DNA of 32,000 nt from Planctomycetales bacterium. GTDB lineage: Bacteria; 4484-113; JAFGCY01. Below the pieces are notes generated by a model. That model ran no database searches, had not been told where the DNA came from, and worked only from the letters and a program-made list of their open reading frames with translations. The translations under genes and the position numbers were made by a program. Below, piece after piece: positions 1 to 32,000 of this stretch (position 1 is the first letter of the stretch; the number at the start of each line of letters is the position of its first letter). The DNA is taken from NCBI GenBank assembly GCA_022646745.1, contig CP060262.1, positions 2,850,001-2,882,000 of the forward strand, in the 5' to 3' direction.

Positions 1-774
1 ATCCATGGCTTCAACAATTCAGCCGCCAAGGCCAGCGTCAAGTTCCATACTGCTGAGATGTCATTACGCTCCTGCGGCTTCGAGGGAGAAATAGTGGGCT
101 ACAGCTGGGATGCCGACACCCAGAAGGACCCCTTCGGCACCACCGGCTACCACGAGGGCCGGCGAAATGCTGTTGCCAATGGGGCACGGCTCGCGAGCTT
201 CGTGGCGGACTGTCGGGAACGCCTGCCCGGGACCCGCATCCACCTCGTTGGCTACTCAATGGGCGCCCGGCTGGCGCTTGAAGCACTTGTGGCGATGGAG
301 GATGGAGAGCAGTTCCCGCAGGCGGCCCTGCAGGTGGACAGCGTACACCTGGTCGGTGCCGCCGTTGACAATGAGGAGGTCGAGCTGCGGGAGCGCTACG
401 GCAGGGCCATAGAACGGCACTGCGGTTTCCTTGTCAACTACTACAGCGCGGAGGACAATGCGCTGGGCATGTTCTTTCCGCTTAAGGAAGCTGACCGTGC
501 ACTCGGTGAATCTGACATCGAGCATCCAGCCGATGCCCCGGCCAACTACCGCTCGATAGACGTATCGGATGAGCTGCTGGAGTATGATGCGAGCGGGCAG
601 GTTAAGGAAGAGCGTGGTGACAACCATTCCGGCTGCCTTGGCAACATCAGTGAGGAGGGGGAGCTGCTTGACGATGGCATCATGGATGTGATCGTCAGGC
701 AGATCCGCCAGCTTGCGAATCGGTCCCAGGATTCAACTGGCCCGGAGATTGACCAGCCGGGCGGACAGGTGTAG
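1..774 (+). CDS. alpha/beta hydrolase, DUF900-like (5' end cut by window edge)
   Basis: Frame 1 is open from base 1 (IHGFNNSAAKASVKF precedes the first Met at 58). GxSxG nucleophile elbow in HLVGYSMGARLALEAL. Stop TAG at 772-774. Confidence 0.6.
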   Translation: MHGFNNSAAKASVKFHTAEMSLRSCGFEGEIVGYSWDADTQKDPFGTTGYHEGRRNAVANGARLASFVADCRERLPGTRIHLVGYSMGARLALEALVAMEDGEQFPQAALQVDSVHLVGAAVDNEEVELRERYGRAIERHCGFLVNYYSAEDNALGMFFPLKEADRALGESDIEHPADAPANYRSIDVSDELLEYDASGQVKEERGDNHSGCLGNISEEGELLDDGIMDVIVRQIRQLANRSQDSTGPEIDQPGGQV

Positions 775-783
775 CGTAAGCAC

Positions 784-2274
784 ATGGCAAACCTGGACAG
801 CACCGGACGCAGGGGGCACTGGCTGGCAATCGCCGCCGGTCCGCTGCTCGCCCTGCTGCTGGTCCTGTTCGCCGACCTGCAGCCTGGGCAGCCCGCCGTG
901 ACGCGCATGGCTGCTGTGGCCCTGTGGATGGCGATCTGGTGGATCAGTGAAGCGGTACCGCTGGCGGTGACCGCCCTGCTGCCAGTGGCAGTCTTCCCGC
1001 TCCTGTCTATCATGTCCGGCAAGCAGGTTGCAACCCAGTACTTCAACAACGTGATCTTCCTGTTCATCGGCGGTTTCATCATTGCGCTGGCGATGCAGCG
1101 CTGGAACCTGCACAGGCGCATCGCACTTGGGATCATCGGGCTCGTCGGCCAGAGCCCGGCAAGGCTGCTGCTAGGCTTCATGCTGGCAACGGCCTTCCTG
1201 TCCATGTGGATCAGCAACACCGCGACCACTATGATGATGGTGCCGATCGCGATGGCAGTTATCCTGCGCATCGATGAAGGCAGGCAGGTGGCCAGCGGCC
1301 GCAGCTTCCCGACCGGCCTGCTGCTGGGAATAGCGTATGCCGCCAGCATCGGTGGCATTTCCACGTTGGTGGGTACGCCGCCCAACCTTAGCTTCTTGCG
1401 GATCCACGCCATCAGCTTTCCCGATGCACCTGAGATTTCCTTTACCCAGTGGCTGCTGTTCGCGGCCCCGATGTGCATCGTGCTGCTGGCAGCGGTCTGG
1501 CTGTTCCTCTTCAGGTTATACGGTCAAAGGCAGCAGGCGATCGATGCTGGGGTATTCGAAGCTGAGCGCAGGCAGCTGGGGCAGGTCAGCCGGGAGGAGT
1601 GGGGCGTGCTTTCCGTCTTCGTCGGCACTGCTCTTTTGTGGCTGACCCGCTCGGATATCACCGTCGGTACGTTGCAGTTGCGGGGCTGGGCAAGCCCGCT
1701 GGGCCTGGATGGCATGGTGGATGATGGCACCGTCGCCATCCTGATGGCGCTGCTGCTGTTCATCATTCCGTCAAAGCGGTCGGATAATGGCAGGTTGATG
1801 GGCTGGGAGGATACACTGCAGCTGCCCTGGGGCATCGTGCTGCTGTTCGGCGGTGGCTTCGCATTGGCCAGCGGTTTCAAGGAGAGCGGCCTGTCCGAAT
1901 GGTGCGGTGGCCAGCTTTCGGCACTGTCCGGTGTGCATCCGGTGGTGATGGTGCTGGCAATCTGCCTGCTGATCACCTTCCTGACGGAACTGACCAGCAA
2001 TACCGCAACCACGGAAATGATCCTGCCTGTGCTCGCTGCCACGGCAGTTGCCATCAATGTGGACCCACTGCTGCTGATGGTGCCGGCCACGATCAGCGCA
2101 TCCTGTGCATTCATGCTGCCCGTGGCAACACCACCCAATGCGATCATCTTCGGCAGCGGCCGCATCAGCATGGCGGAGATGGCACGGGCCGGACTGCTTA
2201 TCAACCTGTTTGCGGCCCTGCTGGTAACGGCTTCCGTGTTCCTGCTGGGCAGCCTGCTTGGGATTGGCACTTAG
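784..2274 (+). CDS. DASS/SLC13 family sodium-coupled anion (di/tricarboxylate or sulfate) symporter
   Basis: 496-aa polytopic membrane protein with the duplicated hairpin motifs typical of DASS carriers (STLVGTPPNL and MLPVATPPNAIIF). ATG lies 9 nt after the upstream stop. Confidence 0.8.
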   Translation: MANLDSTGRRGHWLAIAAGPLLALLLVLFADLQPGQPAVTRMAAVALWMAIWWISEAVPLAVTALLPVAVFPLLSIMSGKQVATQYFNNVIFLFIGGFIIALAMQRWNLHRRIALGIIGLVGQSPARLLLGFMLATAFLSMWISNTATTMMMVPIAMAVILRIDEGRQVASGRSFPTGLLLGIAYAASIGGISTLVGTPPNLSFLRIHAISFPDAPEISFTQWLLFAAPMCIVLLAAVWLFLFRLYGQRQQAIDAGVFEAERRQLGQVSREEWGVLSVFVGTALLWLTRSDITVGTLQLRGWASPLGLDGMVDDGTVAILMALLLFIIPSKRSDNGRLMGWEDTLQLPWGIVLLFGGGFALASGFKESGLSEWCGGQLSALSGVHPVVMVLAICLLITFLTELTSNTATTEMILPVLAATAVAINVDPLLLMVPATISASCAFMLPVATPPNAIIFGSGRISMAEMARAGLLINLFAALLVTASVFLLGSLLGIGT

Positions 2275-2336
2275 CTCGCCGAAAGACCAGACTTTCCCGA
2301 CAAAGGTATTCAGGCCTGGGGCTAGACTCCCCTCGC

Positions 2337-2795
2337 ATGCATCTGCACAAATACAGCAAGCGCACCCGCCTGGCCTGCTCGGCTGAGCAGCTGTATGACT
2401 GGCATTCCCGGCCGGAGGCCTTCATTGAACTGCAGCCGCCATGGGAGAGGGTGGAGCAGCTTGGCAGCCCGGAACCGCTGCATGAAGGACAGCTCGTGCG
2501 CATCCGCATCCGTGTCGGGCCGTTGGCCCTGCGCTGGGACAGCCTGATCAGCGAACTGTCCCGTCCGGCTGGATTCACGGATGTACAGAAACACGGCCCG
2601 TTCTTATTCTGGCGCCATCGCCACAGCTTCGTTGACAATAAAACCGGGGGCTGTACCCTGCATGACCAGATCGAGTACCGACTGCCACTGGGATGGCTTG
2701 GCGAGTTTGTTGCAGGGCGAATGGTACGCCAGCGCCTGGATCGGATGTTCAGCTACCGACATGCGTTGATGCTTGACAGGTTCGGCAGCGAATGA
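2337..2795 (+). CDS. SRPBCC (START/cyclase-dehydrase-like) family protein
   Basis: 152-aa product from the internal ATG at 2337 of the 1899-2795 ORF (MHLHKYSKRTRLACSAEQLYDWHSRPEAF...WRHRHSF...). The upstream part of that ORF overlaps the DASS gene. Size and motif pattern resemble COG4276-type SRPBCC proteins. Confidence 0.55.
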   Translation: MHLHKYSKRTRLACSAEQLYDWHSRPEAFIELQPPWERVEQLGSPEPLHEGQLVRIRIRVGPLALRWDSLISELSRPAGFTDVQKHGPFLFWRHRHSFVDNKTGGCTLHDQIEYRLPLGWLGEFVAGRMVRQRLDRMFSYRHALMLDRFGSE

Positions 2796-2892
2796 AATTC
2801 TGATCTCAGTCAGGTTGACGATTAATCTCAATTACAGCGCCCAGTGCTAAATTCTGGTTAAGTAACCGCAGGCTGCATGGACAAACAATAGT

Positions 2893-5800
2893 ATGTTTCT
2901 GCCGGTTCGCAATAAAGCGCCGGCATTTGGGAAACACTGGACTCAGGAGTCTTCCATTCCTGAATATCTTGTCGTGCTGCTGGAATTCCTGGCCTGCATA
3001 ACTTTCTTGCTGGGCCTGTTTCTTCTGCGCGCAAGGATCAGCGACATTCCACTCTATGTCACCGTCTCCCTGACCACTGCAGCAATGTGGCTCAGCTCCG
3101 TGAGGGGTGGTGTGGTCCACATCGGCGACCTTTCCATCTACTACTCATCAGCCGTGTTCTTCAGTGCCCTGCTGGTGATCCTGATGGTTGCCTATGTGCA
3201 GGAGGGGCCTGGAGCCGGACGGATGATGCTGAGCATGATCCTCGGAAGCTCCGTACTTGTCAACGGCTTCATAGCAATGGGGATCTCCTACCTGCCGGGC
3301 CCGATGGCGGAGCAGCTAGCAGCGACCTACGACGTTTCCCTTGTGAACCTGCTGGGCAGCATCTTCGTGCTGTTCATCGACTTCTCAATCCTGACAATCA
3401 CCTATGGCCTGCTGCAGCGTTCCGGCAGCGGATCCCCGCTGTACCTGCGGATCCTCGCCGTGCTTGGGCTGGTGCAGGTGCTGGATGGCAGCCTGTTCCT
3501 GCTGATCGCGGACTTCGGCGAACCGGACCTGCTGATGATGCTGATCGGTATGGCAGCAAGCAGGCTGCTGCTGACGCTCGTAAGCTCCCCGTTCGTTTAC
3601 GTGTCACTGCAGCTGGACCGCAGGATCAGCGGACGTCACGAGGAAGGCCAGCTCCCGTTGTTCGGTCTGTTCAGCCTGGAGGACATCAAGTACAGCCGGC
3701 TAGGTAAGGAACTGAAGCTCCAGGCTGACCAGCTGCGCGAGAACGAGATGCAGTTCCGCGACCTGATCGAGAGCCTGCACGGTGTGACCTGGGAACTGGA
3801 TCTTGCCAGCCTGCAGTTCACTTACATGGGTCCACAGATTGAGAAGATGACGGGATTTGCCCCGGAACTGTGGACGGGCTTCGATTTCTGGAAGGAGCGC
3901 ATCCATCCGGATGACAGGGAACGTGCCGCTGAATTCTGCAGGCAGCAGACCAGCATGGGTCGCGACCACATCTTTGACTACCGCATTCTTCGGGCTGATG
4001 GAGCAGTAATCTGGATCAAGGACAATGTAGTCGTAGTCATGAAGGACGGCAAGGCTGTCAAGCTGAGGGGCATCCTGCTGGACATCACGGAGCAGAAGGC
4101 CGCCCAGCAGAAGCTGGTGCAAAGCGAGCAGCGTTACAGGACCATCGTGGAATTCGCCGTCGAGGCACTTGTGATCCTGGACACGGAAACCTTCAGGTTC
4201 GCGCACGCCAACCACAAGGCAGAGCAACTGTTCCGCCTGAACCGGGACAAGTTGATGCAGGTGGGCCCGCTTGAACTTAGTCCGGAGTTCCAGCCGGATG
4301 GCCGGCCATCACTTGAGAAGGGCAGGGAGTATGTGATTGCCGCGATGCACGGCAGTCCGCAGGAATTTGAGTGGATCCACCTTGACAGCACCGGAAGGGA
4401 AATCACCTGTGAGGTCCGCCTGGTCCAGATCCCCGGCCAGGACAAGCCCCTGTTGCGGGGCAGCCTGCTCGACATCACGGAGCGCAAGGCGGCGGAAAAG
4501 GAGCTTGCTGAAAGCCGGTACCGCGAGCAGGAACTGGCATTCCGCTTCAGGCTGGCCGCTGACAGTGCACGCCTCGGCATCTGGGACTTCGACCTGCTGG
4601 CCAATCGGCTGATCTGGGACCAGAGAATGCACGAGCTTTACCAGGTGCCCCCCGATAAGTTTGAAGGCAGTTTTGAAGCATGGGCGGACTGCCTGCATCC
4701 GGACGACCTTGAGGCATCCAAGATCAAGGTGGACCAGGCCCTGATGACGGATGACAATGCGGAGATGAGCTTCAGGATCGTACTGCCTGACCAGTCCATC
4801 CGCTACATCTACTCGATTGCAAGGATCCTGCGTGACGCAACCGGCCGTCCCTACCGCATGATCGGACTGAACCGTGACGTGACCGAGGAGCAACTGGCCG
4901 AGGCTGAACTCCGCAGGGCCAGGGAGATGCAGTTCAAGGCGGGAGAGATTGCCAACGTGGGTGGCTGGGAACTGGACCTCATTACGCAGAGCCTCGTCTG
5001 GAGTCCACAGACCAAGCGGATCCATGAAGTGACTGATGAATTCGAGCCCAGGCTGGAAAGTGCCATCAACTTCTATGCCCCGGAACACCGTCAGTTGATC
5101 AGCGATGCAGTCCAGCATGGCATTGAGACCGGGGAACCCTGGGACCTGGAGCTGGACCTGATCACTGCCAAGGGCAGGCGGATCCGTGTCCGCGCCGTTG
5201 GCCAGACCGATTACGTGGATGGCAAGCCGGTGCGCCTGTGGGGCGCGTTCCAGGACATCACAGAACGAGTCAGCGCGGAGCAGGAACGCCTGCACCTGCA
5301 GCAGCAGGTGCTGCATGCGCAGAAGCTCGAGAGCCTTGGTGTGCTGTCTGGTGGAATCGCGCACGACTTCAACAACCTGCTGACTTCCATCCTTGGTAAC
5401 GCGGAACTTGCAGTGGATGAGGTGGGCGACAATCCAGGGGCACGCGAGAGCATCGAGGAGATCCAGCTGGCCGCCCAGCGAGCGGCTTCACTTTCCCGCC
5501 AGATGCTCGCGTACTCCGGCAAGGGCCGATTCGTGATCGAGCAGGTCAACATCAATGAGTTCATTGAGGAAATGGCGAACCTGCTTGAGGTGTCAATCAA
5601 CAAGAAGGCCGTCATGGAGTACCAGCTCAGCGCGGAGATTCCACTGGTGATGGCGGATCCGACCCAGATCCGGCAGGTGATCATGAACCTGATCACAAAC
5701 GCATCGGAAGCTCTGGAGAACCGCAGTGGATTCATCCAGCTGCGAACCGGTACCCTCGATATCACATCCTCAGCGGAACTGCTGGAGGAGGCCGGGAGCT

Positions 5801-6513
5801 CACTGCACGGAGTGGACGGTGTCACTCCCGGCTGCTATGCCTTCTTCGAGGTCAGGGACAGTGGATGCGGGATGGATGATGAGACGGTTGCCAGGATATT
5901 CGACCCCTTCTTCACCACGAAGTTCACAGGGCGTGGCCTGGGACTGGCCGCCGTGCTGGGAATCGTCAGGGGGCACAGTGGTGCGATCCACATCCGCACC
6001 GCACCTGGGGAAGGGACGGCTATCAGGGTGCTGTTGCCGGAATGCCGCAGCAGCAGGGTTGGGCAGAATGACAGCAGGATCACGGCGAACGGTTCATGGG
6101 TCGGAAGCGGGCTTGTGCTGCTTGCCGATGATGATGAACTTGTACTGACAGTTGGCAAGCGCATGCTTGGCAACTTCGGCTTCGAAGTGGTCACTGCCAC
6201 CGACGGCCTGCTGGCGCTGGAGGAGTTTCGCCGGCGAAGTGATGACTTCGTGCTGGCGATGCTTGACCTGACCATGCCAAACCTGGGTGGGGACGAGGCC
6301 CTGCGGGAGCTGCGCAAGATCAGGCCCGACCTGAAGATCCTGCTGTGCAGCGGCTATGACGAGATGGAGGTCAGCCATGAGGTCAGCAACCAGCCGGGTG
6401 TCAGCTTCGTGCAGAAGCCATACCTTGCCAACGACCTGCGAAATGCGATCAGGCAGCTGCTGGAGAGTGGCAGGCAGGAAGCGCTGGTCCGGGGAACAGC
6501 CACTGAGGAGTAG
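2893..6513 (+). CDS. hybrid sensor histidine kinase: N-terminal multi-TM domain, four PAS/PAC modules, HisKA, HATPase_c, C-terminal receiver
   Basis: About 260 aa of hydrophobic helices, then four repeats each ending in a DIT/DVT-E motif (DITEQKAAQ, DITERKAAE, DVTEEQLAE, DITERVSAE). H-box GGIAHDFNNLL, G-boxes DSGCGMD and GRGLGLAAV, and receiver motifs LLADDD...MLDLTMPNLGG...KILLCSGY. Confidence 0.9.
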   Translation: MFLPVRNKAPAFGKHWTQESSIPEYLVVLLEFLACITFLLGLFLLRARISDIPLYVTVSLTTAAMWLSSVRGGVVHIGDLSIYYSSAVFFSALLVILMVAYVQEGPGAGRMMLSMILGSSVLVNGFIAMGISYLPGPMAEQLAATYDVSLVNLLGSIFVLFIDFSILTITYGLLQRSGSGSPLYLRILAVLGLVQVLDGSLFLLIADFGEPDLLMMLIGMAASRLLLTLVSSPFVYVSLQLDRRISGRHEEGQLPLFGLFSLEDIKYSRLGKELKLQADQLRENEMQFRDLIESLHGVTWELDLASLQFTYMGPQIEKMTGFAPELWTGFDFWKERIHPDDRERAAEFCRQQTSMGRDHIFDYRILRADGAVIWIKDNVVVVMKDGKAVKLRGILLDITEQKAAQQKLVQSEQRYRTIVEFAVEALVILDTETFRFAHANHKAEQLFRLNRDKLMQVGPLELSPEFQPDGRPSLEKGREYVIAAMHGSPQEFEWIHLDSTGREITCEVRLVQIPGQDKPLLRGSLLDITERKAAEKELAESRYREQELAFRFRLAADSARLGIWDFDLLANRLIWDQRMHELYQVPPDKFEGSFEAWADCLHPDDLEASKIKVDQALMTDDNAEMSFRIVLPDQSIRYIYSIARILRDATGRPYRMIGLNRDVTEEQLAEAELRRAREMQFKAGEIANVGGWELDLITQSLVWSPQTKRIHEVTDEFEPRLESAINFYAPEHRQLISDAVQHGIETGEPWDLELDLITAKGRRIRVRAVGQTDYVDGKPVRLWGAFQDITERVSAEQERLHLQQQVLHAQKLESLGVLSGGIAHDFNNLLTSILGNAELAVDEVGDNPGARESIEEIQLAAQRAASLSRQMLAYSGKGRFVIEQVNINEFIEEMANLLEVSINKKAVMEYQLSAEIPLVMADPTQIRQVIMNLITNASEALENRSGFIQLRTGTLDITSSAELLEEAGSSLHGVDGVTPGCYAFFEVRDSGCGMDDETVARIFDPFFTTKFTGRGLGLAAVLGIVRGHSGAIHIRTAPGEGTAIRVLLPECRSSRVGQNDSRITANGSWVGSGLVLLADDDELVLTVGKRMLGNFGFEVVTATDGLLALEEFRRRSDDFVLAMLDLTMPNLGGDEALRELRKIRPDLKILLCSGYDEMEVSHEVSNQPGVSFVQKPYLANDLRNAIRQLLESGRQEALVRGTATEE

Positions 6514-6535
6514 CCGGCACTGCTAAACTTGGCAT

Positions 6536-7417
6536 ATGAGCAGAACAGGTTGCCAGGTCGTCGTGCTGGGAATTGCCCAGGATGCCGGATTCCCCAGCCC
6601 GGGTTGCCAGCGTGAATGCTGCCGGAATGCCTGGCTGGACGGGCGGCCCACCCATTACCCGGCCAGCCTCGCGATAGAGGATGGCGCTGGAATGCGCTGG
6701 CTGATTGACTGCACACCGTCCTTCCCGCAGCAGCTTGCATTGCTGGACAAGGTCCTGCCGAGGGTAGCGGGCCAGCAGGCGCTGGAGGGAATCTTCCTGA
6801 GCCATGCGCATATCGGCCACTACACCGGTCTGATGTACCTGGGCAGGGAAGCCATCGGCAGCCGTGCCCTGCCGGTGCATGTGATGCCCCGAATGGCCCA
6901 TTTCCTGCGCGCCAACGGCCCCTGGAGCCAGCTGGTGGAAATTGGCAACATAGAATTGGTTGAGATATCCGCTGGCAGCCGGATTGAACTGGCAGATGGG
7001 CTGTGGATTGAACCGATGCCGGTGCTGCACCGGGCTGAGTACAGCGAAACAGTGGCGTACCGTGTCTGCACAAAGCAATCCAGCCTGCTGTTCCTGCCTG
7101 ACATTGACCGCTGGGAAGGCCTGGAACCTTCGCTTGAGGAACTCGTCAGGCAAAATGACTACCTGTTACTGGATGCCACATTCTATTCAGATGATGAACT
7201 ACCGGGCCGTGACATGGCCGAAATTCCTCATCCTACCGTGCTGGACAGCTTGGAACGCCTGTCGGCTCTACCGAAAAAACTGCGTGCCAGGGTGAATTTC
7301 TTCCACTTCAACCATACCAATCCACTGCTGGATCCGGACAGTGATCCTTCCCGGAAGGTACTTGGGCAGGGCTATGGCCGCGTTGCTGAAGGCAGTGTCT
7401 TCAATCTGCCGGCATAA
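6536..7417 (+). CDS. PqqB-like MBL-fold metallo-hydrolase family protein
   Basis: Collinear with remembered PqqB motifs: VLGIAQDAGFPSPGC, LSHAHIGHYTGLMYLGREA, LLLDATFYSDDEL, FHFNHTNPLL. Starts 22 nt after the kinase stop. Confidence 0.7.
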   Translation: MSRTGCQVVVLGIAQDAGFPSPGCQRECCRNAWLDGRPTHYPASLAIEDGAGMRWLIDCTPSFPQQLALLDKVLPRVAGQQALEGIFLSHAHIGHYTGLMYLGREAIGSRALPVHVMPRMAHFLRANGPWSQLVEIGNIELVEISAGSRIELADGLWIEPMPVLHRAEYSETVAYRVCTKQSSLLFLPDIDRWEGLEPSLEELVRQNDYLLLDATFYSDDELPGRDMAEIPHPTVLDSLERLSALPKKLRARVNFFHFNHTNPLLDPDSDPSRKVLGQGYGRVAEGSVFNLPA

Positions 7418-7500
7418 CTGCGAACAGATTATCAATAAACCCAGTCTACTGGTTTCAGTTGGTAAGATTAAGCAAGTGCTGCTGAAGGTAGGTACTAGAC

Positions 7501-8130
7501 ATGAACACCGTAAGCGCCCTGGTGGCAACTGCAGCCGTGGCTGCTGCCGCAATAACCGGAGCAAGCATCTGGCTTAGCGGCATTAGGGTCTCAGAGTCAG
7601 ACAACTGGGTTCCGGTTCCGGCCGTCACCCAGGAAGAAGCCCTGGAATTCAAGAAAAGGAAGCGAGAGATGGCACGCAGTTCTGAGGAATGGAAGGATAA
7701 GGTCAAGGACAAGCTCAGTGCCAACGAGATGAATGTCTGCTTTGGTGCAGGTACTGAGCCGCCTTTCACAGGCAAGTACTGGGACCACCACGAGAAGGGG
7801 CACTACGAGTGCACCGTCTGCGGGCAGAACCTGTTCAGCTCTGACACCAAGTACGACAGTGGCAGTGGCTGGCCTTCCTTCTACGATGTGGTAGAAAAGA
7901 GCAACCTCAAGCTGGAGGAGGACCTTTCCCTTGGCATGCGCCGGGTAGAAGTGCTCTGCAGCAACTGCGGTTCACATCTGGGACATGTGTTTGACGATGG
8001 TCCGGAGCCGACCGGCCTGCGTTATTGCATCAACTCAGCTTCGCTCCAGTTTATTGCCGATGATGGCAGCTCTGAGGCTGAAGCCGGACAGGCAGGAGCA
8101 GGTGATCGGGATGCAGGTGAGGAGCATTAG
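7501..8130 (+). CDS. msrB: peptide-methionine (R)-S-oxide reductase MsrB with N-terminal hydrophobic anchor
   Basis: SelR domain: GTEPPFTGKYW, two Zn CxxC pairs (CTVCGQ, CSNCGS), GHVFDDGP, and catalytic Cys in RYCINSASL. The N-terminus MNTVSALVATAAVAAAAITGASIWL is a TM or signal-anchor-like segment. Confidence 0.9.
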   Translation: MNTVSALVATAAVAAAAITGASIWLSGIRVSESDNWVPVPAVTQEEALEFKKRKREMARSSEEWKDKVKDKLSANEMNVCFGAGTEPPFTGKYWDHHEKGHYECTVCGQNLFSSDTKYDSGSGWPSFYDVVEKSNLKLEEDLSLGMRRVEVLCSNCGSHLGHVFDDGPEPTGLRYCINSASLQFIADDGSSEAEAGQAGAGDRDAGEEH

Positions 8131-8192
8131 CATCCTGGCATGTTCCTGAGGGCCAGGCACATTACGGAAGACCATTCAGCCGGAGATCACGC

Positions 8193-9089
8193 ATGATAAT
8201 CCAGATGCTTCTGACAGGGGTCGTCATCCCTGGCATCGTTGCCCTGGCTCTGGCACTCTTCTTCTGGCCGGCAAGGAAACCGGGAAGGAAGCCGGGCCGC
8301 CTGCCACACTGGATGGGTGGGGTTGTCCTGGCCGTGACTTTCCTGACCGGCTGGATCCTGACCCGGGGCTGGCCTGATTGGCCAGTTCGTGAGTCCGCTG
8401 CATGGCTGCCATGGCTGGCCGTCGGCGGGGCGGTGCTCGGATGGCTGGTTGCTCACCAGCGCCTGCCCGGTCCAACAGTAGCCATGCTACGGATGCTGGT
8501 TAGTGTTGTCACCATCTGGGCCACTACCCAGAGCCTGCAGACCCATACCTGGCAGAAGGCAGCCTGGCTGTGGATAATCGGTCTTGCGCTAGTGCTGTTT
8601 GCCGCGTGGTCAATCTGGGAGTCCGTGCTTGCAAAGCGGCAGGGAGTGCTGCCTCCGCTCCTGCTGACCGGTTTCTTCAGTTGCCTGGCAATCATGGCGT
8701 TGCTGGGCAGGACCGCAACGGTCAGCCAGACAACTGGCATCCTCTGCGCCGGATTGGGTGCCTTTTTTGTGGTGTCATTGGTCAGGCGTGACCTGGATCT
8801 TTCCCAGTCCACACTCTTCGTTGCCATGCCGCTCCTTGCTGGCCTGGTTGTTAACGCCCACTTCTACGCCTACATGGATGTGCTGCAGACCATGCTGCTG
8901 ATGGCATGCTGCCTGGCGGTGCTGCTGGCGGTACGGTTCACGCCAGAGGAGCCGCAGTTTGCCGGACTGCTGCTGGCCCTGCTGATCACCGTCCTGCCGG
9001 CGCTAGGCGGAATCGCCTGGGACCTGCTCAACAGCAATGTCCAGACCAGTTCCTCGGAAGAGGAAGATCCCTACGCAGAGTACTTCTAG
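8193..9089 (+). CDS. hypothetical polytopic membrane protein (about 8 TM)
   Basis: 298-aa ORF that is almost entirely hydrophobic helices, with an acidic C-terminal tail (SSSEEEDPYAEYF). GGAG lies 8 nt upstream of the ATG. No recognisable family motif. Confidence 0.6.
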   Translation: MIIQMLLTGVVIPGIVALALALFFWPARKPGRKPGRLPHWMGGVVLAVTFLTGWILTRGWPDWPVRESAAWLPWLAVGGAVLGWLVAHQRLPGPTVAMLRMLVSVVTIWATTQSLQTHTWQKAAWLWIIGLALVLFAAWSIWESVLAKRQGVLPPLLLTGFFSCLAIMALLGRTATVSQTTGILCAGLGAFFVVSLVRRDLDLSQSTLFVAMPLLAGLVVNAHFYAYMDVLQTMLLMACCLAVLLAVRFTPEEPQFAGLLLALLITVLPALGGIAWDLLNSNVQTSSSEEEDPYAEYF

Positions 9090-9103
9090 CCTGACGCAGC
9101 GTT

Positions 9104-9631
9104 TCAGAGGCTGGCAATCAGGTGTTCCCGGCAGGACCGCGGACCTGTACGATGCATCAGCAGCAGCGCGGGCCGCAACCGGCCCCTGCGGCTGAGCCTG
9201 ACTGGCAGGATATGGAAGCGGCGCAGGCCGAGCCGCAGTTCCAGCCTGGCAATCTCCACCCGGCTGACGGCAATTCCCTTGGACTGGCAGAATTGCAGGA
9301 AGGCGAGGGCGTCGCGCTCGTGGCGCATGTGGCCTTCAGGCCAGTACCGGTCAGCGTAATCCTCGAAGATGGCCCGGCAGAATCCGGGGTTGCCAAAACT
9401 GCTCTCCGGCAGCAGTTCCAGTACAGCGCGCCAGCGTTTGGCAACAAGGGTCCCGCGCTGGGCAAGCAGGTCCTCCGCGGGAATCGCCAGCAGGGCAGAC
9501 CGGGCTGCCGGATCCGCAGCGTTGTCATCCAGCCATCCTGCCCGGTCGGAGATGAAGCTGCCAAGCCTGCCGCCGTCTGACAGCAGCCGCGCCAGCAGCA
9601 CCTGCTCAGTTGCCAGTTCAGGCTGCCGCAT
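9104..9631 (-). CDS. hypothetical protein; candidate MNIO partner subunit (MbnC/TglI/DUF2063-like by position)
   Basis: 175-aa ORF whose ATG (9629-9631) lies 14 nt inside the 3' end of the DUF692 gene. It is soluble and helical-looking, and ARLELRL loosely recalls the DUF2063 C-terminal region. The partner role is inferred from position only. Confidence 0.55.
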   Translation of the reverse strand: MRQPELATEQVLLARLLSDGGRLGSFISDRAGWLDDNAADPAARSALLAIPAEDLLAQRGTLVAKRWRAVLELLPESSFGNPGFCRAIFEDYADRYWPEGHMRHERDALAFLQFCQSKGIAVSRVEIARLELRLGLRRFHILPVRLSRRGRLRPALLLMHRTGPRSCREHLIASL

Positions 9632-10397
9632 GCAGGGCCTCCAGTTCAGCTATGATCTCCGCCGGCCGGGCCTGGCTGTCATCTCGCTCAAGGATCACCG
9701 CTTCCGGCTGGTGCGATTCCATGACCAGGCCGATCAGTTCCAGCAGGTCCGCCTGCAGGGGCTGGTCGTGGGAATCATGGTAGCGGCCATTGCCATCCAG
9801 CTGGTAACCGACCACATGCAGCTGCACAACCAGCTCCGCGGGGACCAGCTCTAGCCAGCGCTGGGGATCAAAGCCATGGTTGCGCGCATTGATGAACAGG
9901 TTCGTGACATCAAGCAGCAGCCTGCAGTCTGCCCGCCTGCACAATTCCACCAGGAACTCGTTTTCCGGCATGTCACCTTGCAGCCTGATGCTGCTGGTGA
10001 TGTTTTCCAGCAGCAGCGGGCGTTCAAGCCGTTCCTGCAGCTCCTGTGCATTGCTCGCGATGGTCTGCAGGTTGGCGCGTGTCGGGGACAGTGGGTTGAG
10101 GTGCCCGAGGTCGATTCCCCCGGCGCGGGTGAAGGCTACGTGCTCGCTGATCCAATGTGGCTGGCAGGCATCGCAGACCTGCTTGAAGCCCCGCAGGTAT
10201 TCCTCATCCATCGGCCCGGGGGTTCCCAGTGAACAGCTCAGGCCATGCACGAACACTGGGTAGCGTCCGGACAATTCAGCCAGCTGCTGCCTGCCGGAAT
10301 CAAGGAAGTGGTCAGGCACTATCTCCAGGCACTGGATCCTGTCATCTCCAATGCTGATCATACCTGCGAGGTTGCGCCGCCAGCCGATGCCGATCAT
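9618..10397 (-). CDS. DUF692 / MNIO (multinuclear non-heme iron-dependent oxidative) family enzyme
   Basis: TIM-barrel DUF692 motif series: MIGIGWRR, FVHGLSCSLG, ISEHVAF, LLLENI, LLDVTNLFINARNHG, LHVVGY, YHDSHDQPL, VILERDD. I prefer the ATG at 10395-10397, which forms an ATGA overlap with the upstream stop. The longer ORF start at 10436 is a TTG inside the upstream gene. Confidence 0.85.
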   Translation of the reverse strand: MIGIGWRRNLAGMISIGDDRIQCLEIVPDHFLDSGRQQLAELSGRYPVFVHGLSCSLGTPGPMDEEYLRGFKQVCDACQPHWISEHVAFTRAGGIDLGHLNPLSPTRANLQTIASNAQELQERLERPLLLENITSSIRLQGDMPENEFLVELCRRADCRLLLDVTNLFINARNHGFDPQRWLELVPAELVVQLHVVGYQLDGNGRYHDSHDQPLQADLLELIGLVMESHQPEAVILERDDSQARPAEIIAELEALHAAA

Positions 10398-11104
10398 CCG
10401 CAACCCCCGCAACCGCCTCCGCAGCCTCCGCCACAACCTCCGCCGCAGCTGCTGCAGGATGTGCAGCCAGCCACCCCATAGCCACCGCGGCCGTCATTCA
10501 TGCTTGTCACGCTCGACAGGAATGCCATGCTGCCGATTCCCATCAGGATGACCATGTAGGTCCACTTGTGCATGCCATGCTGGATACCGTAGAGGTAGCG
10601 CTCCGCACCGATCAGCAGGAAGAAGCCCAGGCCGATGAAATTCAGCCCGTCATGCTTGCCGATCATCTGCCGCAGGATATGTACGGCGGCCACCATCAGG
10701 ACTCCGATGATGGCGTAATAAACGAGGAATTCCGGACCCTTGAGGAATGGGAACATCAGGTAACTGACCACTCCTGTAGCCAGTCCGACCAGTGCCATCG
10801 ATCCGAAAACGGCACTGGCCCTGCCGGAATCAAACTCTGCAGCTGAGCTCGTTGTTTCCAGCGGTGGCAAGCTCTGGTTCAGTGCCACGGATGGTGATGA
10901 CTGCAACTGGACTATGCCTGGCGATGCCTGAGGTTCATAGGAATGTTCCTCGTGCCATGGAAGTGCTTCATGCAGGCGGAATGTGGCTCCACAGTTGCTG
11001 CACTGCTGCAGCATGCCGGGGAAATGCTTGCTGGGAAGCTCAAAACGCCGCAGGCAGCTCGGGCAGCGCAGGAACTGGTCCTGCTCCCGGCTCACAGCTC
11101 CCAC
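10394..11104 (-). CDS. zinc-ribbon / 4-TM membrane protein with C-terminal Cys-Gly repeat tail; putative MNIO substrate (TIGR04222-like)
   Basis: GTG start at 11104 or 11095. N-terminal CPSC-x17-CSNC zinc ribbon and a Ser/Pro/Gln linker. Four hydrophobic helices, including a GPEFLVYY helix start. The tail is GCTSCSSCGGGCGGGCGGGCGGCG followed by the stop. Confidence 0.8.
   Translation of the reverse strand: MGAVSREQDQFLRCPSCLRRFELPSKHFPGMLQQCSNCGATFRLHEALPWHEEHSYEPQASPGIVQLQSSPSVALNQSLPPLETTSSAAEFDSGRASAVFGSMALVGLATGVVSYLMFPFLKGPEFLVYYAIIGVLMVAAVHILRQMIGKHDGLNFIGLGFFLLIGAERYLYGIQHGMHKWTYMVILMGIGSMAFLSSVTSMNDGRGGYGVAGCTSCSSCGGGCGGGCGGGCGGCG
10397..10465 (-). repeat. coding tandem repeat (TGY GGN GGN GGN) specifying the CTSCSSC(GGGC)3GGCG tail
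   Basis: Minus-strand codons read tgc aca tcc tgc agc agc tgc ggc gga ggt tgt ggc gga ggc tgc gga ggc ggt tgc ggg ggt tgc gga tga. Synonymous codons differ between repeat units. Confidence 0.9.
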
Positions 11105-11838
11105 CTGCCAGCCATGTAATCCAATGCTCCCTGCAGGACGTCCAGCAGCTGCCTGTGCAGCTCATGGATGTCCGCTGATCGATCACTACCTTCGCGCAGT
11201 CCGATCAGTGTGTCGAGCAGGGCCTGTTCTATTCCGAGCTCCCGCGCCAGCAGGGGCGCCTGCAGCCGGCGCTCATCTGGAACCTCGCTGCCTTCCAGGC
11301 GCAGCAGTTCAGCCAGGTCGGCGAAGATACGCGGTACCGCACCACGCAGTATCCGCAGGTATCGCTCCGGCTGGTCCGTGTTCTGGATGTAGGCATTGCC
11401 GAGCCGCATCCAGCTGTTTCGCAGGCCCTGCTCCAGCAGGAACTGCCGGCGAGGGATAGAGACTTCGAAACCACTGAATGGGTCAGTCCCATACAGTAGT
11501 TCATCCCGGCGGGCGATATCGGAGAACTTAAGCGCGAAGGCCTGCATGCTTCGATCCAGGCCCTTGCTGGACAGTACAAGCGGACTGATGTTCAGTCCAC
11601 TGTCCCTGATTGTCTGGGAAATGCTGCGCTGGGCTGCCGCCGTGTTCTGCTTCAGCACAATGAGCAGGTTGATGTCAGAGCTGCCGCGACTGAAGTCATT
11701 GCGGACGGAGCTGCCGTACAACACAAGGCTTTCCAGGTTGTCCCCCAATGAGGAAGCAAATGTATCACGCAGTCCATCCATCGAACTGCGCAGCTGCTGG
11801 GTGATGGGCATGCAAGTAGTGTAGGGGAGTAGCCCCAT
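11092..11838 (-). CDS. nucleotidyltransferase-fold protein (KNTase/MNT-like N-domain plus helical C-domain), degenerate active-site motif
   Basis: LVLYGSSVRNDFSRGSSDINLLIVL matches the pol-beta NTase G-S...D-x-D pattern, except that the second acidic residue is Asn (DIN). Stop TGA at 11092-11094 overlaps the next gene's GTG. An alternative ATG exists at 11811. Confidence 0.7.
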   Translation of the reverse strand: MGLLPYTTCMPITQQLRSSMDGLRDTFASSLGDNLESLVLYGSSVRNDFSRGSSDINLLIVLKQNTAAAQRSISQTIRDSGLNISPLVLSSKGLDRSMQAFALKFSDIARRDELLYGTDPFSGFEVSIPRRQFLLEQGLRNSWMRLGNAYIQNTDQPERYLRILRGAVPRIFADLAELLRLEGSEVPDERRLQAPLLARELGIEQALLDTLIGLREGSDRSADIHELHRQLLDVLQGALDYMAGRWEL

Positions 11839-11855
11839 CCCGTAAATCAGTAAGC

Positions 11856-11886
11856 AAAAAAAAAGGGCGACCCCGGAGGGTCGCCC
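11856..11886 (-). terminator. intrinsic terminator downstream of the porin gene
   Basis: The minus strand reads GGGCGACCC-TCCG-GGGTCGCCC followed by nine T. This is a perfect 9-bp GC stem beginning 15 nt after the porin TAA. Confidence 0.85.
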
Positions 11887-11901
11887 AGTTCAGTTCTGGA
11901 A

Positions 11902-13590
11902 TTAGAACTTGAAGATCCAGTCCAGCTGGATGGTCTGATGATCATCCAGGTTGTTCGGGATCAGGAAGCCGTAGGCGTTGTGCATCTTGGAAAGGATGTA
12001 GGTCACGCCGACGGTCGCGTTCGGGCTCCACATGTACTGCCAGCCCCACTCGAAGGAGTTACGGTTGGCACCACCGGTGTCGCTGTCAGCAAGGCCGTGG
12101 ATCACGGTGTTGGCACCGATCTCCTTGTAACGGGCATAGGTGTACCAGTCACCGCAGTGAGCAGGCTTGGTGCCGTACTGGCCGCCCACGACGAAACCGG
12201 TATCATCGGTGTCCTCGTAGATGAAGCCGGAGGCAAGGCCGCCGTTCACGATGGCGATGTTGGTGTCAGCGTCGCTATCGCAGGTGAACATGTACTCACC
12301 GTAGATGCTCAGCGGCTTGTCCCAGGTGCAGGGCCAGGTGTACTGGAGGCCAGCCTTGGTGACGCTGAAGTTGCTGTTGAAGCGATCGAGGCCGTTGATG
12401 ACGCCGTCGCCGTTGAAGTCGAAGATGCTGCCGTCAGCCAGGGTAAAACCGTTGCCGGTGAAGTAGCTGGCGGGCAGGTTGTTCTCTTCCTTCCAGCCGT
12501 AGCTGCCGACCCACACGTCGAGGTTATCGACGAGGAAGTTGTCGTGACGCAGCTCGGTGGCGAAGAAGTAGGTGTCATCATCGAAGTAGTCGCTGCCGTT
12601 GACCTCAACCGCCACGGAGGCGACGCTGGTCAGCTGGAAGTCCTCGTTGAAGTGGTACATGATGCCGAGACCCTGAAGGTTCACGTCATCGTCGAGGATC
12701 ATCTCGTTCGGGTCGGTCAGGATGTTCGGGAAGATACCACCGTAGATGTCAAGCTTGGCATGGCAGGTGCAACCTTCCTTCTTGCCGCAGCTGTTGCAAC
12801 CGCTGTTGCACTGGCCGCAGCTACCGCCGCAACTGTTACCGTTGCAGCTGCTGCACTTGTCGCAGCAATCCTTCTCGGGGCAGTCCTGGTAATAACCGAA
12901 CCAGCTCGGGCTGTACTTGAAGTAAGCCTGATCGAGGAAGATGTCAGCGGTACGACCGTTGTTACCAAGGGTCCAGTTGCCGCTGGTGGCATCGTTACCG
13001 GTGTTGGTCTCCAGACGGAAGCCAACCATCACGCAGTCGTTGATCTGCTTGTTGTAACCAAGACGGAAACGAATACGCTGACGGAAACGCTCGTTGTTGG
13101 CCCAGTCCTCAAACTGCCAACGGTAGCGCAGCTCGCCCTTCCACTCCGGACCCGGCTTGAGACCGGAGACCTTGTCCTCGAGGGAGCCAATACGGTTAGT
13201 GTTGTCCGCGACACTACCCTCAAGGTCCGTCATGGTGGAATGCATATCGTTCACCTGGTTACCCAGGGCATCAACTTTCCCGCCGAGGCTGGCAAGCTGA
13301 TCAGAGAATTCCGCGCGAAGGGTTTCGGCCATGATGTTGATGTCTTCAGGAGAGCCCTCACCAACCGTGTCCAGCAGACGAGCAATTGCCTGAGCGAACT
13401 CGTAGCGGGTCAGGGTGCGGTCTCCCTTGAAGAATCCATCCGGATAACCTTCGAGCACACCACGGTGCGTAAGGTAATCCAGAGCGTTGTACGCCCAGTG
13501 ATCAGTGCTGACATCGTCATACGCGCTCTGCGCGAATGCCGTACCACACATGATCACCAGAGCCAGCAGTGAAGAAATAAGATATCTCAC
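11902..13590 (-). CDS. SLH-domain outer-membrane beta-barrel porin with coiled-coil linker
   Basis: Signal peptide RYLISSLLALVIMCGTAFA/QS. SLH motif DVSTDHWAYNALDYLTHRGVLEGYPDGFFKGDRTLTRYEFAQAIARLL. A coiled-coil segment is followed by alternating aromatic beta-strand pattern and a C-terminal IQLDWIFKF. AGGAG sits 6 nt before the GTG at 13590; the ORF track's TTG at 13596 abuts the SD. Confidence 0.85.
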   Translation of the reverse strand: MRYLISSLLALVIMCGTAFAQSAYDDVSTDHWAYNALDYLTHRGVLEGYPDGFFKGDRTLTRYEFAQAIARLLDTVGEGSPEDINIMAETLRAEFSDQLASLGGKVDALGNQVNDMHSTMTDLEGSVADNTNRIGSLEDKVSGLKPGPEWKGELRYRWQFEDWANNERFRQRIRFRLGYNKQINDCVMVGFRLETNTGNDATSGNWTLGNNGRTADIFLDQAYFKYSPSWFGYYQDCPEKDCCDKCSSCNGNSCGGSCGQCNSGCNSCGKKEGCTCHAKLDIYGGIFPNILTDPNEMILDDDVNLQGLGIMYHFNEDFQLTSVASVAVEVNGSDYFDDDTYFFATELRHDNFLVDNLDVWVGSYGWKEENNLPASYFTGNGFTLADGSIFDFNGDGVINGLDRFNSNFSVTKAGLQYTWPCTWDKPLSIYGEYMFTCDSDADTNIAIVNGGLASGFIYEDTDDTGFVVGGQYGTKPAHCGDWYTYARYKEIGANTVIHGLADSDTGGANRNSFEWGWQYMWSPNATVGVTYILSKMHNAYGFLIPNNLDDHQTIQLDWIFKF

Positions 13591-13737
13591 TTCCAACTCC
13601 TATTGATAGTGGGTTGAAATACATGCGGGAAGACAGCGCGCCATCCCGACTTGCTCCCTTCGCGAGATCTTCACTCTGGATAACCGGCATCTATAACCTC
13701 AGAAATCCTTCACGCAGATCCCACTTCGGGATTCGCC

Positions 13738-13765
13738 ATTGTAACACAGTATTTCGAGTTGAAAA
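13738..13765 (-). promoter_or_regulatory. candidate sigma70-type promoter for the porin gene
   Basis: Minus strand: TTTTCA, 16-nt spacer, then TGT-TACAAT (extended -10). It lies in the only AT-rich stretch of the region and would give a leader of roughly 135-140 nt. Confidence 0.3.
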
Positions 13766-13920
13766 CATAAAATTTCCACTCAAATGTCACAGGGACACCG
13801 TATTACTCTGGCGCTCAGGAATAAATCGGTCCAGCCTGCTCAATCATTAATCCCATGCGGGTTTTTGGGGTGAAATTGAGCCAAAATTCCGGCTGTCTCG
13901 ATAGGGCCAGGAATTGCAAA

Positions 13921-14694
13921 CTAAAGCACTACACCTTTGTATATGTAGGCGGTTCCCCAGCACAGCCTGTGCTTCTCGATATGGCCGAATCTGCCTGAGG
14001 AGCGCATTTTCGCCACGAACTGGTCCCCACTCGGGAAATTTGCCGCACTCTTATGCAGGTAGTTATAAGCCTGCATACTGCCGGACACCAGTCCACCGAC
14101 CAATGGAATAACGAAGCGGCTGTAAACGTAATAAGCAGGTTTCATGAAGGCGCCGTCCGGTTGGCCGGTCTCCAGCACCATCACGCAACCCCCCGGCTTG
14201 ACCACGCGGGCCATCTCGCGCATCGCCCGTACGGGGTCCGGCACATTGCGCAGGCCGAATCCGATGCTCGCCACATTGAAGGAATCATCCGAATAGGGCA
14301 GGTTCATCACGTCAGCATGCTCGAAGCTGACCAGTTCGCGACCCTTCATCGGCCGCTGCATGCCGCGCTCCATCATTTCAGTTGTGATGTCGGAGGCGAT
14401 CACGCTGCCGCTCGCGCCGGTCACCCTCGCAAAGGAAAAGGCGATATCTCCTGTGCCGCTTGCGCAGTCCAGCACGCGCATCCCCGGTTGGGCTCCACTA
14501 AGCTGCACCAGCAGGCGTTTCCAGCGCATGTGCTGCCCGAAGCTGATCAGGTTGTTGCTGAGGTCATAACTCGGGGCCAGGGTCGCGAACATCTGGCGAA
14601 TGCTGTGGGGATTGGAGGAACTGGGCTGCACTGGAGCATAATAACAGAGTTGGCAGCGGCTCCTGCAACCGCAGGGCCAGCCTTTGCGTAACAC
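13921..14694 (-). CDS. ubiE: demethylmenaquinone / ubiquinone C-methyltransferase (UbiE/MenG family)
   Basis: MFATLAPSYDLSNNLISFGQHMRWKR, SAM motif VLDCASGTGDIA, GFGLRNVPD, and VKPGGCVMVLE. The start is uncertain: the GTG at 14694 is only 11 nt from the divergent gene, and the ATG at 14592 (MFATLAPSYD) is an alternative. Confidence 0.8.
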   Translation of the reverse strand: MLRKGWPCGCRSRCQLCYYAPVQPSSSNPHSIRQMFATLAPSYDLSNNLISFGQHMRWKRLLVQLSGAQPGMRVLDCASGTGDIAFSFARVTGASGSVIASDITTEMMERGMQRPMKGRELVSFEHADVMNLPYSDDSFNVASIGFGLRNVPDPVRAMREMARVVKPGGCVMVLETGQPDGAFMKPAYYVYSRFVIPLVGGLVSGSMQAYNYLHKSAANFPSGDQFVAKMRSSGRFGHIEKHRLCWGTAYIYKGVVL

Positions 14695-14705
14695 ACATTA
14701 TTAAT

Positions 14706-15431
14706 ATGTCCACAGCCAGGCAACAGCTGGAGCACGGCAAGGCCCGATCACGCCATGACGGCAACCAGGTCTGGGGACTGCTGATTGTGTTCGTGATCGT
14801 GCTGCTGCTGTGGAACACGGTGTTCATCGCTCCACTCAAGCTGCTGGTGGTGTTCTTCCACGAGCTGTCCCATGCCATTGCGGCCATCATCACAGGAGGA
14901 AAAGTGCATGGGATGGAGCTCAACATCCGCGAGGGTGGACTGACCTACCACTCCGGCGGTAACTTCTTCCTGATCGCATCCGCCGGCTACCTCGGTAGCA
15001 TGCTCTGGGGAGCAATGCTGATCCTCGCTGCCCGATTCGTCAAACGCAGGCAGGTGGTGACCTTCCTGCTGGGACTGGTACTGCTCGGCGCGGGCCTGCT
15101 GTTCATGCGGCCAATCTTCGGCTTCGGCTTCATCTTCTGCCTGGTCGTCGGCTTCCTGATGCTGTTCCTCGCCTCACGGGCAGAGGACGGCTGGCATAAC
15201 TTCCTGCTGAAGCTTATCGGCATCACGAGCTGCCTGTATGCCGTACTCGACATCAAGAGTGACATCCTCGACCGCCCACACCTGCACTCTGATGCCGTCG
15301 CCCTGCAGCAGCTTACCCTGATCCCGTCCGTCGTCTGGGGCGTGCTCTGGATGGCACTGTCCATCGCCTGCACCTGGTGGTGCCTGCGGCTGGCAACCCG
15401 CAGGCGGGCAGGGGACGAGACCGGGGACTGA
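14706..15431 (+). CDS. M50B-like membrane metallopeptidase
   Basis: Polytopic membrane protein with HExxH inside a helix (FFHELSHAIAAIITGG), as in the Peptidase_M50B family. Confidence 0.65.
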   Translation: MSTARQQLEHGKARSRHDGNQVWGLLIVFVIVLLLWNTVFIAPLKLLVVFFHELSHAIAAIITGGKVHGMELNIREGGLTYHSGGNFFLIASAGYLGSMLWGAMLILAARFVKRRQVVTFLLGLVLLGAGLLFMRPIFGFGFIFCLVVGFLMLFLASRAEDGWHNFLLKLIGITSCLYAVLDIKSDILDRPHLHSDAVALQQLTLIPSVVWGVLWMALSIACTWWCLRLATRRRAGDETGD

Positions 15432-15528
15432 GCAGGCAAGATTGGGTATGGCAGCCGGGGCCTGCATCCACTAAGATGGAACATCCCGCATGGCCGGAAG
15501 TTGGGCCGGGCATGCCACCGGAGTTGCT

Positions 15529-18213
15529 ATGCGTCGTTTCCTGCCTCTCGCCTGCGCGGCTGTCCTGCTGCTCTTGCCCCGTTCCTCCGCCCAGGCCTGT
15601 AACTACCTGATGGAGCACTATGCCCTTGAACAGGGCACAGGAACCGGACTGGCACAGTACGGGCCGGATCCGCAGCACCTGGTGGCCCCGAGCCGGATGT
15701 TCAACACTGAACATATCCGCCTGGACCTGGACATCGACTTTGACAACGCTTCGGTCAGTGGCAATGTGCAGCAGAGCCTGCGCTCGATGAAGCCGGGGCT
15801 GGATGTGATCCAGCTCAACTGCTCAGGCATCAATGTCCACAAGGTGACGGTTGACGGCAGGGGTGTCGACTTCGAGTACCCGGTGGACAGCGGCCAGCTC
15901 ACCAGCTGGATGTTGATTGATGACGCTGACGACTCCAAGGAGACGCTGTACATCAAGCTGTCAGCACCGCTCGCACTTGACCAGGTGGTCAACCTGCGGA
16001 TTGACTATGACTGCTCCCCGCAGACCGGCCTGTACTTCCAGATGAAGGATGAGGGGACCTACCCCGAGGTCTGGAGCCAGGGTGAGGGTGAGGCCAACCG
16101 CTACTGGATCCCCTGTTTTGACTACCCGAATGACAAGGCCAGCTATGAGGGTATCTTCCGTGTGCCTGAGGGTTTCTACGCATTGTCAAATGGCAACCTG
16201 CTCAGCCGGGAGGACAAGAACGGGAAGACCGAATTCCACTGGTCACTGGAGCAGCCGCAGGTCAGCTACCTGATAATGCTCGCCGCCGCCCCCTATGAGG
16301 TGCATGAGCAGGAGCACAACGGTGTGCTCTACCAGTACGTCTGCCCGCCGGGCACCAGCCGGGCGAAGGCCCTGCAGTGCTTCGGCAAGACACCGGACAT
16401 GATGGACTGCTTCGAGGACCGATTCGGGATCAAGTACCCGTTTGAGAAATACTCACAGGTTGTCGTGCAGAACTTCATCTTCGGCGGGATGGAGAACACC
16501 ACCGCCACAGTGATGAACGACCGACTGCTGTATGACGAGTTCCAGGCGCTGACCTATGACGACACCGACACCATCTCGCATGAGCTGGGGCACCAGTGGT
16601 GGGGCGACATGGTCACCATGCGCGAGTGGAACCACATGTGGCTCAATGAGGGCTTTGCCAAGTACTCGGAGGAGATCTACCGCGGCTGGGACCTCGGTGA
16701 GGATGCCGTACACGTCAGCATGGACGGGGCGCACCGCTCGGTGATCCGCAATGACAACCGCAATGCACGGCCGCTGGTGACGGAGTTCTACAACCGGATT
16801 GACGACCGCAACAACAACAACATCTACGACAAGGGTGCCAGCGTGCTGCACATGCTGCGCAGCATCATCGGCGATGAGCTGTTCTTCGCCGTGCTGAAGC
16901 ACTATGGCAACAAGCACCGCTTCGACTTCGCCGAGACCCCGGACCTGCAGACCAGCGTCAAGGAAGTGACCGGGCAGAACCTGGACTGGTTCTTCGAGCA
17001 GTGGGTCTACATGGCGGGCCACCCGAAGCTCAAGGTCGCGCAGAAGTGGGACCGCGAGCGTGGCAACCTGACGCTGTCAATTGAGCAGACGCAGGAGGTG
17101 AAGGACCTCGTGCCCCTGTTCCGCCTGCCGATGCAGGTGGAAGTGACAACGGCAAGCGGCGCGCGGCTTTACCAGATCCAGGTGGACAAGGCCAGTGAGG
17201 ACTTCAATTTCCCGGTGGACGGCGAGCCGCTGATGGTGATTGTTGACAAGGGCGACTGGATCCCGAAGGAACTCGAGATGGAGCGCAGCCGTGAGCAGTG
17301 GCTGTTCATGCTTGCGCATGGCGAGGGCATCGACCGCCTGCATGCGACCCGCGCACTGAAGCAGTGGGCCGGAAATGATGATGTGTTCACCGCCCTGGCC
17401 GCGCGCGTCAACGACACGAAGGAGCACCGCTACCTGCGCACCGAGGCGCTGGATTCCATGACGGACTTGCGGGACGACCGCACCTACGAATTCCTGGTCG
17501 GACTGAGCGCTGACAAGGAAGGACGCCTGCGTCGCGACAGCGCCGGCATGCTGCGCAACTTCAAGGGCCGCGAGGGACTGGCTGAGCTGCTGGTCGGATT
17601 GATCCACGATGACCCGGCCTGGGATGTGAAGGGCAGGGCGCTGGACTCGCTGGTTTCCATCGACTATGAGAAGGAGAAGTGCATCGAGGAATGCCTGTAT
17701 GTGATCAGCCTCAGTGGCGACAAGCACAACATGGTGCGCAGCGGGCTGAATGCGCTGGACCGGCTGCGTGCTGACGACAAGGTGGACATGGTCAGGGAAC
17801 TGGCCGCGCCGGGCAACAGCCGGGACTACCGCCATACCGCGATCGGCACATATGCCAACATGATGGAGCGGATTGACAACGGCAGCCGCAAGCAGGAAGG
17901 CGCGCAGTACATCGCCACGATGCTGGATGACTCCTGGTCGCGCACGCGCCAGAGCGTGATCGGCACAATCGGCCGGCTGAACACGCGTGACAGCATCGAA
18001 CCGCTGCGCATCATGGCCCAGCTGGAGGAGGTGCAGTGGATTGCAGACTATGCCAACCGGACTGCGGATGAGATAGACAGCTTCCGCGAGGAGAAGGTCA
18101 AGCTGGAGGACCTTGATGCGAAGCTTGCTGAACTGCAGCGCCAGGTGGAGGAACTGACGAAGACGGTCAACCAGCTCAACCGCGAGAAGCAGGAGCAGGA
18201 GATCAATCCGTAG
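15529..18213 (+). CDS. M1 family aminopeptidase (aminopeptidase N-like), secreted, with HEAT-like and coiled-coil C-terminus
   Basis: GGMENTTA exopeptidase motif plus HELGHQWWGD-x-WLNEGF zincin signature. GGAG lies 5 nt before the ATG at 15529, giving signal peptide MRRFLPLACAAVLLLLPRSSAQA. The ORF track's earlier ATG is at 15490. Confidence 0.9.
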   Translation: MRRFLPLACAAVLLLLPRSSAQACNYLMEHYALEQGTGTGLAQYGPDPQHLVAPSRMFNTEHIRLDLDIDFDNASVSGNVQQSLRSMKPGLDVIQLNCSGINVHKVTVDGRGVDFEYPVDSGQLTSWMLIDDADDSKETLYIKLSAPLALDQVVNLRIDYDCSPQTGLYFQMKDEGTYPEVWSQGEGEANRYWIPCFDYPNDKASYEGIFRVPEGFYALSNGNLLSREDKNGKTEFHWSLEQPQVSYLIMLAAAPYEVHEQEHNGVLYQYVCPPGTSRAKALQCFGKTPDMMDCFEDRFGIKYPFEKYSQVVVQNFIFGGMENTTATVMNDRLLYDEFQALTYDDTDTISHELGHQWWGDMVTMREWNHMWLNEGFAKYSEEIYRGWDLGEDAVHVSMDGAHRSVIRNDNRNARPLVTEFYNRIDDRNNNNIYDKGASVLHMLRSIIGDELFFAVLKHYGNKHRFDFAETPDLQTSVKEVTGQNLDWFFEQWVYMAGHPKLKVAQKWDRERGNLTLSIEQTQEVKDLVPLFRLPMQVEVTTASGARLYQIQVDKASEDFNFPVDGEPLMVIVDKGDWIPKELEMERSREQWLFMLAHGEGIDRLHATRALKQWAGNDDVFTALAARVNDTKEHRYLRTEALDSMTDLRDDRTYEFLVGLSADKEGRLRRDSAGMLRNFKGREGLAELLVGLIHDDPAWDVKGRALDSLVSIDYEKEKCIEECLYVISLSGDKHNMVRSGLNALDRLRADDKVDMVRELAAPGNSRDYRHTAIGTYANMMERIDNGSRKQEGAQYIATMLDDSWSRTRQSVIGTIGRLNTRDSIEPLRIMAQLEEVQWIADYANRTADEIDSFREEKVKLEDLDAKLAELQRQVEELTKTVNQLNREKQEQEINP

Positions 18214-18280
18214 CGGCACCTTCCCGGCGCTAGGCATTCCGGCGATGACCTATCGCCTGAACACTTACAGAAAAGACAGA

Positions 18281-18302
18281 GGGGACCGGTTGACCGGTCC
18301 CC
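18281..18302. terminator. bidirectional stem-loop between convergent peptidase genes
   Basis: GGGGACCGG-TTGA-CCGGTCCCC. It is flanked by TCATTATTT on the plus strand and CTGTCTTTTCTG on the minus strand. It lies between the stops at 18213 and 18329. Confidence 0.7.
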
Positions 18303-18328
18303 TCATTATTTCAGTTGTCAATCAGGCG

Positions 18329-20152
18329 TCAGGCCTTGCGGGCCTTCAGCAGTTCACGGTACTTCGCAAGCTCCGGCTTGAGGCTGTTGATGCTCTGGGC
18401 CCAGAACTCAGGCTTTGTCGCATCATCATCGAGGCACTTGGCAACGCACTCCTCGACGGTCGCGCTGCCGGTCATCATCAGGAAGGCCTCGTACTTCGGC
18501 AGGAAGCTGCTGCCCTCGGCATGCAGCCGGTTGGCAAGGTTGCGTGCCAGCAGGAAGCCGACGGTGTACGGGTAGTTGTAGAAGCTCACGCCCGTGATGT
18601 AGAAGTGCAGCTTGCTGGCCCAGAACAGCGGGTCCTCGCCGCCCTCCGGCATCGCATCGCCCATCACCTTCTTCTGGGTCGCGCTCATCAGCTGCTTGAA
18701 GCGCTCGACGCTGACGGTGCCCTTCTCGCGCTCCTCATGGAAGGCCTTCTCGAATTCGTAGCGGGTGGTGATGTCCAGCAGCAGGACCGCCGCGCCGTTC
18801 AGGTCGGCATCCAGCATCTGCAGCTTGGCACTGTCGCTGATCGAGTCGTCGGCGTAGATGCCGTCGGCCAGGATATGCTCGGCGAAGATCGAGGCGGTCT
18901 CTGCCAGGGTCATCGGGTACTGCCGGGCGAAGGGGCGCAGCTCCTTCAGCAGGTGCCCGTGCCAGGCGTGGCCCATCTCATGTGCCAGTGTTGTCACATC
19001 GCCCAGTGAACCGTTGAAGGTCATGTACACGCGCTGCTCACCGGTGTAGGGTGAGCCGGTGCAGAACGCGCCGGGACGCTTGCCCGGACGGACCTCGCTC
19101 TCCATCCAGCGCTGCTCAATGAAGCTGTCGTAATATTCGCCAAGCGCCGGATAGACCTTGTGGAAGGCCTCGCTCACCATGTCGCTGCCCTTCTGCCAGC
19201 TGTAGGTGGAGTCATCCTCAAGCGGCAGGGGCGCTTCCTTCTCGTACCAGCAGATGCCGTCCTGGCCGAGGAACTCCGCCTTGGCGTTGAACACATCGCG
19301 GGCCACGTCAATGTTGTCATGGATCGCCTTGTACATCGCATCCAGCGAAGCCCGGCTCATCTTGGCCTGGAACAGGGCCGGCTCAAGGAAGTGCGGGATG
19401 CCGCGGCGCTTGTTGAGCGTCAGGCGGGTGCCGGCGATGGCATTCAGGCAGGCGGCGCAGACGTCAGTGACCTTCTCCCAGGCCACGTTGCCAGCTTCGT
19501 AGGCCTTGCGTCCTTTCTCGCGGTCAACGTCGCTCATCATCGAGCGCCACTGGGAGATCGGCACCATCTTCTTCTGGCCGTCCACTTCGAGCTCGAACTC
19601 AAGCTTGCCGGAAACGGTGTCATACAGCCGGCCCCAGGTGGCGAAGCCGTCAACACTCAGGTCAGCCTGCAGCTTCTCCAGCTCAGGCTCCATGCGGTAT
19701 TCGGCCTGCTCACGGATGCGGGCGAGGTAATGCCCCATGCCCTCCAGCTCCGGGCGGGCGGCGAAGGCATTGAACACTGCGTCGTCAACGCCCTTGAAGG
19801 CCCGCAGCACGTCCACGCCGAACTTGGCGCTGTCGGCACCGATTAGCCCGAGCACCGCCTGCTCGGCTGGGTAGGCGGAATTCTTGGCATCCGCCGCACT
19901 GAGGCATCCGACGTATGAACTGATGTGGTAGTAGCGCGAACCCCAGTTCTCGCTGCGCACGAGCAGTCCTGCCCAGGCATCGGCGGTATCAGCGCTCAGG
20001 TTGCCGAGGGCCGCCGCCTCCTTCTGCAACTGCGCAATCTCCGTGCGCAGGGTGTCCTTGAAGGCCAGCATTGCCGGGCCATTGAATTCTGTGAAGTAGC
20101 TGTTCAGGTCCCACACGAGGCCCTGTGTCTGCTGTACTGCTGCGTCTGACAT
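18329..20152 (-). CDS. M3B family oligoendopeptidase (PepF-like)
   Basis: 607 aa with LAHEMGHAWHGHLL (HExxH) at the position expected for M3 peptidases. GGAGG lies 8 nt upstream of the ATG. Confidence 0.8.
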   Translation of the reverse strand: MSDAAVQQTQGLVWDLNSYFTEFNGPAMLAFKDTLRTEIAQLQKEAAALGNLSADTADAWAGLLVRSENWGSRYYHISSYVGCLSAADAKNSAYPAEQAVLGLIGADSAKFGVDVLRAFKGVDDAVFNAFAARPELEGMGHYLARIREQAEYRMEPELEKLQADLSVDGFATWGRLYDTVSGKLEFELEVDGQKKMVPISQWRSMMSDVDREKGRKAYEAGNVAWEKVTDVCAACLNAIAGTRLTLNKRRGIPHFLEPALFQAKMSRASLDAMYKAIHDNIDVARDVFNAKAEFLGQDGICWYEKEAPLPLEDDSTYSWQKGSDMVSEAFHKVYPALGEYYDSFIEQRWMESEVRPGKRPGAFCTGSPYTGEQRVYMTFNGSLGDVTTLAHEMGHAWHGHLLKELRPFARQYPMTLAETASIFAEHILADGIYADDSISDSAKLQMLDADLNGAAVLLLDITTRYEFEKAFHEEREKGTVSVERFKQLMSATQKKVMGDAMPEGGEDPLFWASKLHFYITGVSFYNYPYTVGFLLARNLANRLHAEGSSFLPKYEAFLMMTGSATVEECVAKCLDDDATKPEFWAQSINSLKPELAKYRELLKARKA

Positions 20153-20415
20153 GAATAATCCTCCCGGCTGTGCCGGACATTACGTTACTGCCCAGGGGAC
20201 TGCGGTGCAGTTACTGATGGGGAGGCGCATGCGCGAGTAAGTCAGCAGTCTGGCCTTCCTCAATCAGTGGCAGCGGGGGGGCCGCCACCCCTTCTGTTCG
20301 CTGGTCTTGGTCCGGGGCAGCAATCACCCCCGAACTACCACGGACCACGTCAAATAAAAGTATAGCGGGGGACATGCGGGCAGGTGTGGAGAGTTTGTGG
20401 AATTGCATTTCAGCG

Positions 20416-20949
20416 TTACGGATTGCCTACCACTTCAAGGCAGCATACCTGCCGGTTTCCACTGGTGATACCGCTGAGGTAAACCCTTGTCTTGCCATCA
20501 CGCTGAATCCAGTATGCGCTCTGGCTGCGGTGCCTGAGGCTTGACTTGAAAGGTTTCCAGGAGCGGTGCGCCAATTGCCTGTCGATGTAGTCCAGGTTTT
20601 CCTGCCAGCTCATGTGGTTGGAATAGTAAAGATGGCCGTAACTGCCAGTGCCGTTTGGATTACCATTGTAAGGGATGTATCCAACAGGGCAGTAGCCTGG
20701 TATGGCCTGGTTCAGGTTGGGGTCCGGCGGCCAGCTGCTGCGGACGGAAGACAGTGGAACGTGCAATGTGCGCAGCGGCCAGTAGTTCGGGTAGATCACG
20801 GCAAGGAACAGGGTGAAGTAGATGGAGTAGGCAACAAGCGCGGCCATCGCCAACGACAACAGCGTGCCAGCCGGACCACGGGTGCGCTGCACGGCCAGCA
20901 GCCGGCTTCGCAGTTTCAGCCAGGCGGTTTTGAGAACTCCTGCAATCAT
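20416..20949 (-). CDS. hypothetical membrane-anchored protein
   Basis: 177 aa. Basic N-terminus, then one TM (LLSLAMAALVAYSIYFTLFLAVIY), then a Tyr/Trp/Asn-rich extracytoplasmic domain. No recognised motif. Confidence 0.5.
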   Translation of the reverse strand: MIAGVLKTAWLKLRSRLLAVQRTRGPAGTLLSLAMAALVAYSIYFTLFLAVIYPNYWPLRTLHVPLSSVRSSWPPDPNLNQAIPGYCPVGYIPYNGNPNGTGSYGHLYYSNHMSWQENLDYIDRQLAHRSWKPFKSSLRHRSQSAYWIQRDGKTRVYLSGITSGNRQVCCLEVVGNP

Positions 20950-20979
20950 TTCAACCTGCTTTGCGATTATACGGACAAA

Positions 20980-21204
20980 TCAGGGCCGCAGAAAGATCCG
21001 CAGCAGGAATATGGCCCCGCTGGAAAGGCAGGCAGCGAACAGGCCAAACGAGATCCAGCCCCATTTGCGCACGTCCTGCGGGTCTTCATGCCTGCCGGCG
21101 CAGAGGTACTGCCAGTAGCGGAAGGCGAAGATCGCGGCCCAGAGAAATAGCATCATCATGCCGAACAGCACGGAGTCCAGGCTGAAGCGCGGCGGGAATG
21201 GCAT
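20980..21204 (-). CDS. small two-TM hypothetical membrane protein
   Basis: ORF 20980-21234. The ATG at 21204 (MPFPPRF...) avoids overlap with the ABC-F stop at 21209. Two hydrophobic helices. Confidence 0.4.
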   Translation of the reverse strand: MPFPPRFSLDSVLFGMMMLFLWAAIFAFRYWQYLCAGRHEDPQDVRKWGWISFGLFAACLSSGAIFLLRIFLRP

Positions 21205-21208
21205 CAAC

Positions 21209-22813
21209 TCATTGTACTGGCGACAGCCTCCCATCTTTCAACTCAAACACATACGTTGCCACATGTTGCACCAGGTGCCGGTCATGGCTGACCAGCAGCA
21301 CGCCACCGCTGAAGCCGACCAGCGCTGCCTGCAGCACTTCAATGCTCGGCAGGTCCAGGTGGTTGCTCGGTTCATCCAGGATCAGCAGGTCCGCGTGTGT
21401 GTTCATCAGCACGGACAGCAGCAGCCGCGTGCGTTCGCCGCCGCTCAATGTGCCGACAAGCTGCTCACTGCGTCCCTTCAGACCGATTCGCGCCAGCAGG
21501 TAGTGGATCTGGTTGGCAGTCAGCGGGCTGCTCAGCTCCAGCTGCTCATACAGGCTGAGCTCATGGTCCAGCCCGGCTTGCTGCTGGTCGCAGTAGAACA
21601 CTGATGCGCTGCCGGCGATCCATGCCTCGCCAGTCATTGGTTCCAGTTCGCCAGTGATGCATTTCAGCAGCGTGGATTTGCCGCTGCCATTGCGACCGGT
21701 GATGGCAAGCCGCTGGCCGCGTTTGAGTGTCAGGCTGGCATTGCTCACCAGCGCTTGCTCGCCATATCCCGCACTGATGCCATCCAGCCACAATAGACCT
21801 GATGTGCCATGGGATGCACTGCCGATATCCAGTCTGGCAACACTGCGTTCCACCGGCTCCTCCACTGAAGACTCGCTCGCCAGTTCCCGCTCCAGCCTGC
21901 GCTTGCGTACGACCGCCGTACGGGCGATCTTCTTGGCGATCTTGCGATAGTGGAAATGGATTGTGCCATGCTCAATCCCTCTGGCCTGCTGCTCCGCGCC
22001 GCGGATTGATGCACGCAGCTTTTCCACGCGCCTCTGCTGCTCCAGATACTCCAGCTTCTGGCGCTCGATGCGTTCGCGCTTGCGCTCGAAGTAGGCTTCC
22101 AGTGAGCCGCGCTCAAGTCTGGCAGTGCCATCCTCTAGATCGACCACGCAGTTGGCAATACTGTCCAGCAGCTCACGGTCGTGGCTGGCAACGAGCAGGC
22201 TGCCGGGGTAGTCCACAAGAGCCTGCTCCAGCCAGCGGATGCCGTCAATGTCCAGGTGATTGTCAGGTTCATCCAGCAGCAGCAGATCGCAGTCCGTGAG
22301 CAGAGCGCGGGCCAGGCCACAGCGCGCCAGCTCGCCGCCAGACAGCGTCGCCAGCGGTCTTTCGGCTGCTTCCTCAGCCAGCCCCAGTCCGGCCAGTGCC
22401 TGCCGGCACCTGGCTTCGAATTCATACCCGCCGCCTGCCTGGAACTCCGCCACCAGCTCCGCATACAGCAGAGCAGTGTCGTCATTCATCTCCGCTTCGT
22501 CCAATGCTGCAATGTTGCGCCTCAGCTGTGCAAGCTCAGGCCGCGCATCAAACACCACATCCAGCGCCGTGCTTCCTGCATCGTAATCAGGCAGCTGCTC
22601 CAGCCGGGCGATGCGCAATCCACGCTGCCGCTCAATCGAGCCTGCAGAGGGATCAAGTGTTCCGGCGAGCAATGCCAGCAGGCTGGACTTGCCGCTGCCG
22701 TTCTCACCGACAAGTGCGGACTTCATGCCTGGCTCAAGCACCAGGTTCACATCTTCCAGTACATCCGCTGCACCGAAATGCAGCGATACTCCTTGCAGGG
22801 CAAGTAATGCCAT
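21209..22813 (-). CDS. ABC-F family ATPase (tandem ABC domains, no TM domain)
   Basis: Walker A GENGSGKSSLL and GRNGSGKSTLL, signatures LSGGELAR and LSGGERTR, Walker B LLLLDEPDNHLD and LLILDEPSNHLD. GGAGG lies 6 nt before the ATG at 22813; the ORF track start is 22864. Confidence 0.9.
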   Translation of the reverse strand: MALLALQGVSLHFGAADVLEDVNLVLEPGMKSALVGENGSGKSSLLALLAGTLDPSAGSIERQRGLRIARLEQLPDYDAGSTALDVVFDARPELAQLRRNIAALDEAEMNDDTALLYAELVAEFQAGGGYEFEARCRQALAGLGLAEEAAERPLATLSGGELARCGLARALLTDCDLLLLDEPDNHLDIDGIRWLEQALVDYPGSLLVASHDRELLDSIANCVVDLEDGTARLERGSLEAYFERKRERIERQKLEYLEQQRRVEKLRASIRGAEQQARGIEHGTIHFHYRKIAKKIARTAVVRKRRLERELASESSVEEPVERSVARLDIGSASHGTSGLLWLDGISAGYGEQALVSNASLTLKRGQRLAITGRNGSGKSTLLKCITGELEPMTGEAWIAGSASVFYCDQQQAGLDHELSLYEQLELSSPLTANQIHYLLARIGLKGRSEQLVGTLSGGERTRLLLSVLMNTHADLLILDEPSNHLDLPSIEVLQAALVGFSGGVLLVSHDRHLVQHVATYVFELKDGRLSPVQ

Positions 22814-23015
22814 GCCTGACCTCCCCGGCCGCAGGGGCCGCAACGGGTGGCCGCGCGCGAACACATCGGTTCAAAGGAAGGATGCCGGGGCAGGGGAACT
22901 GCGAGACATACCAGTAGCCATTCCGGGAGTTTCCGGACGCGCGGGATTCCTTCGTGGGATCCGCTGGCTATCTGATGTCAGTCATCGTCTCGCTGTACCT
23001 CAGGGAGGGGGTTAA

Positions 23016-23091
<76 letters not shown>

Positions 23092-23097
23092 GCAGGA

Positions 23098-23126
23098 ATG
23101 ATAGTGATGGATCGGGGCAAGGTCAA
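23098..23126 (-). promoter_or_regulatory. candidate promoter for tRNA-Lys
   Basis: Minus strand: TTGACC, 17-nt spacer, TATCAT, then 6 nt to the first base of the mature tRNA. Confidence 0.5.
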
Positions 23127-23168
23127 GCAAAATGCCAAAGAATGCGGGATTTTCGTGGGTTTAGCGGT

Positions 23169-23687
23169 TCAGTTATGGGCTGCAGGGGTCTTCAACAGCA
23201 GGTCGGCCAGCCCACCGCCACTGAGTGCAATTGCCGCCACGATACTCGCTGCCATGATCACGCCGCACAGTGACATCAGCATGAAGCGGCGGAAACCCAT
23301 CCCAAGCAGGTAGGCGGCCAGCGCCCCGGCATACACTCCGCTGCCCGGCAGGGGCACGCCAATGAACAGCGCCAGGCCCCAGGCACCCTTACCCTCGACG
23401 GCTCTGTGGATACGCTGCTGGAAGCGCACGGTGTACTTCTCCCAGAGGCGAGCGAACCACTTCCAGTGCAGGATGAATCGCATCAGGTACTTGAGGAACA
23501 GGTAGACCACAGGCGCGACGGCCCAGTTGGAGAGGATCGCAATGGAGAGCACCTGCCACAGTGGCAGGTCAGTGAGGAAGATGCCGTATGGCACGCTGGC
23601 GCGCAGCTCGAAGATCGGCGTGTAGGTGAGCACGATGATCGCCACCACCGGGTTGAGCCCTTCCACCCACTGCCAGAAGCTTTCCAC
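23169..23687 (-). CDS. COG2426 / small multidrug-export-like membrane protein
   Basis: 172 aa, 4-5 TM. PIFELRASVPYGI resembles the conserved ELRGxIP motif of the Sm_multidrug_ex family. GTG start. Confidence 0.55.
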   Translation of the reverse strand: MESFWQWVEGLNPVVAIIVLTYTPIFELRASVPYGIFLTDLPLWQVLSIAILSNWAVAPVVYLFLKYLMRFILHWKWFARLWEKYTVRFQQRIHRAVEGKGAWGLALFIGVPLPGSGVYAGALAAYLLGMGFRRFMLMSLCGVIMAASIVAAIALSGGGLADLLLKTPAAHN

Positions 23688-23786
23688 CGCAGGATTCTAG
23701 CAGTATCAGAAGCTGCAGTTGCCAGAAGAGCAAAAAGCCCGCCGAAGCGGGCCCATATGCACAACAAACGATACAAGCCCCCCTTT

Positions 23787-24737
23787 TCAGGCGCTCGTGC
23801 TGCTTACCTTTGTCCTGGTGTCCGGGTCGATACCCATTTCCTCGAGGATCTCGCGCACCATCTGCTCGATCTGCTCACGCAGTTCAGCGTCATCCTTGCG
23901 GAACATGAACATGTGCGGTGCAACGCTGCCATCCTCGGATTCCCAGCTGAAGCTGTGCGGAGCCGGGAAGGCCTCGTTGAACTCCCTGAACCTGAACTCA
24001 CCATTCTCATCCGTCCAAGTGCCGCCGAAGTCCGGAACGGCCAATGCAAATGAGTCGTCACCGGTCATGCCGTGCCATTTCATTCCCAGCGGTGCTCCGG
24101 GTACACCGATGATGGAGATCGGCTTGCCATCCTTGTGGTCCTGCTCCACCTGCCTGCGGATCTCGTCCAGTTCCTCATCGGTGTAGCCTTCACCCTCAAC
24201 TGTGACGCTGCCATCATCCTCGATCTGGATCTTCAGCTGCTTGCCGTCCTCAGCACCCAGCACACGGAACTCATGCTGTGCCATGTCGCCATCGGGGCTG
24301 AAGAAGAGGTTGAGGCCCCTGTTGCCTTCTACATTGCCGAACAGTCCTTCTCCGGGCTCGCCAATGGTGAAGATGTTGTGGTGCTTCATTGCCTCACGCA
24401 GCTTGTCCGCACCGGCAGCGCTCAGGTCACCGCTCTTGACGAGCTCGTCGATCAGTTCGCTCATCTTGTCATCGCCGTTCCAGACGAAGCTGCCCGGCAC
24501 ACCGGCGCCGTCAAACAGGTTGATCACCCTGTGGTCGTCGTCGGCGGGGGCGTCCTCATCCCCGTCTTCAGCCAGCCGGTCCGCCACGGTAGCGGCCAGC
24601 GTAAGCTCAGGCGCGGAAGAGGATGTGCGCACGGTCGAAGAGGAATCATTGTTTTCGGATCGCGCGGCGGCATTCACCACGAACACCGCCAGCACTGCGA
24701 TGATCACTGCCACGGGCAGCAAAGTCAGACGTCTCAT
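23787..24737 (-). CDS. hypothetical secreted/anchored acidic protein
   Basis: N-terminal MRRLTLLPVAVIIAVLAVFVVNAAA signal or anchor, followed by an Asp/Glu-rich sequence. GGAGG lies 7 nt upstream of the ATG. Confidence 0.55.
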   Translation of the reverse strand: MRRLTLLPVAVIIAVLAVFVVNAAARSENNDSSSTVRTSSSAPELTLAATVADRLAEDGDEDAPADDDHRVINLFDGAGVPGSFVWNGDDKMSELIDELVKSGDLSAAGADKLREAMKHHNIFTIGEPGEGLFGNVEGNRGLNLFFSPDGDMAQHEFRVLGAEDGKQLKIQIEDDGSVTVEGEGYTDEELDEIRRQVEQDHKDGKPISIIGVPGAPLGMKWHGMTGDDSFALAVPDFGGTWTDENGEFRFREFNEAFPAPHSFSWESEDGSVAPHMFMFRKDDAELREQIEQMVREILEEMGIDPDTRTKVSSTSA

Positions 24738-24814
24738 TTTCCAACCTCCGGGTTAGCTGATCAACATGACGCGGGCCGGGATTGGATTGTGTCAGGGTGT
24801 GCTGGGGAATGTTC

Positions 24815-25591
24815 TCAGATCGCAGTCGACGGAGTGACGTTCCTGTCTGAAAACATGTAGCCTCTTGCCTCGAGTGAGTCGCAGACAAGATCGCGCACAT
24901 ACTGTCTCAGTAAGAGTGCACCACTATCCTGCAACAGCTTGTGCGGGAATGCGTTCTGCAATTGAGATGGATCGTCTGTTGAGCCCGGCGGGATGATCGG
25001 CGTGCCGTCCATATCACTCCAGTCCAGGCACTTGCCTTCCAGGCTGGCAAGGAATGCACTCCAGACTTCATTCTCCGCCAGCTGTTCCTCGATGGCATTG
25101 CAGATGGTTTCCCGGTTCAAATCACTCAATCCGGATTCCTGGATATCAACTTCACCATCAGAATTGACACGGAGCTGCCATCGCTTGCCATCGATCAGCA
25201 GTGAGTAATCCAGCAACAGACTCCCGAACTCGTAATGCTCAGGATTGAGTGAGTCTCCGTATGTGACAACCGGAGCGGAGAAGTACTCACGATTCTCCAT
25301 CCACTGCCTTTCACCTGACAGATCCTCGGAATCAGCTTCCATGTCCTGCTCCGCCTGCTGCATGATCTGCTCGATGAAATCCCGCTGGATCTGTTCCATC
25401 TGGTCCACGACGGGAAGCTTCCGATATTTCAGGTCGCTTTTCAAGGCCTGTATTGTGGTAAGTTGCCCGGCATTCAGGGCCATACTAAGCGACTGCCGCT
25501 CGCTGGCCATGTCGGAAGATGTTGATGTAACAGCCATGAGACAAAGCATGGCCAGTGCTGCGAGGCTGAAAAGTGTGGTCGGTTTCAGCAT
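24815..25591 (-). CDS. hypothetical secreted acidic protein
   Basis: Signal-like MLKPTTLFSLAALAMLCLMAVTSTSS, with an acidic mature region and an SD-like GAGGTG upstream. Confidence 0.55.
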   Translation of the reverse strand: MLKPTTLFSLAALAMLCLMAVTSTSSDMASERQSLSMALNAGQLTTIQALKSDLKYRKLPVVDQMEQIQRDFIEQIMQQAEQDMEADSEDLSGERQWMENREYFSAPVVTYGDSLNPEHYEFGSLLLDYSLLIDGKRWQLRVNSDGEVDIQESGLSDLNRETICNAIEEQLAENEVWSAFLASLEGKCLDWSDMDGTPIIPPGSTDDPSQLQNAFPHKLLQDSGALLLRQYVRDLVCDSLEARGYMFSDRNVTPSTAI

Positions 25592-25663
25592 GGTCCCACC
25601 TCAGCCAGAGCATAGCAGAATGCGGGGCAGTGTGCATTGCAGGGAAGTTCGTATAATTGAGCG

Positions 25664-27793
25664 GTGCCCGGCCAGCTCCCCCTTGTTTCCTACATCCTCG
25701 TGAACTGGAACACGGAGGAACTGCTGCCCCGCGCACTGGACTCGATCGCCGCCCAGGACTTCCCGCTCAGGGAAGTGATCCTCGTCAACAATGACAGCCC
25801 CGGGTTCAGCGAGCTGGACCTGTCCGCTTATGACATGAAGGTGGTGCAGGCCGGTGGCAACAGGGGCTTCGCCGAGGGCAACAACATCGGCATCCGCGAG
25901 AGCCGTGGTGACGTTGTCGTGCTGCTGAACTGTGATGCAGCGCTGGAGCCTGGATTCACGAAACGTGCGGTGGAAGTGCTGGAGACCCGTCCGCGCTGCG
26001 GCACGGTGGTACCGAAGATCCTGCGTGACGACATGAGTGGCACGCTGGACAGTACCGGACACCTGATGCGCGAGGACCGCACCCCGCTGAACCGCGGTGC
26101 TGGTGAGCCTGACAATGGCCTGTATGACATGCCTGGCCCGGTGTTTGGTGGTACGGCGGCGGCGATTGCCTACCGCCGTGAGATGCTGGAGCAGGTCAGC
26201 ATGGACGTAGAGGTGTTCAGCCGGGACTTCTTCGCCTACTTCGAGGATGTCGACCTGGACTGGCGCGCCCAGCTGGCTGGCTGGGAAGCCTGGTACGAGC
26301 CGGCCTGCCGGGCGATCCACCGCGGGCATGGCAGCGGTGGCCGCGCGGGCACCCGCATTCAGCGCATCGCCGAGAAGAACCGCTACCTGATGCTCGTCCG
26401 CAATGACACGATTGCCAGCCAATTGCCGATGTGGATCCCGCTGGCAATCTACGAAACATGGCACTTTCTCATGACGCTGCTGCGGCCCTGGGTCTGGCCC
26501 AGCCTGCTGTCATTCCTGGCCTGCCTGCCCCGCGCGCTACATTACCGCAGCTGGTCCCGCCGGCACAGGCGCATTCCGCAGGGTCGCGTCGCTGCGCAGT
26601 TCATCCAGCGCGGCAGCATGCTGCCCCCGACCGTCGCCGCAAGCGGCAAGCTGGCTGGTGGCAGTCCAGAACAGGATGAGGAGCGCTATCCATTGGTAAG
26701 CATCCTTATCATCAACTTCAATGGCTTGTCCCTGACACGGGCCTGCCTCGAATCAGCCCTGCTGCAGACATATGAGAACTGCGAAATCATCGTGATTGAC
26801 AACGGCAGCGAAGCGGATGAGGCCAGCCTGCTGGCAATGGACTTCCCGCAGCTGCGCATCCACCGCCTCGAGCACAACCTTGGCTTCAGTGGCGGGGTGA
26901 ACTGGGCGGTCTCCCTCAGCAAGGGGGACTACATTGCCCTCGTCAACAATGACAGTGTGATGGACCCGGACTGCATCGCCAACCTGATGTACGCCCAGCG
27001 GCGCACGGGGGCAGATGCCGTCAGCGGGCGGCTGGTTGACATCACGGAGCGTAACCAGGTGGTGCCGCTGCTGAATGCGCTGGCGATTGAGCAGGAGGAT
27101 GATGTCGTCTGGGACCTGCTGCAAGCTTCAATGGATGCACTAGAGGAATCCCGCCGCAACCACGGCCTGTCAATCTACGGCTACATCGTGCGCGACAGCT
27201 TTGCAGGTCAGGACACCTGCTTCTATCCCAGTGGCGGACTGTGCCTGCTGAAGCGTAGCAGTGTGAGCCTGTGGCTGCCGCAGTTCTTCCCGCAGCAGTA
27301 CTTCGCCTACCAGGAGGATGTCTGGCAGGGCTTTGCGCTGCGCCATGCCGCTGGCAGGATTGCCAAGGCCCCGGCGGCAGCGGCGGTGCACCTCGCATCA
27401 AGCAGCACCCGCAGCCTCGGAAGACCGCGCCTGCGCTTCTACCAGGAGCGCAACCGCATCATGAACCTGCTGTGCTGGCTGCCGGCCTCGGTTATCTGGT
27501 GCATGCTGCCCATGTACTGGCTTGTCGGCCTGCTGGCCGGACTGAGGTCATTGTTCACGAAACCGGCCGACTGGCTCGGTGAAGTGGCGGCACATTGCTG
27601 GCTGGCAACGCATCCACTGCAGATCCTGCGCATGCGGCAGGAATGGCGCAGCCGTGGCAATGCTGACAAGGAAATGCTGGCGATGCTCAGCGGGCAGGTG
27701 CGGGGCAGTGGCGGGGCGCTCAACCGCCTGAGCCTGGCCTGGTGCCGGCTGGTGGGTATAGATTGCCTGGAGACATCGCGTAAGGAGAACTGA
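25664..27793 (+). CDS. tandem family-2 glycosyltransferase (two GT2 domains) with C-terminal TM segment
   Basis: Two GT2 N-terminal signatures (VSYILVNWN...VILVNNDS and VSILIINFN...IIVIDNGS), each followed by a DxD-type motif (LLNCDAA, LVNNDSV). Hydrophobic LLCWLPASVIWCMLPMYWLVGLLAGL near the C-terminus. GTG start. Confidence 0.8.
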   Translation: MPGQLPLVSYILVNWNTEELLPRALDSIAAQDFPLREVILVNNDSPGFSELDLSAYDMKVVQAGGNRGFAEGNNIGIRESRGDVVVLLNCDAALEPGFTKRAVEVLETRPRCGTVVPKILRDDMSGTLDSTGHLMREDRTPLNRGAGEPDNGLYDMPGPVFGGTAAAIAYRREMLEQVSMDVEVFSRDFFAYFEDVDLDWRAQLAGWEAWYEPACRAIHRGHGSGGRAGTRIQRIAEKNRYLMLVRNDTIASQLPMWIPLAIYETWHFLMTLLRPWVWPSLLSFLACLPRALHYRSWSRRHRRIPQGRVAAQFIQRGSMLPPTVAASGKLAGGSPEQDEERYPLVSILIINFNGLSLTRACLESALLQTYENCEIIVIDNGSEADEASLLAMDFPQLRIHRLEHNLGFSGGVNWAVSLSKGDYIALVNNDSVMDPDCIANLMYAQRRTGADAVSGRLVDITERNQVVPLLNALAIEQEDDVVWDLLQASMDALEESRRNHGLSIYGYIVRDSFAGQDTCFYPSGGLCLLKRSSVSLWLPQFFPQQYFAYQEDVWQGFALRHAAGRIAKAPAAAAVHLASSSTRSLGRPRLRFYQERNRIMNLLCWLPASVIWCMLPMYWLVGLLAGLRSLFTKPADWLGEVAAHCWLATHPLQILRMRQEWRSRGNADKEMLAMLSGQVRGSGGALNRLSLAWCRLVGIDCLETSRKEN

Positions 27794-28258
27794 TTGGACG
27801 ATTCACTACCGCTGCCGGCTAGCCGTGTCCGCGAAATCAGTGCACGGGAAACATGGCCCGTACGGCATGCCGTACTGCGCCCCGGGCAGCCATTGTCATC
27901 CTGCGACTATGACATCGACAGCATGCCCGGCTCCTTCCACCTGGGTGTGTTCAATGGCGAAGATCTCGTCACCATCGGCAGTTTCTACCCGGACCCGCAT
28001 CCTGAGCTTGATGGAACCAGCCAGTTCCGCCTGCGCGGGATGGCAACGCTGCAATCACAGCAGGGCAGGGGATATGGCTTCAAGCTGCTCGATGAGGCAG
28101 TCTCACGCCTCCGCATGCAGAGCTGCGACATGCTGTGGTGCAACGCACGGGTCAGTGCGGCTGGCTACTACATCAAGTTCGGCATGCAGCGCATTGGTGA
28201 GGAATTTGATATCCCGAACATCGGGCCACATTGGCTGATGTACATGCGGCTGGACTGA
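27794..28258 (+). CDS. GNAT family N-acetyltransferase
   Basis: Acetyl-CoA pocket motif QQGRGYGFKLLDEAV. AAGGAG lies 6 nt upstream of the TTG start, which immediately follows the GT2 stop. Confidence 0.7.
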   Translation: MDDSLPLPASRVREISARETWPVRHAVLRPGQPLSSCDYDIDSMPGSFHLGVFNGEDLVTIGSFYPDPHPELDGTSQFRLRGMATLQSQQGRGYGFKLLDEAVSRLRMQSCDMLWCNARVSAAGYYIKFGMQRIGEEFDIPNIGPHWLMYMRLD

Positions 28259-28311
28259 AAGCCTCCTACTGCTTTGGTGGTACAAGAAGAACATCTATAT
28301 GGAGCAGAATC

Positions 28312-28866
28312 ATGGACAAGGCATTCAACGACGGACCACAGCTCGGGATCTCACTGGACACGATGCGCAGCTGGATCAGCTGGCAGCTGGACAAGTGGGA
28401 GGAATGGGACAAGGAGCAGTCAGACGACTCCTGGCTCAGGATCGAGACCGGCAACAGCCACTGGCCGACCGCAGACCGCCTGCTGGTCCATGCCTTCGCC
28501 CCGGTCCGTCGCTATGCGGAGCGCATCCTCGGCAATGAGCCCTTTGACGACAAGGCCCTGCAGGCGGACAGCTTCGCTGAGCTGGCAGCCTTCGGCCGTG
28601 AATGCCTCGCGATCCACGCCAGTGCCTCAGCGACATTCACGACTGAGCAGGCCAGGGCTGAGACCAAGTACCAGACCCGCAGTGCCGGCGAGTGGACCAT
28701 CACTCCCGAGGAAGCACTGGTGCATGCCCTGACGCATTGCTACTGGCACCTCGGTGGGGTCGTGCACCTGCTGCGCGCGAACAACATCGCCCCGCCGCAG
28801 TGGAACGACCTGATCTTCTACGCCGCCGGCCTGCACGAGCAGGACCAGTCTGCCTCACAGGGCTGA
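28312..28866 (+). CDS. DinB-like (DinB_2 superfamily) protein
   Basis: His pattern LLVHAF ... HALTHCYWHLGG is typical of the DinB four-helix-bundle metal triad. GGAG lies about 7 nt before the ATG at 28312; the ORF track start is 28231. Confidence 0.5.
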   Translation: MDKAFNDGPQLGISLDTMRSWISWQLDKWEEWDKEQSDDSWLRIETGNSHWPTADRLLVHAFAPVRRYAERILGNEPFDDKALQADSFAELAAFGRECLAIHASASATFTTEQARAETKYQTRSAGEWTITPEEALVHALTHCYWHLGGVVHLLRANNIAPPQWNDLIFYAAGLHEQDQSASQG

Positions 28867-28978
28867 AGCGAGGGACTCCCGGGCCGATAAGCAATTTGTA
28901 GCAGCATTCTGAGCACCTCCGTGCAGGTTCCTGCGTCAGAATAATCAGGGAAGTAACTGCTGCGGACAGGAGATCGCA

Positions 28979-29632
28979 ATGGGAAAGCTGAATCTGAACG
29001 GGCCCGTCAAACTGACCGACTACATCCTGCCGGTGCTGTGCTTCATTGCCAGCTGGGCCATCGGCGGCTGGTTCTACTCTCAGATGCCGGCGGAGGTGCC
29101 GGTGCACTGGGGTCTCAACGGCCAGCCGGACCGCTTCGGCAGCCGCTTTGAGGGGGCCTTTGCAGTGCCGATCATCCTCACCCTGCTGACCATCATGTTC
29201 GCCTTCCTGTCTCGGACCCGGGCCGGCCGCCTGATGCTGGCCTGTGCCTGGATCACCGGCCTGTTCATGATCGCCATCCAGTACGTGATCGGCATCAACT
29301 CCCTCGGCGTCGGCGTGGATGTAGGCCGATTCGTGATGCTGAGCATGGCCGGCCTGTTCCTGGCGCTGGGCTTCATCGTGCCGATGATGCCACAGAACCG
29401 CTGGGGCGGCTTTCGCAACAGCTATACGCTGAGTGACATGCGTGTCTGGCAGAGCACAAACAAGCTCGGCGGCAGGATGCTGCTGCTGACGGGACTGCTG
29501 ATCATCCCGCTGGCCTTCGCCCCGCCGCTGGTTTCCTTCGTGGCCAGCTTCGTGGTGATCACGGTCTGCATCGTGGTGGTACCGATGTTCCACAGCATGA
29601 AGCACTACCGCCAGCTCAAGGGCCAGCACTGA
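28979..29632 (+). CDS. SdpI/DUF1648 family membrane protein
   Basis: VPVHWGLNGQPDRFGS (DUF1648-type N-terminus) and NRWGGFRNSYTLSDMRVWQSTNK (SdpI-type motif). Multi-TM. GGAG upstream. Confidence 0.7.
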   Translation: MGKLNLNGPVKLTDYILPVLCFIASWAIGGWFYSQMPAEVPVHWGLNGQPDRFGSRFEGAFAVPIILTLLTIMFAFLSRTRAGRLMLACAWITGLFMIAIQYVIGINSLGVGVDVGRFVMLSMAGLFLALGFIVPMMPQNRWGGFRNSYTLSDMRVWQSTNKLGGRMLLLTGLLIIPLAFAPPLVSFVASFVVITVCIVVVPMFHSMKHYRQLKGQH

Positions 29633-29653
29633 CTCTAGGTCATAATATGGGGC

Positions 29654-30784
29654 ATGCACTATGACGTGATCGTCGCGGGCATGGGCATCCATGGCCTGAT
29701 GACGACATACATGCTTGCCCGGCGCGGACTGAAGGTGGTCGCGCTGGAACCCGAAATGGTCGGGCACGATCTCGGATCATCCCACGGAATGACGAGGGTG
29801 CACCGCCGTGCCTACTTCGAAGCCCCGTTTTATGTGCCGTTGCTGAAGCGCGCGGACGAAATCTGGCAGCAGCTCACTGATGAGTGGGAGTTGCCCGTAC
29901 TGAGCCGTACCGGTGTGCTGGTGATCGGGCCGGATGACGGCCGGCTGGCATCCGGTTCGCTGGCCTCCGCCCGTGAGCATGGCATCCCGGTGGATGTGAT
30001 GTCCCCGGACGAAGCAATGCTGCGCTGGTCCGGGCTGCACATCCCTCAGGACCACGTTGCCATCTTTGAGCCGGAGGGTGGTGTGTTGCAGGTGGAACAG
30101 GTGCTGCATCGCCTGAAGCTGATGGCCGGCAGCATGGGGGCGAAATTCATGGAGGGCTGCGGCCTGGTGCGCTGGGAGGCTTGCCCGGACGGAGTGAAGG
30201 TGCGGCATGAACAGAAGGATCCGCTGATCGAGGCCGGCTGGCTGGTGCTGGCAACCGGCGCGAATCTGGTGGAAACCTGCAGGCTTGACCTGCCGCTGCA
30301 GGTAGAGCGCCAGTACCAGGTTGTGTTCATGCCGAAGCAGCATGGCCTGTATTCAGCATCGGATTTCCCGGCCATCGCGATCGACCGTGGCGATGAGCTG
30401 ATGACCTACGGCATCCCGGACTTTGGCAACGGAGTCAAGCTGGCCTTCCACCACGGCGGGCGCAGCGGCATCCCCGACCGGGATGGACGCGTGGTTACTG
30501 AGATGGAAGTCAACAGGCTGCGGGAAGTTGCCAGTGAGTGGCTGCCACAGGCCTGTGGGGAAGTCACTGGCAAGTGGACCTGCCTCTATACGAATACGCC
30601 GGATGAGCAGTTCATCATCGACTGGCACCTGGCTTCGCGGCGTGTACTGCTATTGAGCTGTTGCAGCGGGCACGGCTACAAGTTCGGCCCGGTGGTCGGG
30701 GAGATTGCAGCCCAGATGATTGCAGACGGTGGCAGCAGTCATGACATCTCTGAATTCAGGATCGGGAGATTCACCGGGAACTGA
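29654..30784 (+). CDS. solA: FAD-dependent N-methyl-L-tryptophan / monomeric sarcosine oxidase family enzyme
   Basis: Collinear with remembered E. coli SolA: YDVIVAGMGIHG dinucleotide fold, GSSHGMTRVHRRAY, CLYTNTPDEQFIID (flavinylation Cys position), SGHGYKFGPVVGEIAA. Confidence 0.8.
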   Translation: MHYDVIVAGMGIHGLMTTYMLARRGLKVVALEPEMVGHDLGSSHGMTRVHRRAYFEAPFYVPLLKRADEIWQQLTDEWELPVLSRTGVLVIGPDDGRLASGSLASAREHGIPVDVMSPDEAMLRWSGLHIPQDHVAIFEPEGGVLQVEQVLHRLKLMAGSMGAKFMEGCGLVRWEACPDGVKVRHEQKDPLIEAGWLVLATGANLVETCRLDLPLQVERQYQVVFMPKQHGLYSASDFPAIAIDRGDELMTYGIPDFGNGVKLAFHHGGRSGIPDRDGRVVTEMEVNRLREVASEWLPQACGEVTGKWTCLYTNTPDEQFIIDWHLASRRVLLLSCCSGHGYKFGPVVGEIAAQMIADGGSSHDISEFRIGRFTGN

Positions 30785-31565
30785 ATGCCATGAGGGTAAT
30801 GCTGGCGGCATGGGCCAGCAGCAGGTCCTGGATCGGGGTCGTGACCGGGTCACCCTCACATTGGCCGGCTGCATACCTGTTGAGGCGCAGCACTTGCACA
30901 CCCGTGAAACCGGCATCCTGCAGCAACTGGATGTAACTCTCGCAGGAAAGCGCCGAGGCGTAAGCGGCGGATGCATCCTCGCGTCCGGCCAGCCCTGCCT
31001 TTCCTTCGCAGTCCTCAACCACCAGGTCGCTGACAACCAGGCGTCCACCCGGTCGGAGCACGCGATGGGCTTCGCTGAAGGCACGTGCGCGGTCCGGCGC
31101 GAGATTCAGCACGCAGTTTGACAGCACCACATCAATACTGCCATTGAAGAAAGGCAGGTCCTGGATGTCACCTTCGCGAAACTCAGTGTTGAACAGGGAC
31201 TCGTTGTCGCGCAGCTGTTGCTCAGCATCGCGCGACAGTGCCAGCATCTCACGAGAGAAGTCAACGCCGTACACCTTGCCGGTCTTGCCAACCATCCGAG
31301 CGGCACTGATCACATCACGTCCGGCTCCGCTGCCAAGGTCCAACACCGTTTCACCGGGCTGCAGCCTGGCAAGCTCCACTGGATTGCCACAGGACAGTCC
31401 GGCAGTGGATGCTGGAAAGGATATGGCGCCAGCACCGGGAGCTGCTTGCATGGCAGGGGCATCGCCGCAATGGCCGCAGCCACCACTGCCGCAGCATTCG
31501 TCCTGCTGCTGGCTGGCAATCTCTCCATAGGCTTGCCTGACTGTATCGGAATTGTTTGGCTGCAT
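30771..31565 (-). CDS. arsM: ArsM-like SAM-dependent methyltransferase
   Basis: VRQAYGEIA, an N-terminal Cys cluster CCGSGGCGHCG, GLSCGNPVELARLQPGETVLDLGSGAGRDV, and VYGVDFSREML. The 3' end overlaps the convergent solA by 14 nt. Confidence 0.6.
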   Translation of the reverse strand: MQPNNSDTVRQAYGEIASQQQDECCGSGGCGHCGDAPAMQAAPGAGAISFPASTAGLSCGNPVELARLQPGETVLDLGSGAGRDVISAARMVGKTGKVYGVDFSREMLALSRDAEQQLRDNESLFNTEFREGDIQDLPFFNGSIDVVLSNCVLNLAPDRARAFSEAHRVLRPGGRLVVSDLVVEDCEGKAGLAGREDASAAYASALSCESYIQLLQDAGFTGVQVLRLNRYAAGQCEGDPVTTPIQDLLLAHAASITLMAFSSR

Positions 31566-31583
31566 CAGCCGGAATTGTAACCG

Positions 31584-32000
31584 CTACTCGGGCTTCTGGC
31601 TGGTTTCCTCGATGGCATCCAGGTCCAGGCGGTGGTCCATCCGCTCAACCTTGGTACGCAGGTAGCGTGCCAGCTCGGGGCCGACAGCACCCTTGATCGG
31701 GACCGGTACACGGCTGGTGATGCGTACGCGGAAGCTTTCGAGGCCGATGATCTTCGCCGGGTTGTTTGTCATCAGGCGGATGCTCTTCACACCGAGGTCC
31801 TCGAGCATCGCATTGCCCATCCAGTACTCGCGCATGTCAGCCGGCAGGCCGAGCGCGATGTTGGCATCGTAGGTATCCATGCCTTGGTCCTGCAGGTTGT
31901 AGGCGCGGATCTTGTTTATCAGGCCGATCCCGCGGCCCTCCTGGCGGAGGTACAGCAGCACACCGCGACCCTCTTCAGCGATCATCTGCAGCGCCTGCTC
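31584..32000 (-). CDS. ribA: GTP cyclohydrolase II domain (RibA or C-terminal half of RibBA), 5' end outside the window
   Basis: [38 protein letters not shown]...[11 protein letters not shown]. The frame stays open to base 32000 (EQALQ precedes the listed Met). Confidence 0.85.

Follow-up and report, generated by a model that had tools for sequence, protein, structure and literature searches.

The MNIO (DUF692) enzymes characterised so far act on small soluble peptides, most of which are exported afterwards. Among the closest described systems are the captophorins, namely the bufferins (BufABC), oxazolin (HvfABC) and fontiphorin (FonABC), which are copper-binding peptides carrying 5-thiooxazoles installed by an MNIO. 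Their precursors are exported and carry a Sec signal peptide, DUF2063-RRE proteins (PME-type 1) serve as partners, and the loci often include DoxX; FonB, which forms 5-thiooxazoles, favours Cys-Gly dyads after which a small residue comes. The heteromeric pairs MbnBC (methanobactin) and TglHI (pearlin) each join an MNIO to a small partner that together modify Cys of a short, soluble ribosomal peptide, MbnB yielding an oxazolone/thioamide and TglH a C-terminal Cys from which the C-beta has been excised.

A further arrangement has been described in silico, in which TIGR04222 and adjamnio-I proteins are encoded with MNIOs and PME-type 2 partners (Antoine et al., Microb Genom 2025, PMC12452194). 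Adjamnio-I proteins comprise 122-293 aa with 8-21 Cys, and PME-type 2 partners are encoded right after the MNIO, lack the DUF2063 signature and are structurally related to NGO1945 (3dee) or TglI (PMC12452194).

The window considered here, the whole 32-kb stretch of DNA that was analysed, holds a cassette of four minus-strand genes for an NTase-like protein, a Cys/Gly-tailed membrane protein, an MNIO and a partner (Table 1). As in the captophorin systems, the order is (putative) substrate, MNIO, partner, the MNIO is closest to BufB/HvfB with complete ligands and the ERD Asp, and several Cys lie in small-residue contexts with Cys-Gly dyads. Unlike those systems, the cassette lacks a signal peptide and DoxX and has instead an integral membrane anchor, a 175-aa partner, probably of PME-type 2, and an extra NTase-like gene. 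The proposed action of an MNIO with a small partner on Cys of a ribosomal product recalls MbnBC and TglHI, although sequence similarity to the cassette MNIO is low.

The TIGR04222/adjamnio-I loci are similar in that a Cys-rich protein lacking a signal peptide immediately precedes the MNIO, after which comes a partner outside DUF2063. The description of adjamnio-I fits the tail protein (236 aa, 11 Cys, same gene order), the two being compared by description only, and KAB2644305, the accession expected for the tail protein of a sibling locus, is absent from the accessible part of the supplement. One sibling MNIO and the partner siblings KAB2644307.1 and WP_197996608.1 do appear in the accessible part of the PME-type 2 lists of Antoine et al. 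The earlier note on this DNA, which had presented both the NTase-fold gene and the partner gene as additions to the published pairing, therefore overstated the novelty: on those list entries the partner is no addition, and the NTase-like gene occurs in TIGR04222-type loci as well.

The link to TIGR04222 that the note had drawn holds for part of the protein. An hhalign comparison of the tail protein with TIGR04222-type proteins gave 98.8% probability, confined to the last TM helix and the tail; both have a Ser/Gly/Cys tail after the last TM helix, beside an MNIO, with an identical end (GGCGGCG), and a GP(E/D)FLxxY motif towards the N-terminus is common to both. The TIGR04222 HMM, in contrast, matched none of 30 members of the tail-protein family, the window protein included, at E<=10, and the tail protein, a zinc ribbon joined to a compact 4-TM bundle, lacks the large central domain of TIGR04222. 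A conserved NTase-like gene with an SDxN motif, an invariant tail end and a probable cytoplasmic topology are absent from the accessible parts of Antoine et al. Experimental work on such a cassette was found nowhere in the searchable literature, in agreement with the note.

Gene order and distribution of the cassette

The cassette spans 11838..9104, and when the minus strand was read directly, the chain of overlapping stop and start codons that had been reported was reproduced at every junction. The TGA of the NTase-like ORF (11094..11092) overlaps a GTG (11095..11093) as GTGA, the TGA of the tail-protein gene (10396..10394) overlaps the MNIO ATG (10397..10395) as ATGA, and the MNIO TGA (9620..9618) and the partner ATG (9631..9629) give a 14-nt overlap. 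A second in-frame GTG of the tail-protein gene lies at 11104..11102; on 3 independent metagenome contigs with an identical MNIO, gene callers picked the GTGA start, which yields a 233-aa protein. Close packing holds among the relatives, with median gaps of -4, +2 and -20 nt at the three junctions (starts being approximate). The terminator of the SLH-porin gene marks the upstream limit of the cassette. As had been claimed, there is no space for an additional ORF within the operon, and the whole window offers no plausible small Cys-rich precursor ORF.

Table 1. Features of the cassette and its upstream limit (positions in the window)
Feature	Position	Strand	Remarks
Intrinsic terminator of upstream SLH-porin gene	11865..11886	-	9-bp stem, 8 GC pairs, then T-run
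NTase-fold (Pol-beta-like, ANT(3'')-like two-domain) protein, 248 aa, first cassette gene; borderline fold assignment	11092..11838	-	
Membrane protein carrying the tail, 236 aa (233 aa with GTG 11095 as start)	10394..11104	-	Putative MNIO substrate
Zinc ribbon, aa 14-38 (CPSC...CSNC)	10991..11065	-	CPxC...CxxC conserved in long forms
Four-helix transmembrane bundle, aa 93-203 (predicted)	10496..10828	-	AF2, hydropathy, conserved columns
Disordered Ser/Gly/Cys tail, aa 204-236, ends CGGGCGGGCGGGCGGCG, 7 Cys	10397..10495	-	Proposed modification site
MNIO (DUF692), 259 aa, full metal-ligand set	9618..10397	-	PF05114 match
Partner, 175 aa, of family PF26136 ('SCO6045-like C-terminal domain'); probably PME-type 2 (nomenclature of Antoine et al.)	9104..9631	-	

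The four-gene set is a conserved module and not a chance assembly. Among the 59 species-level loci with sufficient upstream DNA, 48 have a gene of the same tail-protein family immediately ahead of the MNIO, and the tail is carried by other anchors in 3 more, which brings the tail protein to 51 of 59; the full order of NTase-like gene, tail gene, MNIO and partner is kept in 46 of these loci, and recurs at the metagenome loci L001, L003 and L004. Partner homologs, counted over 78 loci, follow the MNIO in 71. The synteny of DUF692 homologs with Cys/Gly-tailed proteins, on which the earlier note had made its proposal depend, thus extends across phyla: most loci belong to Verrucomicrobiota or Planctomycetota, others to Acidobacteriota and Gammaproteobacteria, with single loci labelled Alphaproteobacteria, Fimbriimonadales and Limnocylindrales. 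Gimesia maris and G. panareensis are cultured hosts. A fifth conserved gene, protease or exporter/transporter was not found across 74 loci.

The tail-bearing membrane protein and its orientation

The tail protein is comprised of a zinc ribbon, a linker, a 4-TM bundle and the Cys/Gly tail, and belongs to a family with 118 metagenomic relatives, the best at ~30% identity. The AlphaFold2 (AF2) model of the 236-aa form shows zinc-ribbon strands (pLDDT ~90), a disordered linker, four long helices (93-120, 123-148, 152-175 and 182-203; pLDDT >90) and a disordered tail. Two CxxC knuckles (C14-x2-C17 and C35-x2-C38) in a small beta-hairpin domain mark the zinc ribbon, which superimposes on LysW (3vpb_E) with an rmsd of 1.0 A over 33 residues in Foldseek (probability 0.87), while Pfam Zn_ribbon_4 scores 21.3 bits, under its cut-off. 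The conserved motifs of the TM bundle are GP(E/D)FL..Y, R169 and GMHK(F/W). A crude hydropathy scan called TM3 in only some family members, since this helix carries conserved Glu and Arg residues.

The tail is probably cytoplasmic. The four confident, membrane-length helices of the AF2 model are joined by loops of only 2-6 residues, and the N and C termini would therefore lie on the same side of the membrane. A Cys4 zinc ribbon is expected in the cytoplasm, and throughout the family the sequence at the N-terminus is K/R-rich and free of a signal peptide; with the zinc ribbon in the cytoplasm, the C-terminal tail would be there too. A periplasmic tail, either modified before membrane insertion or untouched by a cytoplasmic MNIO, is the prediction of Antoine et al. 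for TIGR04222 proteins (PMC12452194), and it would accord with the periplasmic function of the bufferins and oxazolin and with the weak hydrophobicity of TM3 in many members. This placement nevertheless seems unlikely, given the tight loops of the modelled helices and the ~90 aa of K/R-rich, signal-less sequence at the N-terminus; the 3-helix short forms, with a short and K/R-poor N-tail, would adopt the same C-in orientation, and in single-TM variants a Lys directly follows the helix.

Comparison across the family shows the tail to be the constant element and its anchors the variable ones. Its GGCGGCG shows no variation in a 30-sequence alignment (A1) and falls within the last 12 aa in 56 of 63 tails, and all four Gly codons are in use within the tail. 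The residue after a tail Cys (n=349) is Gly in 78% and Ser in 20% of cases (98% together), which is the small-residue context of captophorin-type BGCs (Gadgil et al. 2026); the DUF2063-RRE partner and Sec-signal precursor of those clusters are not found here, where the putative substrate begins with a zinc ribbon. The anchors include 4-TM zinc-ribbon forms, 3-TM short forms, an ankyrin fusion, single-TM peptides of 63-67 aa, TIGR04222-type proteins and others. At 5 loci two tail genes stand in tandem; RiPP precursor genes are often likewise tandem.

The earlier proposal that this tail is the MNIO substrate gains strong comparative support, and there is a good probability that it is correct, as judged from the synteny across phyla, the invariant tail, the tandem tail genes and the Cys-Gly/Ser context. 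Unmodified Cys/Gly-rich tails could also bind metals, in the manner of metallothioneins or as Fe-S-type ligands, or the protein might anchor or regulate the MNIO complex while the real substrate is a small molecule or is encoded elsewhere; an MNIO is indeed missing from a third of the genomes with TIGR04222 genes (Antoine et al., PMC12452194). Such a role appears highly improbable beside the tight coupling of tail gene and MNIO (the ATGA overlap here, the median +2 nt elsewhere), the presence of the tail protein at 51 of 59 testable loci and the lack of an alternative precursor in the window; moreover, every characterised MNIO acts on a peptide encoded next to its own gene. Very unlikely, too, is the reading of the membrane protein as a RiPP precursor proper, with its TM and zinc-ribbon parts serving as a leader and the modified tail being cleaved and released or exported as a captophorin-like peptide. 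The gene order of precursor, MNIO and partner is that of a RiPP cluster, and both the tandem copies and the very short versions would suit a precursor, but the 74 loci are without a conserved protease or transporter, no conserved cleavage motif separates TM4 from the tail, and the TM block keeps motifs of its own (GPEFL, R169, GMHKF), which suggests a function beyond that of a leader.

The MNIO, its partner and the proposed chemistry

The MNIO belongs to the DUF692 family, as the HMM search that had been suggested made plain: PF05114 (MbnB_TglH_ChrH) matches residues 2-257 of 259 aa with 236 bits against a cut-off of 25. The His/Asp/Glu motifs said to be kept are indeed complete. Nine residues (H51, H86, E131, D163, N166, H194, D208, H210 and E237), which we take from the MbnBC structures to be the iron ligands, are identical to the aligned MbnB residues, and these columns do not vary in 73 related cassette MNIOs, save for one in which D163 is replaced by Asn; the ERD Asp is invariant. 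The nearest NCBIfam models are BufB (NF050167; 201.8 bits, equivalog cut-off 310) and HvfB (NF003818; 171.7 bits, equivalog cut-off 360), followed by ApyH (100 bits) and MbnB (69 bits). The enzyme is a member of neither equivalog, and a different chemistry is possible since both scores fall under the cut-offs. Sequence matches in the PDB are 3bww, TglH (second-best, 64 bits) and MbnB (39 bits).

In the AF2 model of the partner (pLDDT 91.8), a domain of eight helices precedes a three-stranded sheet. A Pfam search with the protein itself, which included the DUF2063 model as the note had advised, returned no DUF2063 match and no other Pfam match, and PF26136 is precomputed on 93 of 105 partner relatives listed. 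Both the position right after the MNIO and the absent DUF2063 signature are as in PME-type 2. The only PDB structures with TM >0.3 are MbnC (7dz9_C; 0.39) and NGO1945 (3dee; 0.36); the Foldseek matches are not significant (best E 0.42, all TM <0.4; E >1 for 3dee and MbnC).

The best explanation of these observations, to which we give about an even chance as a whole, is a self-contained maturation module of four genes. Once inserted in the inner membrane, the 4-TM protein would have both the N-terminal zinc ribbon and the C-terminal tail in the cytoplasm, where the MNIO, with the small helical partner to hold or activate it, would oxidise Cys of the repeated Gly-Cys-Gly units; no signal sequence was seen at the N-termini of the MNIO, the partner or the NTase-like protein. 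The likeliest product would be an array of 5-thiooxazoles, as formed by BufB, HvfB and FonB, the nearest characterised MNIOs, although thiooxazole chemistry on the tail could as readily prove wrong as right. Neither cleaved nor exported, the product would remain a membrane-tethered array of soft-metal (Cu) ligands; for this metal-binding role, too, the prospects are evenly balanced. The NTase-fold protein would be a third conserved accessory, which might handle the tail, act as a scaffold or be a non-canonical transferase. Counting against this mechanism are the periplasmic TIGR04222 tail of Antoine et al., the TM3 scan and the weak fold matches of the partner, as well as the fact that characterised MNIO products, with their signal peptides and export, provide no obvious parallel to a cytoplasmic copper-binding array.

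With the tail still as substrate, the MNIO might instead form oxazolone/thioamide groups, excise a C-beta as TglH does, or form thioether or other Cys cross-links, and the product might then be no copper ligand array. The scores under both equivalog cut-offs leave room for this, TglH is the second-best PDB sequence match, and the partner is probably of PME-type 2, in contrast to the DUF2063/RRE partners of all characterised thiooxazole systems; TglH, ApyH and PbsC, which have PME-type 2 partners, carry out non-thiooxazole chemistry. Such an outcome is considered rather unlikely, however, because BufB and HvfB are by far the nearest models, the Cys-Gly dyads match the substrate preference of thiooxazole formers, and TIGR04222-type MNIOs were placed near the bufferin enzymes by Antoine et al. 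(PMC12452194).

If the modification of the tail is real, the MNIO family would extend from natural-product biosynthesis to the post-translational modification of proteins, the more so with a cytoplasmic tail, and its demonstration would test a prediction published in 2025, for which the comparative results supply a minimal four-gene set and an invariant candidate target motif, GGCGGCG. The cassette may matter for metal handling in Planctomycetota and Verrucomicrobiota, where it is mainly found.

The NTase-like gene

The first gene of the cassette encodes a previously unnoted third factor whose NTase fold is a borderline assignment from sequence profiles. With Pfam NTP_transf_2 the protein reaches 21.5 bits, the cut-off being 21, and the family profile finds the NTase 9xbd_E (E=0.003) and ANT(3'')(9) (0.01-0.04) in the PDB. 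The protein resembles ANT(3'')/ANT(9) and the kanamycin nucleotidyltransferases in its length of ~250 aa, its N-terminal hG[SG]-x10-SD and its helical C-terminal half, but the ANT and kanamycin nucleotidyltransferase family models all score far under their cut-offs, and a conserved Asn replaces the second metal-binding Asp of ANT(3'')/ANT(9).

The motif is thus non-canonical, hG[SG]...S-D-[VIL]-N, and the earlier reading of the protein as an NTase requires correction to SDxN in place of a catalytic DxD. G42-S43 and D55 are conserved. At position 57, Asn occurs in 46 of the 55 cassette members and in 132 of the 151 wider relatives, as opposed to Asp in 1 of 55 and 8 of 151. The canonical Pol-beta catalytic motif, hG[GS] ... 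[DE]h[DE]h, was rejected for this protein, its second acidic residue being Asn. Residue 85, the presumed counterpart of the catalytic base in ANT, varies among the relatives, and the window protein has a Ser there.

In a tentative and rather doubtful extension, the cassette would make no secreted RiPP natural product but a cofactor derived from the protein itself, in the form of a poly-(thio)heterocycle array on a never-cleaved cytoplasmic tail, with the SDxN NTase-fold protein as third maturation factor, for example nucleotidylylating or chaperoning the tail. Such an array would represent a new class of intracellular device for handling metals or redox, tethered to the membrane and widespread among Planctomycetota and Verrucomicrobiota. 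The gene is present at 49 of the 59 testable loci; about 15% of them lack it, and it is therefore not strictly required. It is found too in classical TIGR04222-type loci.

Layout and distribution of the cassette

The four minus-strand genes of the cassette, encoding an NTase-like protein, a membrane protein with a disordered Ser/Gly/Cys C-terminus (the tail protein), an MNIO (DUF692) enzyme and its partner, are chained by overlapping stop and start codons in the form of GTGA, ATGA and 14-nt overlaps, all of which, read on the minus strand, lie where the earlier note had placed them. The cassette is flanked by the strong terminator of an upstream SLH-porin gene and by a convergent gene, and the four genes therefore form one compact unit.

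Coordinates of the cassette genes, its boundaries and features of classical TIGR04222-type loci
Feature	Position	Strand	Product or remark
NTase-like ORF (gene 1)	11838..11092	-	248 aa
Tail-protein ORF (gene 2)	11104..10394	-	236 aa; 233 aa from alternative GTG at 11095
MNIO ORF (gene 3)	10397..9618	-	259 aa
Partner ORF (gene 4)	9631..9104	-	175 aa
Strong terminator of upstream SLH-porin gene	11886..11865	-	one cassette boundary
Convergent gene	8193-9089	+	other cassette boundary
Classical TIGR04222-type locus feature	L082:2295-3035		
Classical TIGR04222-type locus feature	L083:1151-1906		
Classical TIGR04222-type locus feature	L083:3620-3871		
Classical TIGR04222-type locus feature	L085:6663-6872		

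Homologs of the tail protein led to three metagenome loci in which all four genes recur in unchanged order. A scan of one genome per GTDB species, queried with the alignment of cassette MNIOs (A4), yielded 74 loci, mostly in Verrucomicrobiota and Planctomycetota, with other lineage labels comprising Acidobacteriota, Gamma- and Alphaproteobacteria, Myxococcota, Fimbriimonadales, Chthonomonadaceae and Limnocylindrales. Among 59 non-redundant loci that have 2.3 kb or more of upstream sequence, HMM-based synteny placed a member of the tail family immediately upstream of the MNIO in 48, an NT-like gene in 49 and both together in 46, with two tandem tail genes in 5; the partner was found in 71 of 78 loci, and the gene junctions are tight across all cassette loci. 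Conservation of the four-gene set in the neighbourhoods of homologs, which the earlier note had proposed to check, is borne out. Clustering of the flanking ORFs showed no protease, exporter or other gene to be conserved as a fifth member, and that possibility was rejected.

The neighbour directly upstream, on the same strand as the cassette, encodes a 564-aa SLH-domain and Porin_5 protein (window 11902-13596, minus strand) bearing an internal Cys-rich insert, CPEKDCCDKCSSCNGNSCGGSCGQCNSGCNSCGKKEGCTCH, with the strong terminator between this gene and the cassette. The downstream side (window 6536-9089, plus strand) encodes a Lactamase_B_2 protein and an MsrB (SelR) that has a hydrophobic segment at its N-terminus, together with a polytopic membrane protein of 298 aa that has no Pfam match. 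The homologous loci L001, L003 and L004, inspected gene by gene, have flanks unlike those of the window.

The tail protein and its anchors

The tail protein of the window has no close relative (best identity approximately 30%) and belongs to a diverse family (118 hits) in which a CPxC...CxxC zinc ribbon and a linker precede a TM block, marked by GP(E/D)FL..Y, by an Arg that does not vary and by GMHK(F/W), and a Ser/Gly/Cys tail with the invariant end GGCGGCG. The residue following a tail Cys is Gly or Ser in 98% of cases. The AlphaFold2 model shows four helices of membrane length, predicted with confidence, and a tail that is disordered, and a Foldseek comparison of the 4-TM bundle with the PDB returned no significant match. 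Most verrucomicrobial members are short, 3-TM forms that lack the zinc ribbon, and a metagenomic relative of 252 aa (P0002) displays N-terminal ankyrin repeats instead of the ribbon and keeps the TM block and Cys/Gly tail. Three apparent exceptions to the synteny bear the same tail on other anchors, among them two single-TM peptides of 63-67 aa. Across the zinc-ribbon, 3-TM, single-TM and ankyrin forms, it is therefore the anchor that varies and the tail that stays constant. An origin of the tail as chance low-complexity translation of GC-rich DNA was rejected, as all four Gly codons are used and the tail is conserved across phyla.

At one verrucomicrobiotal locus (L017), the two single-TM peptides (3744-3947 and 4052-4243), which end in ...CGSSCSSGCGGGCGGGD, replace the polytopic tail protein, with the NT-like gene on one side and the MNIO on the other; L073 and L075 present the tail on further, different anchors. 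Two tail-protein genes with differing tails lie near the MNIO (approximately 3.4-5.0 kb within each locus) in L040, L046, L061, L064 and L079, each labelled as a Planctomycetota or planctomycete lineage.

Because the N-terminus of the tail protein is a signal-less, K/R-rich zinc ribbon followed by four helices, both termini would be located in the cytoplasm, and a C-in orientation is also given by the 3-TM and single-TM variants. We infer from this a cytoplasmic tail, which would fit a tail modified where it sits by enzymes of the cytoplasm, export playing no part.

The enzyme, its partner and the NTase-like protein

The MNIO matches PF05114 with 236 bits. Among NCBIfam models it comes nearest to BufB (201.8 bits) and HvfB (171.7 bits), each score falling below the equivalog cut-off of its model. 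The earlier note had credited the enzyme with a complete set of conserved motif residues, and indeed its metal-ligand positions are all identical to those of MbnB in the alignment and invariant or nearly so across 73 relatives. Identical copies of this MNIO are present on 12 metagenome contigs. In L074 (2684-5041) the MNIO match lies inside a 783-aa ORF, a possible fusion.

The partner has no match in the Pfam and NCBIfam copies searched, the former seeming to lack PF26136, the 'SCO6045-like C-terminal domain', which is precomputed on its relatives. It is 100% identical to the product of H7A35_11225 from a 'Planctomycetales bacterium' MAG; a single-sequence search found 2 proteins only, and a profile search was used afterwards. 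Its model (pLDDT 91.8) comprises eight helices and a three-stranded sheet, for which Foldseek found nothing significant in the PDB; only MbnC and NGO1945, both of them MNIO partners, exceed a TM of 0.3. The partner profile gave only a weak match among PDB sequences, to the LigA/NHLP-like SonA (E ~0.05). This likeness to a RiPP precursor with a LigA/nitrile-hydratase-leader-like domain covers the N-terminal ~55 aa of the partner and, as a sequence resemblance, may be due to chance or hint at a common helical module. One partner relative, P0215, has a precomputed PF07746 match.

The NTase fold of the first gene product is borderline (Pfam 21.5 bits against a cut-off of 21; profile against PDB E=0.003). 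Its motif, hG[SG]-x10-S-D-[VIL]-N, presents an Asn in place of the second catalytic Asp. This Asn is itself conserved, occurring in 46 of the 55 cassette members and in 132 of the 151 wider relatives, and the SDxN proteins form a distinct subfamily of approximately 580 clusters at E<=1e-10. The protein may act either as an enzyme of a non-canonical kind or as a scaffold that has no catalytic role. In L070 (3608-4995) the NT-like gene is divided between two ORFs, the second overlapped by a 377-aa ORF containing the tail-protein match; a frameshift or an assembly error could account for the split.

Substrate, product and published families

Comparative genomics supports well the earlier note's proposal that the tail is the substrate of the MNIO, given the precursor position of its gene in the operon, tandem duplication at some loci, an invariant sequence on variable anchors, Cys-Gly dyads that suit a characterised enzyme, FonB, which prefers this dyad, and the lack of an alternative precursor in the window. 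A hidden small precursor, for which the note had seen no room, was rejected, as the genes overlap and the small Cys-rich ORFs of the window are only off-frame shadow ORFs.

The product would most likely be a thiooxazole array on the tail, since the closest characterised enzymes, BufB, HvfB and FonB, convert Cys to copper-binding 5-thiooxazoles. Modification by another chemistry is nevertheless a serious rival to this analogy, favoured by the sub-cut-off scores against the BufB and HvfB models and by the partner, which is probably of PME-type 2, the class of MNIO partners without a DUF2063 signature that is tied to TglH, ApyH and PbsC.

Subsets of TIGR04222 membrane proteins with PME-type 2 partners have been proposed, in silico only, as MNIO substrates, as have the signature-less Cys-rich 'adjamnio-I' proteins of 122-293 aa with 8-21 Cys (Antoine et al. 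2025, PMC12452194). Two partners and one MNIO of sibling cassettes appear in the PME-type 2 lists of that study, and the system therefore falls within its data set; an accession comparison with adjamnio-I in the supplement matched partner and MNIO siblings and, among the entries listed, not the tail protein. The system is real and conserved, but the concept was already present in Antoine et al. (2025). The conserved SDxN NTase-like component, the invariant GGCGGCG terminus common to the anchor types and the putative cytoplasmic location are not described in that work, and a search of the accessible literature found no paper tying an NTase-like gene to MNIOs or following up the TIGR04222 or adjamnio-I families. 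Cultured Gimesia species such as G. maris and G. panareensis carry the cassette, making it directly testable.

Although the tail protein of the window has no TIGR04222 HMM match, it shares with that family its last helix and tail (hhalign 98.8%) and the GPEFL motif. The tail of TIGR04222 proteins is predicted to be periplasmic, the opposite of the location argued for here. Classical TIGR04222-type loci also include an NT-like gene, as in the cassette, and mini-partners of 69-83 aa that match the partner family profile. In L082 and L083, classical tail proteins of 280-290 aa lie by the MNIO and are preceded by an NT-like homolog with SDVN, and in L083 and L085 such tail proteins are followed by the mini-partners.

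Follow-up and report, generated by a model that had tools for sequence, protein, structure and literature searches.

A membrane protein with a Gly/Cys tail in an MNIO gene cassette: a candidate protein-borne substrate for cysteine oxidation

To our knowledge, the substrates of MNIO (DUF692) enzymes currently known are secreted peptides and small proteins. The methanobactin enzyme generates oxazolone/thioamide pairs and TglH excises a beta-carbon, and every characterised 5-thiooxazole MNIO that we are aware of works with a PME-type 1 partner. That integral membrane proteins might also be modified by MNIOs is an open suggestion made for the TIGR04222 membrane proteins, which were described computationally as putative MNIO substrates (Microb Genom 2025, PMC12452194). 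A second group of systems is that of the captophorins (bufferins, oxazolin and fontiphorin; PMC13097082, PMC11626156), whose precursors are Sec-exported and soluble, with DUF2282 or EGKCG repeats, and are accompanied by DUF2063 partners and often by DoxX. The 5-thiooxazole MNIOs of the BufB/HvfB clade prefer a Cys-Gly dyad (PMC13097082), and SbtM forms the same heterocycle at Gly-Cys (PMC9204691). No experimental data on TIGR04222 or on the tail family described here were found in the searched literature.

The window, by which we mean the whole 32,000-nucleotide stretch of DNA that was analysed, carries a cassette of four genes on its minus strand (Table 1), which encode in order a nucleotidyltransferase-fold protein, a membrane protein with a Gly/Cys tail, an MNIO and a partner protein of about 175 aa (PF26136 in the family). 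This order is shared by 22 loci from Planctomycetales, Verrucomicrobiota and one gammaproteobacterial MAG, among others, and three further loci combine the same scaffold and upstream gene with a radical SAM/SPASM enzyme in place of the MNIO and its partner; the searches sampled single subfamilies, so that these counts are not an unbiased census. Wherever sequence upstream of the tail gene is available, the nucleotidyltransferase-fold gene immediately precedes it, and in all 25 clusters (window included) with sequence beyond the tail gene a maturase gene comes next, its start usually overlapping the stop of the tail gene. The membrane anchoring of the tail protein, the nucleotidyltransferase-fold gene, the partner gene and the radical SAM alternative are all absent from the initial annotation of this DNA.

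Table 1. Features of the cassette, with positions counted in the window
Feature	Position	Strand	Basis and remarks
Nucleotidyltransferase-fold accessory protein, maximal ORF 248 aa	11092..11838	-	Pfam NTP_transf_2, AF2 fold, Foldseek
Tail-bearing membrane protein	10394..11104	-	ORF list, homologues; 236 aa from GTG at 11104
Zinc ribbon CxxC...CxxC, residues 11-46	10967..11074	-	Pfam Zn_ribbon_4, E 2.7e-4; predicted cytoplasmic
Four-helix transmembrane core, residues 93-200	10505..10828	-	AF2 helices; conserved GPEFL..Y, R145, R169, GMHKW
Cys/Gly tail CTSCSSCGGGCGGGCGGGCGGCG	10397..10465	-	Proposed substrate region; pLDDT <50, disordered (AF2); family statistics
Dual-use end of the tail gene	10394..10411	-	G-rich Shine-Dalgarno-like stretch in last Gly/Cys codons; ATGA overlap
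MNIO (DUF692), 259 aa	9618..10397	-	PF05114, E 7e-70
MNIO partner candidate, 175 aa	9104..9631	-	Overlaps MNIO stop by 14 nt; same-position homologues

The C-terminal 23 residues of the tail protein (CTSCSSCGGGCGGGCGGGCGGCG) include seven Cys, the last of which is followed by a single Gly and the stop (TGA, 10396..10394, minus strand). The minus-strand codons from 10465 to 10397 are TGC ACA TCC TGC AGC AGC TGC GGC GGA GGT TGT GGC GGA GGC TGC GGA GGC GGT TGC GGG GGT TGC GGA. Translation of this strand bears out the peptide given in the initial annotation, with its seven Cys and terminal Gly, and the codons listed there for the repeat units match the sequence exactly. More than 130 homologues, most of them from a word-seeded search that is biased towards shared tails and that missed the window protein's match to itself, apparently because words from the tail crowded its candidates, share the architecture of this ORF. 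When a tail-less query (the transmembrane core, residues 95-200) was run against all 1.84 billion representative proteins, it returned 25 proteins, nearly all with a tail of the same kind; the rest, few in number, break off inside the tail or ahead of it and look like truncated proteins. With so many homologues, and recovered by a search that leaves it out, the tail is real coding sequence and not chance low complexity.

Across 133 relatives the fixed element of the tail is its end: 126 have CGGCG within the last 10 residues, with one to five residues after the last Cys, and in 7 of the 126 this motif is the extreme terminus. The rest is variable, as the number of Cys per tail runs from 2 to 8 and so do the gaps between Cys other than those of the terminal CGGCG. 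The CGGG period singled out in the initial annotation is thus no feature of the family, and the idea of a core-like substrate for the maturase must do without it; that idea retains the support of the gene linkage and of the residues that flank the Cys. Family-wide, the residue after a tail Cys is Gly in 551 cases and Ser in 130, and the residue before it Gly in 470 and Ser in 193; five of the seven Cys of the window tail precede a Gly. With these Gly/Ser neighbours, the tail Cys stand in the context used by the closest characterised enzymes, Cys-Gly (PMC13097082) and Gly-Cys (PMC9204691). Conservation on this scale supports the view, also put forward in the initial annotation, that selection acts on the peptide sequence of the tail.

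The start of the tail protein may lie slightly further in, as an alternative GTG at 11095 gives 233 aa, the length called in ENA contigs from the same organism, and creates a GTGA overlap with the stop of the upstream gene. A look-up of the exact 236-aa form found no database record. In the AF2 model, the zinc ribbon folds into four beta strands (residues 11-43, pLDDT ~90), and the transmembrane core consists of four helices (93-120, 123-148, 152-175 and 182-200; pLDDT >90). A Foldseek search of the PDB with this model found no structural relatives (best E 0.73), and some homologues have an ankyrin-repeat variant of the N-terminus. A zinc ribbon on the cytoplasmic side followed by four confidently modelled transmembrane helices would bring the C-terminal tail to the cytoplasmic face as well. 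The positive-inside count does not decide the topology (K+R averages of 2.0 vs 2.05 in the two main loops), and it counts against a cytoplasmic tail that the tails of TIGR04222 proteins were placed in the periplasm (PMC12452194).

With the TIGR04222 proteins, the window protein has in common its nature as a membrane protein with a 'GPxFLxFY' N-terminal helix and a disordered Gly/Ser/Cys tail that ends in CGGCG, as well as the MNIO and non-DUF2063 (PME-type 2) partner that often follow; the C-terminal Gly/Ser/Cys low complexity that marks TIGR04222 proteins is present in the window tail. However, the window protein, like P0001, P0005, P0015, P0019, P0023 and P0119, has no match to the TIGR04222 HMM (cutoff 43 bits) even at E <= 10, against 84-103 bits for the controls P0103, P0109 and P0111. 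With tails removed, hhalign reaches 95% probability over only 32 columns, those of the GPxFL helix. We take this as a sign of a distant relation or of a shared module rather than of membership. The window family also lacks the ~130-aa central domain of TIGR04222, carries a zinc ribbon in many members and a conserved GMHK(F/W) loop, and differs by the upstream nucleotidyltransferase-fold gene and, in some loci, by the radical SAM alternative. The captophorins offer the nearest MNIO clade and Cys in small-residue contexts, and by this likeness a 5-thiooxazole and Cu(I) binding would be the expected outcome; unlike their precursors, the window protein is membrane-anchored, has no apparent signal peptide, is encoded with another kind of partner and probably exposes its tail to the cytoplasm. 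No Pfam or NCBIfam match to a DUF2282, Buf_6-12Cys or EGKCG precursor was found in the tail protein, whose N-terminus is the hydrophilic zinc ribbon. In the methanobactin system (MbnA/MbnB/MbnC), an MNIO likewise acts on Cys to form a copper-binding heterocycle plus sulfur ligand, but the precursor is a small secreted peptide and not a 236-aa membrane protein, the window MNIO is distant from MbnB, and an MbnC-like match was not obtained.

The window MNIO matches PF05114 over profile positions 2-260 of 263 (235.7 bits, cutoff 25) and shares 43-67% identity with its counterparts in the other cassettes. BufB (NF050167) is its top NCBIfam match, yet at 201.5 bits it lies below the cutoff of 310, as do HvfB (NF003818; 171.4 bits, cutoff 360) and the MbnB equivalog (68.9 bits, cutoff 325), and the enzyme stays below every NCBIfam equivalog cutoff. 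Against the PDB it matches 3BWW (E 2.4e-27), TglH (1.5e-16) and MbnB (4.5e-9), and in an alignment with these three it keeps the iron-ligand motifs vHG, SEH, lEN, lDvtN, lHVvG, hDsHD and lERD, at positions that we take, from MbnB structures, to be the ligands. The 175-aa partner has no Pfam or NCBIfam match of its own; it shares 28-50% identity with the proteins encoded at this position elsewhere, in which PF26136 (SCO6045_C) is found. It does not belong to the DUF2063/PME-type 1 proteins, and a profile search against PDB sequences yielded no relatives (best, a XerC-like protein at E 0.34).

The fourth protein of the cassette, listed in databases in a 239-aa form (P0134, start 11811), just exceeds the cutoff for NTP_transf_2 (PF01909; 21.5 bits vs 21). 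Its AF2 model (pLDDT 85.5) matches AadA/ANT(3'')(9), ANT(4') and ANT(9) in Foldseek (E 2.5e-6, TMq 0.54-0.58), with which it shares a two-domain fold made of a Pol-beta nucleotidyltransferase domain and a helical domain. Identity to these enzymes is 12-16%, and the window-family protein is tied to the tail gene and not to resistance contexts. The catalytic signature hG[GS]x9-13Dh[DE]h plus third carboxylate is not found in the window protein, which reads GS...SDIN. In 24 of 26 family members Asn takes the place of the second catalytic Asp, and in the window clade, the window protein included, the third carboxylate present in most relatives is replaced by Ser. Its constant link with the tail gene puts the protein forward as a new candidate for an accessory factor in this type of maturation.

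The radical SAM/SPASM enzymes of the three alternative loci have the thio(seleno)oxazole maturase SbtM as their second- and fourth-best NCBIfam matches. Those of L016 and L017 score 113 and 131 bits against SbtM (TIGR04082, cutoff 350) and are not SbtM members; their top match is the ACGX-system radical SAM enzyme (142-143 bits, cutoff 400), and PapB/StsB-type thioether maturases are also among the scoring matches. The likeness to SbtM/SbtMa, in which a radical SAM/SPASM enzyme turns the Cys of Gly-Cys into a thiooxazole, lies in the related enzyme that stands in for the MNIO at the three loci, and the difference in the lack of selenocysteine at the tail-family loci and in a substrate that is a membrane protein. 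The ACGX-repeat (TIGR04340) and Cys-Xaa-Xaa-Xaa (TIGR04117) targets resemble the tail in having short-period Cys repeats beside a radical SAM/SPASM enzyme, and a TIGR04222 tail matches TIGR04117 weakly; scores here are far below cutoff, however, and those targets are small soluble peptides predicted in NCBIfam. The interchange of MNIO and radical SAM enzymes on one scaffold provides a natural experiment in convergent aerobic vs anaerobic cysteine-to-heterocycle chemistry.

On balance, and by a modest measure, we think it probable that the tail serves as a protein-borne substrate and undergoes oxidation of its Gly-Cys-Gly units, most likely to 5-thiooxazoles, which would give a membrane-tethered, cytoplasm-facing, metal-binding tail. 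The four genes form a tightly coupled operon, and the precursor would be a whole membrane-anchored protein, with the tail as its substrate region, and not a free peptide. The zinc ribbon and the four helices would present disordered (Gly/Ser)n-Cys repeats, closed by CGGCG, at the cytoplasmic membrane face, where the MNIO would oxidise the Gly-Cys-Gly units with the partner's help. The most likely product would be a 5-thiooxazole formed from Cys and the preceding Gly carbonyl, as in captophorins and bufferins, and the resulting row of thiolate-bearing heterocycles, kept on the membrane protein, could bind soft metals, Cu(I) for example. In some lineages, the radical SAM/SPASM enzyme would plausibly yield this product, or one equivalent to it, without O2. 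Against this reading weigh the MNIO scores below the equivalog cutoffs, a partner other than PME-type 1, the radical SAM scores far below the SbtM and ACGX cutoffs, and the Sec export of known captophorins, since this tail would remain in the cell. If the tail is indeed cytoplasmic and binds copper, it would suggest intracellular, membrane-tethered copper buffering or handover, unlike the periplasmic bufferins. It is tempting, though doubtful as a whole, to go further and regard the cassette as an undescribed four-gene module in which a cytoplasmic, CGGCG-tailed membrane scaffold acquires the same thiooxazole-type heterocycles from an MNIO and partner (with O2) or from a radical SAM enzyme (without O2), a catalytically degenerate nucleotidyltransferase-fold protein, always present, being a new third component. 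Such a module would be the first case of a captophorin-like modification kept on an integral membrane protein within the cell, and might feed or sense soft metals via the conserved Met/His-bearing transmembrane core. The tail family would in any event make a compact test case, as its four genes include neither exporter nor protease and its tail has 23-40 residues.

Several other readings of the tail have to be set against that of a thiooxazole-bearing protein. The tail might be an MNIO substrate with a different product, such as oxazolone/thioamide pairs, beta-carbon excision, Cys crosslinks or, at the radical SAM loci, thioether bridges. We hold this to be unlikely, even though the MNIO falls short of the BufB and HvfB cutoffs and also matches TglH and MbnB, the partner is of the SCO6045_C/PME-type 2 kind seen in pearlin and aminopyruvatide clusters (PMC12452194), and the radical SAM enzymes are best matched by the uncharacterised ACGX-system enzyme, with PapB/StsB-type enzymes scoring too. 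By sequence, the MNIO has its nearest neighbours in the 5-thiooxazole clade; TglH modifies a C-terminal Cys while here at least one residue follows the last Cys, Gly-only neighbours offer no side chain for crosslinks, and the interchange with radical SAM enzymes fits a reaction known from both enzyme families. A tail that stays unmodified, as a metallothionein-like, Fe-S- or Zn-binding or redox-active Cys cluster beside an MNIO with another substrate, seems improbable. Its composition (57% Gly, 24% Cys and 16% Ser in the family) would make a plausible flexible set of thiolate ligands, and one third of the genomes that bear TIGR04222 genes are without any MNIO (PMC12452194). The constant position of a maturase gene after the tail gene speaks against such a tail, as does the alternation of two unrelated families of Cys-directed maturases at that position; moreover, the cassette has no further small Cys-rich ORF that is conserved.

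MNIO and radical SAM/SPASM enzymes typically mature RiPPs, and an M50B peptidase gene lies ~3.6 kb away (14706..15431), so the tail could also be thought of as a RiPP core that is cut off and then released or exported, the membrane domain being an oversized leader or an export device. This seems highly improbable, given that the M50B gene is common only to L015, a close syntenic relative, that the cassettes of different phyla have no protease or transporter in common, and that in L020 the four cassette genes stand alone between gyrB and gyrA. The good conservation of the transmembrane core and its polar motifs suggest, moreover, that this domain has its own function. The least credible reading, and one already disfavoured, is that the tail is incidental low complexity kept mainly as a G-rich ribosome-binding site for the next gene. 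In the window, the tail-gene TGA overlaps the MNIO start as ATGA (ATG = 10397..10395), and GGGGGT stands 5 nt upstream of this ATG (10403..10408). In favour of the reading, 11 of 23 loci use GGA for the Gly behind the last Cys, and 14 of the 23 have a GGAG/GAGG/AGGA core <=16 nt from the tail-gene stop. The overlap with the DUF692 ATG and the G-rich Gly codons at its expected Shine-Dalgarno site, both pointed out in the initial annotation, are supported in this way. But a ribosome-binding site takes ~6 nt and not 20-40 residues, the number and context of the Cys are kept across phyla despite differing codon usage, and the same tail occurs where a spacer precedes the next gene (L001, L002 and L021-L023).

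At the nucleotide level, a plus-strand ORF at 10245..10481 (PPQPPPQ...) was rejected as a mirror image of the Gly/Cys codons. The DNA repeat within the tail is weak (Tandem Repeats Finder: period 12, 2.9 copies, 78% matches, score 42). The proposal in the initial annotation that its codons are diversified to avoid slippage is weakly supported, the figures being marginal. None of the 8 adjacent Gly codon pairs in the window tail is identical (P = 0.046), codon identity from unit to unit is not below that of random codon draws (P = 0.29), and 36 of 116 adjacent Gly codons pooled over 10 loci are identical, against 46 expected (z = -2.0).

Comparative sequence data indicate that the Cys/Gly tail belongs to a real, conserved, and uncharacterised system, a variant of the MNIO-substrate systems. 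The window is part of a Planctomycetales MAG. The description of the tail in the initial annotation proved exact, and the surrounding features are collected below.

Features of the tail locus, its neighbours, and radical-SAM-coupled relatives
Feature	Position	Strand	Remarks
Cys/Gly tail	10465..10397	minus	Translation CTSCSSCGGGCGGGCGGGCGGCG, then TGA
Tail-bearing ORF	10394..11104	minus	236 aa, GTG start; tail is its C-terminal end
Nucleotidyltransferase-fold protein	11092..11838	minus	Upstream of tail gene; not considered in the initial annotation
MNIO	9618..10397	minus	Downstream of tail gene; PF05114, E 7e-70
Candidate partner	9104..9631	minus	175 aa, after MNIO gene; homologous to same-position proteins of other loci
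SLH-domain porin	11902..13596	minus	Pfam SLH and Porin_5
Methionine sulfoxide reductase B	7501..8130	plus	SelR domain, N-terminal membrane anchor
Multi-pass membrane protein	8193..9089	plus	298 aa, without family match
Radical-SAM-coupled tail proteins	L016:5714-6346, L017:5713-6279, L026:4201-4770		

The tail was compared among 133 proteins, of which 118 came from a word-seeded search biased to shared tails and 25 from an exhaustive search that used a tail-less query (10 of these were already among the 118). CGGCG lies in the last 10 residues of 126/133, with 0-5 residues after it (usually G, GS, S or D). The final Cys-Cys gap is 2 throughout, and the other gaps range from 2 to 8 (mode 3-4), with 2-8 Cys per tail (mode 5-6). 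Gly makes up 57% of the tails, Cys 24%, and Ser 16%; the residue after a Cys is Gly (551) or Ser (130) and the residue before it Gly (470) or Ser (193). The comparison points clearly to selection at the peptide level, as had been proposed, and speaks against the rival reading as incidental low complexity. The proposed CGGG periodicity was not recovered: comparison of homologous tails showed a conserved terminal CGGCG but variable spacing elsewhere, and the conserved design is Cys within Gly/Ser plus that terminal motif. P0105, P0112, and P0114 (database proteins of 291-332 aa), which are outside the tail-protein family and not obviously TIGR04222, also end in (C[GS]n)k-CGGCG, so the tail may be a portable module carried on several scaffolds.

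The argument that codons were diversified to avoid slippage-prone identity is weak. Of the 8 adjacent Gly-Gly codon pairs in the window tail, 0 are identical where 32% would be expected (P = 0.046), differences among the three CGGG units do not exceed those of random synonymous draws (P = 0.29), and ten other loci pooled give 36/116 against 46.2 expected (z = -2.0); on these results avoidance is a weak trend at best. The accompanying remark on the ribosome-binding site holds up. The last Cys is followed by Gly encoded as GGA in 11/23 loci (binomial P 0.0006-0.015 at a background of 17-25%), a GGAG/GAGG/AGGA core lies <=16 nt from the stop in 14/23, and most loci overlap stop and start as ATGA, TGATG or TAATG; in the window, the TGA of the tail gene shares bases with the MNIO ATG (ATGA). 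At the other end of the gene, ENA contigs of the same organism carry a 233-aa call from the GTG at 11095, which forms a GTGA overlap with the stop of the upstream gene. A plus-strand ORF at 10245..10481 (...PPQPPPQPPPQPPPQ...) was rejected as a reverse-complement shadow of the Gly/Cys codons.

An AlphaFold2 model built with an alignment of 40 sequences resolved four parts of the tail protein: a four-stranded CxxC...CxxC zinc ribbon (residues 11-46; Pfam Zn_ribbon_4), a disordered linker, a core of four helices (93-120, 123-148, 152-175, and 182-200; pLDDT >90), and the disordered tail (pLDDT <50). A PDB search found no structural relative of the core, in which relatives keep GPEFL..Y, R145, R169, and GMHK(W/F); we speculate that its conserved Met, His, Glu, and Arg hint at a role beyond anchoring. 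The N-terminal domain varies, with ankyrin repeats replacing the zinc ribbon in P0002 (L020:3224-6061, JGI Ga0394880_0002579), and short forms have three helices and lack this domain. As an N-terminal domain, presumably cytoplasmic, precedes four helices, the tail is predicted to be cytoplasmic; loop charge counts favour neither topology.

The order nucleotidyltransferase-fold gene, tail gene, MNIO, and partner recurs, where contigs allow, in 22 loci including the window, drawn from Verrucomicrobiota MAGs, a gammaproteobacterial MAG, a related planctomycete-like genome, and unassigned metagenome contigs. The four-gene cassette of locus L020 lies between gyrB and gyrA in the company of several toxin-antitoxin genes, suggesting that it is mobile as a whole. 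The window MNIO best matches BufB (201 bits) and HvfB (171 bits) in NCBIfam, both under cutoff, and 3BWW, TglH, and MbnB, in that order, in the PDB; its metal-ligand motifs align. The 175-aa protein has no family match of its own; its same-position homologues bear PF26136 SCO6045_C. The upstream protein, 100% identical to database protein P0134, is modelled as an ANT/KNTase-like two-domain nucleotidyltransferase fold (pLDDT 85.5; Foldseek against AadA, E 2.5e-6, TMq up to 0.58), in a family for which 5.8 billion sequences yielded only 19 protein clusters. The catalytic motif is degenerate: since Asn replaces the second catalytic Asp (SD-x-N for D-x-D/E) in 24/26 members and the window clade has Ser or Ala at the third carboxylate position, the protein may be a pseudo-enzyme, and it may act as a non-catalytic recognition or assembly factor. 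A literature search found no paper linking a nucleotidyltransferase to MNIO-substrate tail systems.

Three further loci (L016, L017, and L026) keep the upstream gene and the zinc-ribbon/four-helix/CGGCG-tail protein and carry a radical SAM/SPASM gene instead of the MNIO and partner. Its top NCBIfam match is an uncharacterised ACGX-system enzyme (~143 bits in L016 and L017), with the thio(seleno)oxazole maturase SbtM fourth in L016 and second in L017 (113-131 bits), all far under cutoff. The GMHK(F/W) loop reads GMHNF, GMSNF or GMSDF in their tail proteins, loss of Lys (and of His in two of three) tracking the change of maturase. Of the evidence available, the alternation of two unrelated Cys-directed maturase families behind an invariant tail argues most strongly for the tail as their substrate. 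The core proposal of the initial annotation, that the tail Cys are MNIO substrates, is plausible and has support from the comparisons, with heterocyclisation as the putative chemistry. The nearest characterised MNIOs install 5-thiooxazoles, preferring a Cys-Gly dyad (PMC13097082), and at Gly-Cys that ring is also the product of SbtM (PMC9204691). Given the alternation and a Gly-Cys-Gly context that fits both preferences, the tail Cys would be converted to 5-thiooxazoles by whichever maturase is present. Rival readings, besides incidental low complexity, are another MNIO chemistry on the tail and an unmodified thiolate cluster. In a further alternative the tail is a released RiPP; neighbourhoods of the 22 loci showed no conserved protease or transporter. 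Under the 5-thiooxazole proposal the modified protein would remain in the membrane as a tethered soft-metal ligand array.

The idea that membrane protein tails may serve as MNIO substrates has been published: TIGR04222 membrane proteins, which bear Gly/Ser/Cys tails at the C-terminus, were proposed, by bioinformatics only, as substrates with PME-type 2 partners (PMC12452194). The window family lies outside TIGR04222, since it gave no HMM match at E <= 10 while controls scored 84-103 bits; in profile-profile comparison the first helix alone aligns. It may overlap the 'adjamnio-I' cluster of that study, and a literature search found no paper testing tail systems of either family.

Among the neighbours, the two plus-strand genes converge on the cassette. 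The 298-aa gene also adjoins it in L015, but this genome is so closely related that the linkage is uninformative. The SLH-domain porin carries an insert of ~40 residues with 14 Cys (~12763..12885, CPEKDCCDKCSSCNGNSCGGSCGQCNSGCNSCGKKEGCTC), conserved in L015 (L015:3211-4899; 63% related), for which a second maturase substrate, a structural disulfide or a metal knot are candidate readings. The porin gene is split into two calls in L013 and L014, both ENA assemblies of the same organism, and in L013, the one inspected, a frameshift falls just after the insert.

Follow-up and report, generated by a model that had tools for sequence, protein, structure and literature searches.

The turns that join neighbouring barrel strands on the periplasmic side of porins are normally a few residues long. 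The OmpM family comprises outer-membrane tether porins of diderm Terrabacteria. It is reported to be missing from Gracilicutes, and Planctomycetes are not known to have a tether, yet some of the records concerned here carry the label Planctomycetales. The family member OmpM1 of Veillonella parvula (8bym, 8bys, 8byt) is built from a signal peptide, an SLH domain, a coiled-coil stalk and a 16-strand barrel; in the paper describing it, N155 is assigned to strand 2, at its periplasmic end, the junction between stalk and barrel is reported to touch the periplasmic strand ends and to be flexible, and cysteine and disulfide are not mentioned. Porins typically contain no cysteine, with the exception of the chlamydial MOMP, a trimeric porin of 16 strands with 8-10 conserved cysteines, which are thought to stabilise the envelope by intra- and inter-molecular disulfides, possibly involving periplasmic cysteine-rich partners (PMC3723809). 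Cysteine-rich low-complexity sequence has also been described in the membrane proteins of the TIGR04222 / 'adjamnio' type, whose C-terminal Cys/Ser/Gly tails are proposed to be MNIO substrates and, for the TIGR04222 proteins, are predicted to be periplasmic (PMC12452194).

The window, by which we mean the whole stretch of 32,000 nucleotides analysed here, encodes an OmpM-type tether porin on the minus strand (11902..13596), as identified from the ORF list and the sequence together with Pfam SLH and Porin_5 matches; all genes, domains and signals located below are on the same strand. Read from TTG at 13596 the ORF has 564 aa, and residues are numbered accordingly here, yet GTG at 13590, with AGGAG 6 nt before it, is the better and more likely start as judged from the sequence, giving 562 aa in place of the 560 aa first attributed to the protein. 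The 562-aa porin is 100% identical to the NCBI 'putative porin' UNM07438.1. Residues 1-22 (13531..13596) are a predicted Sec signal peptide, assigned from the sequence and the family alignment, with its junction between ...CGTAFA and QSAYDD; across the alignment this junction is kept as A-x-A followed by (Q/A/G)SAYDD. A lipoprotein was considered and rejected, as the V-I-M before Cys17 is not a lipobox and Cys17 is not conserved. Upstream of the gene, a consensus scan gave a promoter-like site, TTTTCA and TACAAT spaced by 16 nt and with an extended TG (13738..13765), which counts for little since 2 such sites were found against 1.8 expected by chance.

The SLH domain, by which the periplasmic stalk would bind the cell wall, occupies residues 26-68 (13393..13521) and matches Pfam PF00395 above the curated cut-off (E=1.8e-8), while the porin family profile matches the SLH regions of OmpM1 (8bys, E=3.8e-30) and of Deinococcus SlpA (7zgx, E=2.4e-22). 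The coiled-coil stalk, residues 84-144 (13165..13347), appears as a single long helix in the AF2 model and recurs in the model of P0012, a relative with 2 Cys, at a stalk pLDDT of only 41-80. By DSSP of the AF2 model, residues 153-563 (11908..13140), ending in ...DWIFKF with Phe as the C-terminal residue, form a β-barrel of 16 strands; pLDDT is 81.7 overall and mostly above 90 in these strands. The Pfam match to Porin_5 (PF16930) scores 53.8 bits (cut-off 22) with an alignment limited to residues 167-231, and the precomputed Porin_5 domain is present in all close homologues. OmpM1 is the best match of the porin by sequence profile as well as by fold: the top four Foldseek matches to the AF2 model are all V. 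parvula OmpM1 (8bym, 8bys, 8byt), at a probability of 1.00 and a TM-score of 0.71-0.76 normalised by target, although the barrels are only 12-14% identical. With its SLH domain, trimer-type coiled-coil stalk and 16-strand barrel, the protein is of the OmpM type, a porin that is also an outer-membrane tether, in which the SLH domain would bind the cell wall, the stalk would cross the periplasm and the barrel would sit in the outer membrane. It differs from OmpM1 in having its barrel in Pfam Porin_5 and in carrying, in one turn of that barrel, twelve cysteines.

These cysteines lie in an insert of residues 239-279, CPEKDCCDKCSSCNGNSCGGSCGQCNSGCNSCGKKEGCTCH, which maps exactly to 12760..12882. 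The sequence-only reading had counted them over 40 residues; the number of Cys was right, and the length is 41 residues, 29% of which are Cys. Successive cysteines are separated by 4, 0, 2, 2, 4, 3, 2, 3, 2, 5 and 1 residues, giving four CxxC, one CxC and one CC, and the insert is composed of C, G, S, N, K, D, E, Q, T, P and H only, with no aromatic or aliphatic residue. At a background of ~1% Cys, at least 12 Cys in a segment of 41 residues has a probability of ~4e-15 per segment. The rest of the porin has just 5 Cys, at 17 (in the signal peptide), 188, 423, 439 and 481, in agreement with the few that had been noted. The description of the insert as metallothionein-like is apt for its composition and motifs, as Cys content and the CxxC, CxC and CC motifs are shared with metallothioneins such as the bacterial SmtA; it does not extend to a family match, for a Pfam scan of the insert with its flanks, from the window and from P0002, gave no metallothionein or other model at E<=10. 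Moreover, metallothioneins are free-standing, whereas the insert is an internal segment of a β-barrel turn in a 562-aa protein. AF2 yields no confident fold for it (pLDDT 40-47). An Fe-S or heme site was rejected by reasoning: the CTCH motif is of the CxCH and not of the CxxCH type, and a barrel that is exported by Sec and folded by BAM cannot hold a cluster assembled in the cytoplasm. A literature search for SLH, porin and cysteine-rich in combination found no paper.

The insert had been placed between the first strands of the barrel. It does lie within the barrel, but the AF2 model has four strands from stalk to insert and twelve after it, so that it connects strands 4 and 5. This connection, residues 229-280 (12757..12912), is the predicted periplasmic turn T2, 52 residues long, with the nearly invariant flanks SPSWFGYY and KLDIYGG. 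In the model, the even-numbered connections other than T2 have 2-9 residues, and seven of the eight odd-numbered ones have 11-41, the first having 2 residues here and 12 in P0012, whose barrel topology is identical. The HMM alignment with OmpM1 puts ...DRAYV at the end of strand 4, the periplasmic position reported for N155 of OmpM1 agrees with this placement, and in distant Porin_5 relatives T2 has 3-8 residues and is free of Cys. Strand parity at both ends and homology are thus what the periplasmic placement rests on, and they indicate that the insert most likely faces the periplasm as turn T2 and is neither a surface loop nor a pore plug; of the two locations first considered, cell surface or periplasm, the second is favoured. 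T2 may also be close to the threefold axis and the base of the stalk, by analogy with general porin architecture only. When the family-wide Cys positions were taken from the family alignment and mapped on the AF2 model, the recurrent non-membrane Cys were all found on the periplasmic face, in the linker (145), T1 (188), T4 (357/358), the end of strand 10 (423), T6 (480/481) and the start of strand 15 (527).

The insert is not an assembly artefact, since the module recurs in five other independent assemblies (L001, L002, L005, L079 and L100). Distant relatives have 0-2 Cys in the whole protein and none in T2; in the immediate subfamily T2 has ~18 residues and a conserved Cys pair, which is present in 74/82 members of the porin family; and in about four clades T2 has been expanded to 4-15 Cys (NJ tree with parsimony, ~4 changes). 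The insert is the extreme of this graded expansion of a Cys-pair turn and not a de novo module. The reading of the segment as a lineage-specific Cys-rich insertion in an SLH-anchored porin is supported. The six orthologues, that of the window included, have 11-15 Cys, at positions that are kept while the spacers drift with indels. Compared with four orthologues, the insert keeps 12/12, 12/12, 11/12 and 12/12 of its Cys columns at a spacer identity of 55-93%. In L079, for example, 12/12 Cys columns are matched along with 16/29 spacer positions and 407/501 positions in the rest of the protein, and in L005 11/12 Cys columns and 16/28 spacer positions; L100 has 12 Cys with a shifted spacing, and L079 has an internal addition of 17 residues. 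The alignments indicate that selection retains the T2 cysteines, the Gly/Ser/Asn/Lys/Asp spacers between them drifting and gaining or losing residues. This porin family breaks both norms of porins, the absence of Cys and the shortness of periplasmic turns: in an OmpM-type tether porin, a single periplasmic turn appears to have grown, repeatedly and under selection, into a module rich in Cys.

The stop codon of the porin gene is followed at once by an intrinsic terminator with a 9-bp stem (8 G-C pairs) and T9 (11855..11886), which is conserved in L001, L002 and L079 with compensatory changes in the stem. Outside the porin unit, an operon of four genes whose start and stop codons overlap (GTGA, ATGA) extends over 9104..11838; it consists of an NTase-like gene (11092..11838), a gene for a 236-aa Zn-ribbon membrane protein with the tail ...CSSCGGGCGGGCGGGCGGCG (10394..11104), the gene for the peptide-modifying MNIO (DUF692) enzyme (9618..10397) and a gene of 175 aa without a family match (9104..9631). 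The porin gene had been described as immediately upstream of, and co-oriented with, the MNIO operon; it is co-oriented, but two genes and the conserved terminator lie between it and the MNIO gene, and it would be transcribed on its own, apart from that operon. The gene that overlaps the MNIO gene and lies directly 5' of it encodes the Cys/Gly-tailed membrane protein. The second gene downstream of the porin gene thereby specifies a protein of the TIGR04222 / 'adjamnio' type, and the operon matches the 'precursor - MNIO - partner' organisation (PMC12452194). Most probably, the MNIO operon acts on this membrane protein of its own and not on the porin, which agrees with the early remark that the MNIO substrate is Cys-rich too. 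The candidate substrate is a member of a very widespread membrane-protein family ending in ...CGGGCGGCGG. The tails of this type sit at the C-terminus of inner-membrane anchors and almost invariably finish in GCGGCGG, whereas the insert of the porin is an internal segment with more Asn/Lys/Asp and lies in a separate transcription unit.

In every orthologue with a downstream flank (the window, L001, L002 and L079) the MNIO gene is found two genes downstream of the porin; the L005 and L100 sequences end before the MNIO position and are outside this count. The adjacency may be plain inheritance, because it is part of at least 17 kb of synteny, from the M1 peptidase to Lactamase_B_2, within one orthologous group. 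Flanks of up to 10 kb a side contain no MNIO gene around the paralogues L003, L004 and L006 (8 Cys) and L010, L012 and L013 (6 Cys), nor around the relatives P0063 and P0014 (7 Cys). A metagenome scan added one truncated orthologue, L100, and gave no MNIO match in its few contigs of 10-21 kb, most of the others being 1.7-3 kb. At the level of sequence, an MNIO link to the porin is not supported. The shared role that had been suggested for the two comes down to a weak link, given the terminator, the inherited synteny and the relatives with 6-8 Cys without a flanking MNIO gene. The analysis removes a tempting connection and points to the operon's own substrate instead.

For the T2 insert we favour, with a rough probability of 0.45, a thiol/disulfide knob at the junction of stalk and barrel. 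Once the protein has been exported by Sec and inserted by BAM, the thiols of T2, a turn free of hydrophobic residues, would oxidise to disulfides, whose partners could be within the turn, in neighbouring periplasmic turns, in other protomers or in partner proteins, and the resulting cross-linked knob at the flexible stalk-barrel junction would stiffen the tether between outer membrane and wall. The chlamydial porin MOMP, which is cross-linked by disulfides, would be an analogue in principle; its cysteines are dispersed, the majority of them in external loops of the models, with no single low-complexity module, and MOMP has no SLH stalk. If T2 is a disulfide cross-linker, it would reinforce in a new way the tether between outer membrane and wall in a lineage about which little is known, and would be a structural counterpart of the Cys-rich envelope of chlamydiae. 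Some observations fit a disulfide function less well. The mature family proteins show no bias to even numbers of Cys (40 even vs 42 odd, a split that is uninformative as a test for disulfides), and T2 itself carries odd counts (5, 7, 9, 11 or 15) in many members; spacer indels and the complete lack of hydrophobic residues are unusual for a packed disulfide knot and count against it, as does the low confidence of the AF2 fold. No Dsb-type gene was found within the window. Several pairs of Cys columns co-occur significantly, e.g. 365 with 423, and Cys188 is found only in members with an expanded turn; these pairs were not used as evidence for specific disulfides because they are confounded by phylogeny.

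The main rival, although rather unlikely, is a metal-thiolate site similar to that of metallothioneins, in which the T2 cysteines would remain reduced and enclose periplasmic clusters of Zn(II), Cu(I) or Cd(II). The Cys share and the motifs of the insert, its lack of aromatic and aliphatic residues, the variable and at times odd number of Cys and the tolerance of spacer indels would all suit such a site, as would its disorder in AF2, given that apo-metallothioneins have no fold of their own and fold only on metal binding (PMC7558416). Periplasmic storage of Cu(I) on Cys thiolates is known from Csp1, which binds 13 Cu(I), but in a rigid, Tat-exported four-helix bundle, and the neighbourhood includes both the MNIO operon and a membrane-anchored MsrB. 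Even at E=10, however, the insert has no metallothionein or other Pfam match; no copper or zinc resistance gene was found within the window, the ancestral T2 is merely a Cys pair, and the porin gene looks constitutive, monocistronic and of the major-porin type rather than metal-regulated. Exported thiols are, in addition, usually oxidised in diderm bacteria, which counts against a reduced site. With the porin likely to be abundant, metal binding by T2 would place a large metal/thiol buffer in the periplasm under the outer membrane, a natural counterpart of engineered porin-metallothionein hybrids. LamB-metallothionein hybrids are one kind of engineered outer-membrane display. In another, a Cys-rich metal-binding peptide is carried on an outer-membrane β-barrel (Valls et al. 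2000, as cited in PMC1533851), an arrangement that the porin would share. Such constructs are artificial and outward-facing, while the insert occurs in nature and points, most likely, into the periplasm. A more elaborate proposal seems improbable to us, namely that a metallothionein-like T2 cluster at the stalk base (12-15 Cys per protomer, at least 36 per trimer) works with the MNIO system and the Cys/Gly-tailed inner-membrane protein, either as a second MNIO substrate or as a metal/redox relay partner. If this were true, it would amount to a previously unknown periplasmic buffering or trafficking of copper or zinc.

We regard it as very unlikely indeed that the insert is itself an MNIO substrate, some of its Cys being converted to copper-binding heterocycles before Sec export, as in bufferins and oxazolins, and the porin and the Cys/Gly-tailed membrane protein forming a single periplasmic metal-handling system. 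The constant position of the MNIO gene two genes downstream in the window, L001, L002 and L079 would fit this, the insert is similar in its C/S/G composition (CSSC, CGGSC) to those ...CSSCGSSCGGGCGG tails that have been put forward as MNIO substrates, and the MNIO-linked orthologues have the largest inserts of the family (11-15 Cys vs 4-9 elsewhere). Yet a strong conserved terminator separates porin and operon, the adjacency lies within the shared synteny, the turn is also expanded in paralogues and relatives whose flanks lack an MNIO gene, and the expected substrate is the gene overlapping and directly preceding the MNIO gene; the paper on the MNIO landscape, too, makes no mention of porins or the outer membrane (PMC12452194). 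Finally, T2 might be a tolerated low-complexity expansion without a specific role, its Cys/Gly/Ser codons having arisen by slippage or duplication. The great variation of T2 length in the family, with several unrelated-looking sequences, the uniform use of TGC for the insert Cys in five orthologues aligned at codon level and the internal addition in L079 could be explained in this way. Nevertheless, there is little to recommend it when 11-12 of the 12 Cys columns are kept between spacers of only 55-57% identity in orthologues that are 78-88% identical overall, when Tandem Repeats Finder detects no DNA repeat in the insert, and when the porin is the best-conserved gene of its locus (92-93% identity vs 52-79% for its neighbours).

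Tandem Repeats Finder reported arrays only at 10397..10444, where the neighbouring gene encodes the tail of the membrane protein. Among the Cys-rich matches in the window and 18 related loci, those in alternative-frame ORFs were discarded, and the credible Cys-rich proteins are the porins and the MNIO-adjacent tail proteins only.

The porin gene occupies 11902..13596 on the minus strand and encodes 564 aa from a TTG start; an alternative GTG start at 13590, with AGGAG 6 nt before it, gives the 562 aa of UNM07438.1, which NCBI lists as a "putative porin" on a 4.11-Mb contig. Residues 239-279 (TTG numbering), CPEKDCCDKCSSCNGNSCGGSCGQCNSGCNSCGKKEGCTCH, map exactly onto 12760..12882 of the minus strand and hold 12 Cys in 41 residues, the remaining residue types being solely G, S, K, N, E, D, P, Q, T and H. 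Five further Cys lie at positions 17 (signal peptide), 188, 423, 439 and 481, and the probability of such a Cys-dense segment is ~4e-15 with the Cys frequency outside the insert as background. A module of the 12-Cys type recurs in five other independent assemblies; this rules out an artefact, and the Cys-rich insert that the sequence-only reading had placed within an SLH porin is real.

Pfam domains SLH (residues 26-68) and Porin_5 were matched in the protein, and a profile built from 84 family members matched the SLH and stalk region of OmpM1 of Veillonella parvula (8bys; E=3.8e-30) as well as that of Deinococcus SlpA. The AlphaFold2 model (pLDDT 81.7) consists of a signal-peptide helix, the SLH domain, a single extended helix at 84-144 and a set of 16 beta strands spanning 153-563, and the best four Foldseek matches of this model in the PDB were all OmpM1, with target-normalised TM-scores of 0.71-0.76. 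Because domains, profile, predicted architecture and structural matches agree, the protein is assigned to the OmpM type, a class which serves as outer-membrane-to-wall tether and general porin in diderm Terrabacteria (PMC10628300; bioRxiv 10.1101/2021.05.31.446380). The insertion is thus a new form of an already known protein type, the OmpM-type tether porin.

On which side of the membrane the insert lies can be read from the order of the modelled strands. Strands 1-4 (153-165, 168-184, 189-197 and 219-228) are followed by the insert, then by strands 5-10 (281-289, 307-315, 320-330, 342-351, 359-369 and 411-424) and 11-16 (427-439, 466-474, 484-493, 512-524, 527-538 and 553-563). Since the stalk is necessarily periplasmic, strand 1 begins in the periplasm and the connection after strand 4 becomes a periplasmic turn, T2; counting 12 strands backward from the C-terminus again places T2 in the periplasm. 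Porins usually have short turns and long loops, and the connection lengths follow suit: even-numbered connections other than T2 have 2-9 residues, and seven of the eight odd-numbered ones have 11-41, the first having 2 residues here and 12 in P0012, a relative with 2 Cys. The model of P0012 has the same 16-strand topology, with a T2 of 18 residues (pLDDT 67-69). In the HMM alignment ...LDRAYVKY of the porin stands opposite ...IDRAYVDH of OmpM1, with the preceding strands paired too, and the register is fixed by N155 of OmpM1, a residue placed where strand 2 ends on the periplasmic side (PMC10628300). Strand parity and homology thus point to a periplasmic insert (probability about 80%), and the earlier proposal of a surface loop or plug is probably wrong. 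From general porin architecture, the insert would lie near the threefold axis and the stalk base.

Turn T2 has expanded from a simple Cys pair. Each of the two Cys is found in 74 of 82 full-length family members, where T2 typically reads WFGYYTD-x-DCxxC-x-PKLDIYAG, and several groups carry 4-9 T2 Cys in dissimilar sequences, e.g. CEKPKPTCGGCGGCNECAKCEDLKCEC, EETTTCKDKCGCCEQCTTSTAC, CGDDCMHCDDCDECPECQSC and CGDHCEKCNACAPPPPPGPDC. Parsimony on an NJ tree from which the turn was left out gave ~4 state changes of T2. In distant Porin_5 relatives the equivalent connection has 3-8 residues and is free of Cys, in keeping with a periplasmic turn; total Cys number 0-2 in these relatives and a median of 6-7 in the porin subfamily. 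The suggestion that the insert is lineage-specific was right. The clade of the window porin holds three paralogues per genome with 12, 8 and 6 Cys, as in AC1.30 (loci L002, L004 and L013, respectively); HKST-UBA03 holds L001 and L006. Among the positional orthologues adjoining ubiE, the insert has 12 Cys in the window, L001, L002 and L100, 11 in L005 and 15 in L079. Compared with L079 (~80% identity overall), 12/12 Cys columns are kept together with 16/29 spacer positions and 407/501 in the rest of the protein; compared with L005, the figures are 11/12 Cys columns and 16/28 spacer positions. Spacer residues were both gained and lost among orthologues. As the Cys columns are kept while the spacers diverge and change in length, selection targets the cysteines and not a defined fold. 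When L001 and L002 were compared with 9618..18213 of the window, the porins were 92-93% identical and the neighbours 52-79% (MNIO 64-67%, tail protein 52-54%, NTase 61-63%, ubiE 75%, M50B 77-79% and M1 58-74%); by these identities, constraint on the porin gene far exceeds that on any other gene of the locus.

The composition of the insert is indeed metallothionein-like, as had been noticed, and a search against Pfam, metallothionein families included, gave no match at E<=10. We favour a reading in which the T2 cysteines form disulfides, which would produce a cross-linked knob at the flexible junction of stalk and barrel. In its favour are Sec export to a periplasmic location, a Cys pair as the ancestral state, a ring of further periplasmic Cys seen across the family and, as a precedent, chlamydial MOMP, likewise a Cys-rich porin (PMC3723809). 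The ring comprises recurrent non-membrane Cys outside T2, which map on the model to periplasmic turns or strand ends at 145, 188, 357/358, 423, 480/481 and 527; Cys188, located in T1, is confined to members whose T2 is expanded. The chief alternative, a metal-thiolate site formed by the T2 cysteines, is supported by the composition, the disorder (AlphaFold2 gives the insert no fold, pLDDT 40-47), the odd, variable Cys counts and the example of Csp1, which stores copper in the periplasm through Cys-thiolates (PMC7558416). A test for even Cys counts across the family, as disulfides might leave, was neutral, and neither Dsb nor metal-resistance genes were found within the window.

A shared role with the downstream MNIO operon had also been proposed. 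The operon, on the minus strand, comprises four genes joined by GTGA and ATGA start-stop overlaps and one 14-nt overlap. The first (11092..11838) is NTase-like, with a weak NTP_transf_2/ANT-like match; it holds the same position in L001, L002 and L079, and the word nucleotidyltransferase is absent from the MNIO landscape paper (PMC12452194). The second (10394..11104) encodes a 236-aa protein whose N-terminus forms a zinc ribbon with 4 Cys; it has 3 or 4 hydrophobic segments, so that its tail, GCTSCSSCGGGCGGGCGGGCGGCG, may face either the cytoplasm or the periplasm. It belongs to a large membrane-protein family ending nearly always in ...CSSCGSSCGGGCGGGGCGGCGG; across 118 homologues the anchors are very different and the ends are nearly all ...CGGGCGGGGCGGCGG[S/D/G]. 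Since its gene overlaps the MNIO gene at ATGA, it is the likely MNIO substrate; TIGR04222 and "adjamnio" Cys/Gly-tailed membrane proteins have been proposed as such (PMC12452194). The MNIO gene itself (9618..10436; PF05114, E=7e-70) scores 201 bits with BufB and 171 bits with HvfB, less than the respective NCBIfam cut-offs of 310 and 360 bits, which indicates an uncharacterised subfamily. The overlapping 175-aa gene (9104..9631), with no match in Pfam or NCBIfam, may encode a "PME-type 2"-like partner protein (PMC12452194). Divergent from the operon and ~1 kb past its end lies a methionine sulfoxide reductase B (MsrB) gene (7501..8130, plus strand; SelR domain, E=6e-50) whose product carries a hydrophobic segment at its N-terminus, and a SelR gene was called at the matching position of L079.

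Directly 3' of the porin gene, a strong intrinsic terminator (11855..11886, minus strand; hairpin 11886..11865, then T9) is kept in L001, L002 and L079, and its stem shows compensatory changes (GGGCGACCC, GGGCGGCCC, GGGTGGCCC). The entire region from M1 peptidase to Lactamase_B_2 is syntenic among orthologous genomes, so that the adjacency may be plain inheritance. No MNIO gene was found within flanks of up to 10 kb a side near the paralogues with 8 or 6 Cys or the 7-Cys relatives P0063 and P0014, and porins are unmentioned in the MNIO substrate paper (PMC12452194). Given the conserved terminator, the synteny, these MNIO-free flanks and the operon's own candidate substrate, a link between MNIO and the porin is not supported at the level of gene context and seems improbable.

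The paralogous porin genes have strong terminators of their own, and at a distance of 6-10 kb they are accompanied by several tandem matches to the SLH domain (L003, L004, L006, L010 and L013; ~17.6-21.6 kb in locus coordinates). In HKST-UBA01, paralogues with 8 and 6 Cys stand on either side of an SLH array on a single contig. Directly 3' of a 2-Cys porin gene, L014 carries a putative 159-aa ORF (8905..9381, plus strand) with the Cys-rich stretch NCCCATNEILVIQYDEECTEDVCCGGAELGCETC. Gracilicutes were reported to be without OmpM and Planctomycetes without a known tether (bioRxiv 10.1101/2021.05.31.446380). The records of L001-L014 and of the homologous protein P0001 bear conflicting labels ("UBP7", "Planctomycetales bacterium", plain "bacterium"), and published UBP7 genomes (0.8-1.4 Mb, 36-53% GC) do not fit the 4.1-Mb contig and the 60% GC of the window.
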